This document shows positions 1-64,000 of a stretch of 64,000 nt of DNA, piece by piece (position 1 is the stretch's first letter; each line of letters starts with the position of its first letter). Origin of the DNA: Azolla caroliniana (Eukaryota; Plantae; Polypodiophyta); NCBI GenBank assembly GCA_043228905.1, contig JBHGNT010000001.1, positions 5,208,001-5,272,000 on the forward strand. Reading direction: 5' to 3'. The notes beneath the pieces were generated by a model. That model saw only the letters and a program-made list of their open reading frames with translations. It had not been told where the DNA came from and did no database searches. Both the position numbers and the translations under genes were made by a program.

Positions 1-3000
1 TGAGTCTTGATGATAGCTTTCCCTATCAATGTTGGGATAAAGAATCTCCAAAATGGAACCAACATTTGACCACACATCATACCAGCAAGATCAAACAAAG
101 GGTTTGGCACCTAAAGAACCAATAAACATCAGGCTATTGAAGTTGGAACGATATACGTTTACTAATAACTACGTGCATTAATCATATCCAAAAAAACTCA
201 AATAGGGAATTGGCAGAACTTTGAGCTGCCAACCAATAATATCTTATATGCCCTTCTTTGACATTGCACAGATTTTTTACCGTTAAAGGCTTCCAAACAA
301 AAGAGCTGAAACTAAGGTTGTTTTGCATACCATACGACTGCTAAAGTTCTGATATAATTGTATGACCATTAGCTGTAAAGTTGCATTTAATAACAGGCAT
401 AATTTGCTTTTATTAAGTTTTGCTTTCCAACTGTCTATGTGAAACCAAACCTAAGTTCTCTGATATCCAACATTTTCTATCACCTTCTTTTCACTGTGTA
501 TTTTTCCTGTGCCACCTAGCCATTCTCATTCTTGTTCTTCATTTCTAAGATCAATTTTCTCCTCTTGAATTCATTACAGTGAATGGCGGGAAGCTAAGAA
601 TTTGATTAATTCTAAGATTTTATTGCTGTTGAACTGCCACATTATTTTTTGCATGATAAATCATCTAAACCTTATAAAAATAAGCTGTATGAAAGTGATT
701 TACACTAGCACTTCCAGTTTCTATTGAGGTTTGGAAATCCAGGAGCCTCTTGCACTTCAATTGAAATCTGGGCTAATATTTCCGATTTAAGGATCAGGGT
801 TTACTCCTTAATCCACCGCTCTTGAATTACCCATTTATTCCCTTGTGACTATGCATTTCCCCTCTATTGAGGTTTGGAAATCCAGGAGCCTCTTGCACTT
901 CAATTGAAATCTGGGCTAATATTTCCGATTTAAGGATCAGGGTTTACTCCTTAATCCACCGCTCTTGAATTACCCATTTATTCCCTTGTGATTACGCATT
1001 TCCCCTCTATTGAGGTTTGGAAATCCAGGAGCCTCTTGCACTTCAATTGAAATCTGGGCTAATATAGGCAATTTAAGGATCAGGGTTTACCCTTTAATCC
1101 ACCCCTCTTGAATTACCCATTTATTCCCTTGTGACTATGCATTTCCCCCTAATATGCAGCACGATTTAAAACCTGGACATCACAGTCAGACTAGATGTTG
1201 AGCAGATAAACCTTTAATCCAAAGAACTCGACAGTCATGATACTGGGGTAGAGCTGCAAGCATGGAAAGGGTGAAATGCCATATACACAAATGCCATGGG
1301 AAAATTGATTCAGCGATGACATTGATTCAGCACAAGTTGACAGTATGCCTAGAAATGTTTGCAGTATCAATGTGAGATGCAGAATGAGACCAGAACCCAA
1401 AACTTGTAAAACCAGTTTGGAGATTATAGATGTATTTTCTACAAGCATAAACACCTTCAGGATTAACTAGCTGCAGTCAAATCAGTGAAGTTTGACACAG
1501 AGTTAGTGTGGAAATGTATCTGTGCACTGCCTCTGAAGTATAAGGCTTGGTCGCAACTTTGACCACTCAGGTGAGAAATTCGTTGCTTTTTTCGGCAGAA
1601 ATTACTGAGTTACTTCAAGAAGAAGAGCTGTGGATGAGGGCACCTCAACAATTGAATATGGATTCCACATTCTTTCTAGACAGTAAATTGAAGAAGAAAA
1701 AGATGCCACAAGCGTGGTAAACTCGAAGTACGGCTCACAGTTCAAGTCTGGAAAATCTGAAGGTAAGATTCTCATGGTCAGCTAGGAACACTTCCACACA
1801 TACGATTGATGATGCAAGCATGAAATATCTTGTTATGTTCATAGTGACATGGTGTATTGAATGCACGATTATCACAGCAGTGATTTGTACATGTAAGTTG
1901 CATGAAGATGCATGCAGATTAGTTGGCACAACTTGTCCGGCCTGGCTCAAGTGCCTGAGAAATGAGAAGTTTGCACAATGGCCACAAATAAGCGGATTGG
2001 TTTCCCTACACTAAACTGAGACTGTAGATTGAAGATCATATGGAAGGCCCAAGAACGTTGAGAAGAATTAGAGGAGCGGCCATGGTGGATCAAATTGTCA
2101 ACCTGATTATACTCAAGGCAGAACTTTCTGAAGAAGATAAGGAAGTCAGCTCTGTGGAGTAGGCATTGAATGGCCTGAGGTGGAAAACCACAACAAAACT
2201 TGAGGTGGAAAGTATTTTGGATAACCAGATGTGGAACTTAGAGGATAGATGAGGTACAAGACTGATGAGTGTGTGGTAAATATATGCAAGACTTGTGGCA
2301 AAAGTGTATACACAGAGGAAGGGAGAAGATTTTGAGGAATCATTGGCTCTCCCTTAAAGGCTCAGAACTATTTGATAAGCTCTGGCAGGGTCTGCGGCAC
2401 AGAATATGCCCATATACTAGATGGATGATAAAGATTTTTTTAAACATTCGCACAATTTTACAAGAAGTTAAGGAAATATACACAGTACTCACCAGACATA
2501 AGCTAAATATTGGGAAATTTTAAAAGAAACTCCTAAGCTATGCATTTGCCCAAAAATATATATTTGGCGAGTCCAAGAGGTTCCTTACTTTTTACCTTGG
2601 CTACATGTAGACGATAAGATCCTCATGGGCAGCACTGAATCAATCATGGTTGGAAAGCAGAAGCTGACTTCTAAGTTCGAGACATCAGATGTTTGGTTCG
2701 ATGTTTAGATGTTTGTCCCCCAGCTCAAATATGCCTGCTTAATTCCAAATGCATTCTGGATGGAGGACAGCAGATGGAAGTTCACTTGGTGCTGAATAAG
2801 GCTCAGACGAGATTGTTGGACAAAGTGGACAAGTATCAGCATCTGGTGGGAAATCTCCAATATATATGCAACAATAGATTGGATTCACCTATGTGATGAG
2901 AATTCTCACAACTTGTACAAGGAAACCAGAAAAGAGTCCTTACCAAGGTGGAATGCATACTCTAAGGTACCTGAAGGATATGATCAGATTTGGCATCCAG

Positions 3001-6000
3001 TTTAGCCAAGGGATATAGCCAGATATTGTGATTATGATTGTGCTAGAATATGGAAGACAAAAGACTTCATTCTAAATTTGTTTTTTACCAGGGTTCAGAA
3101 TATTATCTTGGACCAACAAGTAGCCAAGTGTCTCGTTGTTCACAGAGGAACTGGAGTACATGGTGAAGCGGTATGTAGAACATGAGAAAGCTCCTGAAAA
3201 TCAAGATATTGATCGAGAGGGAGTCCACACAGATAGCATGTGGCAGCAAACACTGGATTACTATTCCAAATAATCTGTTGTTCCATGGGTAGGCCAAATA
3301 CAATAGAGGTTCAATATAACTTCCTACCAGAACTCATTTAAGATGAGAAGCTGGATAATTGTACTCTGGACAATGGCACAGATTCCTTTATGATGACCCT
3401 AGCATGGGAAAACCAAACCAGAGAAAGATGACAAGGATATCTGGAAAATCAGCCAAGTGAATGATGTGAGAACTTGCAAGTAGATGACGAGGGAAACTGG
3501 GCAACCAGACGACATGGGAATTTGCTACATATATAAACTGAAGAAAATCAGATGATGAGGTTGCTACGGTAAAGAACTCAAAGGGGGAAGGGGGCACGGT
3601 GTTGGTGTGAACAAACGTCAACTGCTCTCTTTATATGACAGCTTGGCAGCAGAAAGAGTGTTGTCACTTAATGCCGTAGATAGGTCTCGATTGTTCTGTG
3701 TTGATTATGACAACTTTCCACATAATAGTCAACTTAATCTTGAACCCACTCTTTCTTTACCTAGAATGCATGAAGAGAGAGAGAGAGAGAGAGGAGCTTA
3801 CAGAGGCAAATAACAGAATTGTCCAAAAGTTGAATTTCTGGAAATGGAGAAAGGTGTGAAATTTGAGACTGCTAAAAAAACCTGAGCCGGCTCTTCCAGT
3901 TAGGTTGTCTGATGAGCTTTCAGGCTCCAAGTCCTCCAGCTTCCTAAGCCTCTCCCCAGACAATCGTGCTGTATGCAAAAAAAAATTATACCATTCCATA
4001 ACAACGTCATGTGCAAAGCAAAATGTGATGCAGTGCCTCTTATTAGCAAATGTACGATGATGCATTTGAAAACCTTTAGAAACTAATTTAAGAAAAGAAC
4101 TTGACGTAAAAGAGAAAAACTTAAGCCTATAAATATCAACAAAAACTATAAAATATATCATGATGACATGGGTTTGATTGATTAATCGATTGAGAGAGAG
4201 AGAGAGAGGGATTCACCAAGGAGCTATTATTTATCAGGCAAAAAACTATAAGCAATCATGTGATCTTCATAAAAATTCCTGCCCTAATTTTAAGATTTCA
4301 CATATTTCTTTTCAAAATATACCTTTGAAAACAATAGCTTGGCTTCTGTTAAGAAGCATTCCTAAACATTGGCATTTAAGGATCTACAAATGACAATATA
4401 TTTTAGTGAAGATGAGAGGAATAGTTTCTCTTTTTCTCTCTGTCAACTTTATCGTGGATATGCAGCCCATGGTGCTCTTGAAAGTCAATGCGCACATATA
4501 CAATTCCAAGAGCCTCAAACTAAATTATGGCTATTTGACACACTTGTGACACCAACTCTTCTCTAAGGAGTAGAAACTAAGGGATTAGTCCTCATAAGAT
4601 AAATAACGGGACAGATTAGGAGAGTCCTTTAGTCTCGAAGATTGCTTGCATGATACGAAGCAAAGCATCAGTGCCCATGATACATTCATGCAGAGATGGG
4701 AAAAGCCCCAGTAATCACTGAGACATTATTATGATTAGTGGCCAGTATCCAGTGACTTCAGGATCTCCCTAAATAAAGCTACTCAAGTTTGGCACTAATG
4801 TCATCAAAACAACTTGCTAAACACAGAGAATTGTAGTTGGTATGCTGAAACACAACAATGGCTCTAGTCAAATAGCATAAGTATGACAGCACTACTCCCG
4901 TTCATTTATAACTTGGATTGTCCCCATCTAGACATGACAGAAAAGAATACGGTGATCTGAAATGTTATTATCAATTTGAATAATGGGAGAACATGGATTG
5001 GCCGCATAATATCTCATTGCAGAAATGGCCCACAGTAAGGCACACTATAGCATGTGTTCCGTAGTGTGATAGAGAAGTTGCAGGCCTGCTCACATCAGTT
5101 AGAGGTTGAGGTAAGCGTATATGAACGCACGTCTCTAGAAGAAAGAATTTGACAATTGTGCCATCAAGGAGCAGTATCAGAAGAACAATATGTTTGCCAT
5201 TGCACTGGTTTTTATGGAATAAGCGGGAGATATCATTGCCTCGTTAACCAAGGCTTTGACCCACTGTGCAAGGTAATGGAATATCAGAACCAACAATGCT
5301 TGGGACTGTTCTTGCTAGAACTCAAGAGACAACAAGAACACCCAACAAATTGTTAATTACAATTTATTAGATCCTCTTATTGTATAGATTGTGCCCAAAA
5401 GTCGAGGTTTGTCGGTCACAGCCAGGCATGTTCTTTGCTCATCTATTCAACCACAGAACCAAATGCATGGAAGATCCAAATAAGTAAAAATTCAAGAACA
5501 AACTCAGTTTTTCATATTCTTTTTGCTCTATCAATTTTAAAATCTCCCAACTATGTGACTGGGGAGTGTGCTTTATAACAATTGATTGGTTCCATGGGTC
5601 ACGTTTGGCTCCCCATAAATGTTAATATATCATCATTGTCAACATCACCGTACATTATTTAGATTTCATTTTTTGGGGGGTAGCCTAAAGACAGGGCAAG
5701 CAAATTCAAACCAGCTCTTGAGACAAAGTAAGGTGGCAGCTCGCCGAGGGCTGTTCCAACTCCCCATAGGACTGCCTCCCACTGTACTGCTTGCAGGATT
5801 TGTAACAACGGTACGCTATACCGCTCCGAGTTCACGGCCCTCAGGAATAACGGGTCCCCAAAGTCTGTACAGACTTTCAGCTCCCATGTTGGCCCTTTCC
5901 AGAAGACCAGTGTATCATAAGTAGCAGATTTTAGATCCACTCTTCCACAAAGTGTTGCCATCCTTGTGAACATGGCAATATGAGGACCAAGATATAGCAC

Positions 6001-7162
6001 AAATGTATGGAGACCTGATCCTGAAATTATAGCCCACAAAAACATTTTCGTAAGTCTTTTCTATTCCATATGAAAATAGTACTACTAAGATTTGAGGTGT
6101 AAAGGATTGGGTCTCACCTAACCCAATGGATGACGCGATGCCAAGTCCAACCCACCAAACAGCATAGCTTACGTAAGACGACACATCTTTCATTAACTGA
6201 AAATTTTGAGATAAAATAAGCATTTCAGGTTTAATTTGAAGATATTTAAAAACTATACTTTGTTTTCTTTGTGACCTGTTCATGTGGACCTTGAACCATA
6301 TTGAGCTTCCTCCAAACAAAGGCAAGAAAGCATGCTCCTAAAAGAAGAAATTTGTGGGATATAATGTATAGAATCATTTGGCCAGAATATCGCAACATAG
6401 CCAGAGAGAAATATCGCATGGTTGCAAGTGGCCGCTTTGATAGGACCAAGTTCCCACGCTCTTTTTCAAAATTCCGTTTAAGCTCTGAAAACAAACCAAC
6501 AATATAGAATCACAGGTTAATTAGACAAATCTGCATATTGGTGTATGCTTTTGTGTTTTAAAATCGCCACCCATGAAGATAGTCAGTCATATGACACCCT
6601 TATACCATGACAAGTAGACATCAGTTAGTTTACAGCAATTATTCTTTATTTTAAATGCTTCAAAAGATTCTGAATTAAGATTTTTAGCAACCTTAGAACC
6701 AAAAAATTTCAAACTAAGTTTATTTTACTGTTTCCACATAAGTGTGAATTTACTCTAATAGAGTTAGTTTTCATCAGTAAAAAATTCCTGCAAAGGTATA
6801 ATGAGCAGAGGTATGCAGACACCTTACTAAACACATGAACATTTATAGCTGATTTCACACAATGCATACCAGAATATTCCTCAGACACTAGGTTACATGG
6901 AATTTGTATTTTCACTAAAAGCAACACAACTCGCCTTCACATAAAAAGAAGAACAATCCAAATTCCTAGCATCAAGGACGACGTAAACATGTTTCCAAAG
7001 GGAAAATGTTGTGTATGAGATTCAATAAAAATGTATGGTTATAAGGCAAAATAGGCAAAAAATGCACTACAACGATTAACAGAAACCCCGCTGAAAATGT
7101 GGCGAGGTTATACCTTCGAGATTTGTGTTTGAAGTCATATTTTCCTCACATCTGGATTCCAT
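1..7162 (-). CDS. VMP1: Vacuole membrane protein 1 / KMS1-like (VMP1, DedA/SNARE-associated family); 3' end lies beyond the window start
   Basis: Minus-strand exons 7162-7114, 6484-6276, 6196-6118, 6020-5712, 3968-3802 and 110-1 join in frame across GT-AG introns. They encode [51 protein letters not shown] and [19 protein letters not shown], hallmark VMP1/KMS1 motifs. Confidence 0.95.
721..1149. repeat. Tandem repeat, 3 copies of a 143-bp unit, in a VMP1 intron
   Basis: The unit starting ctattgaggtttggaaatcc recurs at 721, 864 and 1007. Copies 1 and 2 are nearly identical; copy 3 has a few substitutions. Confidence 0.95.
1240..3700 (+). mobile_element. Degenerate, internally deleted Ty1/copia LTR retrotransposon remnant in a VMP1 intron
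   Basis: Broken reading frames give integrase-like IDDAS..LKCLRNE (about 1800-1965). RT motifs [18 protein letters not shown] (about 2285-2340) and LHVDD (about 2600) follow, then RNase H-like YCDYD and [12 protein letters not shown] (about 3020-3160). A purine tract aagggggaaggggg precedes TGTTGG at about 3600. Boundaries are approximate. Confidence 0.8.
4430..5360 (+). mobile_element. 3' fragment of a non-LTR retrotransposon (RTE-X/L2-like LINE) in a VMP1 intron
   Basis: It encodes [41 protein letters not shown]. It ends with [37 protein letters not shown]...GRYHCL, the typical SHxLxIExGR...ERxCxxC...ExHxxxxC Zn-binding tail. Confidence 0.75.
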
Positions 7163-7740
7163 ATTATTATTGACCTCCACTGCATGTCAGGGTAAAAATC
7201 TTGATAAGAAAATATGGAATCATATTTAGAAGCTTGAAAGCTTAGGCCGTCCGTATCTTACACTTGATCTAGCTGCTTGGAATCAAACCTTAGATTGGCT
7301 CTACACAATGACCTTTCACGCTTGCAGTTTCTGCAAATATTTGCATCAAAATGTGTAAGTTATCGTGCCACATTAAATACTCAAAATGTTTGCATTCATG
7401 GGCCCTTGATAAGGATATGGGCTTTGAGTCCAGGGAATTATCATTAAATATTATCATTATTGGTTTCAAAATTAAAAAATTTACAATTCCAATCATCCTT
7501 TAGAACATATGTTTTATCACAGCAACAGCAACAGCAACACCGAACATAACATGTTCTGCAATCCTACCACGACAACAATTGATATTGTTCACTGCTTTGT
7601 GGTCAAGCTAGTCATTTTCAAAGAACCAAAAAATATGCATTTCTTGTTAATATGTATGACTACATAAGCATCTCATCTTAATCCTTCTTTCTTTCTTTAT
7701 CTCTTTCTGCATATAAAACAGTAGATTTTAATGAAATGCC

Positions 7741-7930
7741 GGCATTTCAAAATCACTGCCATAATCTAAAATAATCAATTACTTGCAGGCTTCTATCCAT
7801 ATAATGACACTAGATTTTCTTGAGAATACCAGCATTCCAAAGTCACTGTCATAATCTAAAATGACCAATAACCTGTATGCATCTATGCATATAATGATAC
7901 TAGATTTTCTTGAGACATCAGACTCCAAAA
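7741..7930. repeat. Tandem duplication of a 90-bp unit (2 copies plus a fragment)
   Basis: The pattern gcatt.caaa.tcactg.cataatctaaaat...ctagattttcttgaga occurs at 7741 and 7831. Confidence 0.8.
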
Positions 7931-8683
7931 TCTATGCTATTATCAACACCGGTAAAAAAATTATCTTTCTCATACAAAGGTAGACTCTCAAGAAACTTAT
8001 ATAAATTAAAATAATAGCTTAGATTCAAAAACAATATATATATAGACAAACAAGTATTATTTATCAATTAAATAAAAAAGATTTTCTCCATGCCCAAAAA
8101 AATACATCAGTGGCTAAATTCTGAAACCCCAGAAAAAATTCATCATACATTGGGAAAAGGATTGGAAGCGAAGTTTCATAAGCAGCAACAAAAAACTGAA
8201 TTCTACACTATTGCAAAAATAGTCACATAAAAAAACAAAAACCATAATTAAAGTCTCATAACTGGTAAAGAAGATGACGACGAAAGCATGCGACCCTGAA
8301 GTAATAGCAGAAGGCGTAAAAGTTTAATTAACTTAGTAACAAAAACAGAAGTTTAGTAAAAGAACAGGTGACATAAATCGTAATAAACATATGGTTAAAT
8401 ATAAGAAACAGGGGATATGTATCAAAAAAGCGTAATTAGTATGAATTAGTATGGAAAAATAATTGTGGTTACAGTGAACATATAAATAAATCCATACTGT
8501 AGACAGTAACAAATAAAACGGGAGAGGCATAGAAAAGAGAAACATAGATTGAGATGCATTCCTTCAAAAACATGAAAGGACGCATAGACACGTGAAAAGG
8601 GACATAGCTGGAAACTATATAGATAAACAGATAGATAGATCTAAATTAGATTTAACAGAAAACAGAGTAAGAAGAAAAAAGAC

Positions 8684-8870
8684 CTGAACATTCAATCATG
8701 TACTGCTTGGGTGGGTTGCACAAATGTGATGGAAGATATTTTAATGAGTATGTTTATATGCCGCCCTTCCATGGTAACAGCCCTGCGACTGCTCACTCTC
8801 CCTCTCTCACTTCTTCATTTTATTCTTCTCTCTCTCTCTCACTCTCTCTCTCTCTCTCTCTATTCTCTTT
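8684..8870 (-). promoter_or_regulatory. Putative VMP1 promoter and untranslated first exon
   Basis: On the minus strand a GA-rich tract is followed by CATATAAAC (about 8752-8760) and a donor CAG|GTCTTT at 8683. A T-rich intron then ends at a GCAG acceptor near 7180, just upstream of the ATG. Confidence 0.45.
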
Positions 8871-9169
8871 CGTTTCTTGTTAATCTGCCTCCTCTGTTTT
8901 CGTTCGTCTTTGTGTTCTGCTCTTTCTCTGTGGTCTCATATACATCTCGCTGTTTTTTGTTGTTCTGCTGTGTTCTCTCTCTGTGTCTGCTTTTTTGTTG
9001 TTCTCTGTTTCTCTCTTTTCTTTGTTCTTCATGGGAACCAATCGCAAACTCGGATTTTTACATTAAATACATCACAAATTACAATTATATTTACAAAATT
9101 TTGATCTTTTCTTTTTTCCTTGTTGAATAATTATTTGTTTCTCCTTTTCTTTTACGTATTTCTGAAACG

Positions 9170-9500
9170 TATATACATTCATACGCAGACATACAGAAAA
9201 TACAAATACAGCATGCATGCATTGCTTTACATCTATATACATATATATATATACACACAATGTATGCATATGCATTGCTTTACATACATATACACACACA
9301 AACACACGTACATACATACACATACACAATGCATGCACGCATTGCTTTACATACATTATTACATATATACACACTACATTGCTTTACATACATACATATT
9401 TCATTTATTTCTCTATTCTTTCAATACGATTATGTTACCATAATTATATGCTTCTCATGTTTAAATATGTATATGTGTGTGCGTGTATGTATATATGTCC
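9170..9500. repeat. Low-complexity TA/CA region with repeated cattgctttacat motif
   Basis: Four copies of the motif lie among (TA)n and (CA)n runs. This explains the spurious overlapping ORFs here. Confidence 0.8.
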
Positions 9501-9589
9501 CGTATACGTCTCAATTTGTATTATGTGTCATCCTCATGCGAATCTTCTTTGCATCGTTCTACATTTTATCCGATGTCCCTCCCTCTTTT

Positions 9590-10985
9590 GTAAATAACAG
9601 CTACAGCTTTCATTCCAAATGAAAAAGACATCACCATTAGGAACTTCCAATCAAGCTTGGGTCCACCCCACCAACCCTTACTTGCAACAAACTTTGGATA
9701 TGTTTAGGATCTAAAACCTTACATACCGAATTCAAATGGCATTGACTTGTCCCCTTTGCATCATTATCACTCTTCATGTCTATAGATTCTTGAACTTTTC
9801 TAAGAAATAAATTTGAAACAAAAAAATACTTTTAACCTTGCACCATTTTTTTTTTCATCCCAATAATCAAAAGTGAAGGCATTTCTCATACTCCAATTGA
9901 ACCATAGACCTTAATACCTTTACTGATCCATTGGATTCACTTGGAAGTGGGGCATCACTAAACTCAACTCCACATATGCAAAAACCCAATCGAATGGAGA
10001 TCTTTTCACCCCCAAAGACATCCACACCACATTGATTAGCTTCCAAACCATTCTTGCTACTAGGCAAGAAACAAATTGATGCCCATTATTCTCCACTTCA
10101 AGTTAGCAAAAAAAAACACATCATTCCATTAGCAAATTTTCTTTAGATTAAGGCATCTCCCAAAAGCAAGGCCCAAAACATAATCCCCCAAATGAATATC
10201 ATAGCTCTTAATGTTAATTGAGAATTTTCAAGCCACCACCTCAACGCACAACCCAAAAGAGGTATAGGCTTTTTGAATCCCCATACCTCTGTAACTCTTT
10301 CCTCCATTCAAGCATCTTTGAATTGACTTATGTTAAATATCATTAGTTGATATTTTGGCAAGACTATTCCCAACAAATGTTCAATCAAACTATTGTGATC
10401 CTTCTTCCAAATCTAGGATTGGGCCTTGCAATATTGGGAAACTTGTAACTTATCCCAAACACAAGTTTCCCCTTTGGGAATACCGAATGATCACCTTGTT
10501 GTCGTAAATGCCATTAATCATTTTTGTGGGACTAGCATGGCATAATGTGTTGCAATCAATATTAATTTGTCCCATCCCCAATCATCTTAATATTGCCAAA
10601 CCCTCTATTATAAACAATTAGTGCACACCCTTTATTGGGAAGGATACCACTATATAAAATCTGATACACTCTATCAAGCTATGCATTGGTAAATGATCAA
10701 CTTCTAGAAACCCTTGACAATTTCATGGTTCTTTTATGATTCACCACATTGTCCCAACTTGTCTCAACTTTGATGTTTCCAAGTTCAATGCTTATCTTTC
10801 CAACAAAGAATGGCATTGTTCTCTCCAAGGTTGTAGTCCTTGAAACATAAATGTAAACAAAGAAACTCTTTGATCAACTATATGATCATCAAAATTCAAT
10901 ATTGCCTCCTTGCCATGTTATTTATGAGTACAAATATGACTCCACACCAACCAATAAATACTAGACTTCCCTTTTCCTCTCCCAC
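9590..10985 (-). mobile_element. Degenerate L1-type LINE ORF2 3' remnant
   Basis: The minus strand gives WLVWSHICTHK (W..IC.PK motif, about 10940) and HQFVSCLVARMVWKLIN (zf-RVT-like, about 10040-10085). Its distal end resembles 30165-30580. Confidence 0.6.
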
Positions 10986-11159
10986 AATAATGATTCCATT
11001 GAATTCGTCACTTTCTCAATAGCCTTACGTTCCATCACCCCATGGCAAATTGTCGTACCAACACACATCCATGCACACGATTGTGCCTACTATTAAGTTA
11101 GGGGTCCACCTCCAATTAAGGAACTATTGGGTACCATGACTAGCCATACACTTGCCAAA

Positions 11160-12620
11160 CATTTAGAAGTTATGTTTGAAGCAAAACTCAACTCTTACAT
11201 TCAAGTTGAAGATATATTGAGTCCCATTATAAGTGGAATTTACGAGGGCCTTCTCCACCACCAACCACATCCTTAAATCATGTTGCTTTGTAGGGCACAC
11301 AAAGGTGTATAGTATAATATGTGAGGATCGTGACTGGCCACAACCGGTTATGCTCACGAATATGTGTTCGGGTGCAAAGAAAACGAGGAAGGTAATGCTT
11401 AGACAGAAAAGAACAGAAAATGAGAAACTAAAAAACGAGACACTGATATTTAACGTTGAAAACCCAAATCGGGAAAAATCACGTGGACTCCACTATCTCC
11501 AAACAAATCACTATAAGAGAGGAGGTACAATAAGAACTCAAAAGCAATGACCTTGAGATTTTCTTCGTTCGTCTGATGGTTACAGAGTTACACACTCTCT
11601 CTCTCTCTCTTCAAAGTTACAGAGGCAACTCTTCTGTGTCAATATACAACTAATAATGATAAAGTACATCTTAAAGTTTGCCCTAGTTGTTTATATAGTA
11701 AAACAACTTTTTGGTTATTTACAAGTACAGCCCACAAAGGGGCACATTTGGACTATTTACAAATATAGTCTTCCGAATCGGCTATTAAATTGATTTTCGA
11801 TTTTGGTTCTCGACCTCGGCTGAATTACCCAAGTGTCCTCAATTCGGTTCGTTCTCTTCTTCCCATTCGGAGGGGCCTGTTTTCCCAACATAATAGGTGA
11901 TTGTATTGATGCTTCGTACATCTCCACATTGCTTCGAAATTCTGCCTAGGGAATGTCTCCTACAAAGACATTGTGCACTCAAAATTTCCTAATACATATT
12001 GTGGGTGGTATATGCATTGTACAAGCAAGTGTTGGGACAAGTGAGGTGTCTTAGGGGGCTTTCATGGTTAATCACAAACACTATTTTTGTGAAGCAAGAA
12101 TGTCCACATTCTCCTCCCTTTGTAAACTCTACATCGATGAGGTACCATATTTGGAGGTGACAAGATAATCAAATATTAGGCACACTCTGTCATGTCTTTC
12201 TTTATGTTGATGACATAATCTTGGTTTGTGAATCTCCAACAAGTATACAACATCATCTCAATGTCCTATATGGTATTTTCCACGGAAAAAGGGCTCACGA
12301 CAAACCTCGAGAAACAAGACGGCCATGATCTTCCACACATCCATGATTACTTGTCAGCAAGTTGTCTTCACCCCGATCACGAGGGCAAGTTGAAGTAATA
12401 GATTCCTATGTATATCTAGGCATCACATTTACGAGCACAATGGTTGCGTCTGTATGAGCCAATCCACTAAAGATTAACACACTAGAGGATATGCACTCTA
12501 GGCATGTCACCAAGCACACTTCCAAGAGCCCCATACCAAAGAATAATTATCCAACATTATGATAAAATGAGAACTTTATGTATGAGGCATCCACATGAAC
12601 TCATCCTAGTCACACAAAAC
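11160..12620 (+). mobile_element. Degenerate RTE-X/L2-like LINE reverse transcriptase remnant, interrupted by a solo LTR
   Basis: Motifs occur in RT order: FTRAFSTTNHIL..CCFV, VKQECPHSP, FLYVDDIILV, DSYVYLGITF, TRGYAL..CHQAHFQEPHTK. The last matches the element at 4430-5360. Confidence 0.75.
11320..11890 (-). mobile_element. Solo LTR (copia-like, 571 bp) with 5-bp target-site duplication TAATA
   Basis: It starts with TG at 11320 and ends with CA at 11890, with TAATA at 11315-11319 and 11891-11895. The minus strand has a TATATAA box near 11695 and the copia-LTR-like motif gtgatttttcccgatttgggttttcaacgttaaatatc. Confidence 0.85.
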
Positions 12621-12879
12621 TCATTACTTTCATTTGGTTAACCAACCCAAAATTTGAGTTCCAATAAAATTTAAATTAGGGTGAATGCTTACCCTACCAT
12701 CACAATGTTCTTGAAATTCAACATACCTCCATTTGCAATGAATACTCTCTCCCCCCCCCATGTAGAGGGGACACCGCGGCGCAAACTAAAAAAACACTTG
12801 GCAATGAAGACAACAAAGTGACTAAGTATCATCAACCTTACATTTTCATTTGTTTATAATTATCACTAGATTCCATCAC

Positions 12880-13900
12880 GAGTTTCTTATCTTTGTTTTT
12901 GTAGACTTAATCCCTCCTTTCTAGCCACCATCTCTATCCATGGTTTCTTACTTCAAACATTGCTCCAAGAAAGGAGATTTTTTAGCCACCCCCAGATATT
13001 TTTGGCACACAAATATGATTCAATGACAACAAACATAGGCTCATTTTATCCTTATTTTTTCATAACATAAACCATAACGAGGCTATTAACCCTTCAATCA
13101 CCCTTTTTTACCATGGCAATAATGGTCGATTATATGAAACCATAGGAATCATGATTGATGGGATCACTTTCAGTCTTGCATGAAAAGGCTAAGCTTGTGA
13201 TTTCCAATATAGTAATTTGTTCTCAATCTTTTGGGATGTCCACAAAATACCACTCCCATTTGGCACCTCCAAACCATTTGAATAAACCAAGTGCCTACAA
13301 ATCATGCAATGGGGAATGATAACCCATACCTAACCAATATCATAGAGGTTCCTATGTATCGTGAAATGAGTTTTTATTCATGCATTCTAATATTCAAACC
13401 CAAGGCCATTGCAAATAGATCCCACATTCATGTAGCTTTAGTAATGTCATCATGGTCACTCATTAATAGGTACACAATGTAGGGATCACTAAACAATACT
13501 CCATTAAAATCCTACCAAATATCCCCCCCCTTGCCATACTATGTTACATTGTAAGGGAGAAACCAAGTTCATATGCTAATGGAGGAATTTCCCAATGCAT
13601 TCCACTTGACATGGCTGGCCATAGAGTCCCTATCTTTCTGATTGCAACACTTTCCATTTTAATAATCCTTCAATATTTTCAATTTGTTGTATATATTTTA
13701 GTGCCTATTTTGTCTTGGCAACATTTAGGGGAAGCTATAAGAACTTTCTTTCAACATACTAAAATATTCCAAAAGTTTATACTTGTGTTTTTCATTTCTC
13801 TAAGTTTTTCAAACTTCCTTATAAATTATTGGCATTGGCTTATATTTGTAGCTGCAATTGTGTACTTGTGACCTGTCAAATCATACATGATTGGAAATTA
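12880..13900 (-). mobile_element. Degenerate L1-type LINE ORF2 remnant (region after the RT domain)
   Basis: The minus strand gives KIENKLLYWKSQA..FHARLKVIPSIMIP, then FML*KNK..LSLNHICVPKISGGG. These match the plant L1 KI..KL..W...GR..LI and W..IC.PK..GG motifs. Boundaries are approximate. Confidence 0.65.
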
Positions 13901-15372
13901 TAAAATCATCTATCAAAGAGTAACCAGATTATAACAAAAACATGTCTATAACCATTTTGAATTATTGAACAATAATGTACAACAGCAATCGCAATAGACC
14001 CAAAACCACGAAATAGTTTTAGATGGTTTGTAGAGATAACAAAGCATTTTTATTCCCATGGCCATTTGAACAATTAGTCATAGCTTTGGTTTTCATTGGG
14101 GGTATACAAGCCTTAATGAGTAAGGTTAAATTATTCATCTACTAGAAGATTAAACAACAATTTTGAGCATACTATTTCATGTTATATGACAAACATCTAT
14201 GAAACGGAACCATTGTTTTGTTGCATAATTACATGCCAATGGATAGATAGAGCCATTTATACAATTTTTGCACAGCGTGACATTTGCAAAAGGAACCATA
14301 TCAATAGAAACTATTTTACTTGTGAAGCCATAGCATCACAAACTATTTTACATGTGAAATCATAGCACCATACACTATTTTACATGCATCTACAAAAGGG
14401 ACCCATCAATCTTAGGTTTTCCAAACCAATGAAGAATTCAAGTACTTGGTAGTGGTAGAAAGCAACTTAGATATGAAATGATAGTTCATGAAAGCAAAGT
14501 GAAAACCATAATCATGAAGGTTTAAGGCTTACATTTAGGATCTCTTTAAGGTAAACATGCTCAAATGCATTGATGCATGCCACAAAGATGACATTATAGA
14601 ACAGCTTTAACATATTCCTCTAGAACCAATATGCAACTACCTCATTGGCTAAATCCAATATTCAAAATTTTATACTCAAATTTGATCATAAAATTCGAAC
14701 CCATTCCTTGCAAAAGCACAATGTGGATGCATTGCATTCTACATTGTTACAAAATTACATATTAAACAAACGAATTTGATAGTGAGGTGGCAAACCTTAT
14801 AGTTGTATAGCTTAAGATTGCAAGCTCAAGATTACCATTTGACAACTATGCTCCTCTTTTAGAAAAGGCATTCTAAATAGGTTTCCTGCCATCCAAATGA
14901 TTGAAAACATAATCATTGTCCTTTTTAAAGTCAATGATTATAATGAAGGTACTTAATGGCTTTCTAAATTGGTTTTCCACACAAGTGTTGAAAACAGTAG
15001 CTTCACCGTTTTATGGGCATTTCTAAGAATGAACCATACTCATTCATTATGAATGTGACAATACTCCCTACCGTTACCAATCTCATCGTGAAGAAACTTT
15101 ACCAACAATCCTCCTACCAAATTTACAACTTCATCACATTGTAGCTACAAAAGTAACATCCAAATAGCAAGAATATTAACCTAAAGGTGCCCATGATTGA
15201 AAATGTTGATCTCAGCTATCCCCTTTAAATTGGATAATAGAAAATATGATTTCAAATTGAATTGAACTATTAGATGAAGAATTTGGGCACCTTGTAGTAA
15301 TGCATATGGTTAAATATAAAACCATGCATTGTTTTAACTTCAGTTTAAAGATATCATGTACTAAACAAATAT

Positions 15373-15444
15373 GCTCCTATAGCACAGTGGTAGTGCATCC
15401 GCCTTTTAAGCGAATTGTCGTGGGTTCGAACCCCACTGGGGGCA
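15373..15444 (+). tRNA. tRNA with anticodon TTT (nominally Lys-UUU), atypical Thr-like body; copy 1
   Basis: Full cloverleaf: GCTCCTA TA GCAC AGTGGTA GTGC A TCCGC CTTTTAA GCGAA TTGTC GTGGG TTCGAAC CCCAC TGGGGGC A. A and B boxes are intact, CAA lies just upstream and a TTTT terminator about 10 nt downstream. Confidence 0.92.
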
Positions 15445-16494
15445 TCCATAACTATTTTGTATAAAAATCCAAACAAAATGAGTCTCCTTGCATGTATATG
15501 TAACTTTATCATGCTGGATAAGTGTACAATAGCATTGAAGCAATTTCATTTTACATATCATCACGTCAACCTTTTATATTTGCTACATGACAAAACATTT
15601 GCAAAAGGGTCCCATGCAATAGTTTTTGGCATCTCCTGTTTTTAGCTTGATAATCGCCTTGAAAATTTGAAATTGAAATGCAACAACACCCCTACATTTG
15701 ATACGATATGTGTACAATGGAAGTGTTTTTGATTGATTAAGATATAGAAAATAATGGGAGGCAATAATCTTGACTAAGAAAAGAAAACCACCTACAATGC
15801 TTGGGAGTAAGACATTTACAGCCCTTAGGATATATACATGTCGAGTGACATTGTGACTCATATCCCTTTTCTATACAGGCTATACAGATTCATATTGCCA
15901 ATAAATAAAAAGCCTTTCTAAACTTCATATTTACACAGTCCTTAACAAAGGAATTTCATACAGTTCCATAAGTATGTGTTTATACCTTCACATATTAGAA
16001 TAAATGTAGTATACCGTAGGCACATCTTTATTTGTATCCAATAGTTTTAAGTTCATGGAGCAAATACAACTTGAGTAACTATAATATGGCAGTAGATCTG
16101 CCACATGAGTACTCATGTTACTTGCAGTATAAAGCATCAATCATTATTTGCATAGAAGTTATTATGAAATGTCTGGAGCTTACCTCCCATAGCATAACAT
16201 GTTTCACGGATTCAATTCTCACTAGGGGTATGTATGTCTCTCCTTGTTTATGGACTCGAACAATATGGTGTAATCCTAAATTGAGGTTACTGTATGTTTG
16301 CTTATAAACATGCAATATCTTTGCCAGCTGAGTATAAGACTACATATCAGAATAGTTTGAAGCCGTCATAACAAAACTCACCGAGATATCTATATATAAG
16401 GGTTAGCTTTGTTACATTTTACGACGCCAATATTTTAGAGGGTTCTGAATCAAAATTTGAATATGGAATGGAAGTGGCAAAATTTCAAGCTTGC

Positions 16495-16560
16495 ACCCTC
16501 TATTAGTACAGTAATAAGGCACCCTTGAAAATTGTTGTGGGTTCAATCCCTATTGGTGCT
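16495..16560 (+). pseudogene. Decayed copy of the same atypical tRNA
   Basis: ctctattagtacagtaataaggcaccc..aattgttgtgggttcaatccctattgg aligns with copy 1 (..aattgtcgtgggttcgaaccccactgg). It carries transitions and a deleted anticodon arm. Confidence 0.6.
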
Positions 16561-16949
16561 TAATAATGGTATTTGATATTCATTTGTAATATTGGTGCCT
16601 AGGGAAAACGTATTGGATGCCAGTCAAATAATTCAACTATTGGTAGGTTGGAAGTACAGTAAAGAGAACGAAACCTCAGAAAACAGGTCGTTAAGTTAAC
16701 CAAAAAAATTCCTAAAACAGGGTAACGTCATAGATGGAAGGTAAGAACTCATTCCAATGCTTCCGTAGCAAAAGTTCTGGGTGAAGCACTTACATGACTT
16801 TGGCATCTGTAGTGTGGTCAGACCATATCATAACCGCATAACATTGCGCCAATCATAGCATCCCAACTGTTACATTCACTGTTCCATTAGGCAGATCTCA
16901 TAGTAATATTCTGCTTTGCAATACATGAGGATAGAATCACCTCGTATAT

Positions 16950-17021
16950 GCTCCTGTAGCACAGTGGTAGTGCATCCGCCTTTTAAGCGAATTGTCGTGG
17001 GTTCGAACCCCACCGGGGGCA
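16950..17021 (+). tRNA. tRNA with anticodon TTT (nominally Lys-UUU), atypical Thr-like body; copy 2
   Basis: Identical to copy 1 except G7-C66 replaces A7-T66. It is followed by tagTTTT. Confidence 0.92.
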
Positions 17022-20000
17022 TAGTTTTAGATTCTTGACAAGTGGTGCAGTCTTCCAGTTTTATTTTTACTTTTTTAACTTCATGTCGCTATTTTCTTCT
17101 ACTTTTCCTTTATTACACTCAACTTTTTTCCTTTTTCTTTTTACTTTAAACCTTTTATAGTTTTACGTTTTAGTTCTAAACCTTCATCCCCTTCTTTTCT
17201 TCAACATTTTGCGTTTTTACTCTTTCTCGCTTCCTTCTGATTTTTTACTTTTTTGCATTTCCTTAATTCTTTATCACTTACTTTCTTCTGCCTTCTTCCT
17301 ATCTTTTTTAAGTCTCTTAGCTTTCTTGCTTCTATTTTTTACTTTTTTACTCTTCAAAAATCTTCTACTTCTCCTTTTTAGCTCTTTATCCCCTCGTTTC
17401 TACTGCTTCTGCTTTTTTGCTCTCCAAAATATTCTGTTTTTGCTTTTAACTTTATCTCTCTTATCACTCATTTCTTCTATTTGTTCTTCATATCTTTTTT
17501 TCTCTCTCTATTCGCACATGATCTTCAGATCTAAAAAAACTTTTTTCTCCAAACGAATCCATAAAATCTCTTAGCAAACTAACTCTCCCAAATGTTCTGT
17601 TTTAAAGTTTTAATTCTTCATCCCTTCCTTTGTCTTTTTGTCCTCCAAAAACTTCTGTTTTTGCTTTCAACTCTCTCTCTATGTATCACTCTTTTCTTCT
17701 ATTTTTTATCTTAAAAACAATTTTCCTACCATTTATCGTCCATACGACAATATATATATATATATATATATATATTCTCTCGCTCTCTATTCACATAGTA
17801 TCTGCATATTTTCAGATCTAAAAATAACATTTTGCGAAAAGGAATCTATAAAATCTTGAAAAAAAAGCAAAATCAAAAGAAATTAAGTCAGTGAAAAACC
17901 AACAGGAAGATCCATCATGTAATGCATTCATTAAGTAAAAAAACCTTTCTTTTCTACAATCACTTCGTTTCTTCATATTCATTGATCAAAATAAACAAAA
18001 TCAGGAAAAAGGACATCGTAAACCATAAAAACGAGCAAGAAATGGAGAATGATGCAAGCGCTAAAAGATTCAGATGTAGGAGAAGATAACTAACCTCTCT
18101 TCTTCCTGCCCGTCTTTCTGGAAGCAAACTTCTCATTCACAACGAAGATCGCGATAATTGAAAGATTGCATTTCTCAAGCAAGTTGGAAGGTTTTCTGGA
18201 TTCAAAGGATTGACTTTATCGCGTGAGTGAGTGAAAAACGTCGCTAACGCCCTGCACTACATGTTGTCAACAGTAAAAAAGCTGTCGTCTTTCTCTCTGC
18301 ATTGCGACCAGTTTGACAGATCTTCTTTCTTCTTCTTCTTCTTCTTCTTCTTCTTCTTCAGTGGTCACGCTGTCAAGACTGTTATGAGGCTTGCGGCGTT
18401 TTTGAAATTGTGGAAATTACTCCCCACTCTTCAAACTAATGAGGTATTTACCGTGATGCCCCTGGGACGGTTATGAAAGGTATGTACATTTATTATACAT
18501 ACATGGAAGACAACCCCTACGATCTACCACAACATAGCAATTGACTATAGGGCAAAAGTCTCGTGTGAAGTTATGGTTGATTATGCATGGAAGTCTTGTG
18601 TCCAATCATTGAGTCAATTTTGCGATTAGATGGTCAACATCCTCATTGTGAAACCACTTTTAAAATTTTAATATCTCTTGTGAATTTGCAATTGATAAAA
18701 AAAAGTAAGCATCATGTGAAGCAATGACCAATCATTAGTGTTATTTTAGGCTTTTTGGTAAACATATGTGTTGGTTACCATATGTTGGATAGTATATGTA
18801 GACATAATGTATGTAGCAATATTACTATGTAATTGTGGTTACCTTAGCAATGAAACAAATCTTGAAATATCGTGGAGTTCTCATAACATAGAGCATCTAT
18901 CACACAAGGTTATTATGAGCAATTTGATCATGATTCTCATTAAGTTAATATAGTCAATATGAATTATTTGTTGTTTACTTCTTTGTTTATCTATAATCAA
19001 GTTTCAAATGCAACCACGAGGTAACTCATTTCCATTAGTTAGTATGTTAGTGATCTCCATTTGATTGCATGTATAATCCCTAGTTGTTGTGACTTGGTCT
19101 TATAGTCATATCTTGAGTTGGAGCCCTAAAGTGTGACTATAAAGGTATGATATCATGTACGTATTTTCCACCAGGGGTTTAATTCAGCGGAGATAGGGTC
19201 TCTATATCTTCAAAGTTATTTAAAAGAGATAGGTGTTAACGTATTCCACAATAATTTAGTTGATTATGTATTGTTCCCACAGTAACCATGGATGGTTATG
19301 GTACACAAATTTGAATTAACTCATGTTGGTTGAAGCATAGAAGCCTCAATGAGTATCAAACACTTTTATCGTGACCCACTCGATACTATAAGGATACATG
19401 ATTATTGTCAAGAAATTTGAATTTGGTCATGAAGCTCGAAGCACAATTGCTTAAGGCTATGTAGAAGGCATGCCATAGAGCCATATGTGGTGGATAGTTT
19501 AATAACATACTTAATTTGTGCCAACAATAATGGTAAGGTAGAGACTAACGACAAAAAATGATTATTATGTTCGAACTAGTTTATTCAAGTACAATCAGAT
19601 AACGATGATATGAACAACATTTCCTATGAGGTTGAACAATGTGAGAAATACAATTATGTATGTACCTTTTGATGGCAAGCAAAGGTGAAAGTTACGAAGA
19701 AAACAGTTACAAGAGATGCTCAAAGGGAATAAGTAGGGCAAATGTATAAGGATATGGTCATTCCTTTGTTAAGGAACGACTAGGGTGGATGCAAGATAGT
19801 GATATAAGCCTCAATGAACAATAATGAGGACAAAGGCATAACCCTTCGGTGGTGGATAACATAATAGTGGTTGAAGAGGTAACACATCATTTGTTAAAAG
19901 AATAAAGTTGTTTGTCAAATAACTTCAAGCCATAATATGGCACATAATGCCCACATAGCATGATATGAGCTTACAAGGAAATGTATAATTCCTTGTTTGT

Positions 20001-21372
20001 GAAAATGCTTAGTTGCTTGGCTATATCATAATTTTGTCTCATAATCGTTCATTGGATTGTGTTGATCCTTTTCCATGAAAAAGTTGGGAGTTGTTTGATG
20101 CATCATTAACTGAGGAGATTTTAGTTGATAAACTACCAATGATAAATATTTAAGTCATAGTGGAAGTGGATCCATTAGAAAGTTGAGGTAAAATTTGCCA
20201 CTAGTTCTTTCAATTAGCAAACTCGATGAAATGAATTGCATATATTTATGCACATTCAAGAATATTCCAAGCCAAATATATTGACATTCATCCAAAGACG
20301 CTTCCAAGGAGGTAGATGCTTTGAGGTCAATATTAAATGCATATCGAAAACTCATATGACTTTATCGTAGCCGATAAGTAGCATTAGTCATCTTCATTGA
20401 GCAAAACCCAAAGATTGAGGTAGCAATAAAAGATACGTTGGAAGAAGAGAGGGTAGTGGGGGTAGTGATGTTAAATCACCTTTGGACAAGATAAGCCGAG
20501 TTAGGTTGGCAACTCATCGAAGATGGGTTGGTAGGGAGTTATATTCATGTGTTGCCCATCAAAATTTGTTAGCCTTCTCATTGTGAGGATTTTGGAAATT
20601 TACTTTTTGAAATGAAGAGTTATGGATATGTGCAAAGATGGTTGCAGTGGGAATAACTTATAGAGTGATGTGATCCTATGTTGCTCGAGAAGTAGAAAAT
20701 ATGTATGTATGTATAGAGGCACCTACTTCAATTCAAACCATTTGCCTTCAAAGCCAATCTTGAGTCTTCAAGGTATCTATCTTGTGTTCAATGCTTGCCT
20801 TGGTGCTATTGTATTCTTGATACATACATACATACATTTATACATATTATGTATATATATGTACAACCTCTTGCTTTCAAATGAGGAAGTGGGTATATGT
20901 CTTCATTCATCAAACGAGAAACCAAATTCGCTAATTATGATCCTAATTAGATATTGAGCTTGCAGTAATTAGGAAACCTCCGCAGGCTCCGATTACTTAC
21001 CAATTGTATTTCTTTAGAGGCGACTTTAAATCATACAAGCCGAATTAATCTAATGAAACATTAATTAGACATAGATTAAGCTAATAGAGTTAACTTTTAT
21101 TTTGACTATTAGGTTGATAACGCTAATGAATTCTCTAAATATAGGTACATGCATAATTAATCGTGATCGCGTGTGCTCTGTTGAAAATTTCAGGTGACTA
21201 GGAGCCTCAAGTTTGGGCAAAGATCATGGATAGATTTCTCCTCAGATCAGAATTTTTGATAAAGCATATGTATAATGTCAAAGTTTCCCAGCTTCCACCA
21301 TTCATACATATATGTATAATATGAAACACATGACTCAAGTGAGTCTTTTTATTATTAGAATAAAAGCAAATA

Positions 21373-21444
21373 TGCCCTCGGTGGGGTTCGAACCCACGAC
21401 AATTCGCTTAAAAGGCGGATGCACTACCGCTGTGCTACGAGAGC
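21373..21444 (-). tRNA. tRNA with anticodon TTT (nominally Lys-UUU), atypical Thr-like body; copy 3
   Basis: Reverse complement: GCTCTCG TA GCAC AGCGGTA GTGC A TCCGC CTTTTAA GCGAA TTGTC GTGGG TTCGAAC CCCAC CGAGGGC A. It is followed by tatttgcTTTT and has an AT-rich element about 30 nt upstream. Confidence 0.92.
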
Positions 21445-23187
21445 TTACTACTCAATACCGGGGGGATTTTATTTGTATACAATTATTACACTCCAAATAT
21501 ATATGTGGCTTGCAATACCACTAGCCATGCAAAATCGAAACACCGTATTCTCACGACTATAAATAGATTACTAGGAATTGATAGAAGCCCAACAAGTTAC
21601 AAAAAGAGGAATATGAAGAGGCTTTGGAGGAATTATTTTTATTCCTACACGATCATCAACAAGATGTCATAGAAGAATTGATTATGATGTCAAGAATGTG
21701 TGTGACACATGCATTACGAAGACAAGTTGAGACATTTTAAGATGTTGCACAAATGACATATATTTGTCCCCAAAGATGGATAATGCTATTAATGAAGGTT
21801 GTCATCACAACGTGGCATGTGGTATACTAGCTTGAAATAGAAGCATGGTTTGCGAAAGATGCCATGAACTTCTAAGCTAGCCATTTAGGAAGCTATAAAC
21901 AATCGCATATACGAGCTACAAAGAGAATTGCTAACAAGGACAATTTATTAATTAGTATGAAAGCATCGGTGGAGATAAAAGAAAATTCATGCTAGAATGC
22001 AAGATGGTGATTTGAGTTTCATGTATTTTAACAAAATGCTATTAGACAAACAAAACTTTACGCAATGATGGGTGAAGGCTCAACATTTGTACAATGACAA
22101 AAAAAAGGCAAAGAAGTGGGTACATATTCAAGACAAGCAAGTGTTAGCCACGGTAATCCCATGTTGTCTAATAGACGAAAGCATAGGACAAACAAAAACA
22201 GGTGGTAGCAAAATGGAAGGATATGAAATGCAAACTTGTCGCCTCGTATGCTTGCAAGATAAGCAACGTGCCAAAAGGACGAATGCACCTCATGCTCGAA
22301 TAATGGCAAATTCGGGAGGTAAATGGAACTTCATGTGCCTCGAGAATGGGCAAGAGATGGTGGACAAAAAGGGCGTGGCATCACTTATACGGAGGATAAG
22401 GCTTGAACAAACAAGCGAGCTAATTGGGATGCCCCAAGGTCCAACGGAGGAGACACTGACATGATCACGAGATGATGGTGTTCTACGGGAGTTGGAAAGG
22501 TAGTCTGAAACGTAGTGAGGGGGCCGAGGGGCTAGCACTATGACCTATATATGTGTGTACATAGCATAGCCTATAGGATGCCACAAGGTCCCATGGAGGA
22601 GGACATTGGTTGGGTTTGCTTCTTTTCTTTGTCCGTCGTCGTCAATGGTCATCATCATCGATGACGACACCCATTCCATTCCGTAGAGGGAGGAAAGAAG
22701 GAATTTCAAATTTCTTATTAGGAAGAACAAGCAAACAAAATAACTATTTAGTAGTAATAATATTAATAATAATAATGACTTTTCTTTTCACTCGTTCTTT
22801 CTCGCTCTCTCTTCTTCCTCCGCCATCCTCGTGTGCAGAAACAAAGAAGCGCTTTTATTTCTGTCTTGTCTTTTGTCTCTCTAGCCATGGCGGGAGCGAC
22901 GACTGCACCCTAAATTTCTCAGACGTAATATCTTCCTCTTTTCCTTTTTTCTTCATTCTTCTTCCTCCTCGAATCTCAAGGTTGCTTCTGGAAAACACAG
23001 AGATCACAAGATCGGCAGATGAGTGGAAGTTTGGAGATACTGCACGTAGAGAACGCAGAGATACAGTAGGAGTTCAAAGTAAGATAGAAGCACAGAAACG
23101 ATCAGAAGGTCGGAAAGTCAGAGAGATATAGGCAGAGGGAGAAGATCGGAGAGAAAGAGAAGATCATACTATATACCTGAGCGATTC

Positions 23188-26100
23188 ATGGTAATGGGGC
23201 TTGATTTTGAAGCTCTGGCAGATGCCACTTCTGGTGCGGTTGGAGGCGTTCTGAGTACATCCATACTTTACCCTCTCGACACCTGCAAGACCAAGTACCA
23301 AGCAGAATCTCGTCCAGGGAAGCTTCTCAAATACAGGTGAATAAAAAACTCACAGTTTTATTTCGTTCTTTTTGTACTTAAATCCCTCTTATCTCTATTT
23401 CTTTCGATCATTTCTTAGCTTGATTAAAAAAATTTCGTTTTTCACTATTTTCTTCCTTTCTCTTTCTCATAATTAATCTTCTTGTTTGAAAGATCATAAA
23501 TGCGCAAATAATCGATGTTCTGTTCTTTTCTCGTCTCTTGAAAGTATCTGTTACAAGTAAGGTGGAAACTTTTTCTGGTTCCACGATAGTAGATGGATTT
23601 TTCTCTTTTATTGCATTGTCATTGATCTTCATGAATGCATCTGTTCCTTAAATTCCACAGGATTCATCTTTTCTCTTGAAAATCTTGCATTGGAGACTGT
23701 AAATATATTGTTTTCCTTAAGTAGCTCGTCCTGTTCTCCATGTAACAAAACATATCCTCCTCTCTTTCTCTTGCTTTTTGCACCAAATTCTCTCTCTTTC
23801 CACCTCTTAAGTAGATACATTTTCCTCAACCTTACTGTCTGTATTTGATCATATTGAATTTGTGAAACATCTTATATGAAGTAAGTTGCGTTTACTTTCC
23901 TTTCATCGGCTAGGAAGACCCTATTTTATAGTCAAAATATCAAAGTGGAGAATTATTTTCTTGCCTTGTCTTTCACCATTGATCTTAATGAATGATTGTG
24001 TTGCAGATGAAATACAAACATTCTCTTAACTAGATTGCTTTTTTATCCTAATATGCGAATGAAATAAACAAACTATTCTCAAGGTTTCCGTTAATATTGC
24101 AGTATTTCTTCTCTGAGCCTTTCATTTTGTTGAAAGACTTTATTACAGACAAAATACAAATGTTTTACTTGAGCAGGTCACTTTTGCTTCACCTGAAACC
24201 ACATCTGAACAGGAAAAACTCACTTTTCTTTTTCCTCTCTTCCCATGCTTTGCCTTTTAAAGACCGTAGTGCTTACAAAATGCAATAATTTTTCCAAAGT
24301 AGGACTTTTTTCTCCTTCTCTTTGCCTTTGATCTTCTTGAAAGTTGTGCAATAGAAATTATAGAAATATTGTTCTTTAAGGAGATCACTTGTTTACTGTC
24401 TGTTCTACATTCAAGCATAACCTTTATACTTTACTTATTTTCTTGTATTTCCCTCCTTATCATCAAATGAATGTGCTACAAGAAAACTACCAACAATTTT
24501 CATAAGTAGGTCACTTGTTTTTATGAACGATTTCCATTAGTAGATTGTATGCTTCTACATAAGGTTGTCCATGCAAGTAAGTTTTTCTTCTTCGTGTTTG
24601 TTCATACAAAATACCTTTGCCAATCGTTTTTCTGATGTTGTGGAAGCACTATATGTTAGAGATAATATTCACGAAATATTTTGTTTATTGGTTCACATGT
24701 TTACTTGCATTACTCAATGTTTTTAACTAGGACTCCGGTCGATGTCTTGAAAGAGGCTCTCAAATCTAATCAATTACTCTCCCTATACCAAGGACTTGGT
24801 GCAAAGACTTTGCAGTCATTTATTTCACAGTTCATATATTTCTATAGCTATAGCTATATAAAAAACATTTATTTGCTAAAGAGCAAGAGAAGAAAAATGG
24901 GAACAGGTGCGAACCTCCTGGTTGCAGCAGCAGCAGGTGCTTGCACAGCTGTCATTACACAGGTAGCAATATGCATCTTTTTCTAAAATCTCTACATGTA
25001 TTCTAAGGCTCATGAAATCAGTCTGTGCTAGCCTGTTCAAAATAGAGCAGAATTCTATCTTTAATTTGATTGGGTTCATGTGTGAAAAACGTGTACAAGC
25101 ATGCTGGCCCTATATATACTCAGATGCATAGGTAGATACGTGGATGGATGGATGGATGTATTTCAATTATCGTTCTGGGATATTAAGTCAACCTAGGGTG
25201 AGAGAGCTTCATTTTCCATAATTCTTGCTGCTGAGTATTATATACCATAAGCTTATTGTGTATCCTTATTTGTTATCATCCAAGTTGGTTTGTGCTATAG
25301 GTCTAGGTTTCACACTTGCAGGAAGATAACTTATGCCACTTGCACATGCAGATTATTATAGGTTCACTTTACAGATATGGAGATTAAAGGATTAAGGCAA
25401 CACCTCGATCTTCAAAAAAGTCAAGTGGAAGTGTTCCACTGGCTGTCTGTGTAAATGTATGAAACTTTATTACAAGGAGATCCATTATATTAGCATCACA
25501 TTGTATTGTGCATGATAAAGACAAAGTCATCAAGTTTAAACACACAATTGAAGTTGCATAAAAACATGACTGCTTTTTATGGACAAGAACATGGTAATTA
25601 TACTATTGTATTTATTTTATGTTTTTCTATGTTACATATGGATATGTAATGGAATTCTGCAGAATGCTTTTGAGGATGGTTTGGGTTATGCTAGGTAAAA
25701 TTCACAACAGTTCCTATCAACTTTCCAATTGGGATCTGGGCTGTTTCACTCTTCATGATTTATTTAGGTTTGCACTTTGTCACTAAACGTTTCATCTTTG
25801 CTTTCCTAAGGATTAACATTTCATGCTATTAAAATTGATCTTCTTTTGAATATGTCAAGAGTATTTCCTGTTACGACCTAGACCAAATATTTTAGATGCT
25901 CAAATTGGAACTTCATGCTGTTTCACACCATTAATCCTTTTAAGAAATAGGTTTTCTAATTCAATCAATAAAAAACAAAAGAATTTTCTACAATAACTCC
26001 GTGTCTCTTTAAGTAGCTTTCTAGGTTCCAATGATCAAATGATCATCTTGAATGTGGCTGGAGATCTTTTAAATATTTTATACATTAAAGCCTGTTATTT

Positions 26101-27765
26101 GCCTGTTATTTGCCTGTTGTGAGTATTCCAAAAAGGTGCAACCAGTATCCATATTATTTCACATGCTTACTCTGTCTGTGGCTACCTAGTTTCCAAGTTT
26201 CTCAGTAAAATAGATATGACATTTTAAGACACGTATTAATAATTAAGCTAATATGTAGACCAAACACATTAAGATTTTGCTACTTTGAACTAGTTCCAAT
26301 TTAACTTGGTTACTGGATAGAAAGATACAGAAATAGAAAGCAAGGATGGCAAAAGTCAGATAATGTAGGCATATAATCGATCCAAAATATATGAATCAAC
26401 AAAAAGGATGATAGAATATAACATCCATATTTTCTTTTTCCAAGAGATGAGGAGATGAGTTATCTTAGCGTGCTTTCATTTTTGCATGGTAGGTGTAATG
26501 AGCCTTATGTTCTAAATGGGGACTTGTTTGGTAATCTTTTGTTATACCTTTCTTTGTATGTTAATATGAGTACTAGATCATTTGACCATCTTTATTGTAT
26601 GCATGCTGGAGTCTATGTTGCAGAAGTGTATACTTACATTCATTTATCTCTGCAGCCCTTGGATACAGCTTCAGCTCGAATGCAAACAAGTTCGTTTGGC
26701 AACTCACAGGGATTGTGTGAAACCTTAAAGACTGGAGACTGGACACAAGCTTTTGATGGTCTCGGAGCATCCCTCATATTAGTATCGAATCCTGCTGTCA
26801 ATGTATACAAATTTGATAGATTTATCAAAAGTTATTTTTCACATAGTGAAATCTCCAAAACATCCCTTTGTTCTTTATTATTTCCATAAATATGCTCTGA
26901 TTTTCTTTATTCCCCTAAATCCCCTTGGTCCACACCCCCAAAAGAAAGCACAAGTAAATGTATCTTTGAGCAATTAACATCGGCAGTTCATATTCTCCTT
27001 AATCATGTGGTAATTATATATGAGGAAAGATATAGGTGAATTGATCCCTTTCTGTTTCTTCTGGGGTTTGACCAAGGATGTTTAGGGGGGAAATTCAGCC
27101 AGTAGGGGAAATAAAGAAAAACCTGGAGCTTTTTCTGAGTTTTTCCTTCATTTCACTATCATGATTTCATTTCTTGATATGGCATCATGAATATTGGCAG
27201 TACACAGTTTTCGAACAGTTAAAGAATCAACTGCTCAGCAATCAGAGACGAGAAATAAGAAGTCTAGAGGGTTCTCCAGTTGTATTATCAGCTTTATCTG
27301 CTTTTCTATTAGGAGCTTTGTCTAAAACTATAGCCACAGTTGTAACATACCCAGCTATAAGGTAACACGAATATCCCTTGTAAAACATCATGCATGCATC
27401 AAGATATACATGTGTATACATATATAGTTAAGTGGAACATAAAGCGTTCTCTTATTTTTGGCAGGTGCAAAATTCTCCTACAGGTTGATGAAGAAGACAA
27501 ACAAGATAGAGATATAGATGGTAATCGGAATGTTGAATGTGTAAGAAGTTCAAAACCCAGGGGTATTGTGGATGCGATAAACATTGTATGGCATAGAGAA
27601 GGAGCATTTGGGTTCTATAAAGGCTTAGAAGCACAAATCCTGAAAACAGTTTTGAGTGCTGCCTTGATGTTGATGATTAAAGAGAAGACATCTAAAATTA
27701 CATGGCTCCTGCTGATGGCTTTTAGGAGATGGTTGACCCCGACTCCTAAGAGGCTAATAAGGTGA
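23188..27765 (+). CDS. PNC1: Peroxisomal adenine nucleotide carrier (PNC1/PNC2-like, mitochondrial carrier family), about 329 aa
   Basis: Exons 23188-23336, 24731-24962, 26656-26802, 27201-27361 and 27465-27765 join in frame. Motifs include [66 protein letters not shown] and [24 protein letters not shown]. Confidence 0.95.
26895..27130. mobile_element. Imperfect foldback / MITE-like element in PNC intron 3
   Basis: The left arm gctctgattttctttattcccctaaatccccttggtccacacccc pairs imperfectly with the right arm ggggtttgaccaaggatgtttagggg...ggggaaataaagaaaaacctggagc. A similar right arm occurs at about 54895-54970. Confidence 0.55.
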
Positions 27766-28965
27766 AATGATTTTGCCAAACTTGGAATAAGTAATAAAAC
27801 AATCCGAACTGCATCATTAGATTCTTAGAAAATAAGAATTGGTCGTACCTCTTGTGATTTTCGGATCTACATATTATTTGACTACAGAATCAATAAACAA
27901 AATCCAATTTAGCAGGAGGCCTGCCCAAAGGGCAAGGTACCTACCATTAGGTGGTGAACATTAATGGAACGTAGTTCAATCTTTCTTTCCCCCTTTCTTC
28001 TACAGACTTCTTTAACAGGGGTAGTTGTAATTATTGTGAAAATTACCATTTCTTTTGCTTTGTTTGCATACCCACCGCCCCATGTAGTAATGATTTTGAT
28101 AGGTCCAGTTCTCTACTACTGAACAGTTTTTATTTATTATAGTTTCATCTCTCCCATTCTAAAATTATAATTGGACCTCCTATGAATGAATCGACAGTTG
28201 ATTGGCATTCTAAGGTACACCTGCGAGTAGTGTAAGAGTGACCTAATGGCATGGAAGATAGCAGGAGGGAACCACATGGCATGGGAAAGAGTAACCAACC
28301 AAGGGAATTAATCCAATAATCATTCAAGAAGAAAGAGGGGAAAACAAAAAGAGTGCAATGAGAGGCTCCTAGGCTCAATGTTTGATAAGGGACACTGGAT
28401 TTATTAGTATTTTGGTATACTAGAATGTGTGCCATTGAATTATAAGATTGGTAACCATGTTGATGCATTGACATGATATATATTTCACCTTGAGTATGAG
28501 AAGAGGAATGCGTAGCATCAAAGTGGACAAATAATTGTGTCTTGCAAATGTATTGGTCATAGGTTTAGAGTGTTCCAAACATATTGTGAGCTAATAGTTT
28601 ATTATTGATGTCTCATTGTTCATAGGTTGTATAATGTGTTCTAGACAATATTGCAAGCTAATAGTTTATTATTGATGTCTCAATATGTGAAATATTGTGG
28701 TGAAAAGGACATGAATAAACCAGTGATGGAACTTTTGAGCAAACATACAACTCAAGGCAAACGAGATAGAAGAAATATTTTCACCCAATATGCATGTATT
28801 CTAAATTTAACTAATGAACACATTATACAACCTATTTTAGAATTCCCATGGCCTATTTTGTGTTTGGTTGGTTCTATCCATACTTTGATCCATTATATAA
28901 TAGGAATTTGTAAGCACATTTACATAATAATTGCATCACCACATATTCATATAGAAACTAATGTG

Positions 28966-29245
28966 ATTGATATTCTTCTTGCAACATCCAAAACCATTTT
29001 TATGCTCTTAGTTTATTGAATATTGGAGATTTCTAGGTCACTATATTGTATTCATCCTTTGTGGAGTTACACGTCTTCTTTGAGTGTTCTTGCATGTAAT
29101 ATAATGTATTGATATTCTTCTTGCAACATCCAAACCCATCTTTATGCTATTAGTTTATTGAGTATTGGAGATTTCTACGTCATTATATTGTATTCATCCT
29201 TTGTGGAATTACATGTTTGTCTTTGACTGTGCTTGCATGTAATAT
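28966..29245. repeat. Tandem duplication of a 142-bp unit (2 copies)
   Basis: attgatattcttcttgcaacatccaaa starts at 28966 and 29108, with continued high identity. Confidence 0.9.
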
Positions 29246-30164
29246 ATAGTGTATTATGAACTAAGGTGTGTACAATGTACAACAACAAAAAAAAGATTGT
29301 GCATGAAAGAAAGCCAGAGGAATAGCTTTAGAAAGCATGCAAGGAAGGAAGGAAAGAAGGAGAATTGAACGAGGTTTAGCTTGGGACCTTATGAATTTAA
29401 GGGAAATTGAATGGTGGACATCCAATTCATTGTATACTTTATGACAAAATTTCTTGTATACTTATAAAAAATGCCAATTTTTTAAATGTAATACCAAGGA
29501 AACCAACAATCTTTCCCTCTGTTAGCAAACCTTTGGATTGTATTAAAGTTTTGAATGTGGCTATGATTTGTCACACTTTTGGACATGACAATGTTAGGTA
29601 AAATGGTGGTTAGTCATTTGTCTAATGAAGGAAGTTTAATGATAGGATGAAAACAACGTGTAAGAGAAATATACAAACACACTCAAATCAATGGACTATG
29701 GAGATAGGCTTCTTTAAGGGTCATGATTGAATACTGTGTTGTAACTTGTGCTTTGTGGATTTTGTGAAACTAGGGTTAGTTACTTTTTTCTACTATACAT
29801 AGGATGATAGGACAACTATTATATATGAATATCATTGGTAACAACCAAAAGTAAATTGTTCACTTGACAATAACAATAATACATATTTCTTTGTTGATTA
29901 TTATACATATGGCAACAATTACAAATTATTTTACTTAATTTTGGCCATGGCCGGAAATAATTCATTCAATAACAACAATAATACATATGTTGGTGGTAAT
30001 GATGGTGATAATGATCATCCTAAAGATCAATCAAGCAAACTAACCCAAGCACCCAACTAAAATCTCACAATTTAAACTACTTTACTATACACCACTGCAA
30101 AATGGAATGGTTGAACACAACTCACATTTCATTGAATGATCTTATAAATCGAGCTACAACTCTC

Positions 30165-30580
30165 TCTTTTTTGTAAATAATGACTTTCATTACGGAAGAA
30201 AAAACACACCACCATGATTGAATTTCAACAAAGTATAGAACCCTTCCCTTCTAAGGATCTAAATACCATTCTACCATGACTACAAACTCCATCCCACCCT
30301 ACACACCAATTCAAATGTCAAATATGATGATACGTGACCTTGCAAAGTTCACCCTCTTCATGGTTGAGATTTCATGACTTCTCAAGCATTGTCACTTGCC
30401 ACAAAAGAAGTCCTTTTAACTTTAATAACATAATTGCTCACCCCAACTTGCGAATCAAAAGTGAAGGCATTCTTTTGTATAGTCAAGTTGAATCATAACC
30501 CCCATTACCCCAAGCACTCAAAAATAAATTGGGAATGAGGCATCACTTCACTATTCTCCATATGTGCAAAAACACAAAGT
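30165..30580 (-). mobile_element. LINE 3'-end fragment related to 9590-10000
   Basis: It shares the colinear blocks ttttgtaaataa, atcaaaagtgaaggcatt, ggcatcact and tgcaaaaac with 9587-9985. Confidence 0.5.
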
Positions 30581-30780
30581 CACAACACACACACACACAC
30601 ACCTTGCTCTCAATTTCTTTAATTCCTAGAAACATGCCCCCACCCCAACGTTTTCTTTGATTTCCTTATGTAGATAAACATGTGACTCAATCTCTAGATA
30701 CACAAAAAATATATACGTATATATTTATATAGGTAGGTAGATAGATAAACATGTGAGTTGATCTTGAGATGTATGTTTGC

Positions 30781-30877
30781 CTAGATGGACGTAGCTTAAT
30801 TGGTAAGGTTGCCCAATGGAGACCAGGAGGTGATGAGTTTTACCCCCTACATTCAATAGTGGCATCTAGTAAAAAAA
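30781..30877 (+). mobile_element. Short tRNA-derived SINE-like element
   Basis: It has an A-box-like TAGCTTAATTGG, a degenerate B box GAGTTTTACCCC and an A7 tail. Imperfect gagatgt(g)tatg direct repeats flank it. Confidence 0.4.
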
Positions 30878-30947
30878 GAGATGTGTATGAAGTAATAGAG
30901 AGATAAGAAAATTGGTGTTGGAACCCATGGCATAGTAGAGTATTATG

Positions 30948-30978
<31 letters not shown>

Positions 30979-31609
30979 TGGGGGCCTATACCAAAGCAGT
31001 TGCTTCCACTTTCAATGGTTTCGATATCAATGGGATGAAAACAGTTTGTGTTTGTTCCATATAAGTAGAGTTTATATTATTTTCATACTAAGATTTGCCG
31101 TCATTGTCGTCACTGCCGCCTCAGAGAGAGAGAGAGAGAGAGAGATTTCCCGAGCACAAGGGGTAGAAGCGTATTACGATTAAAGAGAGAGAGAAAGAAG
31201 GATATACTCTATCAAACTCTTTAAAGAGGCCAAAATGGCCTATAAGACCAACCAAGAGATTACATCTTTAAGTGTTGTGTTACGTGTAGGGATATTTCCC
31301 GGGCACTGTAAAGCAAAACGAGGAGTAATTTTTTAACTGAACGAGCCAAAACTAAAAAAAAAAAGTAACATATCAAAATAAATTACGAAAATAGAAAAAA
31401 AATATCTTCTTCTCACTGCCTCTATGAAGACGGCAGAGCTCAGTTCTTCTTCTTCTTCTTCTTCTTCTTCTTCTTCGATCGATCGATCAATCAGTCGGTC
31501 GATTGGCTCCCGTCGAAACGTTTGATGCTCCCCCTCAGCGTTTCTTCTTCTTCTTCTTCTTCTTCTCCTCCTCCTCCTGCGTTTTCTCCGCTCATCTCTC
31601 CGCGACGCC

Positions 31610-34600
31610 ATGTCGTCTCCACATCGGAGGACAAAGTCCATGCGATCCACTGATGGAAACATCAAAGAATTGCTCGATAGCCAATGCTTCACCGTTCAAG
31701 TAGAGGTTAGCCAACTCCTTTTTATCTTCTTAATTTTCCCTGGCTTCTCAACTCGGGAACTACACAGGAGAGAAGATTTTAGGGATTAAAGAGACGCAGA
31801 CATTTTCTTGGTTCGGAGAAGCAGATGACGCAAAATTTCGATTTTTTTTCTTAGACTTGCCGTTTCTGAAGTTACGCAGAAGGAAACAACTTATTCACAC
31901 ATACGTTACATTTCTGCCGTTTCTGGGTTTCTGGATATGGCAGAAAAACAAAAATTATGCTGTTACTAGATGTGACAGAAGGATATGTGTTTTTTCACGT
32001 TTCTCTTTAAAGCTTCCGTTCTATTTGAAGAAGACGCAAAAAAGATGATTTTTTTCACTCTTCGCTTATAAATGATCAGGCAGAAGAGACAAAATTGATT
32101 CATGTTAACTTTAAAAAATACGCAATCAGTAGTGAGTACCATATGTCTTATACAATTAGAGAGTCCATAATTCTGCTAGATCCTAATTCAATAACCTCAG
32201 GTGTTAGAGAAGCAATTTGATAATAGCAAACTATGTAAGGACTTCATAATCATGCTAAACCCTACTTAAGGAATCATAGCTCTAAAGCAATTAGTGAATC
32301 AATTGTGGATGCAATAAATAAGTTCTCTGAAGTTCTTTGTTTCCATATGCTTAACCAGTTAACTAACTATTAATAGTTTACTGTCAATAGTATCTATAAG
32401 CAAGTTATAAGAAATAAAGCATACTATATTCAGACCATTTGGATACGACATTATATAATCATATTTATGGATCATCTATCCATCTAGCTATTCTTACTTA
32501 AGTTTCTCTTATGAGGCAGGGAGACGAATTCTATTCACATTCTTACCATTTCTCCCGTATCCAAGTTTCGGTAAAGAGGAGAGTTTTTGCGGTTTTAAGA
32601 GGAAAATTTCGTTTTTTCAGGCTTCGAGCAATCACAGAATAATGCGAGCTTTGCAGATGCATTCTTCTATGGTTCAACGCCTTGCGTTAGACACCTTGAT
32701 GGAGGTAAACGAGGAAATTGATGTTCGCATTACTGTCCTTTTCATGAATTAGGAGAGATTCTTTTAGTGATCAGCATTTGTTTTTGTTATCTATTATGTT
32801 TCTCTTGTGATTATGTTGACTTTGTAAACCTCAAATAGTGAAGTTCTGAGAGGTCGACTATCTAATTCTTGTTTGTTTCATAAATTAGGCTAGATTAGTG
32901 CTGCTTTGCCCTTTTGTTTGTCAATCACTCCTTGTGCTGCAGATAGTTTTTTTCCATTGATTTTAATGACTTCATCGACCTAGAATAGTTACGTGAGCAT
33001 TGATACTCCACGGTTGTGCTCTCATGAATTATATTTATGTGCTTTCACTGTCTTTTTTCTCTCGTGATTGTGATGATTTTTTGTATTCCTACAATATTGT
33101 AATGAGATCATTGATATTTTTTGTATTCCTCAATTAGTGAAGTTCTGAGAGGTCAATGTTTTAATTCTTGTTTGTTTCATAAATTAGGCTAGATTAGTGC
33201 TGCTTTGCCCTTTTGTTTATCAAACACTCCTTGTGCTGCAGATAGTTTTTTTCCAGTGATTTTAATGACTTCATCGACCTAGAATAGTTACGTGAGCATT
33301 GATACTCCACGGTTGTGCTCTCATGAATTATATTTATGTGATTTCGTTGTCCTTTTTCTCGTGATTTTTTGTATTCCTACAATATTGTAATGAGACAATT
33401 GATATTTCATGGATGTCTTTCTTTTCAAGAACTAGATTGGTGTAGTTTTGTGGCATTTGTTTTTGTTTATCACTCTTCATGTTATTGAACTGGAAAGTCG
33501 GGAGGGCGGTAAGTCACCAATTAAACCATGAAATTATGTTATAGTTGTTCGAGTAGTTTTTAAGAAAGCCTTTTTCTTGATGTAGAACGCTAAATTCAGT
33601 TTTATACCTAATAGAGAAGTAATTTTAGTGTACCCAAATCTGTGGGATCATAGCCGATTCTTTCTGTTCTAATATGCTCGCCCATGGAAGTTCTATGCAC
33701 AGGATTTAGTTGGTGAAATAGGATTAAACTGCTGAGTTTATTTCCATTAATTGTAAAGCTGATCCCTGGAACCAGAACACGCATGATAACTGTTCTGGAG
33801 GAGTGAGTAAAGTAAATTAAAAAAAGAAGAAGATAAGAATAAAAAAACAAAAAACAAAAACAAAATAAAAAAGATAAATACGAAAATAAAAAATGAAAAC
33901 TAAACCAAAATAAAGCAGTTTTAAAATGACTTCGCTACAGAAGAACAAACGTAACAACTCTTCGTAAAAAAATATGTGATTTTGATGATCATTTTAGAGC
34001 TAGAATAGCATGTTGGATAGAAGTGAAAAAAGAAAAGTGAATGTCAGCATTAGAATGGAGATGAAGTAGTAATCTTTGCTTATGTAGATTAGTATTGTAT
34101 TTATATTCTCGTGTGTTGGGATTATGTTTGTATTGCAAAATCTTTTGGCCTGTGTGCATTAATATTTTGAAGTAAATACTTTGCTGGTTGATGTAGTGTT
34201 TGGAATCGTATGCACACATGTTTTGCTGGTTTATTTTAGATCACACATAATTGACATTGTTATTATGAAACTCTTGCATGATTATTGTTGAGTAGAAAAT
34301 ATTCCTTGAATGCCAGCATTCCACATTATGCATTTTGCTACATTCCAGGGCCATCAAGGGTGTGTTAATGCTTTAGCTTGGAATTCGGAAGGATCGCTGT
34401 TACTCTCAGGGTCAGACGATACAAAGGTATGACTTCCTTGACTTCATTCGTCCTGTGTTCTGTAATACAAGCCTATCCAACCCATGGTATTCGTGATACA
34501 TGCAGGTGAATGTATGGGATTATTCAAGTAGGAAGTTGATACACAGCATTGATTCAGGACATTCTGCAAACATTTTTTGTGTGAAGTTCATACCTGAAAC

Positions 34601-37600
34601 CTGCAATGACATGGTTGCCTCAGGTGCAGGAGATTCAGAGGTATAAACGTCTTTGTGGCAATGTAATCTACATTAAAGTGTGCTACTCTAAACTGAGAGA
34701 TAACTTGCATATAATAAGATTATTTTGGAATAATCTCATATAAGCCCACATGTTGATTTAATTTTTTGTTGTTTAGGTCCGTATACACAGGCTTAGCCGC
34801 TCTAACCGGGGAAATTCACCATTGCATTTCCAGTGTCATACAAGGAGAGTAAAGAAATTGGCGGTGGGTATGCTGTTCCCTTCTAAGCCACTTTTTCTTT
34901 ATCTAGGAAAAAATAGTGTATGATATTTTTAGTATAATGTGAAAGAATAGTTTTTCTGTATGTTTAGTTCCTCTATTCTATTAAGTGAAAAGGAAGTGAG
35001 CCTTTCCACTTCAATAGGTATGGTCGAGAGCCCTTTTCATGTGGGATTACACTTGTCTTATGAAAAAATATATTCCTTATGAGAATCTATTTAAACTAAG
35101 TCATATGTGGCCTCAAATGATAGTACTCTTATCTCTAGTCAAAGTCCTGTTTGTGCACCATACACATCATTTTGCAATGGACAGAAAGAGGGTTGGTCAA
35201 AGGCCTTATATCTAGGAAAAATGCAACCGAATGAATTGAACTTTGGTGATTTCCTTAATGAACATGTTTTGAGTTCCTCTATATATAATAACAACCAAAG
35301 CATGGTTGACTTCTGATTTGGTGGTTCTGAGTTTAATGTCGTTGGCTATTGCAAATTTTGATTTTGATGTCTGCTCACTATGTGGAGTGTAATGGATATT
35401 GTATGTATCACTATGTCCCATAGGTTATATTTGGCCTCTAGTAATGTAATCTCCTTTCTTTCCTCTTTGAAAATATCATATCTGCCTGTCCAAAGTGCGA
35501 AGCAAAGTTATAACACATTCTAACAGGGAAAAAGTTTCAAAATGGGAAAATCAGAAATATTCTTTAAAGTTTAATCAGGTATATGAAGCTCTCATTTCTG
35601 AGGAAGGGTCTTCTAATACTATTCTAAAGGACCTCACAAGAGCTCAGAAAGAACTAATACCATTTTTTTGAAACTCTAAATAAGTACCTAAGCGATAATG
35701 AATTTCTATATAAATAAAAATACAAACATTATTATCATAAACCTTATCATTCAAGTATTTTAACCATTAATCTCATCTTAACCCACTTATTCTATCTTAG
35801 CCTGCTCATTAGGTTTTGCCTAATCCTCTTATCCTACCTTAATTCCTTGATAAATCTCTATTCAATCTGCCTATCGTGCCCTAAAATTTTCATTAATCTC
35901 TTTGTACATCACTTATCATATCCTGACCCAAGCATTAATTTGTCCTTAATGCACTTAATTGTTGAATAACCTCTTCATATTTGTACTACTAAAGCTAAGA
36001 GTATGAAATTATTAAGTACCTTTTTCATACCTTTGAATAAGTACTAAAAGCATATTTCAGAAAATTTCCATTATAAAAGTTGTAGAAAATGGGAGGTAAA
36101 CAGATATATTAAAGTGAGAGCATCACAGAAGTGGATAGCTTATTGGAAGAAAATCAAACTCTTAACTAGCTACCAGTGTTTGGGGTGCACAGTGTGAGAA
36201 CTGAGAGGAAGATTACACATGATAGGAAAGTATCCAAGTATTTTCTTATCACAAAAGCCTGAAAGAAGGTTTTTATCCTCAACAAATCAATGAAGCAATC
36301 TTTTCATGATTGGACTGATGGTGTTGTAGAACAATCTAGGTATTAGGGCATAGACCCCTTGCACTGTTGTACATCATCACGTCAACTTGGGAAAATGGCT
36401 AAATACCTTCACTAAGAGCACATGCCAGTTTATTCTGCTTGTGCATCTTTTGCCATGATGAGTCAGAGACAGCACATTACACGTGTAGATGTTCAACCTA
36501 TCAAGACATCAGAGACAAGATACACCCATTCTGCCAAGACTAGCCCCCATCCTCATAAAGCTAATGGGAAACAAAGACCGGAGAGAGTTGGGATTCTTTC
36601 TGGTAGAGCTCCACAGAATTGAGAGTGACAACAAAGGTTGGTCACACATCACATTGCCCTCAAAGCCTTTTAGCTTCTGGTTCTAGTTTTCTCAAGCTCA
36701 TTTTGGCTTCTTCAGTGGCATAACGTAATCTTATGACACTTGAATTTCAGGTGGAAGAGGGGAATCCCCATATTGTATGGAGTGCAAGCGAAGATGGAAC
36801 ATTGAGACAATATGATTTAAGGGAAGACATTACATGCCCTCAAAATGGGACTGGAACAACTGATCATGACTGCCGGAATGTACTTGTATGTTAATCATTA
36901 ATTCTGATTTACTCGATGAAAGTGTAGATGACAAGATTGTTTAACTTGTCGTAAATATGACAGCTTGATTTGCGTTCTGGTGCCAAACAATCTCTGTCAG
37001 ATCCTCCAAGTCATTCTCTCGCTTTAAAAACGTGTGCAATCAATAGAGCGAGACCACACCAGCTTCTAGTTGGTGGAAGGTATATGACTTGATTTCAAAT
37101 GAAAAATCTAACTTCTTAATACAGATTTTGACCGTGTAAACTATTTGATTTGACTATGTTCAGTGATGCATTTGCTCGTCTCTATGATCGTCGAATGCTG
37201 CCACCCCCATCATCATCGAGAACTCAAAGGAAAGCCTCACCATGTGTGTGCTACCTTTGCCCAGCCCATCTATCAGAATATGTAAGCATAGAACTTTGCA
37301 ACGATGATCCCCTTGAAGTATAAACATTTCAGTTGCATTAGAATGGGTACTGCGGTCGTCATAAGTGAATAGTTTTAATGATAATTTTTACCAAGTGGCT
37401 GAACTTCATCTATATGATGTCTGCATTGCATATGAAATTTGACATTCTGCCTTCAAGCAAAAACATTTCGTCCAATGTAGTTCTGGTTGTCATTTTGCAG
37501 CAGTCAGCATGACAACATCAGTGTTGTGCTGGTTGCTTCAATATGTTATGTGAGGATGTGCTACAGATTTCTTTTCACCTTCACTGAATAATTTGTAATA

Positions 37601-40600
37601 TAAGCATTCAAATAACTCAAATACTTCAGTTTCATGAATAAACAGTTTAATTTAGCATTTAAAGGTACAAAGCAATGAGATGCATTCGATTGTGAAAATT
37701 TTGAAGTTTTATCATCACATGTTAGATTTAAATCCGCATCAGATGTTAAACCTTTCAGCATTATTGGTAGAAGACTGCTTAAATATTGGAATTTCATTCA
37801 GATGATGGATGTTGATTTTGGTGCAAGATGAACATAATTGATGGTCCATGTTGCCAGTTCACTTTTTTGTGCAAATTTGTTTATTAATTAGCAGAATGTT
37901 CCTCTTAGTTTTGTTTCTCAGAATTATCCTCTTATATATGGTTTGGAGGCTTACTATCTGTGAAATAGCTGTTCTTATGAAGATAAACATAGCTAATGTT
38001 TCTCTACTGAGCCTATTTATTTTCAATCACTCAGTTTTTCTATATTGATAAGAATATTTTGCACAGAATCCCCCAAGTTTGCATTTGACACACGTGACTT
38101 TTAGTCCCAATGGTTCTGAGGCGCTCTTAAGCTACAGTGGCGAGCATGTGTACCTTATGGATGTGAATTTTGGTATCTTCCTCGTTACACCTTTGTATTC
38201 ATTTCTGAAAGGAATTATAACAAATTCCTAACCTTTTAAATACTGCAGGGAAAGACGATACTGTAATGTATGTCCCAAGTGATTTGCCGAAACGAATTGT
38301 TTTAGAACCCATTGTGAATGGGATTCAAAGTGCACCAACCAAAATAATGACAGGCAGACATGGGTCTCCTCAGGTTTCTACATGATTTATTTCGTCCTTT
38401 CTTATGTGTAAATGCTTGGAGCCAGGGTTCTATATCTTTGCACTGTAGCTTATTCAATTTGATTTGTATCAATCTAAATTCCTGGCTATGCTAGTTTTCT
38501 GAGTGCCAGGAATTGTTGGATGAAGCAAGGAAAGCATTGAGGGAAGATCAGAACTACCATTATGCAATAGAAATAGCATGTGAAGTACTGGACATTGGTG
38601 ATTCAATTATTGATTCCAATCTTCAGTTAGCTTTTCTATGTATACGTGCAGAGGCTTTCTTAAAGGTGGGTAAGGATATTGCTTACGTAGTTATGGATGG
38701 GTGAGTATTAATATGCACAGTGATATGACAGAGGCTATGGAAGAATGATGTGCATATGGCCGTAAGAGATTGCAACAAAGCCCGTGCTTTAGATCCATTG
38801 TCAGCTGAGGCACATAGTATTATGGCTGAAGCATTGTCACATGTAAGGCTCATCTATATTTCGTTCCTCTTCTTTTTGAATGTATCCTAGAATTAATTAA
38901 ATTTATTTAATTGCACATGAACAATGAAGCTTGGAAAACATATGGAGGCTCTAGACTATGCAATCAGAGCTCAGTACCTTGATCCCTCAAATAGAAAACT
39001 TGTCGAGAATGTAATTTCTTTGAGAGCTAAGCTGGATGCAGGTATTAACTTTGGTAATTTATTCTGAGCATTAAAGATGATAGCTAATTTTTTTCTCAAT
39101 CTAAAGTACATCCTCTTTATGTAATCAGCTGAGGAAGCAAGGATAAATGGTAATATAGATAGGAAGGATGCAGAGGGACAAGGTACATCAAAAATGCAGT
39201 CGTTAAGTGACCTTATAACTAGGTCAGAGGGAGACCAGGGTGACTTATCTCCTGAAAGCAGGCGCTCAGAAAGAGAAGGTTCTGATTTTGATGATGACAT
39301 GGAAATGGAAATGGAGATTGAGGTGCTGGTTGGAGGTGAAGATGAAAGAGAGGGAGAGATGGGTCCACGGCAAGGATCAAGTTTGAATCTAAGATTAAGG
39401 CGAAGGGTCAACAATAACAGAGAGAGAAGCACAAAGATACAACCGTCTGGGTCTGGAACAGCAAGCAACAGTGAACCTTTAGAGGTTCTTTTGTAATGTC
39501 TTGGATTATTGAGACATTTATGAAGATTCAGATATATTTTCTTACATAGGATTTCATATGAAATTTCAGCTGCCAGAACTAGCATTGGACATGCGACAGA
39601 GATATGTTGGGCATTGCAATGTTGGTACAGATATAAAACAAGCAAACTTTCTAGGAGAGAAAGGTAATTTTAGTGTAGATTGACAGGAATTTAAACTTGA
39701 ATCCATACTTTTAGGGACAAAGGACTAGCAATGCATCAGATTGAAGGATGTACTATTAGTGAGTCTTCCATGATATTTTACAACACAGCCTGCTAAATAA
39801 ATGTCATTTGAAGTTCCAGACAAATTGCCATATTTCACTACATTCATTTGCAATGGCTTTGTATGCTTGCACTCATGCCTAGAGGAACTATATCTCAGGT
39901 GACTATGTTGCAAGTGGGAGCGATGATGGAAGATGGTTTATTTGGCATAAAAGAACTGGAAGGTTGATGAAGCTTCTTAAAGGAGATGAAAATGGTATAA
40001 TCCAAAAGAATTTAGCTGGTAGTAGTCATTTAATTTGATTGGCTGTAGACTTTGTTATTATATACCTCTGTTCTACTTGCAGTGATCAACTGTATACAAT
40101 GTCATCCATTTGACTCAGCTGTTGCCACAAGTGGCATAGATAATACAATCAAAGTAAGTGAATTGTATGAATGCACTGTGTCTTTTATGTAAGTGTTTAT
40201 GCTCCATTGAACTTTATAACTTTAGCATATGATCAATGCTTTTCTCTTCATACAGATGTGGACACCTTGTGCCCAAGAGCCTTCTCTTGTTTCAGGGGGT
40301 GTGTCTGGACCAGAAATTTCAGATTATTTGCAAATTATGGGTGAAAATCAGAAAAAAATGCGTCGCCCAAGAGAGATTGGCTTGTAAGTAGTTTAAATCA
40401 TTACTAATTAGAGAACAGTATCTAGAATATTAAAAATAAGAAAAAGTAAAAACTAGCAGCTAGATTTATTTCTTTATAACTGGTTTAGTATTTATCTAAG
40501 CATTAATCAAGAGTTTCTCTAATATATACCTAATCCATTTTTATTGAATTTTGATTGATCTCATAACCAATTCTTATATTGTGATGCCCTCAGTGATTAG

Positions 40601-42030
40601 AAAAGCTTTATTTATTGATGTAAAAAATTTATTGATTTGTTTTTGAAGAAAAATGCTAAAAATACTGTCTACCGCCTAGTTATATTTGAAGCTTTGCAGC
40701 ATCGCTTTTGTATTAGAAGTAGATATATTAAGTACAGTGTTTAATATAGAGGACATCTGTTTTTGATATTATAGCTTTATTTGTTTTTAGAAGAATACTG
40801 CTCCAGCCTGGCAATATTTAAAGTTTTGCTGTATTTTCTGTCTAATTAGAAGCAAGTATTAGAGAAATTTTTAATAAAGGACTTATTTTTTTGATGGGAT
40901 TTTTGCGAACATATTTTGTTCAGAATCCTAAGTTTGCATTTGAAACATCCAGTAAATGTTTTTCTGGTAGTTGGCAAGTATATTTATGTTGCTGGATAGA
41001 TTCTAGTAGCCTGAATCTCTGTGATTGTATTTCACATTCTGAGAAAAACATATCAGAAAATTTGGCAGATTTTTGCCAATGTTTAACTTCTCAATATATG
41101 TGAAGTGCTGTTTTCCTTAGAGACTGACTGAAGTTGTTGAGAAGCCTGAAATGGATTTCAGCTGTTTGGCATATGAACCCTCAAAAACTTAGGGGCTTTG
41201 TGTGGATTGGTACCATAATAATCTACATTTGAGACGATTTCAGTCTCAAGTTCCTGTACAACTAGCCTGGGATTCTTGGTTTCCGTATATATTTGCTAAC
41301 ATCAATATATAGCCTCAAGTTTCTGTATGAGTATGCCCTTTGAGAGTATGTATGGTCTGACCGAAGGTTATAATGGGCATTGACATCCTCGTGCTCATTA
41401 TATAAACATTGGCTTGATTCAAATGCTGACGGTTTCCTGTTTTTTCTATTTTGGTCTGCTTTGTGTGGATAAATTCATTGTTGATGATATCAAATGTCTA
41501 CCTAGATATAGTTAAGAAATCCATGATACCAATGAGTAGCATATAGGTTTAAGTATCTGAGTTCTGAAGCATGCTCTTTTTTAGAGTGACACTATCGTCC
41601 CCCTGTTTATTGTGTATTTGTGGAATCATGTGAAGTGTTTAGATTACATCTCAATGTCAAATATATGTAATATGGTTACGTAAGTTCCTGAAAAAATAGA
41701 GTTCTAGTGTTCTCTAACATCAGAATTGTATATATATATATATATATTTTTGCTAACATATTTTCTGTTCAAATGTAATTGTGTACATGATTTATGTTTT
41801 TATAATGTAATGGTATCAGAATCAGTTCCGATTACATTCCTCTCAGGCTACTTGTGAACATAATAAACCAAGACAATGTGTTTTCTTTATAATTTTGGTT
41901 CTGTTATTGGCACCCATTCTCACAAATATGCATGATTTTAATTTTTTGCAGCCCAATCGAGATTTTGCAGCGATTTAGGATTCCAGCAGAACATGGGATG
42001 CGGCCACCTTTGGAGTGCATACAAAGTTAA
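31610..42030 (+). CDS. ASG2: WD40 + TPR protein ASG2 / WDTC1-like (DCAF-type), about 765 aa, C-terminal CaaX
   Basis: 19 in-frame exons: 31610-31705, 32621-32704, 34349-34426, 34506-34640, 34777-34863, 36751-36885, 36964-37079, 37164-37281, 38067-38172, 38249-38373, 38495-38665, 38732-38842, 38930-39041, 39129-39484, 39570-39663, 39899-39994, 40083-40153, 40256-40383, 41952-42030. Motifs are GHQGCVNALAWN, CHTRRVKKLAVE, GGSDAFARLYDRRML, WKNDVHMAVRDC and YVGHCNVGTDIKQA; the protein ends in CIQS*. Confidence 0.95.
32836..33407. repeat. Tandem duplication of a unit of about 299 bp in ASG2 intron 2
   Basis: tagtgaagttctgagaggtc occurs at 32836 and 33135, with near-identical continuation. Confidence 0.92.
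36240..36640 (+). mobile_element. RTE-X/L2-like LINE 3' remnant in ASG2 intron 5
   Basis: TSSRQL..., HYTCRCSTYQDIRDK and KLMGNKDRRELGFFLVELHR parallel the C-terminus of the element at 5080-5356. Confidence 0.55.
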
Positions 42031-43722
42031 ATGATATTATTGAAGAGCTTCCATTGGTTCTAAATCCATATATATCTGCAACCAGGAAATTATGTGCTCC
42101 GATACTGTGTATAGCTCAGGAGTAAAATGAAATCTTAAATTTGGTGATGCATCCATACACATCTCGAGTCTCTTAAATTTGGATTTGTACTAAAGGTAAT
42201 TTGGCAATCCATTATCACACCAGTGTTCATACATCGAAATACAATACAATGCCCACTCTTTAGGTGAGTGTATCATAATTCTGTACATCCATGAAGAATT
42301 GCATGTGCGAAGATTGGTGTTACATATTAAAAGCACATAACTGTAAGTTCCAACCGTTCCAACCCTATCATGTATGTAAGCATATTCCCACCTTGTGATT
42401 GTAAGAAAAAAATAATGCAAATGTTGTCACTCACTAATAAGAGAAAGTGATATTGCCCTTCGTTCCCTTAACAGCCAGCTTAGTCTCTTCTACTATGATA
42501 TACTCCGGATATACTGGTTTTATGTGTGTAGCAAGAATTGTTTGACATTCATGATCAATCAGATTGTTTTGTTTCTTATGGATTATGTATATAACACGGT
42601 TTATGTATTTTACATGCATGCCATTGTAATAATTGTGTATCTGAAGTTGGTGATGTGAACTTTGAAACATGATTGTTGCCACAAGAATGGAAAGTAATGT
42701 ATCCTTTGTGAAGGCAAAATGGGATGCAAGGTAAATTGAATGTGAGATGAGAAGTTGCATCATAATAAGCAAAAGTAATGTATACTTTGTGATGATACAA
42801 ACAAGATGCAAGGAAACTGGTGAGTCAAGTTGCATTACAAAAGCAATGCTAACTTTCAATCCCAAATTTGGCAGAAGTTCAGATCATCAACCATCCATTC
42901 AACTGAAAAGAGTGAATGAAGAATGTAAAGGCCTAAATATTTTGATGATTAATTTTGTCAGGTATTTGCCAAAAACAAACGCCACTCATGATATAGTGTG
43001 ATTTGTTGGACAGATGACGTATTGAAGTCTTCATCTTTTGTGGTTCATAATACCAATGTTAACATGAAAGAAAGCAAATGTTGGAAAGAGTTTCAAGGTC
43101 AAGATTAGAAATATTACTTGGGGAGAACATGAGCCTAGTGAGTTGAGATTTAAATATTGTGGTTCATGGTCACATCAATAGTGAATATAGCTTGCCTTTT
43201 ACTTTTCTTCTCATTGAATAATATTTGTCCTTGAGCACATTTCTGCAAATTGTACTTTCAAATGCCACATTTTAAAATTGTTCCTATTCTATATTGTTCA
43301 CGTAATTGTTTCTATGTCTCTTATGGAAAACAAAAGTGTTTAATCATAGCATTGTTTGATTTATGCATTGCAATGGCTTCCACAAAGACATAATGACCAA
43401 ACAAGGATATATTTGTCAAAGGGGACCCAACATTACTAGCAATTCAATGATTGTTTTTTAGCATAAATTTGGTATTTTTTGTAACATCTACAAGATGTAT
43501 AAACTTGAAAACCAATCCCAAATTGTAATCCAAAACCACATAATGATAAGCATGGAATAGATGTTTACTTACTTACACTTAATTTAAGTAAGAAGACATG
43601 GAGGTAGTGCCCTAACTACAATAGCATAATTATTAAGTACGACAATATACATATCATCTCCACTTAACTTGTCCACAAATATACATATCATGTAAAGCTC
43701 AAACCTAAATGAATCATATGAT

Positions 43723-43723
<1 letters not shown>

Positions 43724-43760
<37 letters not shown>
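43724..43760. repeat. (CT)n microsatellite at the CaM-KMT 5' end
   Basis: A perfect CT run lies upstream of a likely 5'UTR intron (43787-43927). Similar (GA)n, (CT)n or (TTC)n runs occur near 3773, 8826, 18323, 30953, 31123, 31444 and 63450, several at gene 5' ends. Confidence 0.9.
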
Positions 43761-43763
<3 letters not shown>

Positions 43764-43941
43764 GCCGAGATCAAAACGGAATCAAGGTAAGTGTTAAATC
43801 TCCTTTGGTCATGTTGTTGGTTCTTTCAAGAATAAGGGAGAGACAGAGGGGTCTTGGGATCTTGAAAAACCTCTCTTCCTGTGTTTGGTTTCCTGGAGCT
43901 AACTAAAATAACCTTCCCTCGCTACAGTCTATCTATACAAC

Positions 43942-46900
43942 ATGGCACCTCCATCGGAAGCGTCTCTGAGGTGGAGCTTACTTCGACATCACTTGCTCTC
44001 GAGAGGTTGGATATCTCTTCTGCAAAATCCTGTTTTTTTTTTTCTCTTGCTCTCTCCTTCTCCGTACAATTTGTAGTTTACTATATGTATGCATGAATGT
44101 ATGGATAGATGTACATATGTATATGGGTATGCATGTAAGAATGGATGTGTATGCGTATTAATGTATGTAATTTGTGTTTATGTATAAATGTGTGTATCTC
44201 AGCTAATTGAAAGGTACTGACGCCTACCTTGGAGATTCCATCCAAGCATTTATATACGTTTGTATGTATCTTTACATGGTCTGACTTCTTCTAAGAATCA
44301 GGATCAAGATTCAGATATATGCGTGGCTATATCTATGCATGAAACATACGTATGTGTGTGTGTGTGTGTGTGTGCATATGTATATCTATGTATCTATATA
44401 TTGTGTCCATTGGTATAATTTCTTTGAGGGATTAGGATTGCGGGGTTTTTATACACATGCAAATCTTTAGGTTTGTTGTATGTAATTTTTTCTAATATGT
44501 TTGAGATAATGTGTAAACAAATCTTGGTGTGAATCAGGTGGTCCAATGAAAGATGAGCTTGTAAAGGTTTCAAGGCGGCCTCACGGTAATTTTGGATTGA
44601 TTATGTTTGAGAAAGTAAATTCTAATGCAGAAATAAGAGGAGATGAGGGATGGACTGGAAAAGAACAAAAAGGAAATAATGTCTTTTTCAAGTATACTCT
44701 GCCTTCAAATCCAAGAATTGAGCTTGTGTTACTGTAAGTTTTACTGCTACTGCTGTTTTCTTCAGCCTTATCTGGCACTGTATTATGTAACATTTGAGGA
44801 TTGTCACCGGATTTAGGTTCAGTATCTAGGGATAATGACTTTATTTAATGTTCTTGTGTTAAGGTTTGATGGCTTTAGATTTTGTGGTTTATCAATTAAC
44901 TTTAGGGTTTTTATCAGCTTAGAATTTATTAGTTAATAGTTTAGAGCAGGTATTACTACGTTCTTTACTTTTATATCTGATGTTTATATAATGTATCAGT
45001 TGATGGTTGTAACTTTGGTCTCATAGGTAATTTTGGCCTTTAGCAGATTCTAGTAGTCATATTGCTAATATAGCTGTAATCTGACATTTTGACTCTCTGC
45101 AAAGCAAATAATGAAGACCATACATAATTTAATTTTTACCTTTTTGCAAATAGTAGTATTGCATTACATTTCTTTCCTTTAATACACCAAAATGTGTATT
45201 TGTTGCAAGTGCAATGCTATGGGGAATCATGGAAATACAAACTAATTAAAACATGATAATTAACATCAATCAATAGATTTGAAGGCGTGGAAAGGTTTCA
45301 TGATTCAAAATATAATAGTCCAGGAATCAATAGAATCCAAACAAATCATGGAAACGGCATATGATATAAAATAGCATAATCAGTCTATGGACTTCAAAGG
45401 TTCTTTTACCTTTAAAATCCTAAAATCCTTGAATCTAAACCCAGGAAAGTAAAAGAATGTTTCAGCATTCCCAAAGGGAACTTCTAAGAAGTGTGATTCA
45501 ACTCCTAAGCACTGCACTGAAAGTGGGAATATACTGTGGTGAAGAGAGTCAGGGATAGGATGAAGTCTCACTTAATCAATACTCCGGATGACCATTCATG
45601 GAATTCGTTTTATTAAATCTTTCTATCAAACGTTGGCTTCATGTTTAGATTATTCATATTTAGCATTCATTATAATATGTTGGAATTTTCTCAGTCAACA
45701 CATGATTGTTTAATCTTTTAGCCAACGGAAGGAAGATGAAGCTCAGTTATCTGATCTAACTTTCTCAACCAAGCATGGAATTGATATGACAGGGCTTGTA
45801 GGTAAGCATCTCTCAATTTTAGAATTTATCACAGTTATTGAAACTTGTGTTTTTTTACTTCATAAATGGTAGAGGTTAAAGGACATCAAATCTATTCTAG
45901 GTCTAACTGAACAAATAATTTTACCAGATTCTTCTGAATCAGATTGCAACTGCATATGTACTATCACATTTTGCAAGTTGGCATACCTGGATATCTTGAT
46001 AAATGGATATAGAAGATATTTAATGCCTCTATTATATTGCTATACTGCTCATCATGATGTTGAAATTGCATGGTTTCTTCATTGCTGTAATTTCCCTAGT
46101 GTCCACTGGCAAAGTTTTCCTCTGCCATCACAGTTTTGTGCTTATTATTCATCTTCACCGGGGAACAAGTTGTTTGCGTAAATTGTCATAGCACCTATTC
46201 TTTAGTGAGTTTCATTGATAAATGTGTTGTGCTTCCCATAAGTGTAATCATGATTCATCTCATAGGACATTAATATATTTTTCTTTTATGCTCTCTTTGC
46301 TGATATAACAAAGCACGCCCACCCTCATACAGAAGACAGGCATGATGATGAGAATGGTATGCTTTGTAGAGTTTATCTCTAGAAGATAAATTACTAACTC
46401 ATTGTGAAAAATAATCGAGCACTATTTGTTTTCTACTATTTTTCACTAGGTGGCATGCATGGAATGGGGTTGATATAGAAATCTTCAAAGGCATTGAAGG
46501 ACGAAACTGATTGTTAGTATTTAAGCTGAAAGAGATTGCATTTATGTTTTCATTATCTAGTTTTAGTTTGTAAACATCTAGATTTAACAGCAACCTCAAT
46601 TTTTGGATAAAGCTAAACCTCACTTTGAATTAGGGAATGGGGATTAGATGGTGTCAATAAAGCCACATTTTGAAAGGCTTTTGATCCTCAAAACATGTTC
46701 TAGTACACATATCTTTTTCTCTTTAAATTATGGAAAGATTTCTGCTTTTCTTTGAGTTGATTACTGCTTTATTTTGCACCAGCTTATTGCCTTCACATTA
46801 GGTCCATTATTAATGTTTTCTTCTTGTCTGGATGCTTTCATGTTTTTTTGGTCAGGATTATGGCCCGCAGAGGAGGTTCTGACACATTTTTGCATCAATA

Positions 46901-48176
46901 ATCCTTCAATTTTCAGGTAACCATAAATTTTTTTTATGGTCTTCTAATTTTTAGGCAAGTCAATGTGGTTTGAGCTAATCAAACCTTTTCTGAACATACA
47001 GGAATAAGAGGGTATTAGAACTTGGATCAGGTTATGGATTGGCAGGTCTAGCTATTGCCGCTTGCACGGATGCATCAGAGGTTGTTCTCACCGATGGAAA
47101 CCCACAAGTGCTTCAATGTATCCTCATCTGATTGAAATTTTGGTTAGTTGGTTCTTATTTAATATGATGAGTCAATAGCTATGAACTGAATTACATTATG
47201 ATCTTTCACGTTTGGTTATAGTACTACTGAATCTAAACCCTAGTACAACAAATTCTATACTGATGAATTGATACTGTTCTGACGATCTTCCACTTTTTTC
47301 ATTGTCATGTTGCATGATTACTCGTGTTTTCTTGGCCCTCACGGTCTGTTTTTTTTCTAGTTTTATTTCTTCTCTTAGTTAGGGTTTAATTTGGGGGCGT
47401 AATTCCTGTTTGTTGTGACAAACAGCAGGGCAGTACAAATTGTACCCTTAACCTATTCCGAACTATACATATGAATTGAACTCAACACAAGTCCTCACGA
47501 TGCAATGTTTCATAAGATAAATTAAAGTTTTGAACAAAGTTTCTTGATTTTACATATTTGTTCCCTTAATTGGTGCAGATGTGGAACATAACATATTCAG
47601 AAATTCTATGAGCTTTGGGAAGACGGAAGTGCGTGGTTGTGTTCTTCGCTGGGGCAAGGAGTTGCCTGTTCACTTTTTCAAGTCTTTTGACATTGTTGTC
47701 GCCGCAGATTGGTAAAAATGAAAAACAAACAATCGTTTAGTTTTATGGGACGAATTGAATTCTTTTGGATCTTTCTAACCAAGTTATTCACTGTTTGTTA
47801 TAATGGTATCTAAATGGGAACGGAATTCCTTTAGATCTATCTTAATCAAAGCATTCTTTCTTCTTTTTTGTTATGTTCTAGTACCTTCTTCAGTGGATCA
47901 CATGTAGACTTGGCACAGTGTGTGGAAAGCTTGTTGAAAAGATCAAGTGATTCTCGAGCATTTTTCTTTAATCCTGAGAGAGATGGGACGTTGTATTCAT
48001 TTGTGCAACAAGCAAGAAGCTCTGGATTAGATGTAGAGTGTAAGGATCAATATGATGATGCTCTCTGGGGTGCACACCAGCGCCTCGTACAGGAAAAAAC
48101 ACCAAATTGGATAAACTATAGTGCAAACCATTGCTACCCACTCCTAACTATTTTGAAACTTTCAAATCGTATATAA
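43942..48176 (+). CDS. CAMKMT: Calmodulin-lysine N-methyltransferase, about 314 aa
   Basis: Exons 43942-44005, 44538-44733, 45722-45801, 46856-46916, 47002-47117, 47579-47711 and 47882-48176 join in frame. Motifs are ASLRWSLLR, IDMTGLVGLWPAEEVL, KRVLELGSGYGLAGL, LTDGNPQV, FDIVVAADCTFF and NHCYPLL. Confidence 0.93.
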
Positions 48177-49079
48177 CTTATTGGAAGTTGAAGGTGGTGT
48201 TCTTGGGTTTGTGAGTTTATTTAATGTTCTCTTGGTTTTAGATTCTATGGTTTTTATTTGGAGTCTTCAATATAATTTATTGGAGTAGATGCCGAATGGA
48301 TCAAGGCTGCATTCTATTGTTTTGAGAAGCCCTAAATTGAGAAGCTATTGTAATACTTCTATTTTGATCTCATGTTTTTATTATTTATTGTTTGAAGATG
48401 ACATTTTTACTCAGACACTGATCAATATTTATACATTGTTAGATAATTTCATATTCTCTTCAATCTTCTGTCACTAAAGTTTTTTTCAAGCAAAGAGCCA
48501 CTTTGTATAGTGATTGTTTACATAATGCAAGGTCTCTAGTTATGGAAAGGAGCCATTTTGTTGTTGAATCCCAATCCATGTATATGTCATGCCAACGTTG
48601 ATTGATTAGTATGCTTTAAATTGAAATGTTTGTAAAATATGAGTTTTATTGGTCACCAAGGTAAAATATAAAGATGTAGATTGGAAGTTGTTTCCATCCT
48701 ACATTGATAAGTTTGTGAATGACATCATCCTAAATGTGTGCTTGTCTCGATTATAAATCTAGACTTCCAATTCTATCATGTCTTACCTTGATCATAACTT
48801 CACACATTTCTAAAAGGTATAATTGTTAACCTTAGTCTTCATACTAAAGGAGGCTCGATCATAAATAGGTCATTTTGAAAAACAAATAATAAAGAAGCAT
48901 GCTTTTGGAATTTATGATGGTTCGTAGTAATTTCCCTCAAAGGTATGTAACACCTTTTCTTTTGTGTACAACAACATCATTCCTCCCATGGGTGTGGGGA
49001 CAATAATGGCAGCTAATTATGTGGATGTGACTGATTAGCCAAGCATAACACTTCAATTTATATGCTAAAATCCAAGCCA

Positions 49080-49700
49080 CAAGGTAAAACCCAAATACTT
49101 AGGAGAGGATGGAATGTAAAGATAAATAGTTGTATGCACTAAATGTGAAATGATTTAACAATCTTAAGCTTTAGAGGTGGACCTCCATACCATGGTCCAC
49201 GAGGATGTTAACTATTTCTTTTATGTAAGGAATCGGGATGTTAGCAATTTGCTTAAGAAAGAACAAGAGGTGGTCATTCTTTGTTACAAAGGTTTTATAA
49301 CCTTGAGCCTTCTTAAGAGTCCAATTGTCCTCCCCATTCTCTCTATCTCACTTAGCGCATGGAATGAATTAGAGAAAAACCAAAAAATGTTCTTATGTAG
49401 AATATTGGGAGTTCTCAACACCTTGTGCTATCATGCTTATTAGAAACGTGTGCTCAACCCATAGAGGTACTAACCATGCAAAGAGTATACAAGTATGTTA
49501 TAGAAGTCAGGAATATGCTTGATCATAGATTGCAAAAACAAGCTTGGATCATAGGATGCAAGGTATCAAAAACTAATACAATCAAAATCCTCTCATCTAG
49601 CTGAGTGCTTGACATTCAAATATTGTTTAAGAGATGGGGAGTAAAAGATCTATTGGAGCTCTGAAGTGATACTATGAAGTATGTGATCATTGAGGAAACA
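49080..49700 (+). mobile_element. RTE-X/L2-like LINE ORF remnant
   Basis: KYLG is followed by WNELEKNQKMFLCRILGV..PIEVLTMQRVYKYVIEVRNMLDHRLQKQAW, a typical region downstream of RT in this LINE type. Confidence 0.6.
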
Positions 49701-52326
49701 TTACTAGAGGAGTACGGATGTGTGGCGTGATCCTAAAATGTCAATCACACAAGATCTTTTGATTTGTACATTTTTACAACATTAAAGACCGCATCATGAT
49801 GTTAGGAACAAGCCCTATGTATGTCATGGATTCCAATTTGTGAAACATAAAATATATTAGGTCATAGTAGCAAGTAATGGACTAAAAAATCGATATTCTC
49901 GAGAAGCAAGAAAGAAAGGGTTTGAAAAATAAATCATCATTTAATACGAAAAGTTAGGACTCCCATCCATCTTTTTATGCCACATGTTTCTAAACTTGTG
50001 ACACTTTTTAAAAAAAACCAATCATCCCAAAGGATGATAAAGCTTGAGACGAATGAGAATCTAGGAAAATAATAAAAACCTTAGTTGGATTGAAAAGGAA
50101 GGAATGGTGCTTGTCTTGAGCCACATCCATTTGAAAATCCAATTATCAACATGTGTATACTTTAATGTACGTGCATGTTAAAAGATAGAGTCTAGACATT
50201 ATTTTGGTCATATGTGGTTTATTATATGACCATATGACACAATGGGCTAATGCATTTCAAAAGTCTCTCTTATTAGCAAATGTTTGTGAATTTTTAAGGG
50301 AGCCCTATCACGTGGTAAGCATATCATGTCATCGTTTGCGATGAAAACAAAATATTACCAAAAAGAGAGAGCAAAAAACTAGTGTGGGACCTCAAAAGAA
50401 TCATTTGTTTTGTTCAAGAAATTTTATCTATTTACTATACCATTATGATAAGAGAGAGAGAGAGAGAGAGAGTGTGTGTGTTGCTTAGTATTATACAAAA
50501 AAGGGGAGTGAAACTCTCTCATGGTTTGGTGGTTTACAATATGGGATTAAAGTCCTAATTATAGAGAGAACTAAGTTTGTTCCTTGCCATGGGCTCAACC
50601 TTGTCCCTTAGGTCCCAATTGGTCTCCCGTAGACATGAAAAAGTTCCCTCTCTATCTCCTAGGTCAAATTGGCCTTGTCATGGGCAATAAAATACCTATT
50701 CTATTCTCTCAAAATCAACAACTCAATGCCTTGAGTACAAATCCCACTTTCACACATGTTTATTGTTCACTTTTCCTTGGTTGATTACACATCATCTGTC
50801 AACTTTTGCAACCTCATTTGTGTGTGTGTGTGCGTTCACATTTGAGAACATATAGATTAGAGGACATATGAAAATTTGGGTGATGAAGCTATCTCTATTT
50901 TGAAACTTTGGTGATGCCAATGTAGCACCATTATATCACTGGTTTGGAGAGATGTGCACGCTCATGTTTCACACTTTATGTTATATATGTGTCAACAAAC
51001 CACAAATTTATTTATTCTGTTAACAAGAAAGGCGCACTCACTAATACATAGTTGACCTCATCCCTCTGTCCACTAATTGTGCCATTTTTTCCATATGACT
51101 GAGCTTGAAGTCTCTTTGGAGTGAACTGAAGTGTCAGGGCACAAGTGAGGACTAAATCAACTATACATTTTCCTAAAACTGTGATGTGAGTACAAAGTAT
51201 TACGGTATGCTACAATGCTCCATGTGATGATCACTTAAGGAATTGCACATGTTTCTCTCACAAAGCACAAAGTTCACGTGCGATTGCAACATTCACTACT
51301 ACTAAAATCCATGGGTATTAAGAGTTGGCACTCAACATTAGACGAACTAAATGGTAATGTGCTTACGCTGATCATCTGATAACCTCAGTCATAAGCTATT
51401 AGACCACAGACATAAGGCCTTCGGGTTCGAGTGATAGGGTGTAGCCATTGGGAGGAGGCCGTAGGACTTGAAGGGATATATATGGTCAGTCACGACCAAT
51501 GAATATGAAGGGACATAACAAGTTGGTGCTGCCATCAATGAGAGAGAGCGTCCATGAGGAGGCAACACTCACCACTCCCATAATCCCATTCCAAATTCCA
51601 ATGATGATGAGATGGGCGGATAAAGTTGCTCATGATTCTCATGAGACATCTCTCCATCTATCCAATTGCTCTGTTCTGATCTGCAACAAGACCATACCCA
51701 ACATTTTCATTCATATTGGGTTGATTATGAACAACAATACATCCATCCATCCTTGCATTTTTGTTTGGCTATGTCTACATTATATAATATGTCTATGTCT
51801 ATGTCTATGTCTCTGTCTATGGTGTGCTGATGATGATGATTATTGATGATGGTGAGAGGAGGATGACCCCCCTCCCTCCCCACGACATTAGTTCATTATT
51901 TTACGGAAGCTCTTTCTGCTTCCTTATCGTAGTTTGTAATGAGGGTATGCTCAGATTCTAGGGGTTTGTGTTTTTGGTGCCTAAATCTCTCAGGAATAAA
52001 GGTTTTTTCAGAAGTCGGGACTTTATTGTGAGAGTTGGGTTGTATCACAAGTTAGCTCCCGTTTTTTGTGTTTCTGCTGCCTCATTCTCTCCGATATTAG
52101 GAGTTTTGTCAGAAATTAGGAATTAAGGTCTTTGTCAGAAAGTAGGGCTTGATCAGGAATTAAGGGTTTTGTCAGAACGCAGGATTATATCAGGAAATAG
52201 CATAATTGTTAGAAATTTATCAGAAATTAGGGGGATTTCTGGTTCATCTTAAAAAGTAGTATTTTTGTCATAAATCAGGTTTTATTTCGCAGAAATTGGT
52301 TTCTGTTTTCTTAAAATTGGTTTTTC

Positions 52327-55300
52327 ATGATGGAGCTTCCGTGGAAGTCTAGGGCTAAAAGCCCATCGAAGGAGACTTCTTCATCTTGTATCAGCTTTTC
52401 ATACATTTCACAGCTAAGGAGCCATAACTCGGATGACCTTCAGACCTCTCAATTGCATATTAACGAGGATCTGATTTCTTTCACATGGGTCTCTTCCTCT
52501 AACGTAAAAGTTAGAGTTAATGATAATAAGACAGATATGCAAGGGAACTCTTGTTCATCTTCGTCGATAATTTCAAAGAAATTGATCCATGAAGAAGCTC
52601 GTCACAACCCTCTTCTTCAACCATTAGCTTCATTGGCTAGCTCTTTGGAAGCTATGTTTGTAAAGAGCAAAAGTGTTAAAGCAAAACAGAAAGTTCAGAA
52701 TGGACGAGCTTTATTTTGTTGCCTGGGGTTAGGTGGAAGACAAATCGATAAACTGAATCTGTCTCAAGCTGAATCTGTTTATATTCCAGAAGGCCAAAGC
52801 AATGAGAAAACTATGCTTGATGCTCAATTTCATCACAATGAGGAGGAGTCCAAGACAAGCATCGAGTCAGAAAAGCAACAAGTCAATAAGGTTGCAATGC
52901 ATGAATCAGCATTTGTCACTGTAAAACATCTTTCTGCCGGTGCTTTATCTGCAATCGTGTCGAGGTTTGTTTTCTCCTCCTAAAACTCAAAATGAAGTTT
53001 GAGAGAGAGAGAGTGAGAGTGAGAGTGAAAGTGATGTAGTAATCATGTCTCGAAAGGTACAACCATCATATATTACATGAAATAAGTCTAAAACTTAAAA
53101 TGAAGTTTGAGAGAGAGAGAGAGAGAGTGAGACTGATGTGGTATTCATGTCTCCAGAGGTACAACCATTGTCTAATTCATGAAACATGTACAAGATCTAA
53201 TATGTAGAGATGTAGGGGAAGTTCAATGGTGTTTAGCTTAGTTCCCAAATGTACCATGAGGTCCTGAGGGACACCTAATGTGTTTATTTCCACACACAAA
53301 TACACATGCCTGATATTGCTTTCCTAATATCAACACAACACCAAATGCTGGACTATGGCTTCAATATCCTTTATTTGTATCCAGTTGATTGAGGTATTGT
53401 TAATTGTGTTAAGACTGAATTGTAAAGTCTGAAGCTATTTGTATAAATTTAGGCATGTAAATTTAGGCTATTTGTTGGACATATAATGCCAACAGGATGT
53501 GAGTAAGTGTATGTATAAGTGCCTCTAGGACAAACTTCCTAGGTATGAGCAGCTTACATGTCGAAAAGAAAAAGGGGGATAGGGATGAAATGAAGGTATA
53601 TTAATTTATTCAAAAGGTAAAAGTGACCTAGTAGTTAGAAGTATGATCGAGAGCTCTCTTGAAATATGCATGTATAAGTGTATCCAGGCTGCCAGCAGCA
53701 TACAGACTTGCTAGGTATGAGCAGCTGACGAGTAAAAGAAAAAAAGAGGGATAAAGATGAATTGAAATATTGTGTTATAATATCAAATGCTACATTCATG
53801 TGAAACTTATAGAATGTCTTTTAAAATGAAGCTGAATTAGATTTTACCAAAATTAGGTTGCTATCTTTATTTGATTGCAAGGATGTAAACAAAGCTCAAC
53901 AACGTAGATAGTTATAACGGGAAATTTAGACCAGGAGCAGGTGCACCCAACGAGAGATTACAAGTGACAACGTTCTCTTGTCTATAGGAACGAAATATAC
54001 AAAATTAATAATCTTCCTGAAATAGGCCGTGTAAAAGTCTTCCTAATAGAGCAACATCTGAAGTTTGCTGAATAATGAAATTGAGATCAGTGCTATTTAA
54101 AGATAGCCAAATAGTCTGTCTGAACCTCAGTTCATGATGGAAATATTTCCAAAGCAAGGAAACTCACTCCAATGTGGAGGGATGATGGCATTGATTTGGA
54201 ATATAAGTTTATCAAGGCTGAATTTATTTCTGTATCAGTATACACTGGTGCTACGTATACATGAATGAGAGACATTTTCAATATCAACAAATAGAATGAA
54301 TCCTTGAGAATAAAAGATTTCAAGAGTCAAAGCCAAATTATCTTTGTCTAAACTATTCCAAGGTTGAGTAGGACATGAGAAGAAGTAGGCTTCTATGGAG
54401 AGATAAGTTGTAACACCATAGCATCTTTTTGAATAACCGCGATGTCCTTGTAGGTCATTTGTAGCTCCGTTGGAAAGGCTGAAACTGGAGTACATGGTTC
54501 GTGGTGCTCGTCAAAATGTAATACGAATTATAGAGCTGATTATATTGAATGAAGGAATACGAGGATTCTGGAGAGGAAATGTTGTAAATTTGTTGCGAAC
54601 GGCACCTTTCAAAGCTGTCAACTTTTTCTGTTATGATGTTTATAGAAGAAGGCTGCTTGAGATTACAGGGAAAGAAGAAGCAAGCAATTTTGAAAGACTT
54701 ATTGCTGGTGCAGCTGCTGGAATTTCAGCCACATTACTTTGTTTCCCCATGGATACAGTAAGCATCTAACTAAGTGTAATTCTTATTCTTGTTTTTTCCC
54801 AAACAATTTTATCTATTATTTGAGCAACTGTATGGTCAATTTCGCAACCATTTGAGCAACTGTCAACTGTATGCACTATTTGAACAATTATACAGTGAAT
54901 TCATCCTCCCATCCTCTCTTTTGGGGGTTATCCAGGGGCATTTTAGGAAATAAATAAAATATCGGAGGACATTGGAGTTCTCCCTTTTATTTATAGTCTC
55001 AAAGACCTTTTCTTCTTTGTATGAATGAGATATCACCGTATGATTGTAACATTTTTGAGTCTCATTCTTTATTTTTCCCTTTTAGGCTTCTTCTAGCTTT
55101 AACTCTAACACATACGGCAACGTATAACTTATGTATGGTATTTATAAACATTGTCACCGAAGAAAAGAAATTTATTATGACATTCTTTAGTTTTGTTTAT
55201 GTTTGCTTATAATGAGATCATCTAACACATCTTTAACTTGTAGATACGAACTAGAATGGTTGCTCCAGGTGGGGAGGCTTTGGGAGGTGTAATTAGCTGC

Positions 55301-57393
55301 TTTCAACATATGGTTCATACAGAAGGATTCTTTTCTTTGTATAAGGGTTTATGGCCAGCAGTAATAAGCATGGCTCCCTCTGGAGCAGTCTTTTATGGAG
55401 TATATGACATCTTAAAGACAACATATCTTCATTCTCCAGAGGGTCAGGAAGATCTTAGGAAGAGAATTGAGATGGAGAGAAGGCGGCGTAGAATTGAAGA
55501 GAATTTACCAACTGATAATTTATCTGAAGAAAGCCTCAAAACTAAGACACTCATTGAGCTAAAGGAAGATGCGGGAAATCTTGGACAACTTGAACTAGGA
55601 CCCATAAGGACCCTTGTATATGGAGCAATAGCAGGAATATGTGCAGAGACATCAACTTATCCATTTGAAGTTATTCGACGGCAAATGCAAATGCAAACTG
55701 CAGCTACAAAAATGGGAGCGTTTGCAACTTGTCGATGTGTATTCCAAAGAGGTGGCATTGGTGCCTTGTATTCAGGATTGCTTCCAAGCGCACTTCAGGT
55801 TAACGATTGGTTCTTTTGTTTTTGGTTTCTATTCTACTTTGTTTTATTTGCTGCCTTTGCCTTTCATGTTTTAAAAAGGACAAGTGGCCATATCATGACT
55901 GATAACAGTTCCCTTCATTGATTTAACCAAAGTTCAATGCTAAGGATATGGTATATGATCCCATATGTGGTTGCATGAATCCTAACACTGATTGTTTGAA
56001 TGAAGCTCTAAGGACATAGCTTTGTAGCAGTTTTATAAAACTTCTGGGTAGTCTCCTTCAGATGGGCCAACATTTGTTACTGTACAGTTACAGTAGATTC
56101 TGAAGATACGATACCTAAATCTGTGGCAGAATATAGGTGTTTCTAGAGTTCCACTGTGCATCCTCTGACGATTCAATAGCACCTTTTTGTTTTTATCAAA
56201 ATGTTCAGAATATTTCTGGGTAACTACATTAGGAGCCACCCTGGAGGAATGTATGCAAGCCTTCCCCGCCAACTAGGGAGCACAGGGCTGTTTCCAAATC
56301 CTCTGAAGCTACATTTTTAGGGGTTTATATGCATCTCATCTTGGTTGGCCTTAGCGTGAGTATAGTGTTGAGAATGGGCATAAAACATGCTACTAACCTA
56401 TTTTTCCTATTAAACTGATTCTGTGTGTCCTTGGTTCTATTAAACACCCTTTGTACCAACAGAAGAGGTCGTCTTATAATACTCTTTTTGGGTCCCATAG
56501 ATCATGTTTCTGGCATTTGGAAGACATTAAAATATCATCATCATCATCACGTCCCCCATCCCAAATAGAAACAACAAATGCTGGGATCTGATAGGTCAGC
56601 CTAGCTCGGTATGATTGCATCAATTCATGCCCCCTATGCTCTACTAGAAAAAAGAATATCTCATGTTTTGAAAATGAGATGAAACCTTTCATGTTCTCGG
56701 GCCTCCAAATGAATCGTCAGTTAATGTATGTTTTGAAACTTTGAAACTTTTCAGGATGCTGAGTAACTTACAGGTCATGTTTCTGGCATTTGGAAGACAT
56801 TAAAATATCATCTTCATCATCCCCCCCCCCACCCCCCCACCCCAAATAGAAACAGCAAATGCTCGGATCTGATAGGTCGGCCTAGCTCAGTACGATTGCA
56901 TCACTTCATGCCCGCTATGCCCTAGTAGAAAAAAGAGTATCTCATGTTTTGAAAATTAGATCAAACCTTTCATGTTCTCGTGCCTCCAACTGAATTGACA
57001 GTTATTGTATGTTTTGAAACTTTTCAGGGATGTACTTACATGTAAATGCATGCACGTTAATGTCTTTAGTTAGATATGTATGTAAATGTGGAATATCTAT
57101 GCATGTAAATGTGTTTTTGGTATCTAGTGATGTGTGAAGATAGTTATGTAAATGTATTTAGATATGAAATATATTATCTAAAATTTTGTTACTCTTAGTG
57201 ATTTATACGCAATTTACCTACTTGTACATGTACTGTTTTGTTATGAATTCTATAGGCATGTTATATGGGTATGTGTGTGTTTTATTTTTTTACTCATAGA
57301 ACTTGAGATCTTACTCATCTGCAGGTCTTACCTTCAGCAGCAATCAGCTACTTCGTCTATGAGTGTATGAAGATAATTCTAAAAGTTCCGTAG
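52327..57393 (+). CDS. BTL3: Mitochondrial carrier family protein, BTL2/BTL3-like (Brittle1-like adenine nucleotide transporter), about 521 aa
   Basis: Exons 52327-52964, 54454-54757, 55244-55798 and 57325-57393 join in frame. Motifs are KHLSAGALSAIVSRSFVAPLERLKLEY, LRTAPFKAVNF, PMDTIRTRMVAPGGEALGG, DILKTTYLHSPEG, QLELGPIRTL and LQVLPSAAISYFVYE. Confidence 0.92.
52982..53190. repeat. Tandem duplication of about 108 bp containing (GA)n in BTL3 intron 1
   Basis: aaaact.aaaatgaagtttgagagag...catgtctc..aggtacaaccat occurs twice. A second duplicated pair lies at about 53510 and 53670. Confidence 0.75.
56502..57028. repeat. Tandem duplication of a unit of about 273 bp in BTL3 intron 3
   Basis: tcatgtttctggcatttggaagacattaaaatatcatc occurs at 56502 and 56775, with high identity to the end of the unit. 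Confidence 0.92.
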
Positions 57394-60194
57394 TGAGTAA
57401 TGATACACTGGCTCAAAATTTCTCTACAATCAGTAAAGATAATCAATTTTGTTGCATTCATTTTCTTCTATATATTTCAAAATTGTCATGTATGGAATAT
57501 AGATTAACGTTTTGGGGCTCTGAAGGATTTCCTTATTAATTGTTGGAGATAGATTTTCTTTTTGTTACTCATGTCTTATTGTGTATGGGTCATTGATATG
57601 TGCTGAACAGGCAATTTAGAGCATATAAACATAATTTGTGATATCCCAGTTACAGTAGTGTATGTTTCCCAATAGTATATTTTGAAGTTTTCCTTGCCTA
57701 TACTTCTTCCATTTAATGAATCGTGTATTGCAAACGTTTTCATTAAATTTTTCTGAAGTATATAAAAATTGAAAGGCTCTTAACCTCTAAACCAAATGTG
57801 CAGTTTTCACTCGTTACTCCATGTTTTCCCATAGGATGAATTCCGTGTCAATTAACTAACCACTAGTAGAGACAAGTTATAACTATGGGATTCGAAGAGA
57901 AGTTCAGATATCTCACATTTTATGGGTGTGAATAAGTTAGGCTGGGGTGAATAATGTTGTAGTTACAAGTATTGAGTTAGTCAAATAGGTAGAATGAATG
58001 GAAAAAGCATCCCATTTAATGTTATATTGATCAATCATGCAAAAGAAAATGGAACTCCATGTACGATACAAATCCAGTAGGGATTTAAAAAATAGATTAA
58101 TGTTCATAGATGGCTCAAAAATAGTCTAGAGTAAAATTGTCATTGGAAAACCTCTAATTTCAAGACTTGACAAGAAAATAGTTTAGGTACTTTTTATCCT
58201 TGCTTGGCACAAAGAAAAAAAGAAGAATCATTCCCAAAGTAAATAGCTGAGAGGTGACAGCAAACACTTCCACCTAAACTCTCAGAAGAGTATGTGTGAT
58301 AAGAGTAAACACTTCCACTCAACACTTTCCATATATGTGATAGAGTATGAATATTGGCATGTCGCAGCATTACTTGGAATATGGAAACACTAACCATCTG
58401 ATGCAAAGATTGATTGAAGCAAAATAGGAATCTTCTAGGACAACATAGTTTGGATTGTTGCTATACCAGGATTGTTGCTAACAATTCAACATCAATTACT
58501 TAATGACTTTCAATGCATTAAAGGCTAAATTCTTGGAATGTTTCCAAAGTGAAACCCATACATATGAATTGTTAGTTAAATTGTACAAAATTCCCAAGAA
58601 ACAATCAAGATTAGTGATTTAGTTGCATTAGTTGAATCTATTTCTGGAAGGAGATAATTTGAATGTGAGTGGAGTACTACATCCATTATAAATGCCTTGG
58701 TGTGCTATCAATTTCTCCTTAGTGCCTTGGAGAGTGATCATTTGGATGACATGGTGAATGTGCCAATGTTTGACGTGCACAACAAATTTTTCCATCACCA
58801 ACAGATGGTGTTTGATTATCTATGTATTAGATGAGCAATCATAACTATGGAAAGTCGTGGAGACAAAGTGATGAGTGATGGTAGCTGGCCAATGTAAATA
58901 ATAGAAGAGTTCAGGCCGTGAAACAGTTAAAGGCTAAGGTTTGTAGGTGAATCCTCTCTCTTCTGTAGTTTCTTCTTCTCTATGCTCGTCCAGGGCAGGT
59001 GGAAGGTGTCCCAAACTAAAAAATAAAAGCAATGAACTAGTACCTCAATGAGTTAACCATATTGTGATATTGGTACTCATATTTAATAGCACAATATAGT
59101 TGCTTGAGATTGGCAATCAATAATAAAATGTGATCAAGGCATTTATTCCTGAAATGCATTCCATCAAAAGTGGTCCAGGCATTTACACCTTACTCTCATT
59201 TGATAAAAACAAGTTCATTCAGATTGAATGGATTATGTTGAATTCGTATGAAATTTGTATACCTCATATCAATTGTTGAGAGAAGTGACATAGTTTGTTG
59301 GATCTTAAAAATTCTCATGTGAATGGGTTTATTCTTTGGTGAAAATTAGTTAAACTTAAGGACCCATCACCATGGGTTTGCTACATCTAATGATTCTCCA
59401 TATAAGATGGCAATACTTTCCTTTATATGGTGTTCTTGCTCATGGGCGCAACTTGAAAATAATAGAGGTTTTATAATTTGGTAGCCTGTGGGCTAAGAGG
59501 ATCCCAAACTGCTCTGTGGGATGTCGAATTATTAACATTACCCGTAGCAGGTTACTGTTTGTGAACTTTCTGATATGTTTTAGGATTAAACGCGTACAAG
59601 TGTGACATACGTCCATTTAAAAATAAACTTGAGTGCTGGTGTTATGTTCATAGAACATCACATGCATAGATCTCATTTGTAATTATAAGGTCAAGCTTCC
59701 ACACCGTGCTTTATAGTACAAAGAGCATTCCTTTCTCTCTGTCCAGTATCACAAGCATTGATACAGTTTATTGCATGCACATGTACATTCGGCATCTCTC
59801 TAAACAGCATAGTCATGGATGTGTGCAAAATTCAAATAAATTGATTAGGTGTGTTCATGTATAAGCAATCAAGGTCTTGTTTCTATTATTTAGTCTCTAC
59901 ATAAACAGGTTGAGGACAAGAGTGCAATACATTTTCCTTCTTTTAAAACAATGCAAGCCAGAAATTTATACCTTTTTTTACAAGTTTTTTCACCCTTTTG
60001 TCAAATATTTGGTGAATGAGTCCCCATTGGTACCAAAATTTTAAAATTTTTGACAAATTGGAGTTAATGAAGCAATCAAATTGCTGCAACTTCAGATAAG
60101 TAACTGTTTGTAGTGTCAATAACACTATGTTTCTGCTTTTTCTTTGCCATGACAATATTTTTTGTGCTTTGACTTCACAACACACATTTCTTCA

Positions 60195-63100
60195 TTAACT
60201 GCAGTCTTGACTGCGTAATGCTTGGTTTTCTGGATCAACAACAATGTCACACGTCACCTTGCCCTACAAAACACAACTCTCTCTCTCACTCTCTCTCACC
60301 ATTACACATATTCAATATCCGAGTACATTAGTAATAAAGCTAGTTATCTTTCTCTCTCCCTAGTGTCATGCAGTGGTAAAACATCTATGTTGTGGAATGT
60401 CATGGGTTTTGAGTCCTAACATCTACAGTGTCTTTGTTGCATAGAAAAAAACCTAATGAAATCCACACTTACCAATGACCTCTCCGATAAGACTCTGTCG
60501 TAACATTTTGTATCAAGGGTCATAAACATCATATAAAATTTTCCAGATGGAGAAGAGAGCGTGCCTTGTCCATAGAAGTGTGCAAAGGGCCAAAAAGTAT
60601 TAGTCAGATAATGACCTCACCCCTGCCCAAGATACTCAAGGAACACACGCCAAGAGTACTTGAGGAAGTGCCCATCACTGAGCGCAAGTCTTTGTGACAG
60701 AGATTGGACCTAGTCAAAATGTATGAAGATGATTTCTTGATACTTGGGACTGCACGAGGCAGCATTCTAGCCATTCGGAGAGGCAATATTAACAGACATT
60801 GAATATTCTGAGAGGCAATATTAACAGGTTGATGATAATCTAGCTCTGTTAGGATGGACAATATTTCAGAGGACTAATTTAGAAAGTGCAACAAATTTGG
60901 ATTAGGCCTGAGGATGTACATAAGATTGCACCTATTAACTTTTGATCCCTATAAATTTTGGCAATGCCTCCCGGACTTCTGCCACTTTCAATACGATTGT
61001 GGAGTTTTTCACCTGACAGGAACTTTGAGGGCCTATTTGTCAATGACAGTATAATGTGGAGAATGAATATAACCACAACGACCATTTGGCCAAGATTTTC
61101 AATTATCACCATAAAACGGATTACTTAATAACGCTAAAAAAAGTGAATTCTTGGAAGAGATACATTTCCCTGGCAAGATGACATTACATCAGCAATGTGA
61201 ATGGCCAACGGTCGATGATCTTTCGACGAGAGAAGACAAGGCCAATATATCCAGGATCAGCATGGACGAATTAGCAGTGGGTTCTGATGAGTGTATCTAA
61301 AAGTAAAGCCGTGTCCTATCAAGTCACTTTAGGTTAGGCCCTACATAAATTCAGGTAAAGTTATAAAGGCATGGGCAAAGACATTTTTTGAGGAGGTGAC
61401 ACTTGGCAACATGAGCAAGGATCAATTTACTCAAACTAACCTCATTCGATGTAGAACTCGAAATTCAACTTTCGAGCTAATCCGGGGTCATTTTAGAGTG
61501 CATAACTTGCTCTCTTCTTTACTATCCAAGAGTACCTAGGTAGGTCTACGTACAAACTTTATTTGCAGAAATAGACTTAAACAGTTGCCTGTATTTTTAA
61601 GGTTAGGGCTCTATTTTACTATTCTTTTCTATTACCTACCAATAAAGAAAGACCAGAAGTGGATCCAGTGTTTGGGGCCAATAGATACCAACTTCCTTAT
61701 TCGGGAGAAGTCCAGCTTCATATATGTGAAATTGATGCTTCATGAATCCAAGATCTTGAAGTGTTTCTTCAATTATATAAGATATCTCTAAGGTGAAATT
61801 TCAGAGCTAAATTAGCGGTTCAATGAATGGTTTAGTGCCCTCGCCATTGCCCAATCCTTCCTCAAAGCCAATGAGCTAAATGTGAATGTTTTAATTGGAA
61901 CAATATGCATGTATGATTTCTTTCCATTACATCACTGATGGAATTTTACATACATACTAATAATGAAGGAACACATCTAAATGGATAAAAAGGTCTCAAA
62001 TCTTGGGCATTCCAGCCCAATTTGCCTCTATATAGTTTCCAGAGCTCTTCTCACCTGGTTCATTAACAAGAACTATTAACTAACTTACATAATGAAACAA
62101 TATGTATATATGATTTATTTCCATTATATCACAAAGGTGATTTTGCCTTATATGTGATTTCTAAATAAAGGAAGGGATATGTCTCAGGGGTTCCAAGCCT
62201 ATTTGCCTCTATAGAATTTCTAGAGCTCTTCCATACTGGTTCACTACACCCACCACCAAAAAATAAGAATTGTGGAAACCATATGATGATGATGGCGATG
62301 ATGAAGAAAAGGCTAAAAGTCTCATTTTTAATGTCCTCTCGATTTTCTCTACAGAACAAATACAGCATTATTTGATAGTTCATGAGGATTGAAGGACAGT
62401 TCATGGGGACTGCCACAATGGGAAGTATAGCAAACAAAAAGCTATGGCCCAACCCTTCCACTCTCATAATGAAGTTATAAAATAGATAACTTCCATTTGA
62501 TTTCTTATCATTATGATTTTCTTTCCATTATTTGACCTTCAAAGAATTTATTTTTGTGTAAAACCTCCTACTAAAGAAGAAAAGAATTGGATAAAAACAC
62601 ATACAAAAATGTAAGGGATCTGTACCTACCTCAACAGGCAACTGGAACCAAATTACATCAATATATCCATCGAACACTGAAACAATTTGCAAAGGCACTA
62701 AACCTTTGGCAATATCGACAATCAATGCAGACACGTTATTCAGGATCTGATACCCATCTATTTCAAGACTCGCACTGACAGTTGATGTCTGAAAAGCTTC
62801 AATTAAACCGCCAGCAGACTCCTCTGGCTCATCAATCTCGTCTCCTTGGAAAAGAACACTTGTAACCACATTATCATACTCAAATGTGAAATAATTAGGA
62901 TTTCGTGCTCGAAGGCTCAGATCTATGTCTAGGTCAATTGAGACTGAAGGTTCTTTATCAATTGAGAATTTGACTTTTTGAATGTCTATGTTAACGCGTA
63001 ATGTTTCGATGGAGCGAGGCCAGATGAAGAACCCAATGATGCCTCCGAAAAGGATTAAGAACAAAAGGGAACACGCGAAGCTCCTGATACATGCTCTGCA

Positions 63101-63355
63101 TCTCCATCTTCTTCGTATTCTCTCCGGAGAATACGAAAGGGAAGGAAATGGTGGTGGAGGAGGTCCAGAGGGTAAGAAAGCATATACTGGTTGTCCTTCA
63201 ACTGTTTCACGGATCACAGGGTAGCCAATGATGAGAGGGCCTTCTTCATCTCCATCTCCATCTCCATCTCCATCTCTACCTTCGGCGAGCCGTCTTCTTC
63301 TTCCTTCTTCTTCATCGTCTAGTCCTTGTTGATGTATAGGGAGACGCGATGCCAT
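60195..63355 (-). CDS. LEA_2 domain / NDR1-HIN1-like membrane protein, about 264 aa
   Basis: Exon 1 (63355-62630) has a Pro-rich stretch, a basic and Cys cluster, a TM helix ending FFIWP and the LEA_2 motif RNPNYFTFEY, with donor GAG|GTAGGT. Exon 2 (60263-60195) encodes GKVTCDIVVDPENQALRSQDCS*, the conserved C-terminal Cys pair. Confidence 0.9.
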
Positions 63356-64000
63356 GGATGTCAATCTTTCCTTTGTGCTCTCTCTTTCTCTCTCTCGGGT
63401 ACTCTAAAGTTTACTAGAGAGCCATCCGGCAAATGCTCTGTTTCTGATGCTCTCTCTCTCTCTCTCTCTGTTCATGAGTTTTACACTTGAGGAGTCAGTC
63501 CTAAGGAAAGACCAACCTCTTATGGGCGAGAAGCCGCATTCGGGATTCCCCCGACAATGTCCCATTTTGTTCGCATTATGGCACAACCTCATTGGCCGTA
63601 ACCATATGAAAAAAGAAGAACTTCGGGACCGCCCCCTCACTCTCTCTAGTCACCGATCAGAAATCCATCCCGATTTCGCACAAATATGTCTTTCTTCCAT
63701 CACGAATAATTTTACTCCGTCTATTCTTTGCTCCTTTGGTTAACCGTACCCATCTTGTAAACACAACAAAACTCCAACCAAAGGCTACGTTCTGATGTGA
63801 GTACTCACGTAGGAAATCCATGTTTGGTGTGGGTCAAAGTAATTGGGGGTGGACCACTTCCACATTGATGTGGTCCTTGAGGTAAACAATCTACGGTCTT
63901 AACTAAATGAACATTCCACGATCTAACATAATGAACACTCCAAGCTTACACTAACTTGGAACCAATTTGTGTATCACAACTCATTGGGTCTAGGATGAAT

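Follow-up and report, generated by a model that had tools for sequence, protein, structure and literature searches.

Three tRNA Genes With the Anticodon UUU

The window, that is, the whole 64-kb stretch of DNA that was analysed, contains three tRNA genes, all called as tRNA-Lys(ttt) by ARAGORN, and no other tRNA was called in it (Table 1). The genes, cloverleaves with 7/4/5/5-bp stems, matched Rfam RF00005 with 63.4–63.6 bits (gathering score, 29 bits) over model positions 1–71 of 71. Direct reading gave the anticodon loop CT-TTT-AA, the anticodon stem TCCGC/GCGAA, and the discriminator A73 in all three, with the D arm TAGCACAG[T/C]GGTAGTGC and the Pol III boxes TAGCACAGTGG (A box) and GGTTCGAACCC (B box). 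These results confirmed the earlier note, which had described three intact 72-nt genes with this loop, Pol III boxes, and T4 runs. Body motifs of 20–24 nt were confined to the three gene sites in the window, and shuffled sequence gave none. An upstream CAA motif was found at some copies only.

Table 1. The tRNA genes of the window and the T runs that follow them.
Feature	Position	Strand	Details	Evidence
tRNA gene 1	15373..15444	+	72 nt; anticodon TTT at 15405-15407; acceptor GCTCCTA/TGGGGGC; A73	ARAGORN; Rfam RF00005, 63.5 bits
T4 run of gene 1	15455..15458	+	10 nt past the gene; read as Pol III terminator; kept in ortholog L043	sequence
tRNA gene 2	16950..17021	+	72 nt; anticodon TTT at 16982-16984; acceptor GCTCCTG/CGGGGGC; A73	ARAGORN; Rfam RF00005, 63.6 bits
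T4 run of gene 2	17025..17028	+	3 nt past the gene; read as Pol III terminator	sequence
tRNA gene 3	21373..21444	-	72 nt; anticodon TTT at 21410-21412; acceptor GCTCTCG/CGAGGGC; C16; A73	ARAGORN; Rfam RF00005, 63.4 bits
T4 run of gene 3	21362..21365	-	7 nt past the gene, with a T3 run abutting the gene; read as Pol III terminator	sequence

The universal tRNA residues U8, A14, G18-G19, U33, and purine 37 are all kept in the three genes, as are the G53-U54-U55-C56-purine57-A58 run and C61 of the T arm, and the minimum-free-energy fold was a cloverleaf for each of them. The proportion of paired cells in the stem alignment was 95%, and the sole unpaired pair was 28:42, a C28.A42 mismatch that is invariant across the family and weakens the anticodon stem. 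This mismatch had escaped the earlier note, as had the Lys-matching variable loop and T arm and the U73 of plant Thr-CGT described below.

Copy Number and Conservation in Related Genomes

The contig or unitig depth of the family was 198–266 compared with about 45 for single-copy sequence, which corresponds to roughly 4–6 copies per genome. The earlier description of the gene as amplified was overstated, since the depth suggests about six copies. The similarity between paralogs ends at the gene borders, with 76–80 nt in common, and the family is not SINE-like because its copies have no common flanks or tails. A tRNA-derived SINE or a pseudogene was also considered, and was ruled against by the intact fold, the end of similarity at the borders, and the number of copies.

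The ortholog of gene 1 (L043:657-728) shows a single difference in 72 positions. Three orthologs of gene 2 (L072, L033, and L027) are identical to it and another (L017) differs at one position of 72, while L043:2150-2216 has decayed by a deletion that took 5 nt from the T stem. The orthologs of gene 3 (L038 and L070) each differ at one of 72 positions. Compared with the 0–1 differences in 72 positions of the syntenic tRNA orthologs, the flanks diverged by 6.6, 7.9, and 14.6% and contained many indels (binomial P = 0.043, 0.0026, and 0.00016, respectively), and substitutions were about 12 times fewer in the genes than in the flanks. Moreover, the stem changes among the seven distinct sequences all preserved pairing (5:68 C-G/U-A, 7:66 G-C/A-U/G-U, and 6:67 U-G/C-G), and the anticodon was TTT in all 11 intact copies. 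The low divergence of the genes beside diverged flanks, together with these pair-preserving changes, indicates that the three genes and the copies in relatives are selected genes under purifying selection and not decaying copies.

A non-translational locus, be it a silent copy, a repeat derived from a tRNA, or a producer of small tRNA fragments, would agree with the C28.A42 mismatch, which reduces the stable pairs of the anticodon stem to three in the predicted fold, with the decayed ortholog, and with the presence of the CAA motif at part of the copies. We consider it very improbable, as the full cloverleaf, the universal positions, and both promoter boxes are intact, the changes are exclusively pair-preserving and rare relative to the flanks, and the copy number is low.

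Comparison With Plant tRNA-Thr(CGU) and tRNA-Lys

The family was compared with 79 retrieved land-plant Thr-CGT genes, all with the CGT anticodon, and with Lys, Thr-AGT, and Thr-TGT references that come from one plant family, the Caryophyllaceae, and not from the Azolla genome. In published plant nuclear sequences (PMC8662596, supplementary file 2), Thr-CGT reads TAGCATAGTGGTA[G/T]TGC and has the anticodon stem TTCGC/GCGAA, and Lys-TTT starts with GCCGTCT and has the D stem GCTC/GAGC, the anticodon stem CGTGG/CCACG or CATGG/CCATG, and G73. The plant Lys-UUU and Thr(CGU) sequences given in the earlier note agree with these.

The D arm with its A12-U23 pair, the acceptor pairs G1-C72 and C2-G71, and nine of the ten anticodon-stem bases are common to the family and plant Thr(CGU). 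Among the sequences examined, the A12-U23 pair occurred in no functional isotype beyond Thr(CGU) and the family. Furthermore, each of the three 3′ acceptor strands in Table 1 was found among Thr-CGT variants. The differences from plant Thr(CGU) are the anticodon (UUU versus CGU), by which G35 is absent from the family, the C4-G69 pair, which is U4.G69 without exception in the retrieved Thr(CGU) genes, and C13, A26, C28, C32, U44, U45, and G52-C62. The discriminator differs as well: A73 had been listed as a Thr(CGU)-like trait, whereas plant Thr-CGT has U73 with one exception. At ten positions, of which two lie in the anticodon, the family departs from all 79 Thr-CGT genes, so the anticodon change is not recent, contrary to the suggestion of a newly recruited tRNA. 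Some Thr-CGT genes have the T stem GTGAG/CTCAC, from which one compensated pair change gives that of the family. In addition, over the acceptor stem and discriminator gene 3 agrees with plant Thr-AGT at 14 of 15 positions, A73 among them.

The anticodon loop CUUUUAA is the same in the family and in plant Lys, and 15–16 of the 17 T-arm positions and four of the five variable-loop positions are also as in Lys. However, plant cytosolic Lys tRNAs have G73, only one of five anticodon-stem pairs is common to both, and the D-stem 12:23 pair is A-U in the family and U-A in Lys. The acceptor stem is unlike the GCCGTCT of Lys, with four of seven pairs in common in gene 3.

Isotype Profiles and Phylogeny

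With Thr, Lys, and Arg-CCG as the only computed isotype references, the anticodon-masked genes scored 45–50 bits on the land-plant Thr(CGU) profile versus 30–33 bits on the plant Lys profile, and the cross-isotype background of such scores was 8–26 bits. Other Thr isoacceptors reached only 23–26 bits on the Thr(CGU) profile. True Lys tRNAs scored 75–82 bits on the Lys profile, which bears out the statement that the body is unlike canonical plant Lys-UUU; the best profile was that of Thr(CGU), whereas a best score on Lys was the outcome that the earlier note had named as refuting its reading. Its description of the body as Thr(CGU)-like stood for the profile scores, the A12-U23 pair, and the anticodon stem, but not for C32, the variable loop, and the T arm, which are Lys-like. 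Sequence identity by itself would not point to Thr specifically, since Arg-CCT is identical to the family at about 52 of 70 positions (hand count).

When the variable loop and T arm were removed, the genes scored 31–38 bits on Thr-CGT (true moss Thr-CGT, 43 bits) and did not match the Lys profile. The variable loop and T arm alone scored 17.6 bits on Lys versus 4.7 bits, with true Lys at 21.1 bits. On the same Lys segment Arg-CCG scored 13.7 and moss Thr-CGT 14.2 bits, which marks the Lys-like variable loop and T arm as a common, generic type. Outside this segment, 15 of the 18 discriminating sites match Thr-CGT. The ratio of Thr- to Lys-matching sites was 15:3 outside positions 44–65 and 0:5 inside (Fisher p = 0.0017, which is too small because paired sites are not independent, and for which the boundaries were chosen post hoc). 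By its sequence, the body is a mosaic, in which Thr(CGU)-like acceptor, D, and anticodon stems are combined with a Lys-like anticodon loop, variable loop, and T arm. The profiles and discriminating sites, but not the maximum-likelihood tree, place it nearer to another isotype than to that of its anticodon, as an alloacceptor shift requires.

The Lys-like T arm and variable loop make a chimeric origin or descent from Lys possible. A chimera would have arisen by gene conversion or recombination of Thr(CGU) and Lys genes rather than by point mutation, and would function as a tRNA-Lys isodecoder. The sharp partition of sites and the region-wise profile scores concur with it, but the Lys-like positions 32–38 and 44–65 flank a Thr-like 3′ strand of the anticodon stem, so that at least four exchange points would be needed, and the single compensated change from the GTGAG/CTCAC stem of some Thr-CGT genes would suffice for the T stem. 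We therefore regard a chimera as improbable.

In the maximum-likelihood tree, the canonical Lys tRNAs formed a clade with a support of 100/97 and the family lay outside it, its origin not being resolved by the tree. An AU test did not reject a clade of the family and Lys (p 0.575), and the likelihood of the forced tree was slightly above that of the free-search tree. A divergent ordinary tRNA-Lys(UUU) isodecoder, always lysine-charged, whose acceptor, D, and anticodon stems drifted to a chance likeness to Thr(CGU), would fit this test, the identical anticodon loop, the T arm (16/17) and variable loop (4/5) with their score close to that of true Lys, and the nearly equal hand count of events (17 changes from Thr-CGT versus 19 from Lys). 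It is nevertheless unlikely in view of the absence of any Lys match once the generic variable loop and T arm are left aside, the Thr-CGT-like 12:23 pair, the single Lys-like pair in the anticodon stem, the loss of G73 that it implies, and the exclusion of the family from the Lys clade. The proposal that a Thr gene changed its anticodon is in turn favored by the affinity to the Thr(CGU) profile, while the tree lacks resolution and none of the syntenic orthologs retrieved carried a Thr anticodon, TTT being present at all eight related loci (on L017, L027, L033, L038, L043, L070, and L072).

Proposed Origin and Function

That the genes are transcribed, that their product accepts lysine, and that the shift ran from Thr to Lys are inferences. 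The genes are probably nuclear Pol III genes of a small, one-lineage family derived from Thr(CGU), and their product a tRNA-Lys(UUU) isodecoder that carries lysine. The ancestral gene, of the Thr(CGU) type, would have changed its anticodon from CGU to UUU, probably via UGU, and the change of U32 to C32 would have given it the same anticodon loop as plant Lys-UUU. The molecule may then have taken on a Lys-like variable loop and T stem, the wobble U4.G69 may have turned into C4-G69 with the gain of a U3.G70 wobble, U73 into A73, and U28 into C28, which would have left the C28.A42 mismatch behind. The product would serve as an extra tRNA-Lys isodecoder that reads AAA and, by wobble, AAG.

The UUU anticodon alone confers lysine identity in the human LysRS system, and human tRNA-Asp or initiator tRNA-Met switch to lysine identity when given UUU (reviewed in PMC9976931). 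As in these engineered transplants, UUU sits here on a foreign body, although they are laboratory constructs used with human LysRS and the present family is a natural, selected plant family known from its sequence. Since the identity of eukaryotic class II LysRS substrates comes mainly from UUU and ThrRS depends on G35, lysine is the most probable amino acid on the product, a prediction that rests on human LysRS data (PMC9976931), from which plant LysRS rules may differ. The A73, in place of the G73 of plant cytosolic Lys tRNAs, speaks against lysine charging. Among the three functions put forward in the earlier note, namely a recruited tRNA-Lys, a Thr-charged mistranslator, and a non-translational RNA, the first appears best supported, and the most likely function is that of a tRNA-Lys(UUU) isodecoder that bears lysine and was recruited from among the Thr(CGU) genes.

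Double or threonine identity would mean that ThrRS charges the product via G1-C72, C2-G71, and A73 and that threonine enters at AAA at a low level, constantly or under regulation. The acceptor end is Thr-like, down to the resemblance of gene 3 to Thr-AGT; acceptor pairs count among the identity elements for threonine, and in yeast A73 plays a role (PMC9976931); and ambiguous intermediates after anticodon shifts are proposed by Rogers and Griffiths-Jones (2014, PMC3923123). However, anticodon nucleotides belong to every threonine identity set studied (PMC9976931) and G35 is lost, as is the conserved U4.G69, UUU by itself gives lysine identity in the human system, and several copies under purifying selection are hard to square with proteome-wide Lys-to-Thr errors. 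We give this possibility a low probability. A lysine tRNA directed to an organelle, imported and charged by an organellar LysRS, e.g., where the mitochondrial trnK has been lost, would have only a very slight chance of being correct. Cytosolic Thr tRNAs are imported into the mitochondria of angiosperms, and a Silene study found Thr-CGT enriched in mitochondrial fractions (PMC8662596), so that a Thr(CGU)-type body may already suit import. The lysine identity set of the bacterial type consists of UUU plus A73 (PMC9976931), and A73 is also found in the plastid and mitochondrial trnK sequences examined (PMC8662596 supplement).

Synteny has revealed alloacceptor anticodon shifts in primates, flies, nematodes, and yeasts, and shifts from Asn to Lys have arisen repeatedly in animals with hardly any additional changes or none (PMC3923123); lysine is a recurrent target there because LysRS reads the anticodon. 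As in those shifts, a body of one isotype carries the anticodon of another, with added changes elsewhere. Unlike in those shifts, the ancestral anticodon was not seen at the syntenic locus, and the family is a conserved multi-copy one in which ten differences from Thr-CGT are fixed and the T arm is Lys-like. Plants are not mentioned in that paper, and Thr-to-Lys is not among the shifts in the passages considered; in the literature we found no report of an amino-acid-changing anticodon shift in a plant nuclear genome, while such shifts are known in animals and fungi. The family would represent a naturally occurring tRNA whose amino acid has apparently changed and which is kept under selection in related genomes.

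Three tRNA Genes with a UUU Anticodon

The three UUU-anticodon tRNA genes proposed in the earlier note were borne out by both ARAGORN and the Rfam tRNA model (gathering score 29). ARAGORN typed each as tRNA-Lys(ttt) and called no other tRNA gene in the 64 kb. As read from the sequence, each is 72 nt long, with stems of 7/4/5/5 bp, a D loop of 7 nt, the anticodon loop CTTTTAA, a variable loop of 5 nt and the discriminator A73. Promoter boxes were present (A box TAGCACAGTGG, B box GGTTCGAACCC), and T4 runs lay 3-10 nt downstream. Body motifs of 20-24 nt occurred in the window at these genes only, and a permissive Rfam search (E-value up to 1) found no further tRNA-like remnants in 10-27 kb of the window. 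Genes 1-3 are very likely functional tRNAs.

The window is plant nuclear DNA, with a G+C content of 34-40% and exons for LEA_2 and mitochondrial carriers. An organellar origin of the tRNA genes was rejected, as the plastid and mitochondrial trnK sequences compared were unlike genes 1-3.

Features located in the window
Feature	Position	Strand	Remarks
tRNA-Lys(ttt) gene 1	15373-15444	+	ARAGORN; Rfam tRNA model 63.5 bits, full length
tRNA-Lys(ttt) gene 2	16950-17021	+	ARAGORN; Rfam tRNA model 63.6 bits, full length
(TTC)n microsatellite	18323-18360		Accounts for the extreme contig depth of bins 18088-18409
tRNA-Lys(ttt) gene 3	21373-21444	-	ARAGORN; Rfam tRNA model 63.4 bits, full length
Mitochondrial-carrier-family exons	24681-27765	+	Motifs resembling the peroxisomal carrier type
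Second Mito_carr ORF	55256-55921		
LEA_2 (NHL-type) ORF	62528-63364	-	

Sequencing run X6, which we guess to be RNA, gave contigs of depth 3-12 over positions 16800-17765 and none over 18410 to 21600. These contigs may reflect a Pol II transcript across or beside gene 2. Since they include the flanks of this gene, the run is silent on mature tRNA.

Copies, Relatives and Selection

Genes 1-3 were mutually alike over 76-80 nt only, that is, the gene and a few bases, and differed among themselves at positions 5, 6, 7, 16, 66, and 68. In an alignment of 11 copies of the family (7 distinct sequences), all stem changes preserved pairing, with C-G or U-A at 5:68, G-C, A-U or G-U at 7:66, and U-G or C-G at 6:67.

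JGI/ENA metagenome contigs were scanned once with a pattern that admits Thr-CGT or the UUU family with any anticodon. The scan returned eight loci of the UUU family and 79 Thr-CGT genes of plants ranging from mosses to angiosperms. All eight family loci came from one assembly series of low coverage (ERZ10343xx and ERZ10344xx), which suggests host-plant DNA. Seven of them were syntenic with the window: L043 with genes 1 and 2, L017, L027, L033, and L072 with gene 2, and L038 and L070 with gene 3. The remaining one, L050, is a fourth family locus with unrelated flanks. The orthologous tRNA genes differed from the window genes at 0-1 of 72 positions, compared to 6.6, 7.9, and 14.6% divergence and many indels in the aligned flanks (gene-versus-flank binomial P = 0.043, 0.0026, and 0.00016 in three independent gene comparisons). 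The UUU family genes are under purifying selection in related plant genomes.

In L043, the ortholog of gene 2 (L043:2150-2216, matching window 16950-17021) carries a 5-nt deletion that takes out the 3' T-stem strand, beside an intact ortholog of gene 1. It is a recent pseudogene inside the cluster of one related genome or haplotype, and the family copies are therefore partly redundant. The region was also present in Logan contigs of organisms A, B, and D. Logan unitig depth was 198-266 for the tRNA body versus about 45 for the single-copy flanks, suggesting a family size of roughly 4-6 copies per genome. An indel polymorphism of about 1.7-2.6 kb adjoins gene 3 within window 18800-21372 between relatives; contigs of organism B skip 18800-21372 and 19388-21091, and in L038 sequence near 18822 runs straight into that near 21184. 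No UUU-family members were found in the Caryophyllaceae reference tRNA sets, and the single match of the D-arm string among the papers searched was an unrelated one from Trypanosoma cruzi.

Isotype of the tRNA Body

The references for Lys, Thr-AGT, and Thr-TGT were Caryophyllaceae nuclear tRNAs (PMC8662596, supplementary file 2) rather than Azolla's own, and the canonical plant Lys-UUU and Thr-CGU sequences described in the earlier note match that file. Identity of the family outside the anticodon was 50-54/69 to Thr-CGT, 48-52/71 to Thr-AGT, 48-50/70 to Lys-CTT, and 46-49/69 to Lys-TTT. This span of just 67-78% gives a ranking too flat to assign the isotype of the body. By hand count Arg-CCT also shared about 52/70 positions with the family, so a raw identity close to 75% does not mark Thr in particular. 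In a maximum-likelihood tree of 69 columns, with the anticodon columns left out, canonical Lys formed a clade at 100/97 without the family, and the branching of the family, Thr-CGT, Thr-AGT, and Thr-TGT was not resolved. AU tests rejected neither the grouping of the family with Lys (p 0.575) nor that with Thr-CGT.

Profile scoring is more informative on this point than raw identity and the tree. Anticodon-masked Thr-CGT and Lys profiles were used as a small-scale stand-in for isotype-specific models, and Thr-CGT, Thr-AGT, Thr-TGT, Lys, and Arg-CCG were scored on them. With three training sequences per class the order was unchanged, the whole family gene scoring 40-46 bits (Thr-CGT) versus 30-31 bits (Lys). 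In the variable loop and T arm, the Lys profile also gave 13.7 bits to Arg-CCG and 14.2 bits to moss Thr-CGT, so the T-arm type of the family is generic.

Scores (bits) on the anticodon-masked profiles
Sequences and segment	Thr-CGT profile	Lys profile
Family, whole gene	45-50	30-33
True Thr-CGT	79.5-84	16-21
True Lys	8-19	75-82
Thr-AGT and Thr-TGT	23-26	about 25
Arg-CCG	11.5	14.3
Family without variable loop and T arm (3+3 training)	31-38	no hit
Moss Thr-CGT without variable loop and T arm	43	no hit
Family, variable loop and T arm only	4.7	17.6
True Lys, variable loop and T arm only	8.7	21.1

At the sites where the Thr-CGT consensus and Lys-TTT differ, the family sided with Thr 15:3 outside positions 44-65 and with Lys 5:0 inside them (Fisher p = 0.0017, which is overstated because the boundaries were picked post hoc and paired sites are not independent). 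Together with the region-wise profile scores, these sites indicate that the body is, on its sequence, a mosaic of Thr(CGU)-type and Lys-type parts. The Thr(CGU)-like body described in the earlier note thus held for the acceptor, D, and anticodon stems, including the A12-U23 pair and 9 of the 10 anticodon-stem bases, and did not extend to the anticodon loop (C32, UUU), the variable loop, and the T arm, which resemble plant Lys.

The family was unlike all 79 Thr-CGT genes at positions 4, 13, 28, 32, 34, 35, 44, 45, 52, and 62, with one exception each at 26 and 73, and usually at 59. The U4.G69 wobble invariant in Thr-CGT is replaced by C4-G69 along with a new U3.G70, and U73 by A73. Where Thr-CGT has U28 the family has C28, giving a C28.A42 mismatch in every copy that leaves just three anticodon-stem pairs in the predicted fold. 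The metagenome scan returned no intermediates, no CGT on the family body and no TTT on a Thr body.

Two further tRNA-like loci were observed. The metagenome locus L053 holds a plant Thr-CGT variant with A73 (L053:281-352), compared to the otherwise universal U73, and the adjoining copy is degraded and was called Thr(ggt) by ARAGORN. A contig of sequencing run X1 (3452 nt, depth 179, about four times single-copy depth) carries a different tRNA-like gene with 10 mismatches to family body positions 8-62 (window 16957-17011), an apparent acceptor GCCACCA/TGCTGGC and T73; organisms B and D have this gene as well. As a guess, it may be the Azolla genome's own Thr-CGT type.

Proposed Origin and Function

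Lysine identity rests on the anticodon, and in a human system UUU moved into tRNA-Asp or initiator tRNA-Met suffices for lysylation, while threonine identity involves anticodon nucleotides and acceptor-stem pairs (PMC9976931). Eukaryotic nuclear genomes are known to undergo anticodon shifts that change the amino acid, with lysine repeatedly the target (PMC3923123). In the route proposed here, a Thr(CGU)-type gene would have gained the UUU anticodon, probably via UGU, which takes one synonymous and one identity-changing step. The resulting tRNA would then have been taken over by LysRS and remodelled. Because Thr and Lys tRNAs both read ANN codons and share U36-A37-A38, the anticodon-loop context would have been compatible beforehand. 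The Lys-like T stem could have arisen from gene conversion by a Lys gene or by convergence, the latter speculatively through elongation-factor binding tuned to the new amino acid.

Among the roles considered in the earlier note was a Thr-charged mistranslator; a harmful one is disfavoured by the long retention of several copies. If expressed, the family tRNAs would probably carry lysine. We hold their derivation from Thr-CGT with slightly less confidence, and the combined reading of a functional, lysine-charged tRNA from a Thr(CGU)-type gene is favoured only moderately.

This kind of event, an amino-acid-changing anticodon shift, is known already, and such shifts reveal routes by which tRNA identity and the genetic code may change. 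No plant nuclear anticodon shift and no Thr-to-Lys shift was found in the papers searched. Most known nuclear cases are single genes in animals or yeasts whose activity is not established, whereas the putatively shifted gene here is a small family under purifying selection in related plant genomes. What is unusual in this family is its conserved multi-copy state, its mosaic body and its defined accompanying changes. For annotation pipelines, the anticodon will give a Lys call, and the isotype score may get such genes flagged or dropped. To our knowledge, the identity rules of ThrRS and LysRS have not yet been worked out in plants. The set of accompanying changes (C32, C4-G69 plus U3.G70, A73, C28.A42, and the Lys-like T stem) gives a basis for asking which of them a plant tRNA needs to pass from the class IIa enzyme ThrRS to the class IIb enzyme LysRS and still cause no mistranslation.
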